A model generated the notes under the pieces. It searched no databases. It was given only the letters and a program-made list of their open reading frames with translations, and had not been told where the DNA came from. The translations under genes and the position numbers were made by a program. A stretch of 64,000 bases of DNA. It comes from a bacterium (GTDB lineage Bacteria; SAR324; XYD2-FULL-50-16). The DNA is taken from the NCBI GenBank assembly GCA_024275165.1, contig JAJRZQ010000038.1, positions 17,474-81,473 of the forward strand, read 5' to 3'. Shown piece by piece: positions 1-64,000 of the stretch. Within the stretch, counting starts at the first letter, position 1; each line of letters starts with the position of its first letter.

Positions 1-972
1 CACGATGTCATCGCGTCGATTCCGCAAGGAAGGCAGGTAGATGGGAACCACAGAGAGGCGATAATAGAGGTCTTCTCGCATCATCTTGGTTTCTACCGCT
101 TCTTCTAAATTGCGGTTGGTTGCCGCGATGATCCTCACATCCACCTTGATGGTCTGGTTTGCCCCGACCATCTCAAACTCTCGTTCTTGCAAGACCCGCA
201 ACAGCTTGCTTTGCGTGGTCAGGCTGATCTCTCCGATTTCATCTAAGAAAATCGTGCCCTTGTTGGCCTCGGAAAACTTCCCCTTGCGGTCTGCAATCGC
301 GCCGGTAAAGCTTCCCTTCACATGACCAAAAAGCTCTGATTCCAGTAGGGTTTCTGGGAGGGCGGCACAGTTGACCTTGACAAAGGGCTGGTCTTTTCGA
401 TTGGAGGCAAAGTGCAAGGCCTTGGCGATCAATTCCTTGCCCGTACCGGATTCCCCCCGAATGATCACGGTGGCGCTCGAGGGGGCGACCCGCTGCACGA
501 GGCTCATCACCTCGGCTAAGGCACTGGAGTTGCCGATGATGTTGTCCACGCGAAACTTTTCTTGCAGGATTTCTTTTAAAGCGCGATTTTCCGCGATCAA
601 TCGCCGTTTGTCGATGGATTTTTCCATGATCAGCAAGAGTTCCTGCAAATCAATGGGTTTGGTCAAAAAATCGCTCGCTCCCGCCTTGATCACATCTACG
701 GCCGTTTCAATGCTGCCGTAGGCGCTGATCATGATCATGGCGATTTCCGGGTCCGCTTCCCTGACCGAACGAATCAGATCTAAACCGTTCATCTGGGGCA
801 TGCGATAATCCGAAATCAGCAGGTCAAATTCCCGTCCGCGAATGAGGCCTAAAACCTTGCTCGGGTTATGTTCTACGGTGACGCTATAGCCTTTTTTCCC
901 CAAAAAGCCTTTCAGCAATTCGGTTTGACTCACCTCGTCGTCAACGATCAGTATTTTAGGGTTTAACGCCAT
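1..972 (-). CDS. Sigma54-dependent (NtrC-family) response regulator, 3' end outside window
   Basis: Manual minus-strand translation from ATG at 972: [13 protein letters not shown] receiver domain, then AAA+ motifs [24 protein letters not shown] and FLDEIGE. Lies directly downstream of the kinase gene. Confidence 0.9.
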
Positions 973-988
973 GATTTAAAAAGATTGT

Positions 989-2584
989 TTACCCACGCAT
1001 AGCCTTATTCTCTCGCTTTGGCAAGATCATCGCCGCGGTTACGCCCTGCTTTGGGTTGTTGTGCAAATCCAAACTTCCCCCATGGGCCTGTACGATTTTT
1101 CGTGAGATATAAAGGCCCAACCCTGTCCCGCTTTGCTTGGTGGTGTAGTAGATATCAAAGAGGCGGCCTAGTTTTTCTTTGGGGATTCCTTCGCCGTTGT
1201 CTTCCACTTCAATGATCCAGGTTCCCCTTTTATCGATCTGCCCTCGCACTTGAATCTGCCCCCCCTTTGCATTGGCATCCATGGCGTTGCCGATCAAGTT
1301 CAAGACCACCTGCTTTAATTTTTCGGCATCGCCGTAGTAGTGGGCACCCCCTTCTTTCAAATCTACCTTGAGGGTCATTTCTCTTTGTTTCGCCTCTTCG
1401 GCGATCAAGGTCAAGGAATCGCCCCAAAATTGGGAGATGGCAAAGGAGGCGCTGTTGGGCTCAAAGGGTTTGGCAAAGCCCAAAAAGTCGCTGACGATCT
1501 GGTTGAGCCGTTGCACCTCTTTGTTCATCAGACCTAAAAAGGATTGATACTCCTGCGCGATTTTTTGTTCCGGCGGTTCAAACTCCAATTGCAGGCGTTG
1601 AATGGTAATGGAAATCGAGTTTAAGGGGTTCCTGATCTCATGGGCGACCCCGGCGGCTAAATTGCCGAGGGAAACCATTTTTTCGTTTTCCTGTTTTTCT
1701 TTTTCCACCTTTGCCATGCGGTCTAGGTATTGAAATTGAAAGCGCAAAATGACCACCACTACCACCACCACGAAGGCAAAGAGGGCTAAGCTTGCCCGGC
1801 GGGTGTTTTCCTTGGTGTCTAATAAGACCCGATCAATGTCATCGGTGTTGATGGCCATATGGAAAACCCCATTGCGCTTGTCATCAATAACAAAGTACTG
1901 AATCACCTCTAATTGATTTTCCGAAGGGGGGAAAAAGGCGGCTTTGGAATCCAGGCTTTCTTTGATCTCTTTGATCACCGCGATCTGCCCTAAGCGGGTG
2001 GGGTCTGTATCAGCGACAATGACCAGGTGTTGGTCGTAAAAGGAGATGCTTTGCAAAAGCTGCCTGCTCTTGCTGCTGTCGGCCAGTTCTTGCAAGGCGA
2101 GTTTCAAGCGCAGGTTGATGAGTTTTTCTTCCCCCAAAGAGATTAAGATACTGCCTTCTCCAGAGAGGCGCTCAAAAGAAAAAATCGGCCCCACCGAGGT
2201 TTCGGGTAATTTTTTGGGAGCCTGGTAGACAACGGCTCCCTTGGCATCAAGAAATTGAATCCATTCGAGTTGATTGTTGCTCCGCAGCTCTTCTAAGCGC
2301 TGGTTCCCCCCGGTGTTGAGCATCCCTTGCAGGGATTCGATCTCATGGGCTAGGTTTTCAGCGTAATAGTTTAAGTATTCCGGGGCTAGGTGGGTGGTCT
2401 GAATCGCCTGTCTGGCCCCCATGGCAATGGACTCGGTCACCACCTCGGACTGCTTCCAAAAGATACGCCGTAGCTTGGCATCCGTTTCGTCTGTGAGGTA
2501 AATGAAATTGGCGGTTAACATCAGACCCACAAGCAGCAAAAACCCGGCTGCGTAAAGAAAGGAAAAATTTTTACTGCTCAGCAT
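989..2584 (-). CDS. Membrane sensor histidine kinase
   Basis: Two TM segments; H-box AHEIRNPL, N-box NLIGNAMDA, G-boxes DNGEG and GTGLGL. Confidence 0.92.
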   Translation of the reverse strand: MLSSKNFSFLYAAGFLLLVGLMLTANFIYLTDETDAKLRRIFWKQSEVVTESIAMGARQAIQTTHLAPEYLNYYAENLAHEIESLQGMLNTGGNQRLEELRSNNQLEWIQFLDAKGAVVYQAPKKLPETSVGPIFSFERLSGEGSILISLGEEKLINLRLKLALQELADSSKSRQLLQSISFYDQHLVIVADTDPTRLGQIAVIKEIKESLDSKAAFFPPSENQLEVIQYFVIDDKRNGVFHMAINTDDIDRVLLDTKENTRRASLALFAFVVVVVVVILRFQFQYLDRMAKVEKEKQENEKMVSLGNLAAGVAHEIRNPLNSISITIQRLQLEFEPPEQKIAQEYQSFLGLMNKEVQRLNQIVSDFLGFAKPFEPNSASFAISQFWGDSLTLIAEEAKQREMTLKVDLKEGGAHYYGDAEKLKQVVLNLIGNAMDANAKGGQIQVRGQIDKRGTWIIEVEDNGEGIPKEKLGRLFDIYYTTKQSGTGLGLYISRKIVQAHGGSLDLHNNPKQGVTAAMILPKRENKAMRG

Positions 2585-2649
2585 GACCAGGGGGGAAGTG
2601 AAGAAACCTCTGCTTAATTTTTAGAGCCTTTGTTCTTTTATCATACTGC

Positions 2650-3969
2650 TTAGGGGTTGCGGGGTAAAGCAAGAAAAAGAGGTCGGTTGCGTCGCATCAC
2701 CAAGACCGTGACCAGTCCTTTGCCTTTGGAGCGCAATATTTTTTTCAAGGCTTTTAAGGAATTGATCTTTTTTCCCGCTGCCTTTACAATCAGGTCGCCT
2801 TGGCGCAGGCCCTTTTCAAATTCCTTTCCATTGGGGTCGATTCGCAACACGAGTACCCCCCGGTTTGCCTGGATGCCAAACTGGGCTTTTAGTTTTGGGG
2901 TTAAGTCGGCATACTGTACCCCTCCTTGCTCTGATTTGCCCTCTAAGGCCGCTACGGTCTCTTGCGGGCGGGTGCCGACCTTAGGCCGCAGCAGCTTGGC
3001 TTTGCCTTGGCGATAAATTTTTAGGGTCAGGCGATTTCCCGGTGGGGTCTCTGCCACCAACTGTTGCAGTTCCGTGGTTTTTTTCACCTTTTTGCCGTTT
3101 ACTTCAACAATGACATCCCCTTCCATCAAGTTTGCGCTAGCAGCAGGGCTCTTTTCCCCGACCAAGGTCACGATAATCCCTTTTTGCCCCTGGGGCAGGT
3201 TCAAGGCCCGGGCTAAATCTTCATTGATTTCTTGAATCCCCACCCCGAGCCAACCGCGCTTGACCTGGCCATTTTTTTTCAATTGGCGGATGATCTTTTT
3301 TGCTAAATTCGCGGGCACGGCAAAGCCCAAACCCTGCCCCTGGGCAATGGCGGTGTTGATGCCCACCACCTGGCCTTGGACATTGAACAAAGGCCCCCCG
3401 GAATTGCCCGGGTTGATGGCCGCGTCGGTTTGCAAAAACTGCCCGTAGGCCGTGCCCCCAAAGATATCCCGCCCGCGGGCGCTCAAAATACCGGCGGTGA
3501 CCGAGTGATCCAGGCCAAAGGGGTTGCCGATGGCCAGCAACCAATCGCCGACCTTCAGCTGGTCTGAGTTGCCCCATTCGATGTACTTTAAACCCTGGGC
3601 CTTGATTTTCAAAAGCCCCAAATCGCTCATGGGATCGGTACCGATCACCTTGGCTTGATATTTTTTGGAGTTGTACAAGGTGACCTCAATGGTATCGGCC
3701 CCGGCAATCACATGGTTGTTGGTGACGATGTAGCCGTCGGCGGAAATAATAAAACCGGAGCCTAGAGCCTGCTCTTTCCGATTTTTCGGCAAGGGGCCAA
3801 AGAACCGCTCCACAAAGGGGTCCATCCGAGGGTTTTTTTTAATGGAGGTGGTGGAGATATGGACCACCTTTTCCTTTTCCGCTTGAATGATATCCGCAAA
3901 GCTATCGGGCGCCGCCCACAGGGGGGAGGAAGAAAGCAATAGGGCAAGCAATAAACTGAGAACCTTCAT
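2650..3969 (-). CDS. degP: DegP/DegQ (HtrA) periplasmic serine protease with two PDZ domains
   Basis: Signal peptide; TNNHV and INPGNSGGPL motifs; GWLGV PDZ start. Confidence 0.9.
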   Translation of the reverse strand: MKVLSLLLALLLSSSPLWAAPDSFADIIQAEKEKVVHISTTSIKKNPRMDPFVERFFGPLPKNRKEQALGSGFIISADGYIVTNNHVIAGADTIEVTLYNSKKYQAKVIGTDPMSDLGLLKIKAQGLKYIEWGNSDQLKVGDWLLAIGNPFGLDHSVTAGILSARGRDIFGGTAYGQFLQTDAAINPGNSGGPLFNVQGQVVGINTAIAQGQGLGFAVPANLAKKIIRQLKKNGQVKRGWLGVGIQEINEDLARALNLPQGQKGIIVTLVGEKSPAASANLMEGDVIVEVNGKKVKKTTELQQLVAETPPGNRLTLKIYRQGKAKLLRPKVGTRPQETVAALEGKSEQGGVQYADLTPKLKAQFGIQANRGVLVLRIDPNGKEFEKGLRQGDLIVKAAGKKINSLKALKKILRSKGKGLVTVLVMRRNRPLFLALPRNP

Positions 3970-3973
3970 CTTG

Positions 3974-4237
3974 TTACTCCTCTGGGTCTAACTCACTGAC
4001 AAAGACCTTGAAACCGAACTCCCGCAACCCCCGCAGAGCGGGGTCTTTTTTTGCGGAGGCCTGGCGGCATTTGGCGCACTTACAATCAATGTGGTGGGTT
4101 TTTTGATATTTTTTTAATTTCATCCGGGTTAAGTCTTTTCCTTCCTTTTCTAAGTCCTTCAACAGTTTTTCGATTTCCTTCATCGCCTTTTGCAAGATGA
4201 TGTTGGAGTATTTTGGGTTTTGCTGGCGTTTAAACAT
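3974..4237 (-). CDS. Small basic hypothetical protein with HxxCxCxxC motif
   Basis: 87-aa ORF tightly packed (4-6 bp gaps) within the operon; contains HHIDCKCAKC. Confidence 0.6.
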   Translation of the reverse strand: MFKRQQNPKYSNIILQKAMKEIEKLLKDLEKEGKDLTRMKLKKYQKTHHIDCKCAKCRQASAKKDPALRGLREFGFKVFVSELDPEE

Positions 4238-4243
4238 GGTGGG

Positions 4244-5113
4244 TCATCCCAGGGCCACTTCAAGCGTGACGGCGCAAAAAAGGGTGAGGCTGATGTAGGC
4301 GTTCATATTGAAAAAGGCTAAGTTGAGCTGTCGGAGGTCTCCTCTGCGCAAGAGGGCATGCTCGTAGGCTAAGAGTAAAATCGAAACGGCGACCCCACCG
4401 CCGTAAATCCATCCTAAGCTTGCCAGGGGGGCCAAGGCCAACCAGCAAAGCGCGGAACCGCCGTGCAGCAAACGAGCCAGCCAGAGGCTTTTTTGCACCC
4501 CCAAGGCCACGGGAATCGAATGCAGCCCTCGGCCTTGGTCGTAGTCTAAATCCTGCAAGGCGTAGAGAATGTCAAACCCCGTAATCCAGGCCAATACCGA
4601 GGCCCCTAAAAGCAGGGCGGTGGGGGAAATCTCACCTCTAGCAGCGATCCAGGCGGCGATGGGGGCCGCCCCGATAGCCAATCCTAAAAAGAGGTGGCAC
4701 AAGCTGGTAAAGCGTTTGGTGAGGCTGTAAAAGCTTACCAAAAAAATGGCCAGGGGGCTTAGATAAAAAGCCAAGGGATTGAGCCGCCAGGCGGAGTAAA
4801 CCAAAAGCCCGTAAGAGAGCAGCAGCATTAAAATCATGGTGTTTGCGCTCACGGCACCGGTTACGGAGGGGCGGTTTTGGGTGCGGGGGTTTTCCGCGTC
4901 ATAGGCGCGGTCAACCCAGCGATTAAACCCCATGGCCCCGCTACGAGCCCCGATCATGGCGAGAATCACCCAGAAACTTGTTTCTCCTAAGGTCTGCCCA
5001 GGCCCTAAACCCTGTTTCCAGGCGAGGGCCAAGGCGGTTAGGGCAAAGGGGAGAGCAAACAAGCTGTGGCTGAACTTGATCAGCTCTAAGTATCCTGATA
5101 TTTTTGCAAGCAT
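4244..5113 (-). CDS. UbiA-family prenyltransferase (MqnP-like, futalosine menaquinone pathway)
   Basis: IKFSHSLFALPFA, NRWVDRAYDAENPRT and DILYALQDLDYD motifs; multiple TM segments. Confidence 0.85.
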   Translation of the reverse strand: MLAKISGYLELIKFSHSLFALPFALTALALAWKQGLGPGQTLGETSFWVILAMIGARSGAMGFNRWVDRAYDAENPRTQNRPSVTGAVSANTMILMLLLSYGLLVYSAWRLNPLAFYLSPLAIFLVSFYSLTKRFTSLCHLFLGLAIGAAPIAAWIAARGEISPTALLLGASVLAWITGFDILYALQDLDYDQGRGLHSIPVALGVQKSLWLARLLHGGSALCWLALAPLASLGWIYGGGVAVSILLLAYEHALLRRGDLRQLNLAFFNMNAYISLTLFCAVTLEVALG

Positions 5114-5115
5114 GA

Positions 5116-6468
5116 TTAAAGGATATAGCGGCTTAAGTCTTGATCTTGGACAATGCCCTTGAGCCTTTCTTGGACATAGGCCCGATTGATGGGTACCTTT
5201 TGCCCTGTTAGTTCTGGGGCGGAGAAGCTTACCTCGTCCAACAATTTTTCCAAAATGGCGTAGAGCCTGCGGGCCCCGATGTTTTCTGTTTTTTCATTGA
5301 CCTGACTGGCCATTTCGGCAATTTCATCAATGGCGTCATCGCTAAAAGCGATATCGACCCCTTCGGTCGCTAAGAGCGCGGTATATTGACGAATCAAACT
5401 GTTTTTGGGTTCGGTCAGAATGCGGGTCAAGTCGCTTTTGTTTAAACTCTGCAATTCCACTCGGATGGGAAAACGACCCTGCAACTCGGGAATCAAGTCA
5501 CTGGGTTTGGCAAAGTGAAAGGCCCCGGCAGCGATGAAGAGAATGTGATCGGTTTGAATCGGGCCGTATTTGCTGTTGACCGTACTCCCTTCCACAATGG
5601 GGAGGAGGTCTCGCTGCACCCCCTCGCGGCTTACCTCTCCGCTGGTGTTCCGTCCCTCTTTGCTGGCGATTTTATCAATCTCGTCCAAAAAGATAATCCC
5701 CGTCTCTTCGACCCGTTTTACGGCTTCCGCCTTGAGGTCATCGACTTGAACCAAGCGGTCTGCCTCTTCTTCGGTGAGGAGTCGCAACGCTTCTTTGACC
5801 GTTACTTGACGGGGTTTGGCTTGGCGGGGGATGAAACTTTTCATCATCTCGCCCAAATCCATCCCCTCATTGCCACCCATGGGCAAAAATTCGATATGGG
5901 GGCCGGCGGACTTTTGCCCTATTTTAATTTCAATGCGCCGCTCGTCTAAGTCTCCGGCGCGCAGCTTTTTTTCAAAGGACTCCCTGAGTTTCGCGTCGTC
6001 GCGAATCGCTTGTTCCGCGTCGGCCTTGATGCGGGTGGGAGGGACTAAAATATCCAAAACCCGCTGAATCGCGGCTTCATGGGCTTTGGGTTTGACCTCG
6101 ATGGTTTTGATCTGGCGGCTCATCTGCACGGAGATATCTACGAGGTCGCGGATCATGCTTTCCACATCGCGGCCCACATAACCGACTTCGGTAAATTTAC
6201 TCGCTTCCACCTTTAAAAAGGGGGCATGCACCAGCTTGGCGATGCGTCTGGCGATTTCTGTTTTTCCCACGCCCGTCGGGCCCATCATGATGATGTTTTT
6301 GGGGCTGATCTCATCTTTTAAATCCTCGCCCACCTGCATGCGCCGCCAGCGATTGCGCAACGCGATGGCCACACTGCGTTTGGCCTCTTTTTGACCTACA
6401 ATATAGCGGTCTAAGAATTCAACGATTTGGCTGGGAATTAGGTTTTTTTGATCCGTAATGTGTTGCAT
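5116..6468 (-). CDS. hslU: HslU ATPase subunit
   Basis: [40 protein letters not shown]; C-terminus LSRYIL. Confidence 0.97.
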
Positions 6469-6471
6469 AGT

Positions 6472-7002
6472 TTAAGAATTGGAGTTTAATTCATGTAGAT
6501 TGACCTGTTGATTGGTGTAGATGTCGATTTCACCGGCAATGGCCAGGGATTGCTTGACGATCTCTTGGGCGTTCAGGTCGCTGTTTCTCAGCAAGGCCCG
6601 AGCAGCGGCCTGAGCGTAGGGGCCACCTGAGCCAATGGCTAAAATGTCGTCTTCCGGTTCGATTACATCCCCGTTGCCGCTAATGATCAGGCTGGATTTG
6701 GCGTCGGCTACAGCCAGTAGGGCCTCTAGGTTTCGCAGCACCTTATTGGTACGCCATTCCTTGGCCATTTCCACGGCGGCGCGCACGAGGTTCCCGTTGT
6801 ATTCCTCCAACTTGGCGTCGAATTTTTCAAAGAGGGTAAAGGCGTCGGCGGTGGAACCGGCAAACCCGGCCACCACCAGTCCCTGGTGGGTCAACCGAAT
6901 CTTAGTGGCATTGGCCTTCATCACCGTGTTGCCCAAGGTGACCTGTCCATCGCCGCCTAAAACCACTTTTCCCTTACAGCGTACCGATAATATCGTTGTC
7001 AT
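6472..7002 (-). CDS. hslV: HslV threonine protease subunit
   Basis: N-terminal (M)TTI; [15 protein letters not shown] and IGSGG motifs; adjacent to hslU. Confidence 0.97.
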
Positions 7003-7618
7003 GTTGTTCTTCTCCTTTTTTCCCTATTCCGAGTACAAAAACCTCTTTGCTCTCCTTGCGGGTGCTTTGGGGCCTGAGGTTTTTTACTTTGGTATACTCT
7101 TCTCGCATGCGTTTGAGCAAGCGCTCCTGCGCTACTCCCTGTAAGGATTTTACCAAACAGCGGCCATTTTTTTTTAAATAGAGTTGCGCCGTGTCCAAGG
7201 CTAAGCTGCACAGGGCAAAGCTCCGCTCTGAATCGGCAACTCGGTTGCCGGTGGTGGAGGGGGCCATATCGCTGAGCACTAAATCCCACCTCAACGCGTA
7301 TTGTGCCAGAGTCGCCAAATCCAGTTTAAAAATATCTTGATGGATAAAGGCCATGTTGGCAGCAAGGCTTAAATTCAATTCTTGGATATCCACCCCTACG
7401 ACCAGCCCTTGAGCCCCTACTTTTTTACCGGCAAACTGCATCCAGGAGCCGGGGTAGCACCCGAGGTCAAGGACTTTCATCCCCCTATGGAAGAGGTGGT
7501 TTTTTTGGTCCAGCTCTTCCAGCTTAAAGACGCTGCGAGCCCGGTAGCCCTCGGCCTTGGCTTGTTTAAAGTAATGGTCTTGGAGTTTTCTCAAAGGCTC
7601 TCTTTCGCCCCCTGCCAC
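6974..7618 (-). CDS. rlmE: 23S rRNA U2552 2'-O-methyltransferase (RlmE/FtsJ)
   Basis: [25 protein letters not shown] and RKESKE motifs. Confidence 0.92.
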
Positions 7619-8352
7619 AGGTCTTCCATTGCCTTTAAAGAGAGCTTTTTTCCGCTCTTTTCGGCTTTTTTGATCCCCTTTTCCACCTGGGCAAAGCGCT
7701 GTTTGAATTTGTCGTTGCTTTGCTTGAGGGCCATTTCAGGGTTGATGCGGTTAAAGCGGGCGAGGTTGATGACCGAAAAGAGCAAATCCCCGATCTCTCC
7801 AACCAGGTTTTGTTGGTTTTCCTGTGCCAACTCCGCTTCGACTTCTTGTAATTCTTCTTTGATTTTGGCTAAGATTTCGTTGTTGGTTGGAAACTCAAAG
7901 CCTAAACCAGCGGCGCGCTCACCTAGTTTTTTGGCCTGTAGGGCCTGGGGTTGGTGTTGGGGGATTCCTTCCAAAACCGACTCCCTTTGTTGGGTCCGGG
8001 CCTTAATCTGGTCCCATTGGGCCTTTAGTTCCGTTTCGGTTTGGTTGGGGTCGGCTTGGGCGAAAACATGAGGGTGCCGTTCCCGCATTTTTTTGCCCAG
8101 GCGGGCAATCAGGCTTTCTAAGTCAAAGCGGCCTTCTTCTTCTGCAATCTGGGCATGCAGCACCACCTGAAAGAGCAGGTCGCCCAATTCAGCTTCTAAG
8201 TCTTGTTCGTGGCGGCCCTCTTCGATCTCCTCAATCACCTCCCAGGCCTCTTCCAACAAGAAGGGGATCAGGCTTTGGTGGGTTTGTTTTTTATCCCAAG
8301 GGCAACCCTCTGGCCCTCGTAAGGCCGCGACGATTTTTTTTAGTTCTTCCAT
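7591..8352 (-). CDS. mazG: Nucleoside triphosphate pyrophosphohydrolase MazG
   Basis: LRGPEGCPWD, ELGDLL and RHPHVF; second domain EIGDLLF. Confidence 0.93.
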   Translation of the reverse strand: MEELKKIVAALRGPEGCPWDKKQTHQSLIPFLLEEAWEVIEEIEEGRHEQDLEAELGDLLFQVVLHAQIAEEEGRFDLESLIARLGKKMRERHPHVFAQADPNQTETELKAQWDQIKARTQQRESVLEGIPQHQPQALQAKKLGERAAGLGFEFPTNNEILAKIKEELQEVEAELAQENQQNLVGEIGDLLFSVINLARFNRINPEMALKQSNDKFKQRFAQVEKGIKKAEKSGKKLSLKAMEDLWQGAKESL

Positions 8353-8477
8353 GGGTTATATTCTGCGTTTCGCCTTAGAAGTTGTCAATGAGCCAACCTA
8401 AGAGTGTTGATTTCTTTTCTAGACTAGGGTTTGTACTTTTGCTAGGGTGAATTATATTAAAACTACGAAGTTGAAGT

Positions 8478-9251
8478 ATGAAAAAACGACTAAAGAATTT
8501 TGTCGAGCTTGATTATTCTCGTCCGCTGGTCATCGCCCATCGGGGGGACCGGATCAATGCCCCGGAAAACACCCTTCCCGCTTTTGAAAAGGCGGTCGAA
8601 CTCGGCTGCCCCATGTTGGAGCTGGACCTCGCCTTGAGTAAAGACCGACAAGTCGTGGTGCTGCACGATGAAACCATAGAGCGCACCACCAACGGAGCGG
8701 GGCGCGTCAAAGACCTCACCTTAGAAGAATTACGCAGCCTCGATGCCGGGTTCTGGTTTAGTGACGAGTATCGGGGCACCTTTCTCCCTACCTTGGATGA
8801 GGTGCTCCAAAGTTGCGGCCACCGTATTTTATTTAATTTAGAGATCAAACCCGAAGCTTTTGAGCCGGGGGGTAAAGACCGGATCACCGTCCAAATTGTA
8901 GCGGCCCTGAACAAATATCAACTCCGAGATCAGGCGCTGCTCTCCAGCTTCAGTACCGAGGTCTTAGAGGATATAGCCGCCATGCCTAATGCCCCTGCCC
9001 TAGCTTATTTGGTCGAGCAATATGATCCGGTCTGCCTGGAATGGATGACTCAGTTTAAGGTCTTTTCCTTAAATCTGTTGTCGCAATTGCAACCCGAACA
9101 GGTCCGGCAAATTAAGCGGGCGGGCTTTCGTCTTTTTTGTTATACGGTAAATGAGCCTCTCGAGATGATGAAGTTATGGGCTATGGGGGTGGACGGTGTT
9201 TTTACCGACGACCCGACTCGTTTGCTCGCCCAGGTGGAGCAATTAACCTAA
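8478..9251 (+). CDS. Glycerophosphodiester phosphodiesterase
   Basis: IAHRG, PENT, ELD, HD, EIK, YTVN and GVFTD motifs. Confidence 0.92.
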   Translation: MKKRLKNFVELDYSRPLVIAHRGDRINAPENTLPAFEKAVELGCPMLELDLALSKDRQVVVLHDETIERTTNGAGRVKDLTLEELRSLDAGFWFSDEYRGTFLPTLDEVLQSCGHRILFNLEIKPEAFEPGGKDRITVQIVAALNKYQLRDQALLSSFSTEVLEDIAAMPNAPALAYLVEQYDPVCLEWMTQFKVFSLNLLSQLQPEQVRQIKRAGFRLFCYTVNEPLEMMKLWAMGVDGVFTDDPTRLLAQVEQLT

Positions 9252-9462
9252 GGAAACTCTGAAAAATTCCTTGCCTACCGCTTGTTCAAGCGGTAGGCTC
9301 ATGCCCTTCGGGCTGATTATGCCCTTGGGGCGCATCAAGTTTTTCAGGCTTTTCGGTTGGGAATGAAATTCACAATCTTAATTAAAATCAATAGGTTCCG
9401 CTTTTTTATTTGGCAAGGCATCCCTGCCTTGCTGGGAAACTCCGCGTTTTTCAGAGTTTTCC
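9252..9462 (+). mobile_element. MITE-like element, 211 bp (copy 1)
   Basis: Ends GGAAACTCTGAAAAA and TTTTTCAGAGTTTTCC; flanks CTAA and TAAA; begins immediately after the GDPD stop codon. Highly similar to the copies at 28436, 33663 and 34275. Confidence 0.85.
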
Positions 9463-9570
9463 TAAAGTATTTGGGGGGTATAAAATCAGTTTGGCATAAA
9501 ACCTGAATGTAAAATAATCAAAGCTTGGAATCAAAGCTTATCTATTGTTTGAGAGACTCAAGGGGGTTTT

Positions 9571-9837
9571 ATGACTGGAATTACACAAAGCGTCACCATT
9601 CGCCACGGGCAACACCTTCAGGTTGTTTCTCCCCTCGGTGAAACCCGCACGCTCAAGGTCATGGTCGGGGATGCCTTTTTAAACGGCGAGGGCAAGCAGA
9701 TTTGGCTCATTCATGAGACAACGGGGCAGTACTTGCGTAAATTGCCCAATACCTTGGGTGAATTGGGCCGCGCCCTATTCAACTCCACCCAAGAACTTTT
9801 TTTATGCATTGAAGAACGACGCTTCTACTTTGCTTAA
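9571..9837 (+). CDS. Hypothetical protein (88 aa)
   Basis: ATG preceded by AGGGGG; fills the gap between the MITE and the convergent argA-like gene. Confidence 0.6.
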   Translation: MTGITQSVTIRHGQHLQVVSPLGETRTLKVMVGDAFLNGEGKQIWLIHETTGQYLRKLPNTLGELGRALFNSTQELFLCIEERRFYFA

Positions 9838-9843
9838 AGGCGG

Positions 9844-10872
9844 TCAAAACCTTAGGGCTAAGGCCTTAGAGGGTCGATTGGGGTCGTAGCCCTGTCGCCA
9901 TTCCAGCGGCAGGTCTTGTTTATCGACTTCCACAAAACCAAAGGATTGGAAAAACCTCCACATCTTCGCTTCGATACTCAACGCGAAAATCAAGCCTCCT
10001 CCCTGTTTTTTTGCCTCTTCAATCAATCTCGCGCACAGGGCCTTGGCCATTCCCCTCCCCCGATAGCGTGGCAGAGTGCAAAACTTAGAAAGTTCATAGG
10101 TCTGCCCCCAGGGCTTGAGTCGCGCGGTGGCGACCATTTCGTGATTCACATAGGCGACAAAGTAGCGCTCTACCTCGGCGGCAATTTGCTCTAAACTGAG
10201 GGGCAAAATCGCTTGGGCCTGAATGTAAGGCTTCATCAAGAGGGAGATATCCATGACATCGGTTTTGGCCGCGGGGCGGACTTCTTTGTCTAAGCTTTGG
10301 GCGATTAAAGTGCCTGACCCCTGGTGGGTGAAAATTTCCAGGTACAGGTTTCCACTGCGGGCGGCGATGAAAGCGAGTTCTACTTTTTTCCGTTTTTGTT
10401 GCTGGAAGGCGACCGGCAGCAGATGGGGTTCTTTTTCCAGTAAAACATCGAGATGAGCGTGACTCAAGGCCTCGCCCTTTCCCGCTAAGGGGTTGCTCGC
10501 TTGAATAAAGAGAATTTTTTTTGCCTTTAATTTCTCGGCGAGAGGCCAGAGGTCGTTGGTCCCCGAAAGCGTCATCAGGGGGACCTGTGCCTGCTTTAAA
10601 GCCAAGCTCAAGCCCTCCATTTCAGCCCCTTGAACCCGATTAAAGGGGAACCCCCACTCTGCTTGTTCCCGCAAAGGGTCTAAGCGCACCCCAGGGGCAA
10701 AGCACAAAACCAAAGATACCCTAGCGGATAAAAGAACTCGCAGGTCGGTGAGCATTTCCTCAAAGTCTTCTAAACGCTCAAAGTAGAGCAAAAATATTTT
10801 TTCCTGAAATCGAGCGGCGTAATGAAAGAGCTCCAGCGCATCCAGCATCTGGCGTTCCAATTGTTGGCTCAT
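9844..10872 (-). CDS. N-acetylglutamate synthase-like (ArgA-like) protein: reduced AAK domain plus GNAT domain
   Basis: LYLEIFTHQGSGT linker, YRGRGMA acetyl-CoA motif, FFQSFGF, and C-terminal YDPNRPSK as in ArgA. Confidence 0.75.
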   Translation of the reverse strand: MSQQLERQMLDALELFHYAARFQEKIFLLYFERLEDFEEMLTDLRVLLSARVSLVLCFAPGVRLDPLREQAEWGFPFNRVQGAEMEGLSLALKQAQVPLMTLSGTNDLWPLAEKLKAKKILFIQASNPLAGKGEALSHAHLDVLLEKEPHLLPVAFQQQKRKKVELAFIAARSGNLYLEIFTHQGSGTLIAQSLDKEVRPAAKTDVMDISLLMKPYIQAQAILPLSLEQIAAEVERYFVAYVNHEMVATARLKPWGQTYELSKFCTLPRYRGRGMAKALCARLIEEAKKQGGGLIFALSIEAKMWRFFQSFGFVEVDKQDLPLEWRQGYDPNRPSKALALRF

Positions 10873-10934
10873 TGCTTTTTCCTCTTTGCTGGGTTAGGTC
10901 TGAGTAGTTCTTTGATTAACATTCTCGGAGTCAA

Positions 10935-12134
10935 ATGGAAAGCATTCCCCCCAAGGCAGATGGGCAGATGAGCTTGATCGCGCACCTTGACGAGCTGCGT
11001 GTGCGTTTGATGCGCTATTTGGTGGTGCTTTTTATTCTTCTTTTAGGGTGCTATGCCTTTCGCAAGGATATTTTAAATGTCCTGCGCGCGCCGGTGGAGG
11101 TACCCTTGCAAAAATACTCCGCCCAGCAACCCCTTGAAGGGGAAGGTTCCGCGACAAGCCCCGGTTTAGACCTCTCCGCCTTGGAATGTTCTTGTCTCCC
11201 CGCTTGGGAAAACAACCAATTGACCCCCGCGGTGAGCGCGGAGGCGCCGACCGAGGATGTCTCCCCTCCCCTTCCCCTAGCCGAGGGGGTCGCCAGCGGT
11301 CAAACAACTCAACCTAAGTCCGAGCTGGCTTGGTATGAGGGCCCCTTGCAGGAGATGAAAACCAGCTTTCGCGATTTTAAGGCCCTGTACCTATCAATAA
11401 CAGGGCGCGAAGAAGAGGCGGCCAACATGCTCAGTCCCAAAGAGGAGCTTGCCCCTCCTACGATGGTCGGGGCAGACCGGCAAGGAATACTCAGGTTAGA
11501 TTGCGCCTGCCGCCCCAAAAAAGGCAAAACCGCTCATATGGTTTATATTGGCTTGCCGGAACTCTTTTTTGCCCAAATGAAAACAGCGATCTATTCGGCA
11601 ATCTTTTTTTCCTTTCCCTTTTTGTTGATTGAGCTTTGGGGCTTTGTGGGCCCGGCGCTGTACCGTGGTGAAAAGGTCGTGTTTTGGGCTTTCGCGATTT
11701 TCAGCTACCTCTTTTTTACCCTGGGCAGTCTCTTTGGCTATTTTGTGGTTTTTCCCTTTGGTTTCGACTTTTTTCTAAGCTTGAGCCAGCCTGGTGAAAT
11801 TATGCCTAGTTTATCGGTAGGGGGATATCTCGATTTCACCCTAAAGCTGTTTTTGGCCTTTGGGATGATCTTTGAACTGCCCTTAGTGGTTTTTATTCTC
11901 AGTCGCTTAGGGATTGTGACCCCGGAATTGATGCTCAAGCAAATGCGCCTGGCCATGGTGACGATCTTAATCGCCAGCGCCGTGCTGACCCCCCCGGACC
12001 CCTTTACCATGTTGCTCATGGCGGCCCCCTTAACCCTGCTGTATTTGATCAGCATTGTCGTAAGCTTCCTAGCCGTGAATCGAAAAAAAGCCGCCTTGAG
12101 GGCGCAGGGTCTAAACCCTGAAGAATTCGGCTAG
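10935..12134 (+). CDS. tatC: Twin-arginine translocase TatC with a large insertion
   Basis: HLDELRVRL, WGFVGPALY, FELPLV and LTPPDPFT motifs; ~140 extra residues after TM1. Confidence 0.9.
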   Translation: MESIPPKADGQMSLIAHLDELRVRLMRYLVVLFILLLGCYAFRKDILNVLRAPVEVPLQKYSAQQPLEGEGSATSPGLDLSALECSCLPAWENNQLTPAVSAEAPTEDVSPPLPLAEGVASGQTTQPKSELAWYEGPLQEMKTSFRDFKALYLSITGREEEAANMLSPKEELAPPTMVGADRQGILRLDCACRPKKGKTAHMVYIGLPELFFAQMKTAIYSAIFFSFPFLLIELWGFVGPALYRGEKVVFWAFAIFSYLFFTLGSLFGYFVVFPFGFDFFLSLSQPGEIMPSLSVGGYLDFTLKLFLAFGMIFELPLVVFILSRLGIVTPELMLKQMRLAMVTILIASAVLTPPDPFTMLLMAAPLTLLYLISIVVSFLAVNRKKAALRAQGLNPEEFG

Positions 12135-12256
12135 GGTTAATGCCTGATATCCTGTTTTTTCTTGATCCTTATGGTTGTTTTGCCCATAATGTAACATGCA
12201 ATCAATTTGATTATTTGCAAAAATCTTGACTCAACGCCTCACTATAGGGTGCCTGG

Positions 12257-14554
12257 ATGAATGCCTCACTTCGTTTTAAAGCCATAACCACCTTTGGGCT
12301 GCTTATATTCTTAACCTTTGTCGGAGCGTTTATCGTTAAACAAAACTTCGACGAGATTGAAAAGACGGGGCAGTATATTAACCTGCTTGGTCGCCAATGC
12401 ATGCTCAGTCAAGCGCAAACCAAAAATGTTCTCGCTTATAAGGAAACGGGTGAGAGGCGGCTGCTGGAGAAATACAGAATCCTGCACCGGGTTTTTGACG
12501 AAACCCTAAACGCCTTTCGTAAGGGAGGGCCGGCTCCCTTGGGTTTGCAGGGCAACAAGAAGATCACCGTTCCTCGGTTCTCCCCGGAACTCGAAAAGAT
12601 CGCCCTCGAGATTGAGGTGGTGGGAAAGAGCTATAAGGCTATTGTAGAAACGCTTTTAGCCTATGATGAAGATATGGCGGGATATAATATCTTGGTATCT
12701 AAACTCGCCGGCGAATCGGATCGCTTGTTGGAAAGCAGCGCCAAGCTGGTGCAGAGGTACCAGAATCATGTTGATGAGCTCCACGCAAATATTCAAAATA
12801 TTCTTTTTTGCGTGTCCTTCCTCCTGGCGCTTATTTTAGGCGGCATGGGGTATTATCTGATCCGCCAGATTATTGCCCCTATTTTAAAGCTCTTAGCGAT
12901 GATCGAGAAGATGAGTCAAGGGAATTTAGAATGCCGTTCGCAGATCAAGCGCAAAGATGAAATCGGGCAAATCGCCGAGGCCATGGATAAGCTTGCGGAA
13001 AACCTAGATAATATCATTGGGCAGATCATCGGCAATGCCGAGACCAACAACTCGATGGGAATCGGTTTGGTAAATGTCAGTCAAGGGATGCAAACCGCGA
13101 CCGAAGAAATGACAAATATGTCCAATACCATCGCTACCGCTTCGGAGGAAATCTCCACCAATATGTCGACCGTCGCTAGCGCCTCAGAGCAGGTCAGCGC
13201 CAATGTAAGCACCATAACCAGCACGGTGGAAGAGCTTTCTGCCAATATGAACACGATTGCCGCTGCCGCGGAAGAGGCGAGCGTGAACATGAATGGGATT
13301 AGCGATAATGTCGCTTCGATCTCCTCTGAAATCACCGGCGTCATTATCCAATCGGTGAGCAGCTTGGCCGAGGCCTTAACAGACATCAACCAAAACACCG
13401 CGAAGGCGAGCCAAATTTCTTTAGAGGCCAATAAAGGCTCAGAAGAAAACCAAGCGGCAATGGAAAAATTAGGGGAAGTGGCCCAAGAGATCGGTCAGAT
13501 TCTCCAGCTCATCAACAACATCGCGAGTCAAACCAATATGCTGGCACTCAACGCCACCATTGAGGCAGCGAGTGCGGGTCAGGCCGGCAAGGGCTTTGCC
13601 GTGGTGGCGGGAGAGGTCAAGGAATTGGCCAAGCAAACCACAGAGGCCAATAACGAAATCGCCAATCAAATCGATCAGGTGCAAGAATATGTATCCAATG
13701 TGCAGCAGCGGGCGGCCTCGGTGTCTAAAGTTATTTTGCAGGTTTCCGACATCAACCAAAATATCTCCAGCTTAGTGGGGGAACAGAATCAAAGCGCGCA
13801 AAAGCTGGTTACCGCGGTGGATTCGGTTGCCCAGGCCGTCAAAAATTCGGCCCTCAATGTAGAAGAGGCCGCCAGCGGGATCAGCGAGATCACCCGCAGC
13901 ACCTCCGAGGCCAGTAAAGGGGCAAAGGACGCTTCCACCAATGTAGCCGAAGCGGCATCGGGAGTAAAGGAAATCGCCCGCAGCTCCGCCGAGATCGCAA
14001 CGGGGGTGCAGAACATCAATAAAAATATTCAATCCATGGATGTGGTCATCAGCCGTAATCGTACGCACATTGAAAACGCGACTGAATATATCAACACCTT
14101 CACCCAGTTGACCGATGCGATGAAAGGCTTAGTGCAGTTTTTTGCCCAGAACTCCAGCACTTTCTTTTATTGGACCGACCAATTGTTGATCCATCATCCT
14201 TTGGTGGATAAGCAGCATAAAATGATTGTTGACGGCATTAACGCTCTGTTTCGCTCCATCAACAACAAACCGGGGAGTCTCAGCTTAGAAAATACCATGG
14301 CTGATTTTTTTCAAGTAACGCTACAGCATTTTGAGGATGAGCAGAAAATCTTTTTGGCTTCGGATTACCCCCTCAAGGAGGAGCATTTAGAAAAGCATAC
14401 GGATATCATTGACCAGTTAAAGGGGTTTGACCAACGGATTCGAGCAGGAGAAAAGGGTTTTGAAAATGAGTTGCTCGACTTTTTGAAAGAATGGCTGCAG
14501 GTTCATATTATTTTAACGGATCGAGGTTATAAGGCCTTTATCAAACAGGGATGA
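12257..14554 (+). CDS. Methyl-accepting chemotaxis protein with C-terminal hemerythrin domain
   Basis: TM, then [12 protein letters not shown] (NarX/PilJ-like), TM, HAMP (DEIGQIA), [14 protein letters not shown]; hemerythrin ligands DKQH, HFEDE, HLEKH and HIILTD. Confidence 0.92.
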
Positions 14555-14568
14555 AGCAATAAATTTCT

Positions 14569-14814
14569 ATGTGGCAAAAACTGTTCCAACTCTTTCGTAG
14601 TCCTGGCTTGCGCTTTGCCTTGCGCCTTTTTGCCAGTCTAGCCAGCGCAATTTTGGTGGTCAGTGGTTTGATTCTCTTTCGTACCAAGAAAAGTGGGCAC
14701 CTAGAACGAGGGTTAGAGGAAGATGAACCCTTAGAGGGGGAAGTCATTGAAGCCGATGAAGAACCAAAAACCAAGGCCTCGGTTCATTTTCTTTTTCGCG
14801 CTAAAAAGCCTTAA
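14569..14814 (+). CDS. Small single-pass membrane protein
   Basis: 81 aa with one hydrophobic helix and an acidic tail; starts 14 bp after the MCP. Confidence 0.5.
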   Translation: MWQKLFQLFRSPGLRFALRLFASLASAILVVSGLILFRTKKSGHLERGLEEDEPLEGEVIEADEEPKTKASVHFLFRAKKP

Positions 14815-14823
14815 GGGTTTTTC

Positions 14824-15453
14824 TCAATCTTTTTTTTGATCCTCTAGAGCCTTCCAGTTGTAGCTTTTGCGATAAAAGGGGGGGAGTTCTCCTTTTTGTC
14901 GCAAATACCAGCGCACAAATTTCAAGGTCTGCCCATTGGCATAGCCCCCTCCCGCAATCGGCCCATATTCAGCCTGAAACGGTTCCAGCAGTTTGGCAAG
15001 TTGTTGATCCCGCGTTTCTTTCGCTAAGATGCTTGCCCCGGCAACCACGAAGAAATCTCGATCCGCGTGGTTGATTGCCTTGACCCCCGGCCTGATAAGG
15101 GGCCGGAACAGGGTCGCCCCGTCTAAGATCACTTCTTGAGCGGGCAGGGCTTGAATCAATTCTTGGGCTTTGATCTGCTCTAAAACATTCAACCCTGGGC
15201 CTGAGGCTACAAAGTGGTCGATTTCGATGGCATCCACCACGATGATTTGGTGCTGAAAATCGGCTTTGAGTTTTGCCGCAAGAGCGGCCCGCCGTTTTAG
15301 AGTCGTCGCGTTTTTGGCAAATAGCTTGGAGTCTTGAACCTCTAAGGCCTTGAATAAGGGGAGGTCGCTTTTATCAATACAAAGTCCCGCAAGCACCATG
15401 GGCCCTAAGAGGGGGCCGCGGCCTGCCTCGTCAATGCCTAATTGATCCATCAA
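14824..15453 (-). CDS. rnhB: Ribonuclease HII
   Basis: GIDEAGRGPLLGPM, DSK, LDG and ASILAK..RD motifs. Confidence 0.88.
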   Translation of the reverse strand: MMDQLGIDEAGRGPLLGPMVLAGLCIDKSDLPLFKALEVQDSKLFAKNATTLKRRAALAAKLKADFQHQIIVVDAIEIDHFVASGPGLNVLEQIKAQELIQALPAQEVILDGATLFRPLIRPGVKAINHADRDFFVVAGASILAKETRDQQLAKLLEPFQAEYGPIAGGGYANGQTLKFVRWYLRQKGELPPFYRKSYNWKALEDQKKD

Positions 15454-15965
15454 CCGCGAGCGAGTTTTTTTAAGCGAGTTTGGATCATCTTTCGCCTCAA
15501 GGGGGAAAGGTAGTCGATAAACAGCACCCCGTTGAGGTGGTCTAGTTCATGCTGAATACAAACGGCGGTCAACCCGGAGGCCTCTAAAACTTGCGGGTTC
15601 CCCTTTGCGTCTTGATATTGCACCTTGACCCAGTCGGAACGCTTCACTTCGGCCTTAAACTCAGGGATGGACAAGCAGCCTTCTTCCATCATGATTTCTC
15701 CCTTGGTTTCGATGATTTGAGGATTGGCAAAAAAGAGGGGTTTTTTTTTGCTTTCCGGTTCCTCTTTGTCGTATTGGATATCCATGATAAAAAAGCGCAA
15801 GTCGCTGCCCACCTGGGTTGCCGCCAGGCCAATTCCCGGCGCGTCGTACATGGTGTCGGCCATATCTTGGGCCAACTGGAGCAGCGACTCGTTAAACTGT
15901 TCAACAGGTCGGCACCGGGTTTTTAAAAAGGGGTTGGGGAAGGTCAATACTTCAAGGAGCGCCAT
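15450..15965 (-). CDS. def: Peptide deformylase
   Basis: GIGLAATQVG, EGCLS and QHELDHL motifs. Confidence 0.96.
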   Translation of the reverse strand: MALLEVLTFPNPFLKTRCRPVEQFNESLLQLAQDMADTMYDAPGIGLAATQVGSDLRFFIMDIQYDKEEPESKKKPLFFANPQIIETKGEIMMEEGCLSIPEFKAEVKRSDWVKVQYQDAKGNPQVLEASGLTAVCIQHELDHLNGVLFIDYLSPLRRKMIQTRLKKLARG

Positions 15966-16027
15966 AGTTTTTCCAAATCATTATAAAACTAATTTAGAAT
16001 AAGTCCTGTGGCTATTCTTGGCAAGAG

Positions 16028-16954
16028 CTAGGAGGGCACAAGGTGATAGTTTTGTCGAATATTATGCCCCACTCGACGAATGGACTGAGAAAGGGTTGAG
16101 TTCGGGGCGTAGAGCAAAGCGGGTTGGCGGCAGCGAATGGATTGCAACGCCGTGTTGTCTTGGTCAAGAAAGCCTACATAATCGATAAGGATTCCAAAAT
16201 ATTTTTGACAAGCTTGCTTCATCGAAAAGCCTAAACGAATATCGCTGGGGGTTCTGACTTGATTTAACAAAAGTTTTGGTTTGAAGGCGGCGATTTGATA
16301 TTTTAAGGTTTCCCCTGCTTGAGCGTTGATTTGAACGATTCGATTCAATAGCTCGGCCGGGGTTTTAGGATGGTCATCCCGCTTGACTTCCGTCAGTTTT
16401 TCTAAAAAGAGACGCACCTCAGGGTGACTGATCACATTTTTCAGTTTGCGGTAAAAAGCGGCTTTAACAAAGCGATAGGTGTTTTCAACACTGGTGGGCT
16501 CGGGTGCCGTTACTAAAATCCCGCTGGTGGCGATTAAAAACAGATCCAGGGTATAAGGGGCGACCCCGGCACCGAGGTCGATGACCACATGATCGAAATC
16601 CTTGAGGTTGAAAATCGCCTTGGTTAATTTATTTTGTTGGATCTGCTTGGGGTTGGCCATGCCCATGACATCATAAGCCCCGCTGGCGAGCATTAAGCCG
16701 GGGACCTCGGTCGGAATCAGAATTTCTTCCAGACTGAGATGATTGGAATTGATAAAGTCAGAAATCGAAATCTTGGAGTTATAGAGCCCAAAAAAGGTAT
16801 GGAGGTTGGCCCCTCCAAAGTCGGCGTCAATTAAAGCCACGCGGTGCCCCTTTTGGGCTAGGTCAATGGCTAGATTGGTCGAGATAAAACTTTTGCCGAC
16901 CCCACCCTTACCCCCGGCAATGGCCCAAATTCGTTTTTTTGCTAAATTCATCAT
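16028..16954 (-). CDS. MinD/FlhG(FleN)-like ATPase
   Basis: Deviant Walker A GGKGGVGKS, DADFGGANL, IDLGAG and PEPTS. Start placed at ATG 16954 rather than the upstream TTG. Confidence 0.85.
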   Translation of the reverse strand: MMNLAKKRIWAIAGGKGGVGKSFISTNLAIDLAQKGHRVALIDADFGGANLHTFFGLYNSKISISDFINSNHLSLEEILIPTEVPGLMLASGAYDVMGMANPKQIQQNKLTKAIFNLKDFDHVVIDLGAGVAPYTLDLFLIATSGILVTAPEPTSVENTYRFVKAAFYRKLKNVISHPEVRLFLEKLTEVKRDDHPKTPAELLNRIVQINAQAGETLKYQIAAFKPKLLLNQVRTPSDIRLGFSMKQACQKYFGILIDYVGFLDQDNTALQSIRCRQPALLYAPNSTLSQSIRRVGHNIRQNYHLVPS

Positions 16955-17116
16955 AATGTTGGCGACTTCCTTGTCAGGCCGATTCCCCAGCTCATAGCCG
17001 GGTTGCTTAGGCAATGCAAAAGAAAAGCCAAAAAAATAAAAAGGCCTTTTTTTTAAAACTTTAAGGACTTTGCTGGATCTAGTAAAAAAACAAACGATTT
17101 TTTTAACGCTAAAAAA

Positions 17117-19426
17117 TTAAGGGCGAATCTCTAAGAGGTGATCGGGTAAAATGGGACTTTTCAAGCGGTAGTTCAAGAGCCAAAGTTGGTGCGCCGCTCT
17201 GGTCGCTCCAATGTGCAAAAGATAGCGGTGATAGCTGTTGGGGGGGTAGTTGATCACATCCACATCCATCAAGGCGACATAATCGAATTCCAAGCCTTTG
17301 ACTTGGCGAATCTCGGTGATATCAATGCCCGGGGTGAAGGAAAAGTTTTCTTCTTCCACCAGCCGCAAACGAGGCACCTCCATGGGGGATAAAAGTTCAT
17401 AAAGAGCCTTGGCGGAGCCCTCATCGGGGGTGATTAGGGCGCAAGAGGCGTTGCCCTCTTTGAGCATCATGCTTTTTAAGGCCTGGGCCAAAAAGCGAAT
17501 CTGCTCGCCCTGATGGCGAAATTGGAACAACTCAACCGCAGGGCCGTGTCGGGTCGCGGCAAATTCATTTTCTTTGGTTAATTCCCCTAGCAAGTTAAAG
17601 GCAAATTCCATGATTTCAAAGGTGCTGCGATAGCTCACTTTGAGGCTGGATATCTTTTGTCCTTCCTGGCCGAGCAGATGAAAAAGAAAACCCCAATCCT
17701 TAAAGGCGTTGTAGCGAATCATTTGTTGGTTCACATCACCTGCGAAGGTGATGCTTAAAGGCTGACGCGCTACCTGAAGCATGACTTTCAATTCAATGGC
17801 GGCATAATCCTGCGCCTCGTCAATAAAAATATGGTGATAGCGGAGTTTTCCCCCCTTGGGGTTGGGGAGTTCTCCGGTTAATTGATGATAGAGGTAGAGT
17901 AAAATCGGGTCGTCTTCCGCATCGAGGTCTGGCCGCTCTTCCCCTACCGTATTTTCGGAGTCGCTCACTTTGCGCCTTTGATCCTCGAACCAGTTCTGCC
18001 GTTTGATGTATTGGTTTTTAATCCAGCGCATCGCCTCGGTGAGCTGCCCTGCTTGAATTTCTTCCACCTCGGCAAAGGCGTTTTGAATTAAGGTAAAGTC
18101 ACTGAAAAACTCATCCCAGAAATGAAGAGCCAAATGCCTGGGGTTGAGTTCCGGGTTGGCCGTTGCTTGGCAAAGGGCTTCTAAGCGGGCTCGGGTCGCT
18201 CCGCTTTGATTCCAGGCGACACCAAGCAAGCTGCGCCGCCCCTGGGCCCAATCCCAGACCCCCTTGAGGCGCGGGATCAAGGGCATTTGAGAAAGCTTCG
18301 CCAAGGCTAATTTTCCCTTTAAAATCGTTGCCAGGCCTTGGTTGAAACGATTGTCGATCTCGCTTAAATAGCTTTCCAAGGCCGCGGCTAAGGCAGGGTG
18401 TTTTTTGACCCGAATCGCGGCTGCCGGGGTTTCTGAACTCAGCGCCTTGGGCAAGAGGTTGCCAAAAATCTTGCAGCGAATTTGATGTGCCCAATTTTCG
18501 TAAAAGTCAATTTCCACCCCCTCTACCCCTAGACTGGGTAAGAGTTTGGAAATATAGGTCGCCAAGGCTTTATTAAAGACCAAAACCACCATTTTTTCAG
18601 CGGGAAAACGAGCCGGGTCTTGATGGTGCAGCCAAGCAACGCGGTGCAGGGCTACGGTTGTTTTGCCCGATCCGGCCGTGCCTTGAATCGCTAAGATTCC
18701 GGTTTCGGGGGCGGTGATTAAGTTAAATTGTTTGGGGTCAATGAGGCTTGTAATCTCAGGCAGGTAGCGATGCTTGCGCTGGCCCGCTCCCGTGCCGAAT
18801 TCGCCGGTTACAATGCGCTCGGGTCGGCTTGCCACCCCACTGCCGCCTTTAAATAGGCGTTGTTTTAAGATTTGTTTTTGCCAACCCAATTCTTTGTCTT
18901 TGCGGAGCTGCATCCCCCCTTGCTGGATTCCGACTAATTCCCCCAACAAGACTTGCAAACTGCGTTTGCATAGAATTTTTCCCTCTATAATCCGTTCCCC
19001 GATTTCTTCTTCATACTCATCCCCCTCGTCATAACGGAAGTATAATGCAGCGATGGGGCTGGATTTCCAATCTATAACCGCAATGCCCGAGGCATGGGTA
19101 AAGACTTCGGTGCCTAAGTAAAAATCCCTTTTTTTTTCTCCTTCTTGGGCGATCAGCCGGGCAAAATAGGGGTTCTCGATATCTAAGCCTTGCTGGCTGC
19201 GTTTTTCTTGCTGGTCGAGTAAAGCGGTTAAGCGGGTCATCTGTTCGGCCAGTTGAGAAAAGTCATCCTCATTAGCGCAATTTAGCTCTTCACGGAGATA
19301 AAAAAGCTGGTCTAAAAGTTCTTCTCGATTGTCGCTCGGTCTGGTTTTGCGAAAAACTTTCCGCAATTCTTCGAGTCTCGTTTCCTCTTCTAAAATCAAT
19401 TCCCGATCCGCTTGATTCAAGTGCAT
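17117..19426 (-). CDS. HelD-like SF1 helicase-fold ATPase (putative RNA polymerase recycling factor)
   Basis: NPYFARL and VIDW..PIAALY N-domain; QGTAGSGKTTVALHRVAWL, DEAQD, GDVNQ, SYRST and KGLEFD motifs. Confidence 0.8.
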   Translation of the reverse strand: MHLNQADRELILEEETRLEELRKVFRKTRPSDNREELLDQLFYLREELNCANEDDFSQLAEQMTRLTALLDQQEKRSQQGLDIENPYFARLIAQEGEKKRDFYLGTEVFTHASGIAVIDWKSSPIAALYFRYDEGDEYEEEIGERIIEGKILCKRSLQVLLGELVGIQQGGMQLRKDKELGWQKQILKQRLFKGGSGVASRPERIVTGEFGTGAGQRKHRYLPEITSLIDPKQFNLITAPETGILAIQGTAGSGKTTVALHRVAWLHHQDPARFPAEKMVVLVFNKALATYISKLLPSLGVEGVEIDFYENWAHQIRCKIFGNLLPKALSSETPAAAIRVKKHPALAAALESYLSEIDNRFNQGLATILKGKLALAKLSQMPLIPRLKGVWDWAQGRRSLLGVAWNQSGATRARLEALCQATANPELNPRHLALHFWDEFFSDFTLIQNAFAEVEEIQAGQLTEAMRWIKNQYIKRQNWFEDQRRKVSDSENTVGEERPDLDAEDDPILLYLYHQLTGELPNPKGGKLRYHHIFIDEAQDYAAIELKVMLQVARQPLSITFAGDVNQQMIRYNAFKDWGFLFHLLGQEGQKISSLKVSYRSTFEIMEFAFNLLGELTKENEFAATRHGPAVELFQFRHQGEQIRFLAQALKSMMLKEGNASCALITPDEGSAKALYELLSPMEVPRLRLVEEENFSFTPGIDITEIRQVKGLEFDYVALMDVDVINYPPNSYHRYLLHIGATRAAHQLWLLNYRLKSPILPDHLLEIRP

Positions 19427-20242
19427 TTAAAATTTCCGTTGGATTAAGATGCCTTGGGGGGTGAACCAAATTCCATATTTTCCCCTCAATTCATTCCAGG
19501 TTTGTGTTTGTTTCCAGTCTTTTTGTTTGTGCGCCGAATTCATTGCGCTGTAGATATTTCCCCCGTAAAAGAAGAGGGCAAAAAGCCCGAAACCCAGCCC
19601 TAAATCTTGTCGTTCAGCGGCCCAGGCCTCTTTAGCGGCAAAAGCAAAGGACAGGGTGAAAAAGGCGGCATAGCTGGCCTCTTGCCAACGGCCTAAATAA
19701 GCGCTCCCCATACCGGGAATCAAGGCGGATAAACCGCCTGCCAAAAGGGGAGAAGCCCCGGTAGGCTCAGGGAAGTTTTTTGCTTCAAGGGTAAATTTTT
19801 GAACTCGCGGCAGTTTGCTTTGCTCCAGCCAGGCTAGGCCTTTTTTTCTTTGTGCTTCGCGCAAGGGATAAGGGTCGGCGGGGCGTAAATCCAAATAGCA
19901 AAGTCCTAAAAGCAAGCGTTCTCGCTCTGTTAAGTTCGGTAAGGCTTCGAGGTAAGTAATCGCGGCTTGAACCTCACCGCCAGCGCGCCAGGCCCGCGCG
20001 ATATTCAAGCGTGCCCGGTCTGCTCGTTTCCCCTGGGGAAAATAAAACAAGAGTCGTTGGTATTCGCTAATCGCCCGATAATATTCCCCCTGATTGTATA
20101 ATTCTTGCCCATAGGAGAATAAATTTCCCTCCTGCAGGCGCAACTCCGCCCCTGTCAGCCAAAGGGGCGCAAAGAGCAATATAAAGAGGAGGCAGGATAA
20201 GCGCATGGCGAAGCGAAAAACATTAAAAAAATAGGGGATCAT
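19427..20242 (-). CDS. TPR-containing exported/membrane protein
   Basis: Signal-like N-terminus; YYRAISEYQRLLFYFP TPR (BamD-like); LSALIPGMG TM2-like motif. Abuts the helD-like start. Confidence 0.65.
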   Translation of the reverse strand: MIPYFFNVFRFAMRLSCLLFILLFAPLWLTGAELRLQEGNLFSYGQELYNQGEYYRAISEYQRLLFYFPQGKRADRARLNIARAWRAGGEVQAAITYLEALPNLTERERLLLGLCYLDLRPADPYPLREAQRKKGLAWLEQSKLPRVQKFTLEAKNFPEPTGASPLLAGGLSALIPGMGSAYLGRWQEASYAAFFTLSFAFAAKEAWAAERQDLGLGFGLFALFFYGGNIYSAMNSAHKQKDWKQTQTWNELRGKYGIWFTPQGILIQRKF

Positions 20243-20478
20243 TGCAACATAGCCTTTTCAAGGAGGCAAGAGCTAAGATGGGTCAGGTTGTTTTTTCCCC
20301 TTAGCAAAGAAGGGCAATTATGGTAATAATGAATAAGCCCATCCCAAGGTGTTTTTAGTTGTTTGGGCCGGGCAAAAAGAGCAATCAAGGCACAGGGTCG
20401 CTTGATTTTAGCAGGCAGTTTGGAGCCCTGAATACTCAGAGGTGGTTGCGCGTCAATCTAAATCCCCGCAAAGGAGCC

Positions 20479-23406
20479 ATGGATAAGCTTACCCACAGTC
20501 CTCGCGTTGAAAAAGAGATTCGTGAGTTAGGTTTGCGGCTCTTTTCCAGCATGCGGGGGAAGAGTCCAAGCCTTTTTGATTCAAGGTTTTGGCAGGGAAA
20601 GCTGATGGAAGTTGCCTTAAAAGACCCAAGCTTTAAAGTCGATTTATTCCGTTTTATTGATGTTTTCCCCACCTTGCGCGATCCCCAAGAGATTTCGAGT
20701 CATCTCGCGGAGTACTTGCTGAAAAAAGATCGCAGGCTACCCCGCCTTTTTGGGATGGCCTTAAAGGCGGCTCGTTTTAAGCTCACTGCCCCCTTGGCGG
20801 CAAAGAGCATCCAGGCGAATATGACTCGCTTGGCTCAGGGTTTTATTTTAGGTGAAACCCCTGCCGAGGCCTTGGGTGCCTTAAAAAAGATGGACGCCAA
20901 AGGAGTGGGGTTTAGCGTTGATCTTTTAGGGGAGGCGGTTTTTAGTGAAGATGAGGCGGCAAGCTATCGCGCCCGGTACCTTGAGCTGGTTGACTCACTC
21001 AGGGGGCAGCTTTTGACCTGGCCGGAAAACCCCCGTTTAGAGCAAAGCCCGCAGGGGCGGGGCAACCTCTCGCTCAAGGTTTCCGCCTTTGCGCCTCATT
21101 TGGACGCCGCCGACTTAAAAGGCAGCGTCAAACGCCTTTACGCCGCGCTTTTGCCGGTATTGCTTCAGGCGAAAGAGGGGGGGCTTTTTGTGAATCTTGA
21201 TTTAGAGCAATGGAGCCTGCACACGATCACCTATGCGCTTTTTAAAGAAATCCTATTGAGCGCTGAGTTCCGCTCTTACCCCAAGCTCGGCATTGTAGTG
21301 CAGGCTTATCACCACAGCGCGCCAGAGGATGTGAGGCAATTGCTCGCCTGGGCGGAGCAACGAGGTTGCCCCCTTTCGGTGCGGTTGGTCAAGGGGGCTT
21401 ACTGGGATTTTGAGGTTCTCAACGCCGGTTTGAGGGGCTACCCTTTGCCTCTATGGACCCAAAAAGGGGAGAGCGATTGCCGGTTTGAAGCTTTATCCCT
21501 AGAGTTGTTGAGGCACCATCAGATATTGCGTCCGGCCTTTGCCAGCCACAACCTGCGTAGCCTGGCCCATTTGCTCACCCATGCCCGCATCGCGGGCCTC
21601 AAGCCCGGGGATTACGAGATTCAGCTTTTAACCGGTATGGCCGAACCCCTGCGAGAGGCTTTGCTGCAAGAAGGGGAGTTGATTCGTCTTTATTGCCCTG
21701 TTGGGGGGCTTGTTCCCGGGTTGAGCTATTTGGTGCGTCGGCTTTTGGAAAACACCTCCAGCCAAGGTTTCATCAGCCAAAGCCTGCAAAAGGAAATAGA
21801 GCCCGAATTGTTGTTCTGCCCGCCGGAGGTGAACTCGGCCCCTTCCCCTAGTCCAGGGGAATGGAAAAACTGCCCGGAATTGGATTTTACGGATCCTGCC
21901 ATTTGCGAAGGCTTTGCCCAAGCGGTAGGACAGGTAAAAAGCAGCTTGCCCATTTTAGTGGGGGCAGCCAACAGAAAGGAACGCTTTACTCGCCTCTCCC
22001 CCAACGACCCGAAGCTGATCGTGACCCAAGCCTATTTAGCCGGTGAGCAGGAGGTCATTGAGGCGGTTCAAAGGGCGGCGCAAGCTTTTCCCTCTTGGCG
22101 GGATACCCCCTTAGAAGCTCGTGTCCAAGCCTTGGAACGCTTAGCCGATCTTTTGGAAAAAGACCGTTTTGCCTTAGCGGCCTTGCAATGTTTTGAGGTG
22201 GCCAAGCCTTGGCGAGAGGCGGATGGAGATGTGGCCGAAGCCATTGATTTTTGCCGCTATTACGCTCAGGCGGCCCGAACGGAATTGGCCCCGCGTGGGT
22301 TGGGGGATTTAGCGGGGGAAGAAAACCAACAAGAATTCATCGGCCGCGGCCCCGCGGCGATCATTGCCCCTTGGAACTTCCCCCTCGCTATTTTAACGGG
22401 GATGGCCACCGCTGCCTTGGTCGCGGGCAATCCGGTCTTGCTGAAACCGAGTCGCAACAGCTTGGCTCTCGGCCAAGTTTTGCATGGAAAAATGCTCGAA
22501 GCCGGTATTCCCCCTGAGGTGGCGCAGTTTTTACCTATTTCAGGCGAAAGAGCGGGCAAGCTTTTGGCGCGGGCAAAAGAAATTGCCCTCATCGCCTTTA
22601 CGGGAAGCAAGGAGGTAGGGCTTTCTTTATGGCATCAGGCCGCCCAAACCGAGCCGGGGCAAAGAGAGATTAAAAAAATGATCTGCGAGTTGGGGGGGAA
22701 GAACGCGATTATCATTGATGAGGACGCCGACATGGACGAGGCGGTTTCTGGGGTGTTGCAAAGCGCCTGGAGCTACGGGGGGCAAAAATGCAGCGCTGCC
22801 GATCGGGTGATTGTCGTGGGCAGGGCAAAAGACCAGTTCATCCCTCGCCTGATCGCGGCGGCTCAATGCCTGCGCCTCGCCCCTGCTTGGGACCCCGCCT
22901 GCCAAGTCCCCCCAATGATTGATTCTTTCGCCCAAGAACGGCTCTTGCGACTCTTGGACAACCCGCCCCCGGGAGTCAAGGAGCTGTACCGGGGCCAAGC
23001 GCCGGAAAAAGGTTATTTTGTGCCTCCTGCCATTTTTCAAACCAAGGAACCCAACCACCCCTTCATGCAAGAAGAATTTTTTGGCCCCCTCTTGACGCTT
23101 TGTCCGGTAAAGGACTTTGATCAAGCCTTGGAGGTCGCTATGAATACGGGCTACGCCCTCACGGGGAGCCTCTATTCAAGGTTGCCCAGCCATCTTGAGC
23201 GGGCAAAAAAAGAATTTTTGGTGGGGAACCTCTACCTCAACAAAGGCAGTACAGGGGCGAAGGTGGGGCGGCAACCCTTTGGGGGCCACGGCTTCAGTGG
23301 AGCAGGCACGCAGGCGGGAGGGCCGGGATACCTCTCCCACTTTGTCTTTCCCCGCTTGTGGAGCGAAAATCTGATGCGCCGCGGCTTTTCCCCCAAATTA
23401 CTTTAG
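20479..23406 (+). CDS. putA: Bifunctional proline dehydrogenase / P5C dehydrogenase PutA
   Basis: LFRFIDVFP, DLLGE, RLVKGAYWD and YLVRRLLEN; ALDH motifs PWNFP, ELGGKN, GQKCSA and EEFFGP. AAGGAG precedes ATG 20479. Confidence 0.93.
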   Translation: MDKLTHSPRVEKEIRELGLRLFSSMRGKSPSLFDSRFWQGKLMEVALKDPSFKVDLFRFIDVFPTLRDPQEISSHLAEYLLKKDRRLPRLFGMALKAARFKLTAPLAAKSIQANMTRLAQGFILGETPAEALGALKKMDAKGVGFSVDLLGEAVFSEDEAASYRARYLELVDSLRGQLLTWPENPRLEQSPQGRGNLSLKVSAFAPHLDAADLKGSVKRLYAALLPVLLQAKEGGLFVNLDLEQWSLHTITYALFKEILLSAEFRSYPKLGIVVQAYHHSAPEDVRQLLAWAEQRGCPLSVRLVKGAYWDFEVLNAGLRGYPLPLWTQKGESDCRFEALSLELLRHHQILRPAFASHNLRSLAHLLTHARIAGLKPGDYEIQLLTGMAEPLREALLQEGELIRLYCPVGGLVPGLSYLVRRLLENTSSQGFISQSLQKEIEPELLFCPPEVNSAPSPSPGEWKNCPELDFTDPAICEGFAQAVGQVKSSLPILVGAANRKERFTRLSPNDPKLIVTQAYLAGEQEVIEAVQRAAQAFPSWRDTPLEARVQALERLADLLEKDRFALAALQCFEVAKPWREADGDVAEAIDFCRYYAQAARTELAPRGLGDLAGEENQQEFIGRGPAAIIAPWNFPLAILTGMATAALVAGNPVLLKPSRNSLALGQVLHGKMLEAGIPPEVAQFLPISGERAGKLLARAKEIALIAFTGSKEVGLSLWHQAAQTEPGQREIKKMICELGGKNAIIIDEDADMDEAVSGVLQSAWSYGGQKCSAADRVIVVGRAKDQFIPRLIAAAQCLRLAPAWDPACQVPPMIDSFAQERLLRLLDNPPPGVKELYRGQAPEKGYFVPPAIFQTKEPNHPFMQEEFFGPLLTLCPVKDFDQALEVAMNTGYALTGSLYSRLPSHLERAKKEFLVGNLYLNKGSTGAKVGRQPFGGHGFSGAGTQAGGPGYLSHFVFPRLWSENLMRRGFSPKLL

Positions 23407-23414
23407 GGGGCTTG

Positions 23415-24644
23415 ATGGCGAGCCAAACCCTCATGCTGGAAGGTCACCTCTTAGACAGTCATCTTTTGTCCAAGGTCTTGGACTTGATCGAGGCCCAGGG
23501 CGGGTGCGCGAAGTTGGAACGAATCGAGTTGGGCATGCGCCGCCAAGACTTAAGCCGCGCTTGGGTCGAGGTAACCGCCTCTCGACAAAGCGCCCTTGAT
23601 GGCTTGCTCGCAAACTTGCGGCCCCTAGGTTGCGAAGCGGTGGAAGAGACGAAAAAAGGCGATTTGGTCTTAGCGCCCGCTCCCCTCGCGGGGTGCTTTC
23701 CCGCAAACTTTTACGCTACCAGCAACCGCCTTACGGAGGTCTATATTCAAGGTCGTTGGCTCGCGGTTACCCCTTCGGGCATGGACTGCGCGATTCGGGT
23801 CAGCTTGAGGGATTTAACGGCGGAGAGCGTTAAGATGTGGCAGGCAAAAAAGGGGGATTTGATTGTGGTGGGGGGGCGAGGGGTTCGAGTTGCGCCCTCT
23901 GCGGCGCTGGAGCCTGGTTCTGGCGAATTTGGTTTTATGGATTCATCGGTGAGCAGTGAAAAGCCCAAAGCCATTGCCATCCGCAGGCTTGCTCAAAGGA
24001 TGAAAGAAATCCGCGAAAAAAATCAGGGTTCGATTGTTTGGGTCGCGGGCCCCGCCTTGGTGCATACCGGGGCGAGGGAAGAGGCGGCCTGGTTGATCCG
24101 TGAAGGTTGGATCCACCGCCTTTTGGCCGGGAATGCCCTGGCGGCCCATGATATTGAAGCGGAGCTTTACGGCAGCAGTCTCGGGGTTTTTTTGGCTTCC
24201 GGTAAAGCCCAACGGCATGGGCACCGCAATCATCTCTACGCGATCAACGAAATTCGCCGATTGGGAGGGATCAAAGCAGCGGTAGAGCAGGGGGTGATTC
24301 AATCGGGGATTTTTTTTGAGGCGATTCAAAAACCCATTCCCTTTGTGTTGGCGGGAAGCATTCGCGATGACGGCCCTTTACCCGAAGTGATTACCGATGC
24401 CCTTGAGGCCCAAAAGGCAATGCGTCAAGAGCTTCAAGGGGCCGCCTTGGTGATCATGGTCTCCACCTTGCTGCATTCGATTGCCGTGGGGAATCTTTTG
24501 CCCGAAGGGGTCGAAACCTGGGCCGTGGACATCAACCCCGCGGCGCTCACGAAATTAGCGGATCGAGGGACGCATCACGCTCAGGGTTTGGTGATGGACG
24601 CAAAGTCGTTTATGGTCGCCTTGCTCCAGGCGTTGCGGGAATGA
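23415..24644 (+). CDS. TIGR00300 / LOR-SDH-family protein, putative ornithine cyclodeaminase (C-terminal part of ArgZ/AgrE)
   Basis: LEGHLLDS, FYATSN, MDC, FGFMDSSVSSE, GNALAAHDIE, AGSIRDDGPLP and KLADRG. Start refined to ATG 23415. Confidence 0.82.
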   Translation: MASQTLMLEGHLLDSHLLSKVLDLIEAQGGCAKLERIELGMRRQDLSRAWVEVTASRQSALDGLLANLRPLGCEAVEETKKGDLVLAPAPLAGCFPANFYATSNRLTEVYIQGRWLAVTPSGMDCAIRVSLRDLTAESVKMWQAKKGDLIVVGGRGVRVAPSAALEPGSGEFGFMDSSVSSEKPKAIAIRRLAQRMKEIREKNQGSIVWVAGPALVHTGAREEAAWLIREGWIHRLLAGNALAAHDIEAELYGSSLGVFLASGKAQRHGHRNHLYAINEIRRLGGIKAAVEQGVIQSGIFFEAIQKPIPFVLAGSIRDDGPLPEVITDALEAQKAMRQELQGAALVIMVSTLLHSIAVGNLLPEGVETWAVDINPAALTKLADRGTHHAQGLVMDAKSFMVALLQALRE

Positions 24645-25444
24645 GGCGGCTCTTGTTGTGCGCGCCTCGTTTTTATGGGGTGGAATACGAAATCAATCCC
24701 TGGATGAAGCTCAGCCGTCGGCCCGACCTCGCTTGCGCCTTGAGGCAGTGGGAGGCCTTGCGGCAAGCCTTAACCCGATTAGGCGCAACCATCGAACTGC
24801 TGGAGCCGCAACAAGGTTTGCCCGATTTGGTTTTTACCGCGAATGGGGCTTTAGTGAGGGGGGAGGAAGCGATTCTCAGCCGCTTTCGGCATTTAGAGCG
24901 GCAGGGGGAAGAGCCCCTGTTTCGCCGTTGGTTTGCGGCAAAAGGGTTTCGGCTATTAACCCTGCCTCAAGATATCGCCTTTGAAGGGGAGGGGGACGCC
25001 TTGTTTTGGGGAGGCGACCTCATCGCCGCTTATGGATTTCGTTCCCACATCCGTTCGCACCGCCTGATCAGCGAGATTTGGTCGATTCCCGTGGTTTCCC
25101 TGGCTTTGGTCGATCAGCGGTTTTATCATCTGGATACCTGCTTTTGCCCCTTGGATGAACACAGAGCCCTGTACTACCCTCCCGCCTTTGACGCCTATTC
25201 CCTGGCCGCTTTGCGGGGATTGGGCAAAGAGTTGATTGCCCTGGATGAGGCCGATGCCGTAGCTTTTGCCTGCAACGCCGTGGTCTTGGGTAAAGATGTG
25301 TTGATGCAGCCTTGTTCGCGGAGGTTGGAGGAAAAATTACGGCAAAGGGGGTTTCGTCTTCATTTGCTGCCGCTGGGGGAATATCTGAAAGCAGGAGGGA
25401 GCGCTAAGTGTTTAGGCCTCTATTTAGATAACCCCGTTTTTTAA
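24641..25444 (+). CDS. Amidinotransferase-fold guanidino hydrolase (arginine dihydrolase-like; N-terminal domain of ArgZ/AgrE)
   Basis: YEINPWM, PDLVFTAN, FEGEGD, FYHLDTCF, FACNAV and KAGGSAKCL (catalytic Cys). ATGA overlap with the upstream gene. Confidence 0.85.
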   Translation: MRRLLLCAPRFYGVEYEINPWMKLSRRPDLACALRQWEALRQALTRLGATIELLEPQQGLPDLVFTANGALVRGEEAILSRFRHLERQGEEPLFRRWFAAKGFRLLTLPQDIAFEGEGDALFWGGDLIAAYGFRSHIRSHRLISEIWSIPVVSLALVDQRFYHLDTCFCPLDEHRALYYPPAFDAYSLAALRGLGKELIALDEADAVAFACNAVVLGKDVLMQPCSRRLEEKLRQRGFRLHLLPLGEYLKAGGSAKCLGLYLDNPVF

Positions 25445-28146
25445 AGCTCTTCGAGAATCATTTTTCTCAATTCTTCCAAAAAGGCTTGCACCCGAGGGAT
25501 TTCAATGTTTTCGACCGCTTCTTTAAGCTTATAGGCGCTTTTCTTTAAGCTCTCGCAATGCTGATCCTCTTGCGCCAGATCCAGCAGACGGTTTGCCAGT
25601 CGCTCTACCGAATCCAAAACCAAACTGCCTTGCAGATGCTCGATCCAAGGGAGGATTTCTTTTTGAAATAAAGCGAGTAGGTTTTTGTTTTTCAAACAGT
25701 CGCAGAGGGTGATATTGCTGATGAGGGTCAGGGTCGTTTCAACCTGCAGGTGCTTGGCCAACTCACCATGCAGGGTTTGCAGGCCAACGGGTTTGGTGAG
25801 GTAGCCCGTAAAATTACTGGCTAGAACCCGCATCATGGTTTCGGGGGTGATGGAAGCGGTCACCGCGATAAAAAGAGGCCCTTGGTCTTTTATTTCCTTT
25901 TCCATCAGCTCAATCAATTCCAAACCGCTGATATCGGGCATGCGAATATCAATCAAGGCAATATCGTATTGATTTGTCCGTAGTTTTTCAATGGCTTGCA
26001 ACCCCGTTTCTACCTCGTCGACCACTAAATTCCACGAGAGCATGCCGACTTTAAGGTATTCGCGATTCGAGGCGATGTCGTCCACCAGCAAGATCTTGCC
26101 TTGCACAAAGGGGCTGAGCTGTACCAAGGGTTGTAAGAGTAGGCTGGGCTTTTTTTCTGGGGTTTTTTCCTGCTTGCTGCAAGGCACTCCGTTGAGCAGG
26201 AGTTTAAAACAGCTCCCCTTGCCCAAGGTGCTGGTCAATTCAATCTGCCCTCCCATCATTTCGATCAAGCGTTTGCTGATGGTTAGCCCGAGCCCCGTGC
26301 CTCCGAATTTTCTGGCGTCATGCCCTTCTTGCTGGGCAAAGACCTCAAAAACGCGCTCTTGTTGTTCTTCTGCGATGCCGATTCCCGTATCTTCGACTAA
26401 AATCTCGATATCCACGAGTTCGCCTAGGGTGCGCAGTAATTTTACCGATAAACGAATCCCTCCCTTTTCGGTGAATTTGATCGCGTTCCCCACGAGGTTT
26501 AAGAGAATTTGCCGCAATCGGGATTCATCTAAATAAACGAGTTTGGGTAAATTTGGATCGGTCTCCGCGAGTAGGCTCAACCCCTTTTTCTTTGCGGGTT
26601 CCGCAAAAATCTGCTCCACTTCGTTGATCAAGGGGGCTAAGCCGACTAACTCGGGGCGGATACTCATCGCCCCGGCTTCGATTTTAGAGAGGTCTAAAAT
26701 ATCGTTGATGAGGGTCAATAAACTTTTTCCCGCGACCTTGATGGATTGTAGATGTTCTTGACTCTGCTCATCTTGGATTTGATAACTTAAAATATCGGCA
26801 AAACCAAGGACGGCGTTTAGAGGGGTGCGGATTTCATGGCTCATGTTGGCTAAAAATTCGGATTTAGCGCGATTGGCCTGTTCCGCGATTTCTTTCGCTT
26901 CGGTTAAGGCGGCTTCAAAGGCCTTGCGCTCGGTGATATCCAGCAGTACTCCGATCAATCCCGCGGGCTTGCGGTCAAGGCCAAAAAAATGGGCATGGTA
27001 GACTAAAAAAAAGCGCTTTTTTCCTTGTCCGTCAGTGAGTTCGACTTCTCCCTGCAATTGTTCTTGCAAAAGGTTCATTCCTGGATTTTTCGAAGGCAGC
27101 ATGAGGGGGAACAGCTTCTCTAATTCAGGTTGATTTAAAGTGCCTGTTTCTCTCTTAAACAACATCTTAAAGGCGCGGTTCGACTCGATGAGTTGTCCTT
27201 CTTGATCTGTGTAAAATAGAGGGTTGGGCATGGATTCCATCAAATTTTGCTGAAAGATCAATTGGGCATCGAGGTCGCTTTGAATATTTTTTCTTTCTTC
27301 AATCTCATTATAAAGCAGTTGGTTGGTGCGGTGTAGTTCCTTGGTGCGTAGCCGAATCAACTGAGCTAAGTGGGAATTGAAGAACTGTTTTAAAATCGAA
27401 GCGGTTAGGGCAAAGCCCAAGAGGTTTAAACTCGCTACCGAGGTGAATAAAATCAGTCGATCATGATCAATCAAGCCGACCTGATATTTTACTCCTAGGG
27501 GGAAGAACAAGGCGGCTTTCATTCCCGCGTAATGCATTCCCGCAATGGCAAACCCCATTAGGTTGGCGGCTAAAAACTGTAGACCGAAGCTATGTTTTTT
27601 CCTGTAAAAGTAAAAGGTTAAAACAATGGCCCCTGTGGAGGCGATGATGGCAATGGCAATGGAGTAAATAAACCAATCGACTTGGTAAAGCAATTGGGCT
27701 GGCAAGCGCATTGCCGCCATTCCCGTGTAGTGCATAGCCGCGATGCCAAAACCTAAACCAACACCGGCAAGTAATAAGATGGGCCAGGAGAGGCTTTTAA
27801 CCCAGACCAATAAACCGAAGATAAACAAGGCGGCCCCAACGGCCAGGAGAAAGGATAAAAAAGTAAGCCCGATATCATAGCTAACGGGAAGGTTGAGCTG
27901 AAAGGCCAACATGCCCACAAAGTGCATGGACCAAATTCCCATACCCATAGCGAGCGCGCCGCCCAAATACCAGAGCCAAAACTCCAACCCCTCGCTATGG
28001 TGAATCTGTTGGGCCAAGTCCAAGGCCACATAAGAGGCAAAAATCGCCACGGCGACAGAAAGCCATACTATTTTAAAGTAATACTGTCCCTCGAGGGGGA
28101 CAAGACTTGGCGGATCAAGGAGGAAAAATTGCTGTAGCCAAGCCAT
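25441..28146 (-). CDS. Hybrid sensor kinase MHYT-PAS-HisKA-HATPase-REC
   Basis: MHFVGM, MHYTGM and MHYAGM repeats; FLANMSHEIRTPL; GGTGLGL; receiver VDD..DIRMP..KP. Confidence 0.92.
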   Translation of the reverse strand: MAWLQQFFLLDPPSLVPLEGQYYFKIVWLSVAVAIFASYVALDLAQQIHHSEGLEFWLWYLGGALAMGMGIWSMHFVGMLAFQLNLPVSYDIGLTFLSFLLAVGAALFIFGLLVWVKSLSWPILLLAGVGLGFGIAAMHYTGMAAMRLPAQLLYQVDWFIYSIAIAIIASTGAIVLTFYFYRKKHSFGLQFLAANLMGFAIAGMHYAGMKAALFFPLGVKYQVGLIDHDRLILFTSVASLNLLGFALTASILKQFFNSHLAQLIRLRTKELHRTNQLLYNEIEERKNIQSDLDAQLIFQQNLMESMPNPLFYTDQEGQLIESNRAFKMLFKRETGTLNQPELEKLFPLMLPSKNPGMNLLQEQLQGEVELTDGQGKKRFFLVYHAHFFGLDRKPAGLIGVLLDITERKAFEAALTEAKEIAEQANRAKSEFLANMSHEIRTPLNAVLGFADILSYQIQDEQSQEHLQSIKVAGKSLLTLINDILDLSKIEAGAMSIRPELVGLAPLINEVEQIFAEPAKKKGLSLLAETDPNLPKLVYLDESRLRQILLNLVGNAIKFTEKGGIRLSVKLLRTLGELVDIEILVEDTGIGIAEEQQERVFEVFAQQEGHDARKFGGTGLGLTISKRLIEMMGGQIELTSTLGKGSCFKLLLNGVPCSKQEKTPEKKPSLLLQPLVQLSPFVQGKILLVDDIASNREYLKVGMLSWNLVVDEVETGLQAIEKLRTNQYDIALIDIRMPDISGLELIELMEKEIKDQGPLFIAVTASITPETMMRVLASNFTGYLTKPVGLQTLHGELAKHLQVETTLTLISNITLCDCLKNKNLLALFQKEILPWIEHLQGSLVLDSVERLANRLLDLAQEDQHCESLKKSAYKLKEAVENIEIPRVQAFLEELRKMILEEL

Positions 28147-28435
28147 AGGAAAGGAAGCCTGCGAAAATAAGGGTTGAAAGAAAGGTATAAAATATTATAT
28201 CGATTCGCTTGTTTTGTCAATAGAATAAGTACGATACAAATAGTTTTTAGGGCTTTGAATGTCGAGTTCAGTGGAGAAGAAAAAATGAATATTGGGCTTT
28301 TGAAACTGCGGGATCGGAATTTTTAAAAAGATTTATTTTATTGTAATTAAAGATTAAATGCATCTTAATTGGCTTGAAACATATATTTTTTAGTTTTTTG
28401 CCTGTTGAATGAATCGCAAAATTAATATGCTTTAA

Positions 28436-28646
28436 GGAAACTCTGAAAAACGCGGAGTTTTTTAGCAAGGCAGGGATGCCTTGCCAAAGCAAAAAGTGGT
28501 ACTTATTGATTTTAATTAAGGTTGTGGATTTCATTCCCCATCGAAAAGAGGGAAAAACTTGACGCGCCCCCAGGGCTATAATCAGCCCGAAGGGCATGAG
28601 CCTACCGCTTGAGCAAGCGGTAGGCAAGGAGTTTTTTAGAGGTTTC
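28436..28646 (-). mobile_element. MITE-like element, 211 bp (copy 2, inverted)
   Basis: Reverse complement of copy 1; TTAA on both flanks. Confidence 0.85.
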
Positions 28647-28650
28647 TTAA

Positions 28651-28675
28651 GATGCGGCCTCTTGATGGCCGCATC
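28651..28675 (-). terminator. GC-rich hairpin downstream of the SSADH gene
   Basis: GATGCGGCC-N7-GGCCGCATC; no clear U-tract. Confidence 0.35.
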
Positions 28676-28716
28676 CGCGCTAAACAGAGTTGTGGTTTTC
28701 AACCACGCGGATCAGC

Positions 28717-30078
28717 CTATATCACGACCACGGTCTTCACATTGGAAAACTCTCTAATCCCATGATGAGAGCATTCCCTGCCGAAACCAGAGCGCTTGAC
28801 CCCGCCAAAGGGCAGGGCGGGGTGGCTGGTTGTCATCCCGTTGATAAAAACCTGACCCGTTTCCAACTGGTGGGCGACTTCCAAGGCTTTATCCACATCA
28901 CGACTCCAAACGCTGCCCCCTAGACCATAAGGGGAGAGGTTTGCCAAGCGCACCGCCTCTTGCGCGTCCCGGACTCGAATAACGCTGGATACGGGGCCGA
29001 ACAGTTCTTGCTGAAAACAGGTCATCTCCGGGGTGACCTCGGCGAGCAGGGTGGGGGCGTAGAAGTTTCCCTTTCGCTGAAGTCGTGCCCCGCCGGTGAC
29101 GAGGCGGGCCCCTTCTTGAACGCTTTGCCGCACTTGGGCATCCAATTCCAGCATGAGGTCTTCACGGGCCATAGGGCCCATTTGCGTGGCGGGGTCGGTA
29201 GGGTCGCCGAGGACTAGATTCTCCATGATTTTTTGATGTCGGGCGACGAATTCCTCGTACAAAGGCTCAACGACAAAAAACCGCTTGGCCGAAATGCATA
29301 CCTGCCCGGCGTTGAGACAACGGGAACGCACGGAGACTTGGCAGCATTGTTCTAATTCAGCGTCCGCCAAAACAATAAAGGGGTCGCTTCCCCCAAGCTC
29401 CATCACCGATTTTTTTAATTCCCGCCCCGCTTTGCCGGCCACGGCCATGCCCGCTCGCTCGCTCCCGGTGAGGGTTACCCCCTTGACAATAGGGTTTTCT
29501 AAAGCGAGGGCAATTTGATCGGGCTCCACTAAAAGGGCTCGGAAAATGTTTTTGGGAAAACCAGCCTCGAGCATGATTTCTTCCAAAGCCAAGGCCGTGC
29601 CGAATACATTGGGCGCATGTTTTAAAATACAGCCGTTGCCCGCCATTAAATTAGGGGCGATAAAACGCATGGCCTGCCAAAAAGGAAAATTCCAAGGCAT
29701 GATGGCAAAAATCACCCCCATGGGCTCATAGCGGGCGTAAGAACGAGTGAACCCCGCCTCAATTATCTCATCGGCAAGCATTTCGGGCCCCTTTTCAGCG
29801 TAGAAGTCGCAGATGCGCGCGCATTTTTTGACCTCCGCTTCCGCCTCTTTTTTGATTTTTCCCATTTCAGAAGAGATCAATTGACCGTATTGCTCAGCGC
29901 GGTTCATAAAAATGCGGCCCGCTTTTTTGAGCAAAGCCCCTCGCTCGCTCAAGGGGGTGGCCTTCCAGGCTTTTTGCGCCTCATCGGTTTGGGCTAAGAT
30001 ATCGTTCATCTCTGTGGTGCTGTGAGGGGGGTACTCGGCAATGACTTCGCCGGTGGCCGGGTTAATGCTCTGGAACAT
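28717..30078 (-). CDS. NAD(P)-dependent succinate-semialdehyde dehydrogenase (Sad/SsaD-type)
   Basis: SINPATGE, IMPWNFPFWQ, LKHA, TGSE, MELGGSDP, NAGQVCISAKRF, ELFGP and FGGVKRSGFGRE. Confidence 0.85.
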   Translation of the reverse strand: MFQSINPATGEVIAEYPPHSTTEMNDILAQTDEAQKAWKATPLSERGALLKKAGRIFMNRAEQYGQLISSEMGKIKKEAEAEVKKCARICDFYAEKGPEMLADEIIEAGFTRSYARYEPMGVIFAIMPWNFPFWQAMRFIAPNLMAGNGCILKHAPNVFGTALALEEIMLEAGFPKNIFRALLVEPDQIALALENPIVKGVTLTGSERAGMAVAGKAGRELKKSVMELGGSDPFIVLADAELEQCCQVSVRSRCLNAGQVCISAKRFFVVEPLYEEFVARHQKIMENLVLGDPTDPATQMGPMAREDLMLELDAQVRQSVQEGARLVTGGARLQRKGNFYAPTLLAEVTPEMTCFQQELFGPVSSVIRVRDAQEAVRLANLSPYGLGGSVWSRDVDKALEVAHQLETGQVFINGMTTSHPALPFGGVKRSGFGRECSHHGIREFSNVKTVVVI

Positions 30079-30151
30079 AAAAGCCTCCTAAATTGTTTTT
30101 CCTTTTAAGGTAATATTTTTTTTGACTGGGGGCTAGAGCAAATCCTTTGAA

Positions 30152-30300
30152 AGAATCTTTAAAAAAGTCCATTCTTGGACTTTTTTAGCTTTGGTGAGCA
30201 GGAAGTCAATTCCTGATCACCAAACAAATCAACTTACCTTGTTCATTGATTTGGTGAAGCTGACGGGCCGCGAGGAAACTCTGAGTTTTTCAGAGGGTCC
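30152..30300. mobile_element. Degenerate MITE-like element with the same terminal repeats and a different interior
   Basis: Right end TTTTTCAGAGGGTCC; degenerate left end AGAATCTTTAAAAAA; internal hairpins AAAAAAGTCCA/TGGACTTTTTT, TTTGGTGA..CAGGAA/TTCCTG..TCACCAAA and CAAATCAA/TTGATTTG. Confidence 0.55.
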
Positions 30301-30421
30301 TAATTTTATACTCATCTTTGCTGAATCTAGGGTCATTGCCTGGTTTTGGAAAGTAAAAAAGTTCTAGGAAAAGAGGTGAATGAAAGATTATACTGAGTGA
30401 AAAAATTGGGAGAATAGAGCC

Positions 30422-32074
30422 ATGAAAGCATCTGACTTATTTGTAAAATGTTTGGAAGAAGAAAAAATCGAATATATTTTTGGAGTACCGGGAGAAGAAA
30501 ACGCGGATTTTATGATTTCTTTAGAAAAATCCAAAAAAATTAAATTTATCCTAACCCGCCACGAGCAAGGCGCCGCCTTTATGGCAGAGGCCTATGGCCG
30601 CCTCACGGGGAACCCGGCGGCCTGTTTGGGCACCTTGGGCCCCGGGGCAACCAACCTAATCACCGGGGTTGCCGACGGCAATATGGATCGTGCCCCCATG
30701 CTGGTTTTAACGGGCCAAGGCTCAACGGATCGTTTGCATAAAGAATCCCATCAAATCATGGATGTGGTGGGCATGTTTCAGCCGGTCACCAAATGGGCGA
30801 CCACCATCCGTCACCCCCACGCGATTCCGGAAATCATTCGCAAGGCGGTGCGTTTAGCTCGCACCGAAAAGCCCGGCGCCTGCCATATCGAGCTCCCCGA
30901 AGACATCGCGAAGATGGAGACAGACGCCCTGCCCATGCTCCCTCACCGCTATTTGCGCAGTGTCCCCGATGTAAAGGTATTAGATCAAGCTTTTGAAAAA
31001 ATTAAAGAATCCTATCGGCCCGTCATCCTAGCCGGGAACGGCTGCATTCGAGAGCAGGCGAGCGCGCAGTTGAGAGAGCTTTGTGAGCGCACCCATATTG
31101 GGGTGATCAGCACCTTTATGGCAAAGGGCTGTGTGGATATGGACAAAGACTACTGCCTTTTTACCATTGGGTTGCAGGCCAAGGATTTAATCTCGCAAGC
31201 GATTGAGCAGGCTGATCTGGTCATCACTATCGGCTATGATATGGTGGAATATCATCCTAGCTTATGGAACCGTAAAAAAGATAAACCAATCATTCATATC
31301 GACTTTTTACCCACAGAAATTGATGAGCATTATCATCCGGAAATCGAGGTTTTAGGAGACATCACCCATGCCTTGTCCATGCTCGGCGACCGCTTTGAGG
31401 CCAACAGCGAACTGGGTTTTGATCTTACCCCGCACCAGCAGGTGAGAGAAAAGATTTTTACAGAGCTGGACGCGCATATGTTTGATGATACCCAGGGGAG
31501 CCTCCGCCCGCAAAAGGTTTTATGGGATGTGCGCAAGGCTTTGGGGAGAAATGATATTTTGCTTTCCGATGTGGGGGCGCATAAGATGTGGATCGCCCGG
31601 CATTACCAATGTTATGAACCCAATACCTGTTTAATCCCCAACGGGTTTTGTTCCATGGGTTTTGCTTTGCCCGCGGCCATTGGGGCGCATTTGGTTCACC
31701 CTGAGCGCAATATTTTAGCGATTTGCGGCGATGCGGGATTTTTGATGAATGTGCAGGAGATGGAAACGGCCTCGCGCCTCCAAGCGAACATCACCGTAAT
31801 GATCTGGGAGGATCAGGCCTACGGCCTCATCGCTTGGAAGCAGCAAGCTCATTTTGGGCACCATACGAATTTGAGTTTTACCAACCCCGATTGGATGCAG
31901 CTTGCTCAGTCTTTTGGCTGGAAGGGGCATTTAGTGGATCAGGCTCCCGCGTTAAAGGGGGTATTGGACAAGGCCTTAAGGGAGTCGGGGCCGAGTTTGA
32001 TCGTTCTCCCCATTGACTATAGCGAAAACATGAAACTCACAAAGAGATTGGGGAAAATCGCCTGCCCTATTTAG
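30422..32074 (+). CDS. ThDP enzyme of the acetolactate synthase large-subunit family; likely 2-oxoglutarate decarboxylase (OgdA-type)
   Basis: FGVPGEEN, RHEQGAAFMA, TLGPGATNL, ESHQ, SDVGAHKMW.ARHY.C..PNTCLI.NGF, GDAGF, YGLIAWKQ and DYSEN. Divergent from the SSADH gene; no ilvN/ilvC nearby. Confidence 0.75.
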   Translation: MKASDLFVKCLEEEKIEYIFGVPGEENADFMISLEKSKKIKFILTRHEQGAAFMAEAYGRLTGNPAACLGTLGPGATNLITGVADGNMDRAPMLVLTGQGSTDRLHKESHQIMDVVGMFQPVTKWATTIRHPHAIPEIIRKAVRLARTEKPGACHIELPEDIAKMETDALPMLPHRYLRSVPDVKVLDQAFEKIKESYRPVILAGNGCIREQASAQLRELCERTHIGVISTFMAKGCVDMDKDYCLFTIGLQAKDLISQAIEQADLVITIGYDMVEYHPSLWNRKKDKPIIHIDFLPTEIDEHYHPEIEVLGDITHALSMLGDRFEANSELGFDLTPHQQVREKIFTELDAHMFDDTQGSLRPQKVLWDVRKALGRNDILLSDVGAHKMWIARHYQCYEPNTCLIPNGFCSMGFALPAAIGAHLVHPERNILAICGDAGFLMNVQEMETASRLQANITVMIWEDQAYGLIAWKQQAHFGHHTNLSFTNPDWMQLAQSFGWKGHLVDQAPALKGVLDKALRESGPSLIVLPIDYSENMKLTKRLGKIACPI

Positions 32075-32118
32075 GGAACTTCTTAAAAAACCCATCTTTG
32101 GAGTTTTTCAGAGTTTCC
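32075..32118. mobile_element. 44-bp minimal MITE-like element (terminal repeats only)
   Basis: GGAACTTCTTAAAAAA...TTTTTCAGAGTTTCC; flanks TTAG and TTAA; begins immediately after the TAG stop of the upstream gene. Confidence 0.65.
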
Positions 32119-32365
32119 TTAAACTGTTTTTGTAGGTTTTAAAATTGGGAATTGTAATCGTTTTTACTGTAAAATTATTTTTTTTAAGTATATTCTTCTA
32201 TTTTTTCAGTTGGTTCAGGGCGGCTTTAAAAAAAAAGATGCAAGTCCAATATTATTTGTGTTACCTCTTAAGGTAAGTTGGAATCGGTTCCAGCCTGATT
32301 TGCGAGACCGTTATAGAACCACGGTGCTTAAAGATCCTGCTTTTTACTTTTTTTTTGCTAGAACG

Positions 32366-32638
32366 ATGAATATTTATGTTGGAAATTTGCCCTATGGGGT
32401 AGCGGATGCTGATCTTCAAGATATTTTTGAAAAATACGGCGCCATTGACAAGGCTAAAGTCATTATGGATCGTGAATCAGGTCGCTCAAAGGGCTTTGGT
32501 TTCGTAGAAATGCCCAATGACGACGAAGCTCAAGAGGCGATTGAAGCCTTAGACGGTTACTCGGTCCAAGGCCGCAGCCTCAAAGTGAATGCTGCTCGTC
32601 CTAGAGAAGGTGGTGGCGGCCCCAGAGGGAATCACTAA
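32366..32638 (+). CDS. RRM (RNP-1) RNA-binding protein
   Basis: MNIYVGNL (RNP2), SKGFGFVEM (RNP1) and a Gly-rich tail. True start is ATG 32366. Confidence 0.93.
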   Translation: MNIYVGNLPYGVADADLQDIFEKYGAIDKAKVIMDRESGRSKGFGFVEMPNDDEAQEAIEALDGYSVQGRSLKVNAARPREGGGGPRGNH

Positions 32639-32935
32639 ATTCATTGTCGCGGATTGAATTGCCGGGGTGAGCGGTTGACTTTTGGTTGGACTTACTTCCC
32701 CGGCATTTTCCTTGTTTGCGGCCCCTGGCGTAAAGCTTTTGTATCTCGCTTTGCGCTAATCAATTATATTCGCTAACAAGCTATATTGTTGCGCCAAGAT
32801 GTAACCTAATTGTTGTATTGAGTAGGTTATTCTTTTCTTGTCGTTTTTTGCTTTGTTCCCAAGGCAAGTCAGGTGGATTTGTCCCCTGGATGAAAGTATC
32901 TTCTTGCGCCTTTTGCGCCTTCCTTTTTTTTTAGT

Positions 32936-33529
32936 TTACGCTAAGTTTGTCAGCCCCAAGCCGCTAATCATCTCAATGAGCAGGCAACTCGGCAAGCCCG
33001 TTACGCTATGGGGGTCTCTGGCATCAATCTCCGTAAAAAGACTGAGCCCTAAACTTTCAATCCGGTAGGCCCCACAGGCAAAAATCGGGTTGTCCGCTTT
33101 TAAATAAAAGTCGATTTCCTTTTCATTTAAAGGGCGCATGGTTAAATAAGCCTCATCCAGTCGCGTCATACGACGACCTTTATAGATCATGCTCAAGCCG
33201 GTTACAAGGCGATGTTGCCTCCCCTGCAATCGCTGAAGCTGCCCCTTGGCAACCGCTAGGTCCCCCGGTTTGCCCAAGACATCGTAATCCAAGACGCAGA
33301 GTTGATCGGCCGCGATAATCAAGGCGTTGGGGAAATCCCGCGCAAGGCTTTCCGCTTTGCCCCGGGCCATTTGCTGCGCATGGTCTTCCACCGAACCATC
33401 GTCAAAGGGGGTCTCTGTAAACCGCGGGGTGATCACTCGATGGGCAATGCCCAATTGAGTTAAAATATCACTGCGCCATTTCGCGGTGCTGGCCAAAACG
33501 ACTTGTTCCGCTCTCAAGGGTTGGGGCAT
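32936..33529 (-). CDS. Maf-family NTP pyrophosphatase (YceF-like)
   Basis: LASTAKWR, KAES, AADQ, LGKP and GAYRIE; the W/Q/E signature matches the YceF subgroup. Confidence 0.85.
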   Translation of the reverse strand: MPQPLRAEQVVLASTAKWRSDILTQLGIAHRVITPRFTETPFDDGSVEDHAQQMARGKAESLARDFPNALIIAADQLCVLDYDVLGKPGDLAVAKGQLQRLQGRQHRLVTGLSMIYKGRRMTRLDEAYLTMRPLNEKEIDFYLKADNPIFACGAYRIESLGLSLFTEIDARDPHSVTGLPSCLLIEMISGLGLTNLA

Positions 33530-33662
33530 GGTTTTGTCGATTATTTTAGGTTTGTCAATAGGTCCTAGCTTTGATCTTAATGCCCTTGTTCCCCTTCGTC
33601 AAAGGCTGCCTGAGGATAAAAAGAGTTTGTAAATCACCGAGATTTCGTTCAAAATAAGTTTA

Positions 33663-33873
33663 GGTACCTCTGAAAAACTCCCTGCCTACCGCTTGCTCAA
33701 GCGGTAGGCTCGTGTTCTTCGGGCTGATTATAGCCCTGGGGGCGCGTCAAGTTTTTCAGTCTTTTCGGTTGTGAATAAAATCCACAACCTCAACGCGAAT
33801 CAATAAGTACCACTTTTTGATTTGGCAAGGCATCCCTGCCTTGCTGGGAAACTCCGTGTTTTTCAGAGTTTCC
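33663..33873 (+). mobile_element. MITE-like element, 211 bp (copy 3)
   Basis: GGTACCTCTGAAAAA...TTTTTCAGAGTTTCC; TTTA on both flanks. Confidence 0.85.
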
Positions 33874-33929
33874 TTTATTCTTTTTAATCTAAAGCAAAGG
33901 CGGATTTGTTCTCCTTTTGACCGGTTGCC

Positions 33930-34199
33930 ATGATGAATCAAGTTTTTCTTTTTTTGCTAGCCTGTTTACTTTGGGCTTCTCCTCTTTTCGCGGTCGAGAA
34001 AATTTCCACCCTAACCGATGGCAGTGTCGTATTTCGTTGCGAGTACAAAGGCAAGGACTATAAAGTCCGGGTTAAATATATGGGGAATGGGGTTTATCGC
34101 GTTCTGCGCAGCGATCAAGGCACGGTTGCCTTTTCGGGTGAAACCAAGGCGGTCAACTATGGCGAGGCGGCGGCGGTAGGTTGCGGTAAGCCTCAGTAA
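33930..34199 (+). CDS. Small secreted protein (signal peptide, two Cys)
   Basis: MNQVFLFLLACLLWASPLFA signal peptide; ~68-aa mature part; lies between two MITE copies. Confidence 0.7.
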   Translation: MMNQVFLFLLACLLWASPLFAVEKISTLTDGSVVFRCEYKGKDYKVRVKYMGNGVYRVLRSDQGTVAFSGETKAVNYGEAAAVGCGKPQ

Positions 34200-34274
34200 C
34201 CCTTTACCCTGAGTGTCGGGGTTGGTTTATAGACGGGGCCTTCTCCTTTGTTTTTTATTCCTCCATTGAATTAA

Positions 34275-34449
34275 GGAACCTCTGAAAAACTCCTTGCCTA
34301 CCGCTTGCTCAAGCGGTAGGCAAGGAGTTTTTCGGTCTTTTCGGTGGGGAATGAAATCCACAACCTCAAGGCAAATCAATAAGTACCGCTTTTTGCTTTG
34401 GCAAGGCATCCCTGCCCTGCTGGGAAACTCCGCGTTTTTCGGAGTTTCC
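34275..34449 (+). mobile_element. MITE-like element, 175-bp variant (copy 4)
   Basis: GGAACCTCTGAAAAA...TTTTTCGGAGTTTCC; flanks TTAA and TCAA; lacks the internal GCCCTTCGGGC..GCCCTGGGGGC module. Confidence 0.85.
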
Positions 34450-34501
34450 TCAAGGATTCATTTATATTTTTTTGTGGAGCGCTTAAATTTATTTTGCCTT
34501 T

Positions 34502-34520
34502 TATACCCTACCAGGGTATA
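34502..34520. promoter_or_regulatory. CsoR operator palindrome
   Basis: TATACCCT-ACC-AGGGTATA, 20 bp upstream of csoR; matches the TACCC-Nx-GGGTA pattern of CsoR operators. Confidence 0.8.
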
Positions 34521-34540
34521 GTATAAACAAAAGAGGTAAA

Positions 34541-34810
34541 ATGAATCCTGATCACCGAGAACAAATTCAACGACTCAACAAAATCCAAGGGCAGGTCAAG
34601 GGCATTGTGCGCATGATCGAAGAAAAACGATATTGCATTGATATTCTCAATCAGATCAAAGCCATTGATAAAGCCTTGCAGAAAGTCTCGCGGGGCGTGA
34701 TGGAGCGGCATTTAAACCACTGCGTTCAAGGGGCGATTCAGGCCAAAGACCAAGCGCAGTCCTCTGAGAAAATCGCAGAAATCATGAAATTGTTGGACAC
34801 CCAAAAATAG
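34541..34810 (+). CDS. csoR: Copper-sensing repressor CsoR
   Basis: RLNKIQGQVKGI, YCIDIL.Q and HLNHCV (C-H-C ligands); upstream of copA. Confidence 0.9.
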   Translation: MNPDHREQIQRLNKIQGQVKGIVRMIEEKRYCIDILNQIKAIDKALQKVSRGVMERHLNHCVQGAIQAKDQAQSSEKIAEIMKLLDTQK

Positions 34811-34819
34811 GAGGGTAGA

Positions 34820-37285
34820 ATGAATTCAACCGCAACCGTAAATACAACCGCGACCCTGATTGTCGAGGGGATGACCTGCGCCTCTTGCGCCGGTCGGGTT
34901 GAGAAGGCCGCCTTAGCTCAGGCAGGGGTCGTGCAGGCACAGGTTAATTTAACCTCCAGGGTCTTGCGCCTAGAACTTTCACCGGAGTTTCAAACCATCA
35001 ACTCTATTGTTGAGGCGGTGCAAACCGCCGGGTACTCCGCCCGCTTGCCCAAAAAGCTTTCTCGAGCGAGCTTCAAGGTAGAAAAAATGAGCTGCGCAAG
35101 CTGCCAATCAAAGGTAGAAAAGGCGGTAGAAGGGCTAGAGGGCGTAGAGCGCTTTACGGTCAATTTGATGACCAAGCGGTTGAATCTCGATTATAACCCC
35201 GAAGTCTTGGACTTAGCCGCGGTGAGCGCCGCGGTGGAAAAAGCGGGTTATGGGCTCAGCGACTCGCAGAGCCAAGATGTGCAAGAACAGATGATCCCCG
35301 GCTTTGCCGCCGAGTTTGCCACCTACGCGACCCAGTTTCGCTGGAGCCTGATTTTTAGTCTCCCCTTGCTGGTTGTCGCCATGGGCCCTATGCTGGGTTT
35401 AACCTTGCCGGGGTGGCTTTCCCCTGATGTGAGCCCCTTAACCTATACCTTAACCCAGCTTGTCTTATTGCTTCCGGTGTTGTGGGTGGGGCGCGATTTT
35501 TATTTGGTCGGCTTCCCCCATCTTTTGAAGGGAGCCCCCAACATGGACAGTTTAATCGCCCTCGGCACGGCCAGCGCGGTTTTATTTAGCCTCTATCACA
35601 GCTGGTTGATCTGGCAGGGGCAGGCTCAATTCGCTCACCAGCTCTACTATGAAACCGCTGGGGTGATCATCACCTTGATTCTTTTCGGCAGGCTTTTAGA
35701 GGCTTTGAGTAAGGAAAAATCCTTTAACGCCTTAAAGGAACTCCTTGCCCTGCAATCGGATCAGGCTCGCCTCATCCTAGAAGGGGAAGAGCGACTGATC
35801 CCTCAGGTAGAGGTGATTGAAGGGGATGTCTTGTTGGTTAAATCAGGGGAAACCATTCCCGTTGATGGACTGATTTTAAAAGGAAAAGGCGCGGTAAACG
35901 AGTCCATGATTACCGGCGAAAGCCTGCCTTTGGCAAAGGAAAAGGGGGACGAGGTGATCGGGGGCTGTATTCTGGCCGAGGGGCTTTTAGAGATTCAAGC
36001 CACTCATGTGGGGCAAGATTCCATGCTCGCTAAGATGATTCATCTAGTGGAAGAGGCGCAGTCTTCTAAAGCTCCCATTGCCCGCTTAGCTGATCTGGTC
36101 GCCAGTTACTTTGTTCCCGTGGTGATTCTCATCGCTATACTGAGTGGCGGTTATTGGGCCTTGGTCGGCGCGGGAACCGTTTTTTCAGTGAAAATCTTCG
36201 TGGCGGTCTTGGTGATCGCTTGCCCCTGCGCCTTAGGCTTGGCTACGCCCACGGCGATTTTGGTGGGGACCAGTCGAGGGGCCCACCTAGGGGTTTTGAT
36301 CAAGGGGGGGGAATCCTTAGAGCGCCTCTCTAAGGTTCAGGCGGTTGTTTTGGATAAAACAGGCACTCTCACCCTTGGCGAGCCTGAAGTAACGGGGATT
36401 TACAGCGAAACCGCGGGAGAGGAAATCTTTTTGTTGGGGATGGCGGCAAACCTGGAAAAAGGTAGCGAGCATCTTTTTGCTCAGGCAATTGTAGACCATG
36501 CCCAGGTAAAAGGGCTCAACCCCAATCCGGTCGAGGAGATCGAAATCCTCCCCGGGAGGGGGCTTAAGGGCTCTTGGCAAGGCGCTCATTACCTTTTGGG
36601 AAATGAAAGCTTGATGAAAGAGCAGGGGGTTTTTACCACCCCACCCCCAAAGTCGGCCGGGGAAATGGCAGCCGGTCACAGCTTGGTTTATCTAGCGAGA
36701 GAGGCCCAACTCTTGGGCTTTTTGGCCCTGCGTGACGCACCCCGAGCCGAGGCGAAACAAGCGATTCAAAACCTGAAAGATTTAGGCATGACCCCCTATA
36801 TGCTCACTGGGGACAAAAAAGAATCCGCGCGGGAGATCGCTCATGAAATGGGGATTGAAGAGATTATTGCCGAGGTTTTGCCAAGTGAAAAATTGGATAA
36901 AATCAGAGAATTACAGGGTCAGGGCTTGAAGGTGGCCATGGTGGGCGACGGGATCAACGACGCTCCCGCTTTAACGCAAGCTGATGTGGGCATTGCCATG
37001 GGTTCCGGCACCGAGGTCAGTATGGAGTCGGCTCAAATGGTTTTGTTGGAATCCAATCTTTTAGCCTTAGCCCGCGGGGTGCGCTTGAGCCGCGCCACCT
37101 TGCGCAACATCAAGCAAAATCTCTTTTGGGCCTTTGGCTATAATGTTTTGGGGATTCCTCTCGCTGCGGGGGTTTTTGTTCCCGCCTTTGGCATCGCCTT
37201 AAACCCCATGATCGCGGCTTTGGCAATGGCTTTTAGTTCGGTTTCGGTGGTGGTCAACGCGCTACGGCTCAATCGGTTTCGTTAA
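34820..37285 (+). CDS. copA: Cu(I)-exporting P1B ATPase with two HMA domains
   Basis: MTCASC, MSCASC, TGES, CPCALG, DKTGT, SEH, GDGIND, YN and MAFSS motifs. Confidence 0.95.
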   Translation: MNSTATVNTTATLIVEGMTCASCAGRVEKAALAQAGVVQAQVNLTSRVLRLELSPEFQTINSIVEAVQTAGYSARLPKKLSRASFKVEKMSCASCQSKVEKAVEGLEGVERFTVNLMTKRLNLDYNPEVLDLAAVSAAVEKAGYGLSDSQSQDVQEQMIPGFAAEFATYATQFRWSLIFSLPLLVVAMGPMLGLTLPGWLSPDVSPLTYTLTQLVLLLPVLWVGRDFYLVGFPHLLKGAPNMDSLIALGTASAVLFSLYHSWLIWQGQAQFAHQLYYETAGVIITLILFGRLLEALSKEKSFNALKELLALQSDQARLILEGEERLIPQVEVIEGDVLLVKSGETIPVDGLILKGKGAVNESMITGESLPLAKEKGDEVIGGCILAEGLLEIQATHVGQDSMLAKMIHLVEEAQSSKAPIARLADLVASYFVPVVILIAILSGGYWALVGAGTVFSVKIFVAVLVIACPCALGLATPTAILVGTSRGAHLGVLIKGGESLERLSKVQAVVLDKTGTLTLGEPEVTGIYSETAGEEIFLLGMAANLEKGSEHLFAQAIVDHAQVKGLNPNPVEEIEILPGRGLKGSWQGAHYLLGNESLMKEQGVFTTPPPKSAGEMAAGHSLVYLAREAQLLGFLALRDAPRAEAKQAIQNLKDLGMTPYMLTGDKKESAREIAHEMGIEEIIAEVLPSEKLDKIRELQGQGLKVAMVGDGINDAPALTQADVGIAMGSGTEVSMESAQMVLLESNLLALARGVRLSRATLRNIKQNLFWAFGYNVLGIPLAAGVFVPAFGIALNPMIAALAMAFSSVSVVVNALRLNRFR

Positions 37286-37290
37286 AACCA

Positions 37291-37342
37291 TTCATCCGGC
37301 GTGGATATGGTTCCTGATTTCAAAAAACCACTGCCGGATGAA
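37291..37342. terminator. Stem-loop between convergent copA and UGPase genes
   Basis: TTCATCCGGC ... GCCGGATGAA 10-bp outer stem. Confidence 0.4.
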
Positions 37343-37350
37343 CAAGGGGG

Positions 37351-38745
37351 TCACAACTCACCGATTTCAATATTCCCCGTGAGTACCTGGTTTTCCAACC
37401 GAGTGCCACGGGGAAGGTGCAATTTCCCCTGTTGGCTGACTAAAATCACATTGCCTTTGAGCTCCATTTCTCGGCCAAACCAAACATCCCCCACCACGGT
37501 GAGTAAATCCAAATCCAATAAATCGGGAATCTGCTCAAAGCGTTCTTGATAGGCCGCGTAATCCCTAAAACAATCCCCCAGCCGGATCAAAGGCAGGTTG
37601 CTGAACTGCCGCCCCGGATGCCGCACCAACACTCCATCCATGATTTCAAATAAATTCGATTGCACCAAAAGCAGGTCATCGGTCTTTTTGACCGGCAAGA
37701 ACCGATTTCTCGGCACCTGAATCGCTTTGGAGTCCGCCCACCAATTGATCGCGCTGCCCAAAGCCGTTTCGAGTTGAACCACCGGAAAGCCTTGGATGGT
37801 CTTGGAGTTGGTTAAGACCTCTCTTGTTACCTTGCCTTGCTCCAGCCGTGTTTTCAGCGCCTTGAGATTGATCCAAATATTGTTGGTGTTAAAAATCTTA
37901 AATTTTAAGACGCTTTTAAATTCCTCACGGTGCTCTTTGGGAACCTGAGCAATCTCCAACAGATTTAAGGGATTTTGCGGGGTTTGGACGAGGGTGCCTC
38001 CTTTGACATCCGCGCGGGTCTTCGGGGTGACCTCCATCAAAAAGGGGCACTTTGATTGCTCTAAATAGGCTAATATTTTTAGGTCAATCGAGGCCCCTAG
38101 GTTATCGGAATTGGCGATGAAAATCCATTCCTTTCCCTCTTGGAGCAATTGGTCTAAAATCCCCGAGGCGGGAAAGGAATCATAAAAATCCCCATGCCCT
38201 GGAGGATAAAAACTATCCTCTCCAAAGCGGGCCTTGGCCATGGGCATAAAGCTGTCTCTGCGCAGGCGAGGGAGCCAGTTTTGCTTAAAGGTGTGAATTT
38301 GTAGATCCCCCGCGTATTTTTGGATGATTTTTTTGGTATCTTGTTCCGTGTTTTGGCTGTTCATTAATACCAAAGGAACCCGAGCCTGATATTTTTCGTT
38401 GAGTACCTTAATTTGGGTTACCGCCAGGTCCATAAACGAGGCGCCATCGCGCACCTCAATCGCCGACTTGGGGCCCACGCAACCCATGCTGGTTCCCAAG
38501 CCCCCATTGAGCCTGCAAACGGCCAGTTTTTTCAACAGTCCTTGCGCCTGGAGGCTGGAGGGCTCATTGAGGTTTGGATAGTCTAAAATCCGCTGTTCTT
38601 CAGGCGGTTGGATTTCATTCCAGAGCAGAGGTTGCTCTTTTTGCTTTAAAAAACGGCTGTAGAGGTCGCGATAGAGTTGAATATCGTTTTGCCTTACCTG
38701 CTGTGCCACTAAAAACTGCTCGATCTGTTTAAAGTCAGCTGTCAT
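37351..38745 (-). CDS. UTP-glucose-1-phosphate uridylyltransferase of the eukaryotic UDPGP (UGP1-like) family, not GalU
   Basis: LNGGLGTSMGCVGPKS, LMNS, YPPGHGD, NSDNLGA, KTRADVKGG, FKIFNTNNIW, QLETA, RFLPVK; C-terminal beta-helix region LTVVGDVWFG. Confidence 0.9.
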   Translation of the reverse strand: MTADFKQIEQFLVAQQVRQNDIQLYRDLYSRFLKQKEQPLLWNEIQPPEEQRILDYPNLNEPSSLQAQGLLKKLAVCRLNGGLGTSMGCVGPKSAIEVRDGASFMDLAVTQIKVLNEKYQARVPLVLMNSQNTEQDTKKIIQKYAGDLQIHTFKQNWLPRLRRDSFMPMAKARFGEDSFYPPGHGDFYDSFPASGILDQLLQEGKEWIFIANSDNLGASIDLKILAYLEQSKCPFLMEVTPKTRADVKGGTLVQTPQNPLNLLEIAQVPKEHREEFKSVLKFKIFNTNNIWINLKALKTRLEQGKVTREVLTNSKTIQGFPVVQLETALGSAINWWADSKAIQVPRNRFLPVKKTDDLLLVQSNLFEIMDGVLVRHPGRQFSNLPLIRLGDCFRDYAAYQERFEQIPDLLDLDLLTVVGDVWFGREMELKGNVILVSQQGKLHLPRGTRLENQVLTGNIEIGEL

Positions 38746-38748
38746 ACC

Positions 38749-41700
38749 CTACCTTTTAAATCCCTGTGCGAGTTTATAATATTCCGTTGATTTCAATTGA
38801 TTGTCGATCTTAAAAAAGAGCCCGCCCAACTTGTGCGCGATCTGGCTCGCGGCCCCTGATTGCTTGCGTTTTTGTTGGTAATGAAAAAGCCATTCCAAAT
38901 GGGTCACCGCGGCTTTTAAATTTCCTTCTTGTTCTCCAATTTCTGCCAAATCTTGATGAATTTCAGAAGCTTCATCCAGTAAGCCTGCCTCCTCCAATAA
39001 GGTCGCGGCGCGGTCGGTATACCGCAAAAAGGCTTCAATATTGTTTTCTTGTTTATAAATCGACGCCAGCGCCACATAGCTTTTTCCCCATAAGGCGGGG
39101 GAAACCTCTGCCGAAGGTTTGAACAAAAAATGTTGCAAGCTGGTCAAGGCGGCCTGGTATTCCCCTGCGTAAAAAAGCAGGTGCCCGTCAATCAACCACA
39201 GATGGCTCAATTGCCGTTCACTGAGTAAGGCCGGGTCGAACTCATGCCCCTCAATCAAGCGTTTCAGCTTATCGAATTCACCGAGTTCCAAAAAGAGCAG
39301 GGCAATGGCGATCAGATTTTTATAACGGCTCTCATAATGGCTGATATCGGCGGAGAGTTGCAAGGCACTGGTTAAACAGGCTACCGCTCGTTCTGGTTGC
39401 CGCCTTTGGGTGTACAGGTTGGCCAGCTTGGTGAGAATTTCCGCCACCATGGGCCAGTTGCGGTTTTTTTGCGCTTCTTCCAAAAACCATTCCAGAAGCT
39501 CGACCGCATTATAACTTTGTGGCAAATGCTCTAGAATATTTAAGGCGGAGAGGAGGGATTTTTCCTTTAAGGCTTCATCCTCGCTCAAAAAGGACAGCTC
39601 CAAGGCGGTAATCACATGTTGGCTGATCAGGTTGGGGCGGTTGGCGCATTTGCGGCTCAGCTTTCTGGCATATTGCAGGTTGCGTTGAATCGCAGCCTCT
39701 AAAAGCCCCAGGGTAGCCAGTTCACTTAAAGCGTATTGGGAGCCGGCGCGGAGAAAGTCGGTTTCTGTTTGGTTTGCTTCTAAGAGTTGAACCAAGTTTT
39801 TTAACAGAACCTGCCCTTGGTGCTTGAGCATATCTGGAGGTAGAAAATCTTGCCGCTTGATCTGCACCCATAAATGACTGGGCAGCCAGTATCTCTTTTT
39901 TTCCAAGTCGCATTCAATGACACTTAAATCCAGCAATCCTTGCAGGGTCGGGTTTAGCTTTTCGGCCCCCACCAAGCTGCAAAGCGCCTTGTCGCTCAAG
40001 CGCACCCGCATGAGGTAGAGGGTTAAAAAGACCTCTTTGGCCCGATGACTCAGCGTTTTTAGGAGTTGGGCAAAGGCGTGCATGTATAGCTCTGCCGCGT
40101 CGAGTTCGGGGTTGCCCGCCGCCTCGATCAGTTCTTCATCCTTGAGCCCCACGATGAGCCGCAACAGGGGCAACAGCCTCATCTGGGGGGGGACTCCGTC
40201 GGCCAGGAACTCCTCCCATTGGGGGGGGAAGTCTTCTTCTAAGGATTCTTGGATCTCGCTTAAGCTGATGGTGCCTGTATCGAGGGTCAGAGTCGGTTGC
40301 TCGGTCACAAAGCTCGAATGGCTTAAGAGGATGACCTGCCAACCTTGCTTTTGCTTTTTTTCCAACCAGAGTTCAAAGATGGGGTCTATTTTTTCCGGAG
40401 GATAATAGACGCTTAAGTAATGCAAGCCTTCATCGTCCCCCTCTTGGAGGGGGATTAAGCTTTCATCGAAATAATCCAAAACCCGCTCGGTTTCAAAGAG
40501 GCTGTTGAATTTTCCGGCAAAGTGCCCGGTTGTCAGATTTTTGGTCTGCCCTTGGTGGTAGCCCCAGCGTTGGTAATAGAGCAATTTCCAAGAGAAGTTT
40601 TGCCGCGCTTGGATGCGGCGGAAAAACTCCAGCAGGTACTCCTCTTGACTTTGACCTTCTAAAGAGCGGAGCCAGAGGATCTTGTTTTGGGGTGCCGTAA
40701 GCAGGTGGCGATAGAGCTGCCTTAAAATCTCTGGATTACCCGCAAAGGGCCGCTCTGCCAAAAGAGCGCCGTTAACGGCGGGTTGATGCTCACCATAAGA
40801 GGTAAAGGGAGCAAAGAAAAAGGGCCGCAAGGGCTCAGGCTCAGTTTCCAACAAGGCTTCATGGACATAAAAGCGCATAAAGGCCCAATCCCAACTGAGG
40901 GGCAAGGTAGAATAAAGCTGGTTTAAGGCATGGCGGTGGGCTTTTAGGAGGGAGTCTTCCCTCAAGACGCTCAAAACCCATTCCCGGAAGTAGGTTTGGG
41001 TACGGCTCCGTTCGAGTCGCCCCTGTTGGGCCAAGATGAGGGGAACGCCGAAGTCTTGATAGGGCTCAATCCCCCCGGAGGGGGATAAAAAACCAGAGCA
41101 ATTGAGCAGTAAAACCCGCAACCCCCGTGCCGCCGCGCGCATAAAGGCTTCTTTCAAACTTAGAGGGGGGGGCTCTGGTTGGGGCTCTTCTTCATAAAGC
41201 AACCAGCTCCCGGCCTCGTCGTAACCGGAAAAGAAAAACAGATCGGGTTCTTTTTGCAATGCCTTGAGGATCGCTTGCCGACTCGCCTGCCCATTGACTT
41301 GAAAATGGAGGTGACCGCTCAACTCCAAGCCTAGAGGCAAGGATTCCATGCTGGTAATGAAGCGGTTGCCGTAATGGGGCGAGGTTTCGGGGGCTTCACC
41401 TATGGGGGAGTAGGAAAACAGAGCGGTTTCTAAACGAGCGTTGATTTTGCGAGACTTTTCAAATTGAGGGGGAAGCTTGCCCGCAAAGGTGCGGGTGACC
41501 CCAATGGTTAAAGCCAAAAAACTGGCTCCATCGTGAATCAATTCTAAGGGGAGCTGTTTCGCCTCCCCGTGCAGCTTAAAGATTAAGCTTTTGGCTTTGG
41601 CCAAATGGGGCCGCAGCCTAAGAGGAATCAAAGCGTGAAATAAGGCCTCTCCATAAGCTTTGAGAAGTTCCATTGCCTCGGCCCGTTCACTCCTTGAGGA

Positions 41701-41850
41701 ACGATGCAGTAGGGCCACCGAATTGCGCAAAAGGCCAAAGGCCTCCAAGGCCGCTTGCTCCAATTTGGGGTGCGGAGGGTGATAAGGAAGTTCTAGATTA
41801 TACTTGGGGATACGCAGCAGCATCCCATCGAGTTCAATCAGCAGCGGCAT
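38749..41850 (-). CDS. Large CHAT-like / degenerate NTPase / TPR protein (1033 aa)
   Basis: N-terminal GEALFHAL..LPLELIHDG..FL pattern typical of CHAT domains; C-terminal helical TPR-like repeats. Overlaps the selB stop and ends 3 bp before the UGPase start. Confidence 0.6.
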   Translation of the reverse strand: MPLLIELDGMLLRIPKYNLELPYHPPHPKLEQAALEAFGLLRNSVALLHRSSRSERAEAMELLKAYGEALFHALIPLRLRPHLAKAKSLIFKLHGEAKQLPLELIHDGASFLALTIGVTRTFAGKLPPQFEKSRKINARLETALFSYSPIGEAPETSPHYGNRFITSMESLPLGLELSGHLHFQVNGQASRQAILKALQKEPDLFFFSGYDEAGSWLLYEEEPQPEPPPLSLKEAFMRAAARGLRVLLLNCSGFLSPSGGIEPYQDFGVPLILAQQGRLERSRTQTYFREWVLSVLREDSLLKAHRHALNQLYSTLPLSWDWAFMRFYVHEALLETEPEPLRPFFFAPFTSYGEHQPAVNGALLAERPFAGNPEILRQLYRHLLTAPQNKILWLRSLEGQSQEEYLLEFFRRIQARQNFSWKLLYYQRWGYHQGQTKNLTTGHFAGKFNSLFETERVLDYFDESLIPLQEGDDEGLHYLSVYYPPEKIDPIFELWLEKKQKQGWQVILLSHSSFVTEQPTLTLDTGTISLSEIQESLEEDFPPQWEEFLADGVPPQMRLLPLLRLIVGLKDEELIEAAGNPELDAAELYMHAFAQLLKTLSHRAKEVFLTLYLMRVRLSDKALCSLVGAEKLNPTLQGLLDLSVIECDLEKKRYWLPSHLWVQIKRQDFLPPDMLKHQGQVLLKNLVQLLEANQTETDFLRAGSQYALSELATLGLLEAAIQRNLQYARKLSRKCANRPNLISQHVITALELSFLSEDEALKEKSLLSALNILEHLPQSYNAVELLEWFLEEAQKNRNWPMVAEILTKLANLYTQRRQPERAVACLTSALQLSADISHYESRYKNLIAIALLFLELGEFDKLKRLIEGHEFDPALLSERQLSHLWLIDGHLLFYAGEYQAALTSLQHFLFKPSAEVSPALWGKSYVALASIYKQENNIEAFLRYTDRAATLLEEAGLLDEASEIHQDLAEIGEQEGNLKAAVTHLEWLFHYQQKRKQSGAASQIAHKLGGLFFKIDNQLKSTEYYKLAQGFKR

Positions 41851-43753
41851 TGTTTTTTTCTGATTCCCTCGCCAGAATGCGGTGATCTCCTAAGCGGATG
41901 GTGCGTTTTTCCCGGTCGAAATACTCTAAGATCAGTACGGCCTCTTTGCGAGACAAATCTAGAAGCTTTTTAAACCCGATCACCGTAATTTGCGGTTCTT
42001 TTGATAAATAAGTTTTTAATTCTTGCCAGGCCTTGTCTGTGGCAGCAGTACTTAAAAATTGATCTGTCGCCAGTTCGACCCACCAGCCACGCGTCTTCCC
42101 CAGGGCCAGCAACCTCGTTACGCCGCTCAGGCCTATTGTCAGCCCCCTTTGCAAAGTCGTTGGGCTTTGGGGCTTCATCCCCCCCTGTTTCAGTTTTAGG
42201 AGCAAGCTTTGTTTCAGCAAGACTTGTTCTGGGCTAAGGGCACCTGTAACGCCTTGAAGATGATAGAATTGAGCCGTTTTGACTAGGATTTTTTCTTTCT
42301 CCAGCCAGCTTAAAAAAAGCAAGGACTCGGCAGCGGAAAACAGCCGCTTGAGCTTTCCCGTAAAGTATTCCCCTGTGGCTCCGATTTCTTCAGGCTGTGC
42401 TTGATGAAACTGTTGCAATAGCTGGGTGATGTAGGGAATGATTCGTTGGAGGTGCTCTGGATGTCGCCAACTTGTTTTGAAGCGGAGGAGTTTGCCTTGA
42501 CTCGCGAGGTGTTGCAAGGGCTTGGCCGCTTTTTTTGGGGTTAGGCCCGTTAAGGGAAAAAGGTCTTTTTCTTCTATTCCCTTTAAGCCGTCAAATAGGG
42601 CAATAGCTTCAATGCGTTCTTCCGCGCTGCCTTGTTGAAGCTTATGCAGGGCCTCGTTCCTTTTGGCGCCCGAGATGCGCGTGAGGGGCTTTTTGGCTAA
42701 GACGACGATTGCCCCGGCAAGGGTTTCTTTGGGGTTAAAGGCGCGGAGGATTAAGCGGTCACCCCAGGCAAAGGCTAAGGTTTTTTCCAAGCGAAGGCGG
42801 AAAAATCCAGGCTCCAAAAGATTAAAGTCATAACCCTTGGGGGCGATTAAGCGGGCTGGGCTCTCTTGAGCGTGACTAAAGAGGGTTAAGCTCGCTTGGT
42901 CTTTGGGGCGAAAACGGGTTTGCGGCAACCATTCCAGCCAGATGTCGAGGTCTCTGCTTTCGCTTAAGCTGTTCGGGCTGGCTAGCTGGCAGCCTCTAGG
43001 GGTGTTGGAAGGAGCTCGCGATAGATTGATGGCGGCGCGCATTCCCGTAACGACTTGCTCAACGGCTTGGTTGCGGCTTTGCAACCCTCGTAATTTGACC
43101 TGTTTTTGCCCCGGATATAGCACGCAGGGGCTAGAGGTGGTTAAGGCGCCACGGCAGACGGTGCCCGTCACCACCTTGCCAAAGCCCTTGATTAAAAAAC
43201 CGCGGTCTATTGGGAGGCGAAAGGGCAGGCCCTGGGTTTGGGTTTGATGGAGAGGCGCCAAGCGCGTGATCGCTTTTTTTAAATCCTTTAGGCCTTCTCC
43301 TGTTTTGGCGGAGCAAACAATCAGGGGGGCCTGGGCTAAAAAACTCCCCTCTACAAGGTCTAAAACCTCTTCTTTGGTAACCTGCAAGCTCTCCGCGTCG
43401 GCTAAGTCGCAACGGGTTAAGGCGATGATTCCCTGGGGAACTCCTAAAAGTCGCGCGATTTGAAAGTGTTCTTTGGTTTGGGGCATCACCCCTTCATCCG
43501 CCGCGACCACCAAAATCACTCCGGTCAGCCCCCCTATGCCGGCAAGCATATTATGAATCAGGTCTTCATGGCCGGGAACATCAATGATAGAGACCTCTTT
43601 CCCCTCATAACTCAAGGAGGCGAAACCGAGGTCCAAGGTAATGCCTCGCTTTTTTTCCTCTGCCCAGCGGTCTGGGTCTTGCCCGGTCAAGGCCTGCACC
43701 AAGCTGGATTTGCCATGGTCGATATGGCCTAAGGTTGAAAGACAGACTTCCAT
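41834..43753 (-). CDS. selB: Selenocysteine-specific elongation factor SelB
   Basis: GHIDHGKS, EEKKRGITLDLGF, DVPGHE, IDRGF.IKGFG.VVTGT, and C-terminal winged-helix LSRK..LEYFD..RLGDHR. True start is ATG 43753. Confidence 0.92.
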   Translation of the reverse strand: MEVCLSTLGHIDHGKSSLVQALTGQDPDRWAEEKKRGITLDLGFASLSYEGKEVSIIDVPGHEDLIHNMLAGIGGLTGVILVVAADEGVMPQTKEHFQIARLLGVPQGIIALTRCDLADAESLQVTKEEVLDLVEGSFLAQAPLIVCSAKTGEGLKDLKKAITRLAPLHQTQTQGLPFRLPIDRGFLIKGFGKVVTGTVCRGALTTSSPCVLYPGQKQVKLRGLQSRNQAVEQVVTGMRAAINLSRAPSNTPRGCQLASPNSLSESRDLDIWLEWLPQTRFRPKDQASLTLFSHAQESPARLIAPKGYDFNLLEPGFFRLRLEKTLAFAWGDRLILRAFNPKETLAGAIVVLAKKPLTRISGAKRNEALHKLQQGSAEERIEAIALFDGLKGIEEKDLFPLTGLTPKKAAKPLQHLASQGKLLRFKTSWRHPEHLQRIIPYITQLLQQFHQAQPEEIGATGEYFTGKLKRLFSAAESLLFLSWLEKEKILVKTAQFYHLQGVTGALSPEQVLLKQSLLLKLKQGGMKPQSPTTLQRGLTIGLSGVTRLLALGKTRGWWVELATDQFLSTAATDKAWQELKTYLSKEPQITVIGFKKLLDLSRKEAVLILEYFDREKRTIRLGDHRILARESEKNNAAAD

Positions 43754-43997
43754 GGAACGCGAGAGCGGAAAAAGGGTTGCTGGAGGAAAGATAACCGAGG
43801 GGCCCAAGAATGGCCAGAGCGGGGAAGGAGGCAAGGCGGGCTACAGACTGCTCCTTTTGCTTTCGCAGAGTTCGCTTGAAGGCGGATCGCCTTGAGGATG
43901 CTCTGCCCGCATATAAACCCAATGCCTTCGCAGGCTGGGGCCAAAGGCCCCAGACCCCGGAACATGTTGCTTTATTGGGAACAGTCGATGCCCCGGA

Positions 43998-45242
43998 TTA
44001 ATAACTAAAGCCGATGCCTAAATGAACCTGTTCGCTTTGCATCTCATACTTTAAACTGGAATAAGCCCCGGTGGGCATGGAAAACTGCACCCCCAAACTG
44101 GCGTCATTGTCGAGCAGCGGTTTCTCGTAGTAATTTTGATAGGAATCAACAAAGACTTTCAACTCTTCGGTGATCATGTACTTCGCTCCTAGGCCAATTC
44201 GCTGGTTGTCAATATAGGCATTGGCCATGAGGCCTAAGTTTTCCAAACGGCCTGTCACCGCCAAAAAGAGGCTGTTTTTGTTGCGCCCGTCATTTTTTTT
44301 ATCCAAGGTATCATTTCCGGTCACAAAATCTAAGTTTTCCTTATTCCAGGTGATGCGCTTGCGCCCTCCAAAACTGACTAAGACCTCTTGCGCGTCAACC
44401 AGCATCAACTTGGCGTAGAGATAACTCGAATGGGATTTCGCCTCGATATTCGTATTGACCTGATAGCTGAATTGTAAATTTTCCAAAGCGCGCCAATCCA
44501 TAAACAAACTTTTGGCAGGCACCTTGACATCGGTTAGATTCTTCAGCCAAATCTGGAGCAGCATGGAAATCGGGGTGGGGCTCATCAAGGCGGTGGGGTT
44601 CCAATCAATCCAAGAATTGTTTTGGTCATCGCGAAAGCTCCGGGGGATGAACTCATCGGCAAATTGGGCGACCTGCATGGTCTGGGGTCGCATGGATTGG
44701 CCTAAAACCTTGTATTCCCGCGTTGCTTTTTGGGGCGCTTTAGCCTGGCTATAGACTTGGGCCGTGGACTTTCTCGGTTGCTTTTTTTGTCGGGCCACTT
44801 CCATGCTTTCAACGCCTAAACTCCGGCCTTGCCGGTCATAGAGTTCACCTTTGAGGGATAAGCCTTCGCCGTAAGGTTTCAATTCAATAATCAAGGTGCG
44901 ATTGCTGCCGTTGCGCTGGTTACAGGCCCGCATTTTTACGGGGTCTTGTTTTAGTTCCTGGGCGCTCAAATGATTTTTGCGCAAAATTTCCGCCGTAATC
45001 ACGGGGTCGGCGACTTGAAAGGAGCGTAACATCTCCTTGGCCATATCCTTTTTGAGTTGGACGAGGTTAAAGCCCGTCTTCAACTGGCTGCGCCCCTGGG
45101 TTTCAAAAATCAACGCCAATTTGACGGTTCCTTGGGCCTCTGTTCGCGCCGCTATTTTGCGGCGAAAAGCGGAAAAATCTTCCGCCCAAGCCGTGGCGGT
45201 GAAAAGAAGAGCGCAACCAAGACTGATGAGGAGTTTTTTCAT
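43998..45242 (-). CDS. Exported protein, possible C-terminal outer-membrane beta-barrel
   Basis: Signal peptide (TATAWA); alternating-residue beta-strands; C-terminal HLGIGFSY resembling a beta-signal. Confidence 0.55.
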   Translation of the reverse strand: MKKLLISLGCALLFTATAWAEDFSAFRRKIAARTEAQGTVKLALIFETQGRSQLKTGFNLVQLKKDMAKEMLRSFQVADPVITAEILRKNHLSAQELKQDPVKMRACNQRNGSNRTLIIELKPYGEGLSLKGELYDRQGRSLGVESMEVARQKKQPRKSTAQVYSQAKAPQKATREYKVLGQSMRPQTMQVAQFADEFIPRSFRDDQNNSWIDWNPTALMSPTPISMLLQIWLKNLTDVKVPAKSLFMDWRALENLQFSYQVNTNIEAKSHSSYLYAKLMLVDAQEVLVSFGGRKRITWNKENLDFVTGNDTLDKKNDGRNKNSLFLAVTGRLENLGLMANAYIDNQRIGLGAKYMITEELKVFVDSYQNYYEKPLLDNDASLGVQFSMPTGAYSSLKYEMQSEQVHLGIGFSY

Positions 45243-45438
45243 TCTGTTTTACCTGACAATTCCAGCCTGATCGCGCTTTGCGAGCTGGATAGAGTTGACC
45301 TGAAGCAAGGTTTTGTACCCCTACAGTTATTTTAAGTAGGGTTATTCAAGAATAGGGCCAGTGCTTGGGGTGACCCGAGAGATTCACGCAATAGCTTCCC
45401 CTTGGAGTTGCCTTTTTAGGGCAGAGAAAAAAGAGCGC

Positions 45439-46287
45439 TTAGGGGTAATCGAGACTGATGTCTAAAGCATTGGCCGAATGGGTCAAGGCCCCAACAGAGA
45501 TGATGTTGACCCCCGTGGCGGCGATGCTGCCCACTCGTTGGAGGTTGACCCCTCCGCTGGCCTCCACGGTGCAATGCCCTTGAATAAGCTTTAAGGCCTC
45601 TACAATCATTTCATTCGACATGTTGTCTAATAAAATACAATCCACCTCTGCCTCTAAAGCCGCGGGGATTTGTTCGAGGCGGTCGACTTCCACCTCGATA
45701 GTGACGGTATGGCTGATGCGTTTGCGCACCAGGGCCACGGCCTCTTGAATGGTTTTTTGCCCCTGCTTGAGCATGGCGACATGATTGTCTTTAATCATCA
45801 CGGCGTCTGCCAGGCAATAGCGATGATTGTGCCCTCCGCCCATGCGAACCGCGTATTTTTCTAAGTGTCTTAATCCGGGGGTGGTTTTTCTCGTATCCGC
45901 GATGCGCACCGTTTCAGAATAGCGCCTTGCCTCCTGCACAAAGCGATGGGTCAGGCTGGCGATTCCGCTGAGGCGTTGCAAAAAATTCAAGGCCACGCGC
46001 TCTGCCTTCATCATCTGTTGAGAATTCCCCTTGAGCTTGACTAAGGGCGTGCCCGCGGGGAGGAACTCCCCATCCTTTTTTAGAGGAGACCAGATTAAGC
46101 CTGGGTCTAATATTTTAAATACCTGCTCTGCTATGGGAAGCCCGGCAATGACCCCTTCCTCATTCAGGGTTAAAATCAATTCGCTCGATTGATTGGGGTC
46201 AATGAGGTTTTCAGTGGTGATGTCACCCCAAGCTAGGTCTTCTTCCAAACTTGCCTTGATGATCTGGGTTATCAGATGTACTTCCAT
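45439..46287 (-). CDS. nadC: Quinolinate phosphoribosyltransferase
   Basis: EED..GDIT, ERVALN, DTRKTTPG, IKDNH, LLDN and EASGG motifs. Confidence 0.96.
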   Translation of the reverse strand: MEVHLITQIIKASLEEDLAWGDITTENLIDPNQSSELILTLNEEGVIAGLPIAEQVFKILDPGLIWSPLKKDGEFLPAGTPLVKLKGNSQQMMKAERVALNFLQRLSGIASLTHRFVQEARRYSETVRIADTRKTTPGLRHLEKYAVRMGGGHNHRYCLADAVMIKDNHVAMLKQGQKTIQEAVALVRKRISHTVTIEVEVDRLEQIPAALEAEVDCILLDNMSNEMIVEALKLIQGHCTVEASGGVNLQRVGSIAATGVNIISVGALTHSANALDISLDYP

Positions 46288-46291
46288 ATTT

Positions 46292-47797
46292 TTAGTTTTC
46301 TTCCAGGGGGGGGTAGTCAGAGCGGTAATGGCTCCCTTTGCTTTCTGCGCGGGCCAAGGCCGAGAGAGCTAAAAGTCGCCCCAAGTGCCGCATGTTTTGC
46401 AGTTCGTATTCGGCTTGAGTCTGCTGCTCAGGGGGGTGAAAGGGGGGGGCGCCGAGGAGGTTTAAGAGTTGCTTTAAGCCTTTTTCATTGCGGATAATTC
46501 CCGCGTAGTCCCACATGGCTTGCCGGAACTCGCTACGGCTTAAGGGGGGGGCATTGGGCTCGGTTTGAGGTCGAGTTTGTTTGTTTTGGGTTAGGCTTTG
46601 GTCTTGCCAGAGGGTAGGGATTTGCCGCAGGTCTTGGGAAATGGCTTTAGCCACCTGCATGGCAAAGGTCGCCCCTTCCAAAAGGCTGTTGCTGGCCAAG
46701 CGGTTGGCCCCGTGAACCCCTGTGCGGGCGGCTTCTCCGGCGACATACAACCCTTTTAAGGTAGAGCGACCAAAAAGATCGACCTTGACCCCGCCCATCA
46801 AGTAGTGGGCTACGGGGGTGATGGGAATCGGCTCGCTTTCGATTCTCACCCCGTAGTTTAGGCAGGCATGAGATACATTGGGGAAGCGGGTTTTTAAGAC
46901 CAAATGGCCTAAGCTGGTGGCGTCCAAAAAGACAGGTCCTTTTTTCATTTCCGCAAAGATGGCGCGGCTCACGACATCTCGGCTTGCCAAGTCGCCTCGA
47001 GGGTCATAGTCCTTTAAAAAGGCTTTGCCTTGGCTATTGCGGATGGTCGCCCCGGCGCCCCGCATGGCCTCGGTGATGAGGAAATTCGGCATTTCCTTTA
47101 AATTTAAGGCCGTGGGGTGGAATTGGAAAAATTCCAGATCGCTCAATTGGGCACCGGCCCGGTAGGCCAATACGATTCCCTCCCCTGTGGCAGTCGGGGG
47201 GTTGGAGGTATAGCAAAAAAGTTGCCCTGCCCCGCCGGTCGCTAAAACCATCTCTTCGCATTCGATCTCAATGAGGTCGCTTTCATTGTGATAATAGCGA
47301 ATTCCGCTGACCGCTTGTTTGTGGGTGAGAATTTCGGCTAGACTGGCCTGCTCAATGATGGTGATGTTCGGGTGGCTCAAGGCCTCGCGGGTTAGAGCCC
47401 GCATAATCTCGGTTCCTGTGGCGTCCCCCCCGGCATGCAGCACTCTTGGGCGGGAGTGGGCTCCTTCCAAGGCTAAAAGGTACTCTCCTTGTTCGTTTCG
47501 ATCAAACTGCACCCCGCAATGAACCAAGAGGTCAATCGCCTCTTTGGACTGGGTACTCATGGCCTCGATGGCTTGTTTGTCGCCCAGGCCCGCGCCGGCC
47601 TTAAAGGTATCGCTGACATGTGCTTGGGTGGAATCTTGTTGGTTCCATACCGCCGCGATTCCCCCTTGAGACTGCTCTGTATTGCTGTCTTTCAGCCCTT
47701 TTTTGGTGAGGATCAAGACCGGTCGCTCCGCTCCGGCCAAAATAGCCGTTAACAAGCCGGCCAAGCCGCTCCCGACGATAATTAAAGGGGGCCTCAT
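46292..47797 (-). CDS. nadB: L-aspartate oxidase
   Basis: GSGLAGL, QGGIAA, EGAHS, QFHPT, HYLMGG and HGANRLASNSL. Start is ATG 47797, overlapping the nadA stop (TGATG). Confidence 0.94.
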   Translation of the reverse strand: MRPPLIIVGSGLAGLLTAILAGAERPVLILTKKGLKDSNTEQSQGGIAAVWNQQDSTQAHVSDTFKAGAGLGDKQAIEAMSTQSKEAIDLLVHCGVQFDRNEQGEYLLALEGAHSRPRVLHAGGDATGTEIMRALTREALSHPNITIIEQASLAEILTHKQAVSGIRYYHNESDLIEIECEEMVLATGGAGQLFCYTSNPPTATGEGIVLAYRAGAQLSDLEFFQFHPTALNLKEMPNFLITEAMRGAGATIRNSQGKAFLKDYDPRGDLASRDVVSRAIFAEMKKGPVFLDATSLGHLVLKTRFPNVSHACLNYGVRIESEPIPITPVAHYLMGGVKVDLFGRSTLKGLYVAGEAARTGVHGANRLASNSLLEGATFAMQVAKAISQDLRQIPTLWQDQSLTQNKQTRPQTEPNAPPLSRSEFRQAMWDYAGIIRNEKGLKQLLNLLGAPPFHPPEQQTQAEYELQNMRHLGRLLALSALARAESKGSHYRSDYPPLEEN

Positions 47798-48924
47798 CAG
47801 CGGCTCAGCTCCAGCATGCCTTGCAAGGCTTGGCGGGCGAGCCGAGCCGTTTCGGGTTCGACTAGAATCTGGTTCATCACCTTGCCTTGCGACAAGCCAT
47901 CGAGAATGTAGGCGACATGGGCAGGGTGGTTGCGGTACATGGTCGAGCAAATACAGACATTTGGGTTTAACACCTCAATATATTTGTGATGGGGCGCGGC
48001 TTTAAGTTCCTTGGCCATGCGGTGTACCATATTGATTTCAGTGCCGATGGCCCACTTGGTTCCCGGTTTTGCCTCGCGAACCTTGTTTAAAATCGCGCTG
48101 GTGCTGCCGGAAAAGTCAGCGGCGTCTACCGTTTCTTCAGTGCATTCGGGGTGGACCATCACCTGAACCCCTGGAATTCGTTGGCGAACCTGCCGGATCT
48201 GTTCCGCGCTAAACCTTTGGTGAACCGAGCAATAGCCGTCCCACAACAAGATTTTACTTTGCCTGATTTGTTGAGCGGACAAGCCGCCATCGTCTTTGGC
48301 GCGATCCCATAAGGCCATTTGCTCTTTGGGGATTCCCATTGCCTTGGCGGTATTGCGGCCTAAATGCTGGTCCGGGAAAAAAAAGACCCTCTTGCCCTTA
48401 GAAAAGGCCCAAGTCAGAATTTTTGCCGAATTGGAACTGGTGCAGACCACCCCGCCTTTTTTCGCCACAAAGGCCTTTAGGCTGGCTGCTGAATTGATGT
48501 AGGTTACGGGGATCATGGTCTCATTTTCTGTGACCTCCATAACATGCTCCCAGCAGTCTTCAATCTGATCCATATCGGCCATATCGGCCATGCTGCACCC
48601 TGCCGTGAGAGCCGGTAAAATCGCGATTTGATCGTCACGGGTGAGGATGTCCGCGCTTTCTACCATAAAGTGAACCCCGCAAAAGACAATATACTTTGCC
48701 TTGGAGTCAGCCGCGATTTGCGCGAGTTTCAACGAGTCGCCCGAGTGATCTGCCAAGCTGTAGGTGTCGTCTTGCTGGTAGTGATGCGCTAAGATGAGCA
48801 GATCGTCACCGAGCTTTTTCTTCGTCTCCCTGCATTCTGCGAGCAGAGTCGGCATGGGTTTTTGATAATATTTTGGGGGCACCTCGTGGAAGGTTTCCAA
48901 ACCGGCCCCATTCCAATCGTTCAT
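47797..48924 (-). CDS. nadA: Quinolinate synthase
   Basis: LAHHYQ, GDS, FCGVHFM, AGCSMA, YINS, CTSSN, CSVH, HPEC and GTE motifs. Start placed at ATG 48924. Confidence 0.95.
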   Translation of the reverse strand: MNDWNGAGLETFHEVPPKYYQKPMPTLLAECRETKKKLGDDLLILAHHYQQDDTYSLADHSGDSLKLAQIAADSKAKYIVFCGVHFMVESADILTRDDQIAILPALTAGCSMADMADMDQIEDCWEHVMEVTENETMIPVTYINSAASLKAFVAKKGGVVCTSSNSAKILTWAFSKGKRVFFFPDQHLGRNTAKAMGIPKEQMALWDRAKDDGGLSAQQIRQSKILLWDGYCSVHQRFSAEQIRQVRQRIPGVQVMVHPECTEETVDAADFSGSTSAILNKVREAKPGTKWAIGTEINMVHRMAKELKAAPHHKYIEVLNPNVCICSTMYRNHPAHVAYILDGLSQGKVMNQILVEPETARLARQALQGMLELSR

Positions 48925-48975
48925 GGTTTTCCTAAAGGGGAAAAATCTACAGGCATCCTTGCCGATCAACCTTAA

Positions 48976-49135
48976 GGGGGTCTTTGAAAAATTCAGAGGG
49001 TTTAAGGAGGGGAAATCGACTAAAAAAACCGACTCCTTAAAGGCTCAAAGCAACATGTCCTTTGGCGGTGAAAGGCTCTCAGGGCACTTTTCCGTTACTT
49101 GAAAAGCGGTAGGGTTGAACTTTTTCAAAGCCTCC
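48976..49135. mobile_element. 160-bp MITE-like / structured element upstream of nadA
   Basis: Ends GGGGGTCTTTGAAAAATTCA and TGAACTTTTTCAAAGCCTCC; TTAA on both flanks; internal stems TTTAAGGAG/CTCCTTAAA, CAAAG/CTTTG and CTTTTC/GAAAAG. Confidence 0.6.
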
Positions 49136-49309
49136 TTAAAATGAAATTCTAAACCTTAGGCCCTTCTTGATCAAGCCCTTAGTTTACCTTTTCCGCTTCT
49201 TCTTGGCCTCAATCCGGCTCCATTGCGCGTTGCGCGTGGCTGGAGCCTTTGCGGGCCTCTTGATCTTTTTTCTCGTGCCTTTTAGGCTAAAATAAAACGG
49301 AGCCGCTTT

Positions 49310-50083
49310 ATGATGATTCTTCTTTCTCCCGCGAAATCTTTGGATTTCACCACCCCCAGCCCGGTGAAGGAATTCTATTTGCCCCGGTTTTTGCAGCAAG
49401 AAACAGCGGAACTGGCTGGGATACTGCGAACAAAATCGAGCGCAGACTTAGCCCAGTTGATGCGCCTGAGCAAAGCCTTGGCAGAGTTGAATTACCAACG
49501 CTTTCAGGATTATCGGGTTCCCTTTCCCCCAAAGCAGGCCAAGCAGGCTGTTTTTGCCTTTGTGGGGGATGTGTATCAAGGGCTGGAGGCAACCAGCCTG
49601 AGCGCCGCAGAACTCAATCGAGCGCAACAAAGCTTGCGTATTCTTTCGGGTTTTTATGGATTGCTGACCCCCCTTGACTTGATTTTGCCTTATCGCTTGG
49701 AAATGGGGACGAAGCTTGCCACGACCCGAGGCGAAAATCTCTACCGGTTTTGGGGGGGCCTTCTCGCTAAAGGCATTAATGAAGAGGCGCCGAGTGTGAT
49801 ACTCAATCTGGCCAGTAACGAGTATTTTAAAGCGGTTCCGGCAAAAAAGCTCCAAGCCTTGGTGATCGGCCCTCGTTTTTACGATGAAAGCAAGGGGCAA
49901 TATAAGGTGATTTCTTTTTTGGCTAAACGGGCTAGAGGCCTCATGACCCGCTGGGTCTTGCGACAAGGGGCTACTTGCGAAGGGGATTTGAAAGAGTTTA
50001 ACCTAGAGGGCTATCGCTATTCTTTGCAGGGTTCTAAACCGGGGCAGCCGCTGTTTATTCGCCCTGCCCGTGACCGGCCCTGA
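49310..50083 (+). CDS. yaaA: Peroxide stress protein YaaA
   Basis: LSPAKSLD, GDVY.GL, LSGFYG, PYRLEMG, NLASNEY and AKRARGLM motifs. Confidence 0.92.
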   Translation: MMILLSPAKSLDFTTPSPVKEFYLPRFLQQETAELAGILRTKSSADLAQLMRLSKALAELNYQRFQDYRVPFPPKQAKQAVFAFVGDVYQGLEATSLSAAELNRAQQSLRILSGFYGLLTPLDLILPYRLEMGTKLATTRGENLYRFWGGLLAKGINEEAPSVILNLASNEYFKAVPAKKLQALVIGPRFYDESKGQYKVISFLAKRARGLMTRWVLRQGATCEGDLKEFNLEGYRYSLQGSKPGQPLFIRPARDRP

Positions 50084-50133
50084 ATTGCCAAAGCGATGGG
50101 GGAGGGCTATGATGATTAGAAAAGGTAATTTTT

Positions 50134-50808
50134 ATGAATCCCGATTTTTTAAAGATCATTCACGCGCGTCATTCCTGCCGGGCTTTTTTGGCGGAAGAAG
50201 TCCCCCGGGCCATGCTCGAGCAAATTCTGCTCGCGGCCGCCCAGGCCCCTAGCTCGACAAATATGCAGCCCTGGGAGGTCTCCATTTTCTTAGGTTCTGC
50301 CAAATCCAGGTTGGATCAGGCCTTGACAGCGGCCTTTGAAGAGGGGCGCGGGAGCAATCCCGACCTGCACGCCTATTTAGAGGAATGGGTCGAGCCTTAT
50401 AAATCCCGTCGTTTCGGCTGTGGAGTTTCTTTATACAACGCGGTGGGGATTGACCGTCAGGACAAGGCAGCGCGCAGGGAGCAGTCAAAAAAGAATTTCA
50501 ATGCCTTTGGGGCTCCCGTGGCCATGGTTTTTTATCAAGACGATTTTTTAAAGCCCGGCAGTATCTTAGATATGGGTTTTTTTTTACAAAATCTCATGCT
50601 CGCCGCCCAGGCCTTAGGGCTTGGCACTTGCCCCGAGGCGAGCCTCGTGGCCTGGCCGGAAATTTTACACCAGTCTTTTGGCATTCCTGAAGGGAAACGC
50701 TTTCTCACTGGTTTGGCCTTGGGTTTTCCTGATTTGCAGGCTCCGGTCAATCAATACCGCACGGCCCGCGAGCCCTTAGGGAGCTTTGCCCGTTTTGTTA
50801 CGGACTAG
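50134..50808 (+). CDS. Nitroreductase family protein
   Basis: RHSCRAF, APSSTNMQPW and QNLMLAA..LGLGTC motifs. Confidence 0.9.
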   Translation: MNPDFLKIIHARHSCRAFLAEEVPRAMLEQILLAAAQAPSSTNMQPWEVSIFLGSAKSRLDQALTAAFEEGRGSNPDLHAYLEEWVEPYKSRRFGCGVSLYNAVGIDRQDKAARREQSKKNFNAFGAPVAMVFYQDDFLKPGSILDMGFFLQNLMLAAQALGLGTCPEASLVAWPEILHQSFGIPEGKRFLTGLALGFPDLQAPVNQYRTAREPLGSFARFVTD

Positions 50809-50877
50809 GGGTTGTTCCTTCGAGATTCATAAAATTGACTTAAACCCAAGAAATTTCCAGGTTCCTTGGAGAGAAAC

Positions 50878-50906
50878 TTGACAGAGGCAAGATAAAGCGA
50901 TAAAAA
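50878..50906 (+). promoter_or_regulatory. Putative sigma70 promoter of rplM-rpsI
   Basis: TTGACA-17 bp-TAAAAA, 46 bp upstream of rplM. Confidence 0.55.
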
Positions 50907-50952
50907 GTTCTTTTAACGCAAATCGCGTAGCTATCTTTTACTAAAGCATTCG

Positions 50953-51402
50953 ATGAAGACAACCATCAGCATCAAAAAAGAGCAATTTGAGCAAAAAGGG
51001 GACCTCGAGCGCACCTGGCATCTGCTAGACGCGCAAGGTAAAACCCTAGGCCGTGTTGCGACCGAAGTCGCCAAGATTATTCAAGGCAAACACAAACCCA
51101 TCTACACCCCTCATGTGGACACCGGTGACTATGTCATCGTTGTGAACGCGGAGAAGATTCAACTCTCTGGCAATAAGCTCAAAGATAAAATCTACTATCA
51201 TCATACCGGTTATCCCGGTGGGATTAAGGCGGCCTCCGCTCAAGCCCTAATGGAAAAAGACCCCACCGCTTTGTTTAAAAAAGCGGTCAAGGGCATGCTT
51301 CCCAGTAACGCGCTCAATCGCGCCGCTTTGCTGCGCTTGAAGGTTTATGCCGGTGCCGAGCATCCTCATCAAGCCAACCAACCTAAGCCTTTGGAGTTCT
51401 AA
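50953..51402 (+). CDS. rplM: 50S ribosomal protein L13
   Basis: [29 protein letters not shown] and AVKGMLP motifs. Confidence 0.98.
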
Positions 51403-51789
51403 ATGAACCAATATTACGGAACAGGTCGCCGTAAAACCTCTGTCGCTCGTGTGTTTTTACGCCCCGGCACCGGGAAGATTGTGATTAACAACAAGGTTGC
51501 CGCGGATTATTTTTCTCGCTAGCTTTATTTGATCCAAATCACCTCGCCTCTGAAGTTGACTGAAACCACGGAGCAGTTTGACATTGTCGCGACCGTAAAA
51601 GGTGGAGGGACCACAGGCCAAGCAGGGGCTTTGCGTCATGGGATTTCTCGGGCATTGCTTTCTTTTAGCGAAGAGCTGCGGCCCACTTTGCGCGGTGCCG
51701 GTTTTCTGACCCGCGACGCGCGGATGGTGGAACGCCAAAAATACGGTCAGCGAGGCGCGAGAGCGCGCTACCAATTCTCGAAGCGTTAA
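51403..51789 (+). CDS. rpsI: 30S ribosomal protein S9, interrupted by an in-frame TAG at 51520-51522 (codon 40)
   Basis: ATG 51403 gives [49 protein letters not shown] in a single frame. Confidence 0.95.
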
Positions 51790-51826
51790 TCTGTTGTTTA
51801 GCCGATGCTGAATTGAGTTTGAGCGT

Positions 51827-51853
51827 AAAAACCCCGTTTCGGGGTTTTTTTTT
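51827..51853. terminator. Intrinsic (bidirectional) terminator after rpsI
   Basis: AAAAACCCCG-TTT-CGGGGTTTTTTTTT between convergent genes. Confidence 0.85.
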
Positions 51854-51858
51854 GCCCT

Positions 51859-52692
51859 CTATAAATACTCCATTCCTCGTTTAGGCAATATTTTGAGTAG
51901 ATTGATCTCATTTCCCTTGATGTTGAAACTGACCTCATCCATGAGGTGGTCAATCAACTTCAGCCCTCGGCTCATGCTCACCGCTCCACGGCCGCGAAAA
52001 AAGGTTTCCGTGTTGAATCCTTTTCCTTGATCCTTGATATGTACCATAATGCGGTCCATTTTTAATTCGATCTCAAAAAAGATATTCTCTTCTTTCTTTT
52101 TCCGGTTTCCATGCTCCATCGCGTTGCTCAAAGCTTCGTAAATCGCCATTTTTAAGTCTGGAAAACTCCCGTACTCTTCTGGGTAAACCAACTCGATTAA
52201 GTTATCCACCGTATCGAGCAGCTTTAAGGTGCTTTGTTCTGTGGACTTGATCACCGCCTGATAATTGCTGTGCATCCGGTAATTGACCAACTCGTTTTTT
52301 AAAAACCGGGTCTTATGAAAGCGGATCGCTCGGCGAACCGTATCTTTGGTTTCTTGGATATTTAAAGGTTTCAGTAAAAAACCCTCGACCCTTAAATTAA
52401 CGGCCCGCACCGCTTCGGGTAGGGTCGCGGGGTCGCTGATTAAAATAAAGGGCAACTGGGAATGCTGTTCGCGAATCTGGGCTAAAAGCTTTTCCCCCGT
52501 CATTTTATCGGGGCCAAAATCCATTTCGCTCATGATGAGGTCAAAGTGTTGGCTGCTGAATTTTTTCCAAGCCTGCTCGGCAGTGGCGCAGAAGTCGTAG
52601 TCTAAATTTTCTTCTTTGAAGATTTGTTTTAGGATTTCAATCCCGCTCGAATCAAATTCGACCACTAAAACCCGATAGGATAAATTTGCCAT
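51859..52692 (-). CDS. Atypical receiver domain fused to an RsbW-like anti-sigma kinase (HATPase_c)
   Basis: Receiver VLVVEFD..LIMSEM..LKP; EALSNAMEHGN, DQGKGF, RGL.LI..LMDEV and GNEI motifs. Confidence 0.8.
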   Translation of the reverse strand: MANLSYRVLVVEFDSSGIEILKQIFKEENLDYDFCATAEQAWKKFSSQHFDLIMSEMDFGPDKMTGEKLLAQIREQHSQLPFILISDPATLPEAVRAVNLRVEGFLLKPLNIQETKDTVRRAIRFHKTRFLKNELVNYRMHSNYQAVIKSTEQSTLKLLDTVDNLIELVYPEEYGSFPDLKMAIYEALSNAMEHGNRKKKEENIFFEIELKMDRIMVHIKDQGKGFNTETFFRGRGAVSMSRGLKLIDHLMDEVSFNIKGNEINLLKILPKRGMEYL

Positions 52693-52844
52693 GCGCCAAC
52701 CTTAAAATGAAGGAGTCTTGAAGTAGTTACAGAGGGCTGACCTTGAGCATACGCCCCTTTGGCTTGACCCGAAAAGCCGAATCAGACAAGCTATGAACTC
52801 AGGTTCAGAATAAACCTTACTTCAAAAAATTACGAGGAGATTTT

Positions 52845-53729
52845 ATGGCCGATTTAGATGGACTCAAGGATGGCAAAGATTACGGCATCGGGACTCCGGT
52901 ACAGGAGCAGCCCTTTTTTTTAAAAGGTTCCAATCATTTAGATTGGGGGATGCAAAACCGTCTCTCCAGGTTGTTTAACCCCAAGTCAGGTCGCACCGTG
53001 ATGCTCGCTTTTGATCACGGTTACTTTCAAGGCCCCACCACCGGTTTAGAGCGCATTGACCTCACCATCGCCCCCTTGATGCCCTACGCCGATGTCTTGA
53101 TGTGTACCCGTGGGGCTTTACGCACCAGTGTTGACCCCGCCCTGGGCAAGCCAGTGGCGTTGCGGTGCAGCGCGGGCCAGAGCATTTTAACCGAGCTTTC
53201 CAACGAGTATATCAGCGTAGAGATGGAAGAGGCGTTGCGACTCAATGCCAGTGCCTTGGCGGCGCAAATCTATATTGGCGCCGAACATGAACACCAGTCC
53301 ATTAAAAATGTCACCAAACTGATTGACGCGGGTACGCGCTATGGCATTCCCACCTTAGCGGTCACCGGAGTGGGCAAGGACATGGCTCGCGACGCGCGCT
53401 ACTTTGGGCTCGCGACTCGTATTGCCGCAGAAATCGGCGCCCATTTTGTGAAAACCTATTTCGTGGAAAAAGCTTTTGAAACCGTTACCCACGGTTGCCC
53501 CGTGCCTGTCGTGATTGCCGGGGGGAAAAAGATTCCCGAACTGGACGCCCTGACCATGGCCTACCGAGGGATTGATCAAGGTGCCGCGGGGGTGGATATG
53601 GGAAGAAATATTTTTCAATCCGACTCCCCCAAAGCGATGATTCAAGCGGTTGGCGCGGTGGTGCATGAGTTGATGCGCCCTGAGCGGGCCTTTGAGATGT
53701 ATCAAGATTTAAAAGCGCAGGGGGCATAA
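52845..53729 (+). CDS. lsrF: LsrF-like class I aldolase/thiolase
   Basis: [39 protein letters not shown] and DMGRNIFQ motifs. Confidence 0.88.
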
Positions 53730-53734
53730 AGCTT

Positions 53735-55810
53735 GTGCAAGTCTATTCTAAAGTAGAGGCGCAAGCCCTGGCAGAGTCCTTGAGCCTTTCCCTCGCCTTG
53801 GCGACTCGGCTCTATACGGCTCGTCTCATGGGGGCAGACCCTTCCTTGGTGCTTCATGGGGGGGGCAATGTCTCTTATAAAGAAACCGTGACCAATCTCT
53901 TTGGTGAACAAGCGACCTTGATGTGGGTCAAGGCCAGTGGGCAAGATTTGGCTGATTTAAGCCTAGAGGGCTTGGCCGGGCTGTGGCTAGCGGGGTTAGA
54001 GCCTTTGGCAAGCCTAGTGGAGATGAGCGACGCTACGATGAAGCGGGAGTTGCTTCGCCAAGCTCAAAACCCTGCCGGCCCCGTACCCAGTATTGAGGCC
54101 TTGGTTCATGCCTGGATCCCCTTTCCTTATGTGGATCACAGCCACGCCGACGCCTTCTTGACCTTGAGCAGCCAGGCCCAAGGGCGTGAGGCGGTAGCGC
54201 AGGCCTATGGGCAAGAAGTTGAAATCTTGGAATATTGCCCAGCGGGCTTTGCCTTGGCGAAAGCGGTGCGGGAACTCTTTGAAACCGGCAAGACGCGGGG
54301 CAAAAGGGGATTGGCCCTGATGGGGCATGGTCTGTTTACCTGGGGGAAGACGGCCCAAGAGGCTTATGAAACCATGAAGGACTTGGCGCAAAAAGCAACG
54401 GAGGCACTCCAACCCTTTTGTAGCCCCTTTCCCCCCGCTCAAGTCGAGGAAAAACAGGCTTTAGCCCGTTGGCGAGAGCTGGCCCCTTGGTTGCGGGCGG
54501 AGCTTTACCGCCAGGGGGGCTTGAAGTTTTTGGCGCAAGCGATGACGGATCCAGCGACCCTCGCCCTCTTAGAGCAACCCCAGGCAAGCGACTATTTAAT
54601 CAGCTCTCCCTTAACCCCCGATCATGTGATTCGCGCCAAGCGCAAACCGCTTTGGCTGAACGCTCCTCCCTGGGAGGACGCGACCGGCTTGCAAACTGCC
54701 TTTGCCCAAGCTTTAAGGGATTACGCCCAGGCCGAAACCGCCTACCGGCAAGAATTGGCCCCGGGCCAAGACTTTGCCGGCGACCCCTTTCCCCGCATGC
54801 TGCTTTTGCCGGGATTGGGCGCGGTGGCCTTGGGGCTGGAAGCAAAAAGCCTGCGGATTACTCGGGATATTCTAAGTCAAACCCTAAAGGCAAAGGCCTG
54901 CCTGCTGCAAATGCGGACTCCCTTTGTGGGGCTGGAGGAAAGTGAATTATTCCATATGGAATTTCGCCCCCTGCAACAGGCAAAACTGAAGGCCCCTCGC
55001 CCACCTTTAGAGGGACGAGTCGGGGTGATCAGCGGGGCGGCGGGGGCGATTGGCTCTGGGATCGCGCAAGAATTGCTCCACTTGGGGATGCAGTTGGTGG
55101 TGACGGATTTACCGGGAGAGCGACTCACTCAATTTAGCCAAGAGTTGGCAGAGGAATACGGTGAGCGGGTTTGGGGCCTCCCCATGGATGTCACCGACCC
55201 CCAAAGCGTGCAGGAGTTGATCCATCAAGTGATCGCCCGCTTTGGCGCCATCGACCTTTTGGTGATCAACCAGGGCTTGGCTCATGTCTCGACCTTGAGC
55301 GAGATGGATTTGGATCGCTTCCAACTCTTAGAACGGGTCAATGTGGGGGGAACCCTAAACCTCTTGAAAGCCTTTGGTCAATTATTAACCGATCAGGGCA
55401 CGGGGGGAGATGTGGTTTTGGTCTCCACGAAAAATGTTTTTTCCCCCTCCCCGAGTTTTGGCGCCTATTCGGCGACCAAGGCCGGGGCGCATCAACTGGC
55501 GCGCATTGCCAGTTTAGAGCTGGCTCCCTTTGATATTCGGGTCAATATGGTCAGCCCCGATGGCGTTTTTAGCGACGCGGGCAAGATGAAATCAGGCCTT
55601 TGGGCCTTGGTGGGGCCGGATCGGATGAAGGCAAGGGGGTTGGATGAAAAGGGACTGGAGGAATATTACCAAAACCGCAATCTCTTAAAAGTTCCCGTCA
55701 GCGCGCGGGATGTGGGTCGAGCCGTGGCCTATTTCGCCACCCGCCAAAGCCCCACCACGGGGGCGACCCTTCCGGTGGACGGGGGTCTGCCAGACGCCAC
55801 CCCCCGTTAA
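53735..55810 (+). CDS. Bifunctional class II aldolase / short-chain dehydrogenase
   Basis: LVLHGGGNVS.K, PSIE..H, DHSHAD, HGLFTWG and TPDH; SDR motifs GAAGAIG, YSATKA and VDGG. Confidence 0.88.
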   Translation: MQVYSKVEAQALAESLSLSLALATRLYTARLMGADPSLVLHGGGNVSYKETVTNLFGEQATLMWVKASGQDLADLSLEGLAGLWLAGLEPLASLVEMSDATMKRELLRQAQNPAGPVPSIEALVHAWIPFPYVDHSHADAFLTLSSQAQGREAVAQAYGQEVEILEYCPAGFALAKAVRELFETGKTRGKRGLALMGHGLFTWGKTAQEAYETMKDLAQKATEALQPFCSPFPPAQVEEKQALARWRELAPWLRAELYRQGGLKFLAQAMTDPATLALLEQPQASDYLISSPLTPDHVIRAKRKPLWLNAPPWEDATGLQTAFAQALRDYAQAETAYRQELAPGQDFAGDPFPRMLLLPGLGAVALGLEAKSLRITRDILSQTLKAKACLLQMRTPFVGLEESELFHMEFRPLQQAKLKAPRPPLEGRVGVISGAAGAIGSGIAQELLHLGMQLVVTDLPGERLTQFSQELAEEYGERVWGLPMDVTDPQSVQELIHQVIARFGAIDLLVINQGLAHVSTLSEMDLDRFQLLERVNVGGTLNLLKAFGQLLTDQGTGGDVVLVSTKNVFSPSPSFGAYSATKAGAHQLARIASLELAPFDIRVNMVSPDGVFSDAGKMKSGLWALVGPDRMKARGLDEKGLEEYYQNRNLLKVPVSARDVGRAVAYFATRQSPTTGATLPVDGGLPDATPR

Positions 55811-55818
55811 GAGGCCGC

Positions 55819-56865
55819 ATGCAGATTCTGACCCGCTATATTGCCAAGGAATACCTGCAATATTTTAGTCTCTGCTTTTTTAGTCTCACTTCCATTGGCT
55901 TGACCTTTGCTGCCCTTTCCGAGCTTGAGTTGCTGAAAAAAGCAGGCGGGGGCAGCCTGTTCATCCAGTCTCTTTTGAGTTCCGCCCCTCTTTTAATTGA
56001 ATTGATTCTCCCCATCGCTGTGTTATTGGCGACGATTTTAACCTATTCCAGTTTTTCTAAATCCAGTGAGGCGGTCGCGATGCAGGCCGGGGGGTTTAGC
56101 CCCTTTAACCTCGTGCGTCCGGTGTTGGTATTGGGGTTGGCCATTGGGGGGTTTGCCTATTTCAACCAGTCTTACCTTGCCCCCTGGTGGGGGGCAGACG
56201 CCAAACTGCTATTGATGGGCAAAATAAAAGAGGATCACGCCTGGAGATATTTCCAAGAAAAGCTTTATTATTTTGAGGGTTTAAATGAAGCGCGCCAGGA
56301 GGCGAAGGCAGGGCGTATTTTTGCCTTTAACGCCTACCTGCAATTTAAAAGCGAAGAACTGGTAGAGGACTTAAAACAAGCAGATGGGCAGATTCGTTAT
56401 GAAGTGAAAAAAATCATTCAATTTTATCCTTTGCGTTTGGAAGAGGAGTCTGGGTATCTGGTAAAGCTTCAAGCAAAGGCCTTTCCCAAGATTTTTTTAG
56501 GGGAGTTGGCTTATCCTAGGTACTCCAACTTTGGAGCTCTCATTACCCGATTGCTCGCCAAGCAAGAGGGGGGGGAAAACACCAGCGCGGACTTTTTCGC
56601 CTTCTTTCAAAAAATATCGGGATTTTTATCCTTTTTCTTGATGATTTTGTTGGCCCTTCCCTTTTCTCTTTTCAGTCACCGCGCCGGGAATGTGCGGGGG
56701 GGGATTTTAGTGGCCATTCTTTTGGGGTTTGTGTACTGGCTTTTAGAACAGATTTTTTCCGGGTTATTTAAAGCGGGGTTGCTTCCTCCCTTTGTCGCCG
56801 CCTTTGGGGCTTTTGGCCTCTATACTTTGCTTTGCTTCGGCTTGTTGAAGCGGCGGCTCGGTTAG
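55819..56865 (+). CDS. LptF/LptG-family LPS export permease
   Basis: ILTRYI; SEAVAMQAGG.S motif; three TM segments, a periplasmic domain, then three more TM segments. Confidence 0.85.
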   Translation: MQILTRYIAKEYLQYFSLCFFSLTSIGLTFAALSELELLKKAGGGSLFIQSLLSSAPLLIELILPIAVLLATILTYSSFSKSSEAVAMQAGGFSPFNLVRPVLVLGLAIGGFAYFNQSYLAPWWGADAKLLLMGKIKEDHAWRYFQEKLYYFEGLNEARQEAKAGRIFAFNAYLQFKSEELVEDLKQADGQIRYEVKKIIQFYPLRLEEESGYLVKLQAKAFPKIFLGELAYPRYSNFGALITRLLAKQEGGENTSADFFAFFQKISGFLSFFLMILLALPFSLFSHRAGNVRGGILVAILLGFVYWLLEQIFSGLFKAGLLPPFVAAFGAFGLYTLLCFGLLKRRLG

Positions 56866-57893
56866 GGGGCCTCTTTTTCAGCTTCTTTTTTTCGTCCCGC
56901 CTCAACAAGGTCAAAGAGGCGGTATTTTGCCTTTTCCACCCCCTCCCCCGAGACGCTGGAAAGGGGGATCATCTCTTCGCCTAAGTCTTTAAATTCTTGG
57001 GTTAGGTTTTCGATATTCAAATCCTCTCCCAAGGCGTCAACCTTGGTTAAAAGCACGATTCGGGGTTTTTGCAAAAGATCGGCGGAAAACTTTTCCAGTT
57101 CTTGCAGCAAAACCTGAAAGGTTGTGAGGGGGGGCTTTTCGGCCAAATAACTGGCATCAATCAAAAAGGCCAAACATTGGGTTCGCTGAATGTGTTTTAA
57201 AAATTGCCCCCCCAAGCCAACGCCGAGGTGAGCCCCCTCGATAATTCCTGGAATATCGGCCACCACAAAGGTTTTATAGCCTTCGACCTGAACCACTCCA
57301 AGCTTGGGGGTTAAGGTGGTAAAGGGGTAATCTGCCACCTTGGGCCTCGCGTTGGAGATGGTGGAGATCCAGGTGGATTTTCCCGCGTTGGGAAACCCCA
57401 CCAAGCCCACATCGGCCATGACTTTCAATTCAATGCGAATGGCCATCTCTTGGCCCGGGAGGCCCGGCTGGCAATATCGAGGAGCGCGGTTGGTACTGGT
57501 CTTAAAATGCACATTCCCCAAACCGCCCTTGCCCCCCTTTAAAAGCAGGATGGAGGTTTCATCCAGTACCTCGGCCAACACTTCGCCGGTTTCTTCATCG
57601 GTTAGAATGCTCCCAAAGGGGACGCGGATAATTTTGTCCGCCCCCGCTTTTCCGGTTTTTTGCGAACTCATTCCCCCTTGGCCGTTCCCCGCCCTTTGCC
57701 AATGGTTCATGCGCAAATCCAAGAGGCTGGTCAGGTTCGGGTCCCCCTGCACCAAGACATCGCCCCCTCGGCCACCGTCCCCCCCATTGGGGCCGCCAAA
57801 TTCGATATATTTTTCTCGGCGCATGCTGGCGCAACCGGGGCCGCCTTTCCCTGAGGCGATCTCGATTCTCGCCATGTCGACAAACTGTACCAT
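56862..57893 (-). CDS. obgE: GTPase ObgE
   Basis: FVD..GKGG, GGPNGGDGG, ADVGLVGFPNAGKST, YPFTT and DIPG motifs. Confidence 0.96.
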   Translation of the reverse strand: MVQFVDMARIEIASGKGGPGCASMRREKYIEFGGPNGGDGGRGGDVLVQGDPNLTSLLDLRMNHWQRAGNGQGGMSSQKTGKAGADKIIRVPFGSILTDEETGEVLAEVLDETSILLLKGGKGGLGNVHFKTSTNRAPRYCQPGLPGQEMAIRIELKVMADVGLVGFPNAGKSTWISTISNARPKVADYPFTTLTPKLGVVQVEGYKTFVVADIPGIIEGAHLGVGLGGQFLKHIQRTQCLAFLIDASYLAEKPPLTTFQVLLQELEKFSADLLQKPRIVLLTKVDALGEDLNIENLTQEFKDLGEEMIPLSSVSGEGVEKAKYRLFDLVEAGRKKEAEKEAP

Positions 57894-57894
57894 T

Positions 57895-59274
57895 TTATTC
57901 TCTCAAGCGTTGAAGTAATCCGTTTTGATCAAAAGAATAATAGCCCTGGGGGCCAACGATCAAATGATCCAAAACCTCGATTCCGATGATTTCCCCCGCC
58001 TTGATCAAGCGGGAGGTTACCTTTTGGTCGTTCTTTGAGGGGGTCAACTGCCCGCTCGGGTGATTGTGCACCAAAACCACCTTGGCCGCCCGCAATTGCA
58101 CGGCTTGGGAAAAAACCTCTCGGGGGTGAACCAAGGCCTCATCTAAGAGCCCGCGGCTCACCTCTGCAAAGCGGATCACCTGGTAGGCCGGATTCAACAA
58201 GAGGGTGTAAAAGCTTTCTTGCTTTAGCTGGGCCAGTAGGGGGCGCAGGTATTCAAAAATCTGCTCTGCTTTATGAAATACGGTGCCCACCGTTAAATTC
58301 TCCCGAACTTGCATTCTCTCGCCTAAAGCGAGAGCCGCCCGATAAGCGAGGGCGAATTCACGCTCCGCCTCCTTTACCGGTAAGGGCTCAGATTGAGCGG
58401 GGAGATAGGGAAACTGCTCCAGCCATTGCTTTTGCCAGTCCAGCCCCTGATAGCGGTTTTACAAGAGGTACGCTAAAAGTTCCGCGCTGCTTTGTTCTTC
58501 CGGGTTGGCTAGGGTGAGGGCGTTTTCCACCTGAGCGATCTGGTTTTTGGAGCGGGTTTTTTGATAAAATTGACATTCCGCTTTCAAGGGGCAGGCAAAG
58601 CAGTCTGGTTTTTCCTGACAAAGCGAAGGTAAAATCCCACTGGCCTTGGCAGAGAACGCCCAATCCCAAACCTGATCCTGGGCGCTCGCTTTTTGTACCT
58701 CTCCAACCTGCCGCGACAACAAGTCGTACCAATCCGCGTAACGCAAGCGTTGCCCCCCGCCCCAATAGCGCAAAAAAGCGTGAAAGCTCCCCTTGCTGCA
58801 GGGATAGGCAAAGCCCAAGAGGTTTAAAAATCGTGCCCCCTCCCAAGGGGTGGGCAGCAGCAATGACTCTTCTATTTCAGCCAAGGCGGCTAAAGGGTTG
58901 GCGGAAATCTTTTGTTTCCAACCCCCCTCCAGCCATTCATCTTGTTGAGCTAAAAGAGCGAACAAACTCTCTTTTAAGCCCTCCGCGATTTCTGCCGGAA
59001 ATTGCCCCAACAAGCTTTGCTGGAACCATTGTTTGAGGTTCAAGGGCCCCTGATATTGCCCTAAAGCCGCTAATTCACGGGCAATCGGGGTGAAATCCAA
59101 ATCAGAGATGTCTTCTAAAAGAGCGGTTAAAAAAGCCTTCCATAGGCTTTCCCCTTGAATATGCGAGGGTTCTTCGCGTTGCGCCAAAGAAAAGAGTGCC
59201 GCCTTTTGCCGATCATAGAGCCAGAGCTTCATCCCCTCCGCGAAGCTTGCCAAAGCAGCGAGAGGTTCATTCAT
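57895..59274 (-). pseudogene. radC: RadC-like (JAB/MPN) protein with a long N-terminal extension and Fe-S-type Cys motif, interrupted by an in-frame TAA at 58459-58461
   Basis: The two ORF-track pieces are in the same frame: SSAELLAYLL*NRYQ..AALALGERMQ..HPREVF..HNHPSG..S..D..LDH. CQEKPDCFACPLKAEC lies upstream. Confidence 0.75.
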
Positions 59275-60094
59275 AGTCGATGCTCGGTACGCGGTGGGTA
59301 AACACAGGCATCTTGAGGCGTAATTTTTCAATCTGCTCTAAGTCGATTTCCGCGGTAATCAGGCCTTCCCCCCGGCCCCCTTCGGCGATGACCTTCCCCC
59401 AAGGGTCGATGACCAAGCTGTGCCCGTAGGACTCGCGTTTTTGGTTGTGCTGACCCGTTTGCCCCGGGGCGATGATAAAGACTTGGTTTTCTATGGCTCT
59501 TGCCTGCAAGAGAGGCTTCCAATGGGCGGCTCCGGTTTGGGCGGTAAAGGCGGCGGGAACAAAAATCACCTTGGCCCCCGCTGCCCTGAGTTTTTGAAAG
59601 AGTACGGGAAAGCGCAAATCATAGCAGATGGTGAGGCCCACTTGCTCGAAAAAGGGATGCTCAAAACTTACAATTTCCTTGCCCGCGCTCACCGTGGCGG
59701 ATTCTTGCAGGTTTACCCCTTCTAAAAGGGAATCAAAAAGATGAATTTTGCGATATTGGGCCACCAGTTCGCCTTGAGAGTTGATCCAAATCGCCGTATT
59801 ATAGGTTTTTTTGGGGTCTGCCGGATTTTTCTCACAAAAGCCGCCGAGCAGTACATCCATGCCTTTTTCTGCCGCCTCAACGCGAAACCGCCGGACTAGG
59901 GGCCCCTCTAAGGGCTCCGCGATGGCGGGGTACTCGGTGGGGCGTTGGCCGATATATAAAAAAGATTCAGGAAAAGCGATCAGCTTAGCCCCTAAGGCAT
60001 GGGCCTGCTCAAGTTGCGCCAGGGCTTTGTTGAGGTTGCCTCGCAAGTCGTTGGTGGCGCAAAGCTGCGCCAAGGCGATTTTCATGGGCTTCAT
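59267..60094 (-). CDS. Carbon-nitrogen hydrolase (Nit1/deaminated glutathione amidase-like)
   Basis: FPE, YRKIHLFD, ICYDLRFP, ARAIENQ and YGHS..IDPWG motifs. Confidence 0.88.
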   Translation of the reverse strand: MKPMKIALAQLCATNDLRGNLNKALAQLEQAHALGAKLIAFPESFLYIGQRPTEYPAIAEPLEGPLVRRFRVEAAEKGMDVLLGGFCEKNPADPKKTYNTAIWINSQGELVAQYRKIHLFDSLLEGVNLQESATVSAGKEIVSFEHPFFEQVGLTICYDLRFPVLFQKLRAAGAKVIFVPAAFTAQTGAAHWKPLLQARAIENQVFIIAPGQTGQHNQKRESYGHSLVIDPWGKVIAEGGRGEGLITAEIDLEQIEKLRLKMPVFTHRVPSIDYE

Positions 60095-60099
60095 TTTTT

Positions 60100-62765
60100 T
60101 TAAATATAAGAGCGTGGTAGGCGCTTGGTCCAACAAGACATGACATCATAGGTGACGGTTTTTGCCCAATCAGCGACCTGCATGACCGTAATTGTTTGGT
60201 CTTTTTGTTCCCCCAGCAAGATGACCTCATCCCCTATCTTGGCTTCCGGTAAATCAGTGACCTCAATCAGCATGGCATCCATGCTGTTGCCTCCCCTTTG
60301 GGGGCACAGCGCCCCGTGAACCAGCGCCTGGGCGGCGTTGCGCAGCCGGGGGTAGCCGTCCCCATACCCGAGAGGCAATACGGCGATGCGGGTGACCCGT
60401 TCTGCCTTAAAATGCATGCCGTAACCGCAAGAATCCCCCGGTCGCAATTCTTGCACATAGGCGATCTTGGTTTTTAACGACATGACGGGCTGCAAGGGCC
60501 CCTGAGCCGACTCAAGGCGGCGGCAGACCTTAGAGGGGTAGACTCCGCTGGGCAAAATACCCAAACGAACCAGGTCAAAATGCCCCTGGGGCAGGTCAAG
60601 GTATCCGCCGGAGTTGCAGGCATGCACCAAAGGCGGCCTTTTCCCTAAACTCGTCAAGGCGTCCACCACTTGGGCAAAGCGTCGCAGTTGCAGCTTGGCG
60701 AAAGTTTTATCCCGCTCGTCGGATTGGGCTAAATGAGTCATTAAACCTTCGAGTCGCAAGCCCGGCAAGGCTTGGATTTGCAAAAAAAGTTCTTTTGCCT
60801 GTTCCCAAGGCACGCCGTAACGCCCCATGCCCGTATCGACTTTTAAATGCACGGGCAGGATTTTGCCTAAGGAGAGGGCGATTTCACTGGCCTGGCAGGC
60901 TCGTTCCAAACTTTGAATTTGGATGCTCAAGCCTTCGGTGATAGCGGGGGTGAGTTCTTCCAAGGTACGCTCTCCAAAAACAAAGATCGGAAAGTCACGA
61001 ATTCCCCCCTGGCGAAGCTCCAAGGCCTCTTCTAAAAAAGCGACCCCCAAATAATCGCAACCCGCTTGAATCGCCGCCTTGGCGGCAGGCAACATCCCGA
61101 TGCCGAGGGCATCGTCCTTGACCACATGCATGATCTTTAACCCCTGGGGTTTATCTTGCATGATCTTTTTCCAGTTTGCGCCCAAACGCTGGAGGTTCAA
61201 TTCCAACACCGCTCGTTGGGGCGTGGGTTGGATCACTCCTTGAAAGAACTCCAAGGCCACGCCGCGATCGGAAAAAGGGATTTTTTTCTGTCCGATCTGC
61301 TGGTAGGTCTCATGGCCCTTGCCCGCGATCACCACCGCGTCCTTGGGGCCGGCCATGCCCAAAGCCAAGTGAATGGCCTGCCGGCGGTCGATTTGCTGGT
61401 AGAGTTGCGACCCCTTTGGCAATTCAATTCCTCGCAAAATATCTTGGTTGATTTGGGTTGGGTCTTCGCTTCTGGGGTTGTCTGAGGTTAAGATCAGCAC
61501 CTCTGCCTTGGCGCAGGCCGCTTTTCCCATGAGGGGGCGTTTTCCCCGGTCTCGCTCTCCGCCGCAGCCAAAGACCACGATGAGCCGCCCTGGGGTTAGG
61601 TTTTTGACCTCATGCAATATTTTCGCTAAGGAGTCGGGGGTATGGGCGTAATCAATGTAAACGGGAAAGGGACTGGCTAGATTGAGTTTTTCAAAGCGCC
61701 CCTCTACCGCTCGGCTGCTTGCCAAGCCCTTTTGGATTTGGTCTAATCCGACCCCTAAGCTAAAGGCGGCCCCAAAGGCGGCCAAGGCGTTATAGACATT
61801 AAAGAGCCCCGGCATGGGGAGTTGGATGTCCAGCAAGGGCTCGCCTCGGAGCCGCACCTCAAATAGGGTGGAGTCGCCTTTTGCGTCTTTGGGGTAGGCG
61901 GCTAGGTCTGCTTGAGGGTTTCGAACTCCATAGGTCAAGACTCGAACCTTCCCTTTTTGCAGCAGGCTGGGGGAAATGGCCCCTAGGACCTCTTTGGCAA
62001 TATCGTCATCTAAGTTGATTAAGGCGTAGGCGTTTTTCTGGCCCTGTCCCAGGGCCGCAAAATGCTTGAGTTTCGATTGTTTATAAGCTTCTAGGCTCCC
62101 ATGAAAATCTAAATGGTCTTGGCTGAGATTGGTGAAGATGGCGACATCAAAGTCTAAAGCGTGGTTGCGTTCAAAGGCAAGGCCGTGGCTGGTTACTTCC
62201 ATGATGATGTTTTCTACCCCTTCGGCCTTCATTTTTTGTCCAATGGCAAACAATTCGGTCGCCATGGGGTTGGAGAGATGGCTCGCCTCTTCCTTGCCAC
62301 TGGGGTAAAAGATTCCAATGGTGCCGATGGCCCCTGTTTTTTTCCCCTGAACCTGAAAGATGGAGTCTAGTAACTGGCTGGTGGTGGTTTTGCCATTGGT
62401 TCCCGTGACCCCAACAAGCCGCATCTGGGCAAAGGATCCCCAAAAAAATCTTTAATGATCAGAGCCATAGTCTGATTAAGCGGGCTCAACTCAACCAGAG
62501 TTACCCCAGGGGCTAAGTCCCGCAATTTGCCGGGTTCGGCAAAAAGGCAAATCGCCCCTTGCTCCATTGCCTGCTTGGCGTAATGTAAACTATGGGGCTT
62601 GAGGTGTACTTCTTGAAACTCTTCTTTTTCCAAACAGAAGTAGGCCCAGCCGGGGCGTACCTGGGTATAATCCCAAGTGAGCCCTTGAATCTCAATGTCT
62701 GTAGGGCCAATACAGGCGGCGGGCTCTAAAGAGGCAAGTAACTTAGAAAGCAGAACCGAGGTCAT
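60100..62765 (-). CDS. murE: MurE-alanine racemase fusion with an apparent 1-nt frameshift near 62430-62448
   Basis: ORF 62367-62765 encodes the Mur ligase N-domain. ORF 60100-62424 has GVTGTNGKTT, MEVTSH, DHLDFH, DYAHTPD, DNPR and AGKGHE, then Alr motifs VVK, HLKVDTGMGR, NSG, VRLG, GYG and GYGDG. Span is 2666 nt, one short of 889 codons. Confidence 0.85.
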
Positions 62766-63725
62766 TTACTTTCCGCCAAAGCTAAAACTGCGCGAACCAA
62801 ACCCCCCGCCCCGAACCGAGCCAAAGCCACCCCTGCGAGAAGTTCCAAAAGCGGAAGACCGCCTTTGGGGTAAGGCCCGGCTTGCTCTGGAGGTGGTTGA
62901 CTTTGTGCCGCTAGGTCGGCCAAAACCACCCGAGCGAACCTTAGAGCGATTTGCCCTTTGAAACTGTCGTTGGGTTTTCGTCGGTTTCTTTAAGGACCTG
63001 CGAATTCCCCGATTGGCGGTTTTCCCCTTATTGGGGTTGTTGATGCTTTTGTTGGATTGCTGTTGAAAGCGGTTTGCCCCTCGGTTCACCTGCTGGGTAT
63101 GAACCAGCGTGCGGCTTGAGTACATGGACATGCCCACAATGGGAAAAAAGCTGAAGTAGGGAGGGTACAACCCATAGTGAAAAGGGCTGAACCACAAAGG
63201 GCGGGGATAAAAATAACTGGAATACACCGGCGGGGCCTGAGCCCCGGAATATTGCGGTTGCTCCTTGCGCTCTACGGGAGCCCAATCGTTGTAGATCGCT
63301 CCTGTGCCGTAGATCGTTTCATTGCCCACAACCTGGATTTCTGCCTTGTCCCCGTTTTGTTCTACCGTGACCTCGGCGATTTCTTGCACCTCACCCTTTT
63401 CCGGTTCCGTGGTTAAGGAATACCCGATTTTTTGGTTTAAGTCGCCAAACTCCTTGACTTGAATGTAGTCGGTTTTGCCGTCGGCATTCAAGTCAAGGTT
63501 GTTGACCCCTCCTGGCTCGTTGAGCCGTCGTTCCAGTTCTTGCCCGCTGCGGACTTCTTTGGTCAGCCCCGTTAAGGCGGCCAAGTCCAAACCTTCGGCG
63601 GCTTGGCTTTCTGCCAAGGCGCTTTCTAAGGCTAGGGGTTCGGGAGCGGGAGAAACCCACTTGTAAAAACTCCAAATCCCGTTGGCGAGTAAAACTGCGA
63701 TGAGTATGCTTTTTAAAGAATTCAT
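62766..63725 (-). CDS. Membrane-anchored hypothetical protein with an EF-hand-like motif and an Arg/Gly/Ser-rich tail
   Basis: N-terminal TM; NLDLNADGKTDYI; aromatic/Pro-rich stretch; tail RRGGFGSVRGGGFGSRSFSFGGK. Abuts the murE start. Confidence 0.65.
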   Translation of the reverse strand: MNSLKSILIAVLLANGIWSFYKWVSPAPEPLALESALAESQAAEGLDLAALTGLTKEVRSGQELERRLNEPGGVNNLDLNADGKTDYIQVKEFGDLNQKIGYSLTTEPEKGEVQEIAEVTVEQNGDKAEIQVVGNETIYGTGAIYNDWAPVERKEQPQYSGAQAPPVYSSYFYPRPLWFSPFHYGLYPPYFSFFPIVGMSMYSSRTLVHTQQVNRGANRFQQQSNKSINNPNKGKTANRGIRRSLKKPTKTQRQFQRANRSKVRSGGFGRPSGTKSTTSRASRALPQRRSSAFGTSRRGGFGSVRGGGFGSRSFSFGGK

Positions 63726-63774
63726 AGCCCTCTTCAAGGTTTAAAGTCAGACTAGCCTTATCTGGGGGTGAGCG

Positions 63775-64000
63775 TCAATGCTCCGCCTTTGGAAGAACCA
63801 GATATTCGATCATTACGGAGAGGATTTCATTTTTCTGCATCTTCATGACCGTCAAACGGTGATCCCCCACAACTAAACTATCGCCTGTATGGGGCAGGCG
63901 AGAAAGGTGATGCATGATCAAGCCCTGGAGGGATTCAAAATCCCCTTTTTCGGGGACTTCGCCTGCAATCCCGCGATTTAAGGTGATCAGGTCGATGCTG
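63775..64000 (-). CDS. C-terminal CorC/HlyC domain of a hemolysin/CNNM-family protein (5' part outside window)
   Basis: Manual translation ..DFESLQGLIMHHLSRLPHTGDSLVVGDHRLTVMKM..EH*, matching the T(L)xG(L)I..LGRxP..G pattern. Confidence 0.75.
   Translation of the reverse strand, partial: SIDLITLNRGIAGEVPEKGDFESLQGLIMHHLSRLPHTGDSLVVGDHRLTVMKMQKNEILSVMIEYLVLPKAEH

Follow-up and report, generated by a model that had tools for sequence, protein, structure and literature searches.

Layout of the predicted operon

The locus studied here raised the question of whether a bacterium outside the cyanobacteria carries the whole conversion of arginine to glutamate as a single operon. A cyanobacterial route for arginine through AgrE and PutA has been described (Flores 2021, PMC8262935), in line with the statement of an earlier note on this DNA that cyanobacterial ArgZ/AgrE works with PutA. 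The window, that is, the whole stretch of 64,000 nucleotides analysed, belongs to a non-cyanobacterial host with a 98.35% complete genome, placed as SAR324/"Lambdaproteobacteria"-like by its Obg relatives, and the claim of a location outside the cyanobacteria therefore held. The probability that three adjacent genes of the window form one catabolic operon leading from arginine to glutamate was put at about three in four. The locus is not a new kind of system but the known AgrE-PutA pathway in a variant with split genes coupled to putA. The features of the block were as follows.

20301..20330, + strand: promoter-like site TTAGCA-18 nt-AATAAT in the 236-nt gap 5' of putA; weak candidate
20479..23406, + strand: putA, short-type bifunctional proline dehydrogenase / glutamate-gamma-semialdehyde dehydrogenase, 975 aa
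23415..24644, + strand: predicted TIGR00300-family ornithine cyclodeaminase, 409 aa
24641..25444, + strand: predicted standalone ArgZ-N-like guanidino-group hydrolase, 267 aa

Direct reading of the open reading frames showed that putA ran from an ATG at 20479, preceded by the Shine-Dalgarno sequence AAGGAG at 20471-20476, to a TAG stop at 23404-23406. An 8-nt gap (23407-23414) separated it from the TIGR00300 gene (ATG at 23415, TGA at 24642-24644), which shared a 4-nt ATGA overlap with the dihydrolase-like gene, starting with the ATG at 24641 and ending at 25444. To judge by the gap and the overlap, the three genes may be translationally coupled, and the tight coupling of putA, the TIGR00300 gene and an amidinotransferase-fold gene that had been noticed earlier was confirmed at both junctions. 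The three genes are presumably co-transcribed. The promoter-like site was the only one in 19900-25900, compared with a mean of 2.5 in shuffled sequence, which on its own is no significant result. Rfam searches gave no match anywhere in the window at the gathering score or within 20100-20600 at E ≤1.

PutA and the predicted cyclodeaminase

Pfam analysis revealed the domains PutA_N, Pro_dh, and Aldedh in a single chain of the putA product, and the DNA-binding domain was absent. The protein aligned with the solved PutA structures 5ur2 (825 bits, residues 10-972 to 6-981) and 4nm9 (732 bits, full length), and its score on the NCBIfam PutA equivalog was 569.2, under the cut-off of 747. It was the only protein with a Pro_dh match in the host genome.

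The second product contained Saccharop_dh_N, ArgZ-like_C_1st, and ArgZ-like_C_2nd. It scored 449.2 bits on TIGR00300 (cut-off 410.8), with residues 1-408 aligned to positions 1-405 of the 407 in the model, and it matched residues 285-691 of AgrE at 311 bits and ArgZ at 300 bits. On the bifunctional ArgZ model NF052231, it reached 378 bits and covered model positions 284-692 only. In the cyclodeaminase tree, the protein sat with the split-form cyclodeaminases, which a 100* branch set apart from fused ones, and grouped with the homologues of two kin genomes, G083 and G084 (96*). Desguin 2025 is credited in PMC13524815 with an ornithine cyclodeaminase that contains a nickel-pincer adenine dinucleotide cofactor. 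The window protein resembled these standalone nickel-pincer TIGR00300 enzymes, since it passed the family cut-off and larB, larC, and larE were present in the genome. LarB, LarC, and LarE all scored over their cut-offs, with a short LarC reading frame of 277 aa. Of the 88 genomes of the phylum, 54 had LarC and the majority of these lacked TIGR00300, which makes LarC a prerequisite and no more. E. coli, a control in the LarC search, gave no match. A tblastn search with the host's own LarB, LarC, and LarE found none of them as neighbours in 83 dihydrolase loci or in 80 PutA loci. The window enzyme would convert ornithine to proline and NH3, and it may depend on nickel.

The dihydrolase-like protein

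The third product aligned with the N-domain of Sll1336/ArgZ (6jv0) at 274 bits (residues 3-266 to 27-294) and with that of Alr4995/AgrE (6lrf) at 255 bits over its full length, whereas solved dimethylarginine hydrolases (DDAHs) reached at most 38 bits. Together with the cyclodeaminase scores above, these values gave both proteins a counterpart in Synechocystis ArgZ and Anabaena AgrE, the comparison that the earlier note had proposed. The domain identities claimed for the three genes also agreed with Pfam, the third gene having DDAH_eukar as its only match (35.6 bits, cut-off 23). The Pfam family ADI (PF02274) was found neither in the protein at E ≤0.001 nor in the genome. Among the NCBIfam models, the arginine dihydrolase NF052232 gave 298.2 (cut-off 450) and NF045659, named dimethylargininase, gave 276.3 (cut-off 300), both under the cut-off, and the other DDAH equivalogs gave 51.7 against 340 (NF045660) and 29.8 against 450 (NF045658). 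NF052231, which requires both domains in one chain with the dihydrolase first (cut-off 1025), matched at 305.9 bits over positions 6-273 only, and the two genes in reversed order fall outside this family. All nine standalone forms tested scored 260.6-298.2 on NF052232, compared with 520-536 for two cyanobacterial N-domains, and the cut-off of this model appears to be fitted to fused forms. NF045659 does not separate the activities because the genuine cyanobacterial ArgZ N-domains scored 237-244 on it as well. The scores on NF052232 and NF045659 were nearly equal, the same being true of all nine standalone forms, so the reaction is not fixed by sequence alone.

The motifs DQRFYHLDTCF and KAGGSAKC were present in the protein. 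Residues C257 (GGSAKC), H163 and D165 (FYHLD), E115 and D119 (FEGEGD), and N68 (FTAN) all aligned with ArgZ and were invariant in 21 standalone homologues, in agreement with the claim that the Cys of GGSAKC and the FYHLD motif are intact. The deposited ArgZ variant chain 6juz has Ser at the position matching N68. Among these positions, the Cys, His, and acidic residues would be the catalytic ones of the dihydrolase-like protein. In a tree that contained neither Rv2323c nor any actinobacterial 'DDAH' sequence, the window protein fell outside the fused clade (99*); its branch was long, and it joined none of the split forms in a starred group. Its relatives are named 'N-dimethylarginine dimethylaminohydrolase' or 'arginine deiminase-related' in their sources, and no enzyme assay of any standalone form was found in the literature. 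The protein is predicted to convert arginine to ornithine, 2 NH3, and CO2.

In the proposed pathway, the product of 24641-25444 would attack L-arginine in two successive hydrolyses of its guanidino group, with ornithine, CO2, and 2 NH3 as products; the ArgZ/AgrE N-domain catalyses this arginine dihydrolase reaction. The product of 23415-24644 would then cyclise ornithine to proline with the release of a third NH3, using a nickel-pincer nucleotide that may be made by the host's own LarB, LarC, and LarE, and PutA (20479-23406) would oxidise proline to glutamate. The operon thus probably encodes a conversion of arginine to glutamate by way of ornithine and proline, and the physiological flux would run in this direction. 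As far as sequence analysis reaches, homology, gene order, and conservation of the block support the arginine-to-glutamate reading put forward earlier.

Conservation and distribution of the genes

Genomes G083 and G084 carried the same order of putA, a 7-nt gap, the cyclodeaminase gene, a 4-nt overlap, and the dihydrolase gene, with protein identities of 47-51%, and none of the ten window flanking genes tested was conserved beside the operon in these genomes. The arrangement is more than chance, because order and spacing recur at this identity while the flanks do not. Among 88 genomes of the phylum, the dihydrolase gene and a full-length TIGR00300 gene were found in the same four, and among the 19 genomes of the family, this type of PutA was found in those same four. 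The linkage to putA was seen in three of the four. In the fourth, G082, putA lay on another contig than the cyclodeaminase-dihydrolase pair, and no PutA end was found within the 366-444 nt upstream of the pair. TIGR00300 also matched two archaeal control genomes.

A wider sample comprised 80 genome loci (36 cyanobacterial and 44 non-cyanobacterial), or 83 with three kin loci added. Fused dihydrolase-cyclodeaminase genes accounted for 37 of the 80, 35 of them in Cyanobacteriota, and formed one clade that was essentially cyanobacterial. A split, co-directional, adjacent pair with the cyclodeaminase first was found in 26 of the 80 loci, which is 26 of the 44 non-cyanobacterial ones (14 in Verrucomicrobiota, 10 in Planctomycetota, 1 in Chloroflexota, and 1 in UBA2219). 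The stop-to-start distance was at most 34 nt in 24 of 29 split pairs when the three kin loci were counted. A partner so constant, whether fused or adjacent, argues that the product of the first enzyme is ornithine.

The survey of putA neighbourhoods for the triplet that the earlier note had suggested was carried out from both sides. No putA was found within 7 kb of the 26 split loci outside the SAR324-like family, and only one of the 80 genome loci, in a cyanobacterium (1 of 36), had putA within that distance. Conversely, neither partner gene was found at 80 loci of metagenomic PutA relatives (36-50% identity), 49 of which had at least 2 kb of downstream sequence. The earlier note had also implied that the split, reversed pair is rare. 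This did not hold, given its presence in more than half of the non-cyanobacterial loci and a curated NCBIfam name for the cyclodeaminase, and the unusual feature is the coupling to putA only. No literature on the split pair was found except for a preprint on Coxiella (10.64898/2026.05.14.724635), in which the genes are not adjacent.

Comparison with known systems

Compared with AgrE (Alr4995, Anabaena) and ArgZ (Sll1336, Synechocystis) acting with PutA, the window has the same two enzyme modules, the same downstream PutA, and the same proposed chemistry from arginine through ornithine to proline. The difference lies in the arrangement. The window has two separate genes with the cyclodeaminase first, whereas the cyanobacterial form is one protein with the dihydrolase first, and the split, order-reversed architecture claimed earlier is thus present. 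The window pair also stands directly behind putA in one predicted operon, whereas the cyanobacterial loci had putA within 7 kb only in the single case mentioned above, and both window proteins were placed apart from the fused forms in the trees. The split pairs of Planctomycetota, Verrucomicrobiota, and Chloroflexota shared gene order, tight spacing, and the pattern of NCBIfam scores with the window pair, at identities of 43-50% for the cyclodeaminase and 46-53% for the dihydrolase, and differed from it in having no putA nearby. No characterisation of these pairs was found in the literature.

Rv2323c of Mycobacterium tuberculosis, annotated as DDAH in a rocD/rocE cluster, is likewise standalone. 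It is genetically tied to arginine use and to the flow of carbon from arginine to proline and glutamate, like the route proposed here, but the neighbour that consumes ornithine is the aminotransferase rocD rather than a TIGR00300 cyclodeaminase. NF045659, the model with 276 bits on the window protein, is named for an M. tuberculosis dimethylargininase and is presumably based on Rv2323c.

Alternative readings of the operon

The dihydrolase-like gene could instead encode a DDAH or an enzyme of the deiminase type, with citrulline as the end product or methylated arginines as substrates, leaving no straight route from arginine to ornithine. The sole Pfam match, the names of the relatives, and an NF045659 score close both to its cut-off and to the dihydrolase score all point this way, but genuine ArgZ N-domains behave similarly on NF045659, and the solved DDAHs aligned far more weakly than ArgZ. 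Citrulline is no substrate for the cyclodeaminase that is invariably adjacent or fused, no ADI-family match was found in the protein or the genome, and Rv2323c, whose link to NF045659 we assume, also counts against a methylarginine enzyme in spite of its annotation. We consider this reading improbable, and prefer an arginine dihydrolase.

The pair might also serve to supply proline, as proposed for methanogens, or to balance nitrogen or pH through ammonia, the adjacency of putA then reflecting regulation only. Ammonia release for pH homeostasis is proposed, in the Coxiella preprint, for a standalone ArgZ-N homologue and a cyclodeaminase, and both the archaeal TIGR00300 matches and the rarity of putA beside split pairs elsewhere fit such a role. 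Because proC and argH were found in the genome, the cyclodeaminase is not needed for making proline, and the close coupling of an upstream PutA gene in three genomes, with exact co-occurrence of this PutA type and the pair in four of 19 family genomes, favours catabolism; a role in supply or pH balance is therefore unlikely, at about the level of the methylarginine or citrulline reading. Least probable by far is chance adjacency or recent insertion without a functional unit. The G+C content was somewhat higher over the operon (0.572 at 22001-24000, window bins 0.45-0.57) and putA of G082 is on another contig, yet G083 and G084, with proteins about 50% identical, keep order and spacing between unrelated flanks, and the three genes co-occur exactly. 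A catabolic operon remained the preferred reading.

Implications

The enzyme kinds and the pathway are already known, many public genomes contain the split pair, and the cyclodeaminase already has its name in a curated family model. What the locus adds is that genomic context alone sets out the whole arginine, ornithine, proline, and glutamate route as one predicted transcription unit outside the cyanobacteria. It lends weight to a wide occurrence of the arginine dihydrolase pathway among heterotrophic bacteria, in which most annotations of its genes read 'DDAH' or 'arginine deiminase-related', and it offers a compact three-gene set for studying the standalone enzymes and the nickel dependence of arginine catabolism. 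Family searches of the 98.35% complete genome gave nothing for LarA, arginase, arginine deiminase, or classical ornithine cyclodeaminase. A broader view, held tentatively and at somewhat less than even odds, is that the split, cyclodeaminase-first pair would be a general bacterial, nickel-cofactor-dependent route from arginine to proline, from which ArgZ/AgrE arose by one fusion with inverted order. In the SAR324-like family, the pair may have been joined to putA as a module moved or inherited whole, and it would then be the organism's sole recognisable means of degrading arginine, tied to its supply of nickel.

Gene layout of the predicted putA operon

Reading of the ORFs showed that positions 20479-25444 of the window were filled by three genes on the + strand, followed by a convergent gene:

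20479-23406, +: putA; ATG at 20479, stop TAG at 23404-23406, AAGGAG at 20471-20476 ahead of the start
23415-24644, +: second gene, predicted TIGR00300 cyclodeaminase; ATG at 23415, 8 nt after putA, stop TGA at 24642-24644
24641-25444, +: third gene, ArgZ-N-like predicted dihydrolase; ATG at 24641, ATGA overlap with the second gene
25441-28146, -: hybrid histidine kinase with MHYT, PAS, HisKA, HATPase and receiver domains

The tight coupling of putA with the TIGR00300 and amidinotransferase-fold genes, claimed in the earlier note, was read directly from these two junctions. A longer GTG start at 23358 was available to the second gene; in contrast, the TIGR00300 model alignment began at residue 1 of the product from ATG 23415. 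The search for promoter-like sites gave a single candidate, upstream of putA, which was not significant. The 3′ end of the third gene shared 4 nt with the end of the kinase gene, a partial relative of which was present in the G084 locus (from one of three kin genomes, G082, G083 and G084, with both cyclodeaminase and dihydrolase genes), away from the operon.

Assignment of the three proteins

Domain search of PutA revealed PutA_N, Pro_dh and Aldedh, and the protein aligned end to end with solved short PutA chains at 825 bits (5ur2) and 732 bits (4nm9), although its score on the NCBIfam PutA equivalog model was under the cut-off (569 versus 747). The second protein scored over the TIGR00300 cut-off (449.2 versus 410.8), a model currently named [quoted passage not shown], and aligned with residues 285-691 of AgrE at 311 bits. 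PMC13524815 cites Desguin 2025 for an ornithine cyclodeaminase with a nickel-pincer adenine dinucleotide cofactor. The second protein is best explained as a predicted ornithine cyclodeaminase, predicted to be nickel-dependent.

For the third protein, the alignment to ArgZ and AgrE proposed in the earlier note gave full-length matches to both N-domains (274 and 255 bits, respectively), whereas solved DDAHs scored at most 38 bits. The FYHLD and GGSAKC motifs, described there as intact, were both present. Residues N68, E115, D119, H163, D165 and C257, which we take to be positions with catalytic roles, aligned with ArgZ and were invariant in 21 standalone homologues; the Asn position (N68) was Ser in one deposited ArgZ variant.

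The third protein scored 298.2 on the NCBIfam arginine dihydrolase model, whose cut-off is 450; by NCBI's rule it is uncertified as an arginine dihydrolase, and its function rests on context. The nine standalone forms tested all scored 260.6-298.2 on this model and 243.2-276.3 on the model named dimethylargininase (NF045659), whereas two cyanobacterial N-domains scored 520-536 and 237-244, respectively. The dihydrolase cut-off thus fits fused forms only, and the “dimethylargininase” model fails to separate the activities. The third protein came close to the cut-off of the latter model (276.3 versus 300), which speaks for a DDAH, but this alternative is weak. According to PMC4569260, the DDAH-annotated Rv2323c of M. 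tuberculosis is needed for growth on arginine and is required for the passage of arginine carbon to proline and glutamate. NF045659 was probably built on Rv2323c. The best explanation is that the third enzyme would yield ornithine, and the strongest argument for this prediction is its constant partnership, fused or adjacent, with ornithine cyclodeaminase.

Split and fused loci

A profile scan with the third protein, using one genome per species, gave at least 600 stretches, at least 595 of which encoded relatives. The best 80 were classified by tblastn and frame analysis, and cyclodeaminase hits of at least 150 bits were counted as robust.

Classification of the best 80 loci (of at least 595)
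Cyanobacteriota, 36: 35 fused, dihydrolase first; 0 split; 1 fused order, frame broken
Planctomycetota, 20: 0 fused; 10 split, cyclodeaminase first; 9 with the dihydrolase alone, 1 truncated at a contig end
Verrucomicrobiota, 20: 1 fused; 14 split; 3 with weak partial hits, 1 with the dihydrolase alone, 1 truncated
Chloroflexota, 1: 0 fused; 1 split, cyclodeaminase first
UBA2219 (locus L050), 1: 0 fused; 1 split, cyclodeaminase first
Melainabacteria, 1: 0 fused; 0 split; weak partial hit, contig ending 299 nt downstream
Unlabelled (locus L066), 1: 1 fused; 0 split

Unlike cyanobacterial ArgZ/AgrE, which was fused with the dihydrolase first in 35 of 36 loci among these best 80, the window carried the two predicted activities on separate ORFs with the cyclodeaminase gene first, in agreement with the reversed order claimed earlier. 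This split, reversed layout was found in 26 of the 44 non-cyanobacterial loci among the best 80 of at least 595. When the three kin genomes were added to these 26, the stop-to-start distance was at most 34 nt in 24 of 29 split pairs, and six of the 29 had a 4-nt overlap.

Nine of the 20 Planctomycetota loci among the best 80 (L010, L018, L019, L021, L029, L044, L068, L072 and L073) had no TIGR00300 gene within at least 1.4 kb on either side of the dihydrolase gene, and another enzyme may take ornithine in those genomes. In the Verrucomicrobiota locus L030, a 144-aa ORF (6564-6998) overlapped the dihydrolase start by 4 nt and matched only about the first 80 cyclodeaminase residues (60 bits); hits at L015 and L041 of the same phylum were likewise weak and partial (57-58 bits). 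Such sequences represent either remnants or an N-domain that stands alone. The fused cyanobacterial-type gene of L048, labelled Verrucomicrobiae, was placed within the fused clade of the dihydrolase tree and could have come from horizontal transfer or a binning error.

Trees were built by a quick IQ-TREE search with SH-aLRT support; the midpoint root served for display only. The fused forms made a single clade of 38 rows (support 99) in the dihydrolase tree, and the window protein was a long branch outside that clade, with no settled place among the split forms. In the cyclodeaminase tree, a branch with support 100 parted all 29 split-form rows (the window, three kin and the 25 of 26 pairs with a near-full-length hit) from the fused forms; the window grouped with G083 and G084 (96), joined next by G082 and UBA2219 (96). 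The window genes are thus typical of a wide class of split forms rather than a recently broken cyanobacterial gene.

Linkage to putA

The unusual feature of the window is the putA linkage. PutA lay within 7 kb in only one of the 80 genome loci (the best 80 of at least 595), the cyanobacterial L035. In the survey of putA neighbourhoods suggested in the earlier note, neither partner gene was found near PutA relatives (36-50% identity) in 80 metagenomic loci; in 49 of these, the sequence ran past the PutA end for 2 kb or more. G083 and G084 carried the same triplet as the window, each with a gap of 7 nt and an overlap of 4 nt, and none of ten flanking window genes tested was kept beside it. In G082, the cyclodeaminase-dihydrolase pair was near a contig start with no PutA end upstream, and putA was on another contig.

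Among 88 genomes of the host phylum, the dihydrolase gene was found in four, all of one family, and strong full-length TIGR00300 matches (400-484 bits) in the same four; two further genomes had a shorter form (244-252 bits), and the remaining matches reached at most 42 bits. The PutA type of the window also occurred in these same four of 19 family genomes (950-1059 bits in the three kin). Nine other family genomes had PutA matches of 172-214 bits to the aldehyde dehydrogenase half only, and the remaining six had no PutA match at E 1e-50 or better.

Host and genome content

The closest named relatives of the window Obg (343 aa) were “Deltaproteobacteria bacterium” metagenome bins (62-67% identity), together with a “Candidatus Lambdaproteobacteria” bin (63%) and SAR324 cluster bins (52-60%), then Nitrospina (51%). 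This single marker therefore points to a SAR324/“Lambdaproteobacteria”-like rather than a cyanobacterial host, consistent with the claim that the genes lie outside cyanobacteria. In the host genome (2.69 Mb, 47 contigs, 98.35% complete), LarC, LarE and LarB scored over their cut-offs, and larE adjoined larB; LarA, arginase, classical ornithine cyclodeaminase and arginine deiminase had no match. LarC is unspecific evidence, since it was found in 54 of 88 phylum genomes irrespective of TIGR00300. The sole Pro_dh match was the window putA. Both proC and argH were found, so the cyclodeaminase would be dispensable for proline synthesis.

The host LarC (G000:C47:91858-92346; locus L001:1483-2316, - strand) was a 277-aa ORF in which residues 110-272 matched the model. 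Of 15 kin genomes in which LarC was matched, 7 likewise had short LarC ORFs (242-291 aa; G070, G071, G082-G087); the ORFs of the other eight in the family, and those elsewhere in the phylum, were about 320-670 aa. Three other window genes were recorded:

12257-14554, +: methyl-accepting chemotaxis protein with C-terminal hemerythrin domain
41834-43834, -: SelB-type elongation factor, implying selenocysteine use in the host genome
60100-62424, -: single ORF of 774 aa in which a complete alanine racemase is linked to the middle and C-terminal domains of a Mur ligase, an uncommon-looking fusion uniting two cell-wall precursor steps

Proposed pathway

The three genes are best explained as a catabolic operon, with co-transcription and both activities predicted: the third enzyme would convert arginine to ornithine, the second ornithine to proline, and PutA proline to glutamate. 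Sequence homology and gene context support this arginine-to-glutamate reading, which the earlier note had put forward. The proposed course is the same as that of the cyanobacterial AgrE-PutA pathway, which runs the arginine route (Flores 2021). A preprint (10.64898/2026.05.14.724635) describes a standalone ArgZ-N homologue and a cyclodeaminase for arginine to proline in Coxiella. The window operon would thus be a split, putA-coupled form of an already known pathway, found in a new host lineage and of modest interest.
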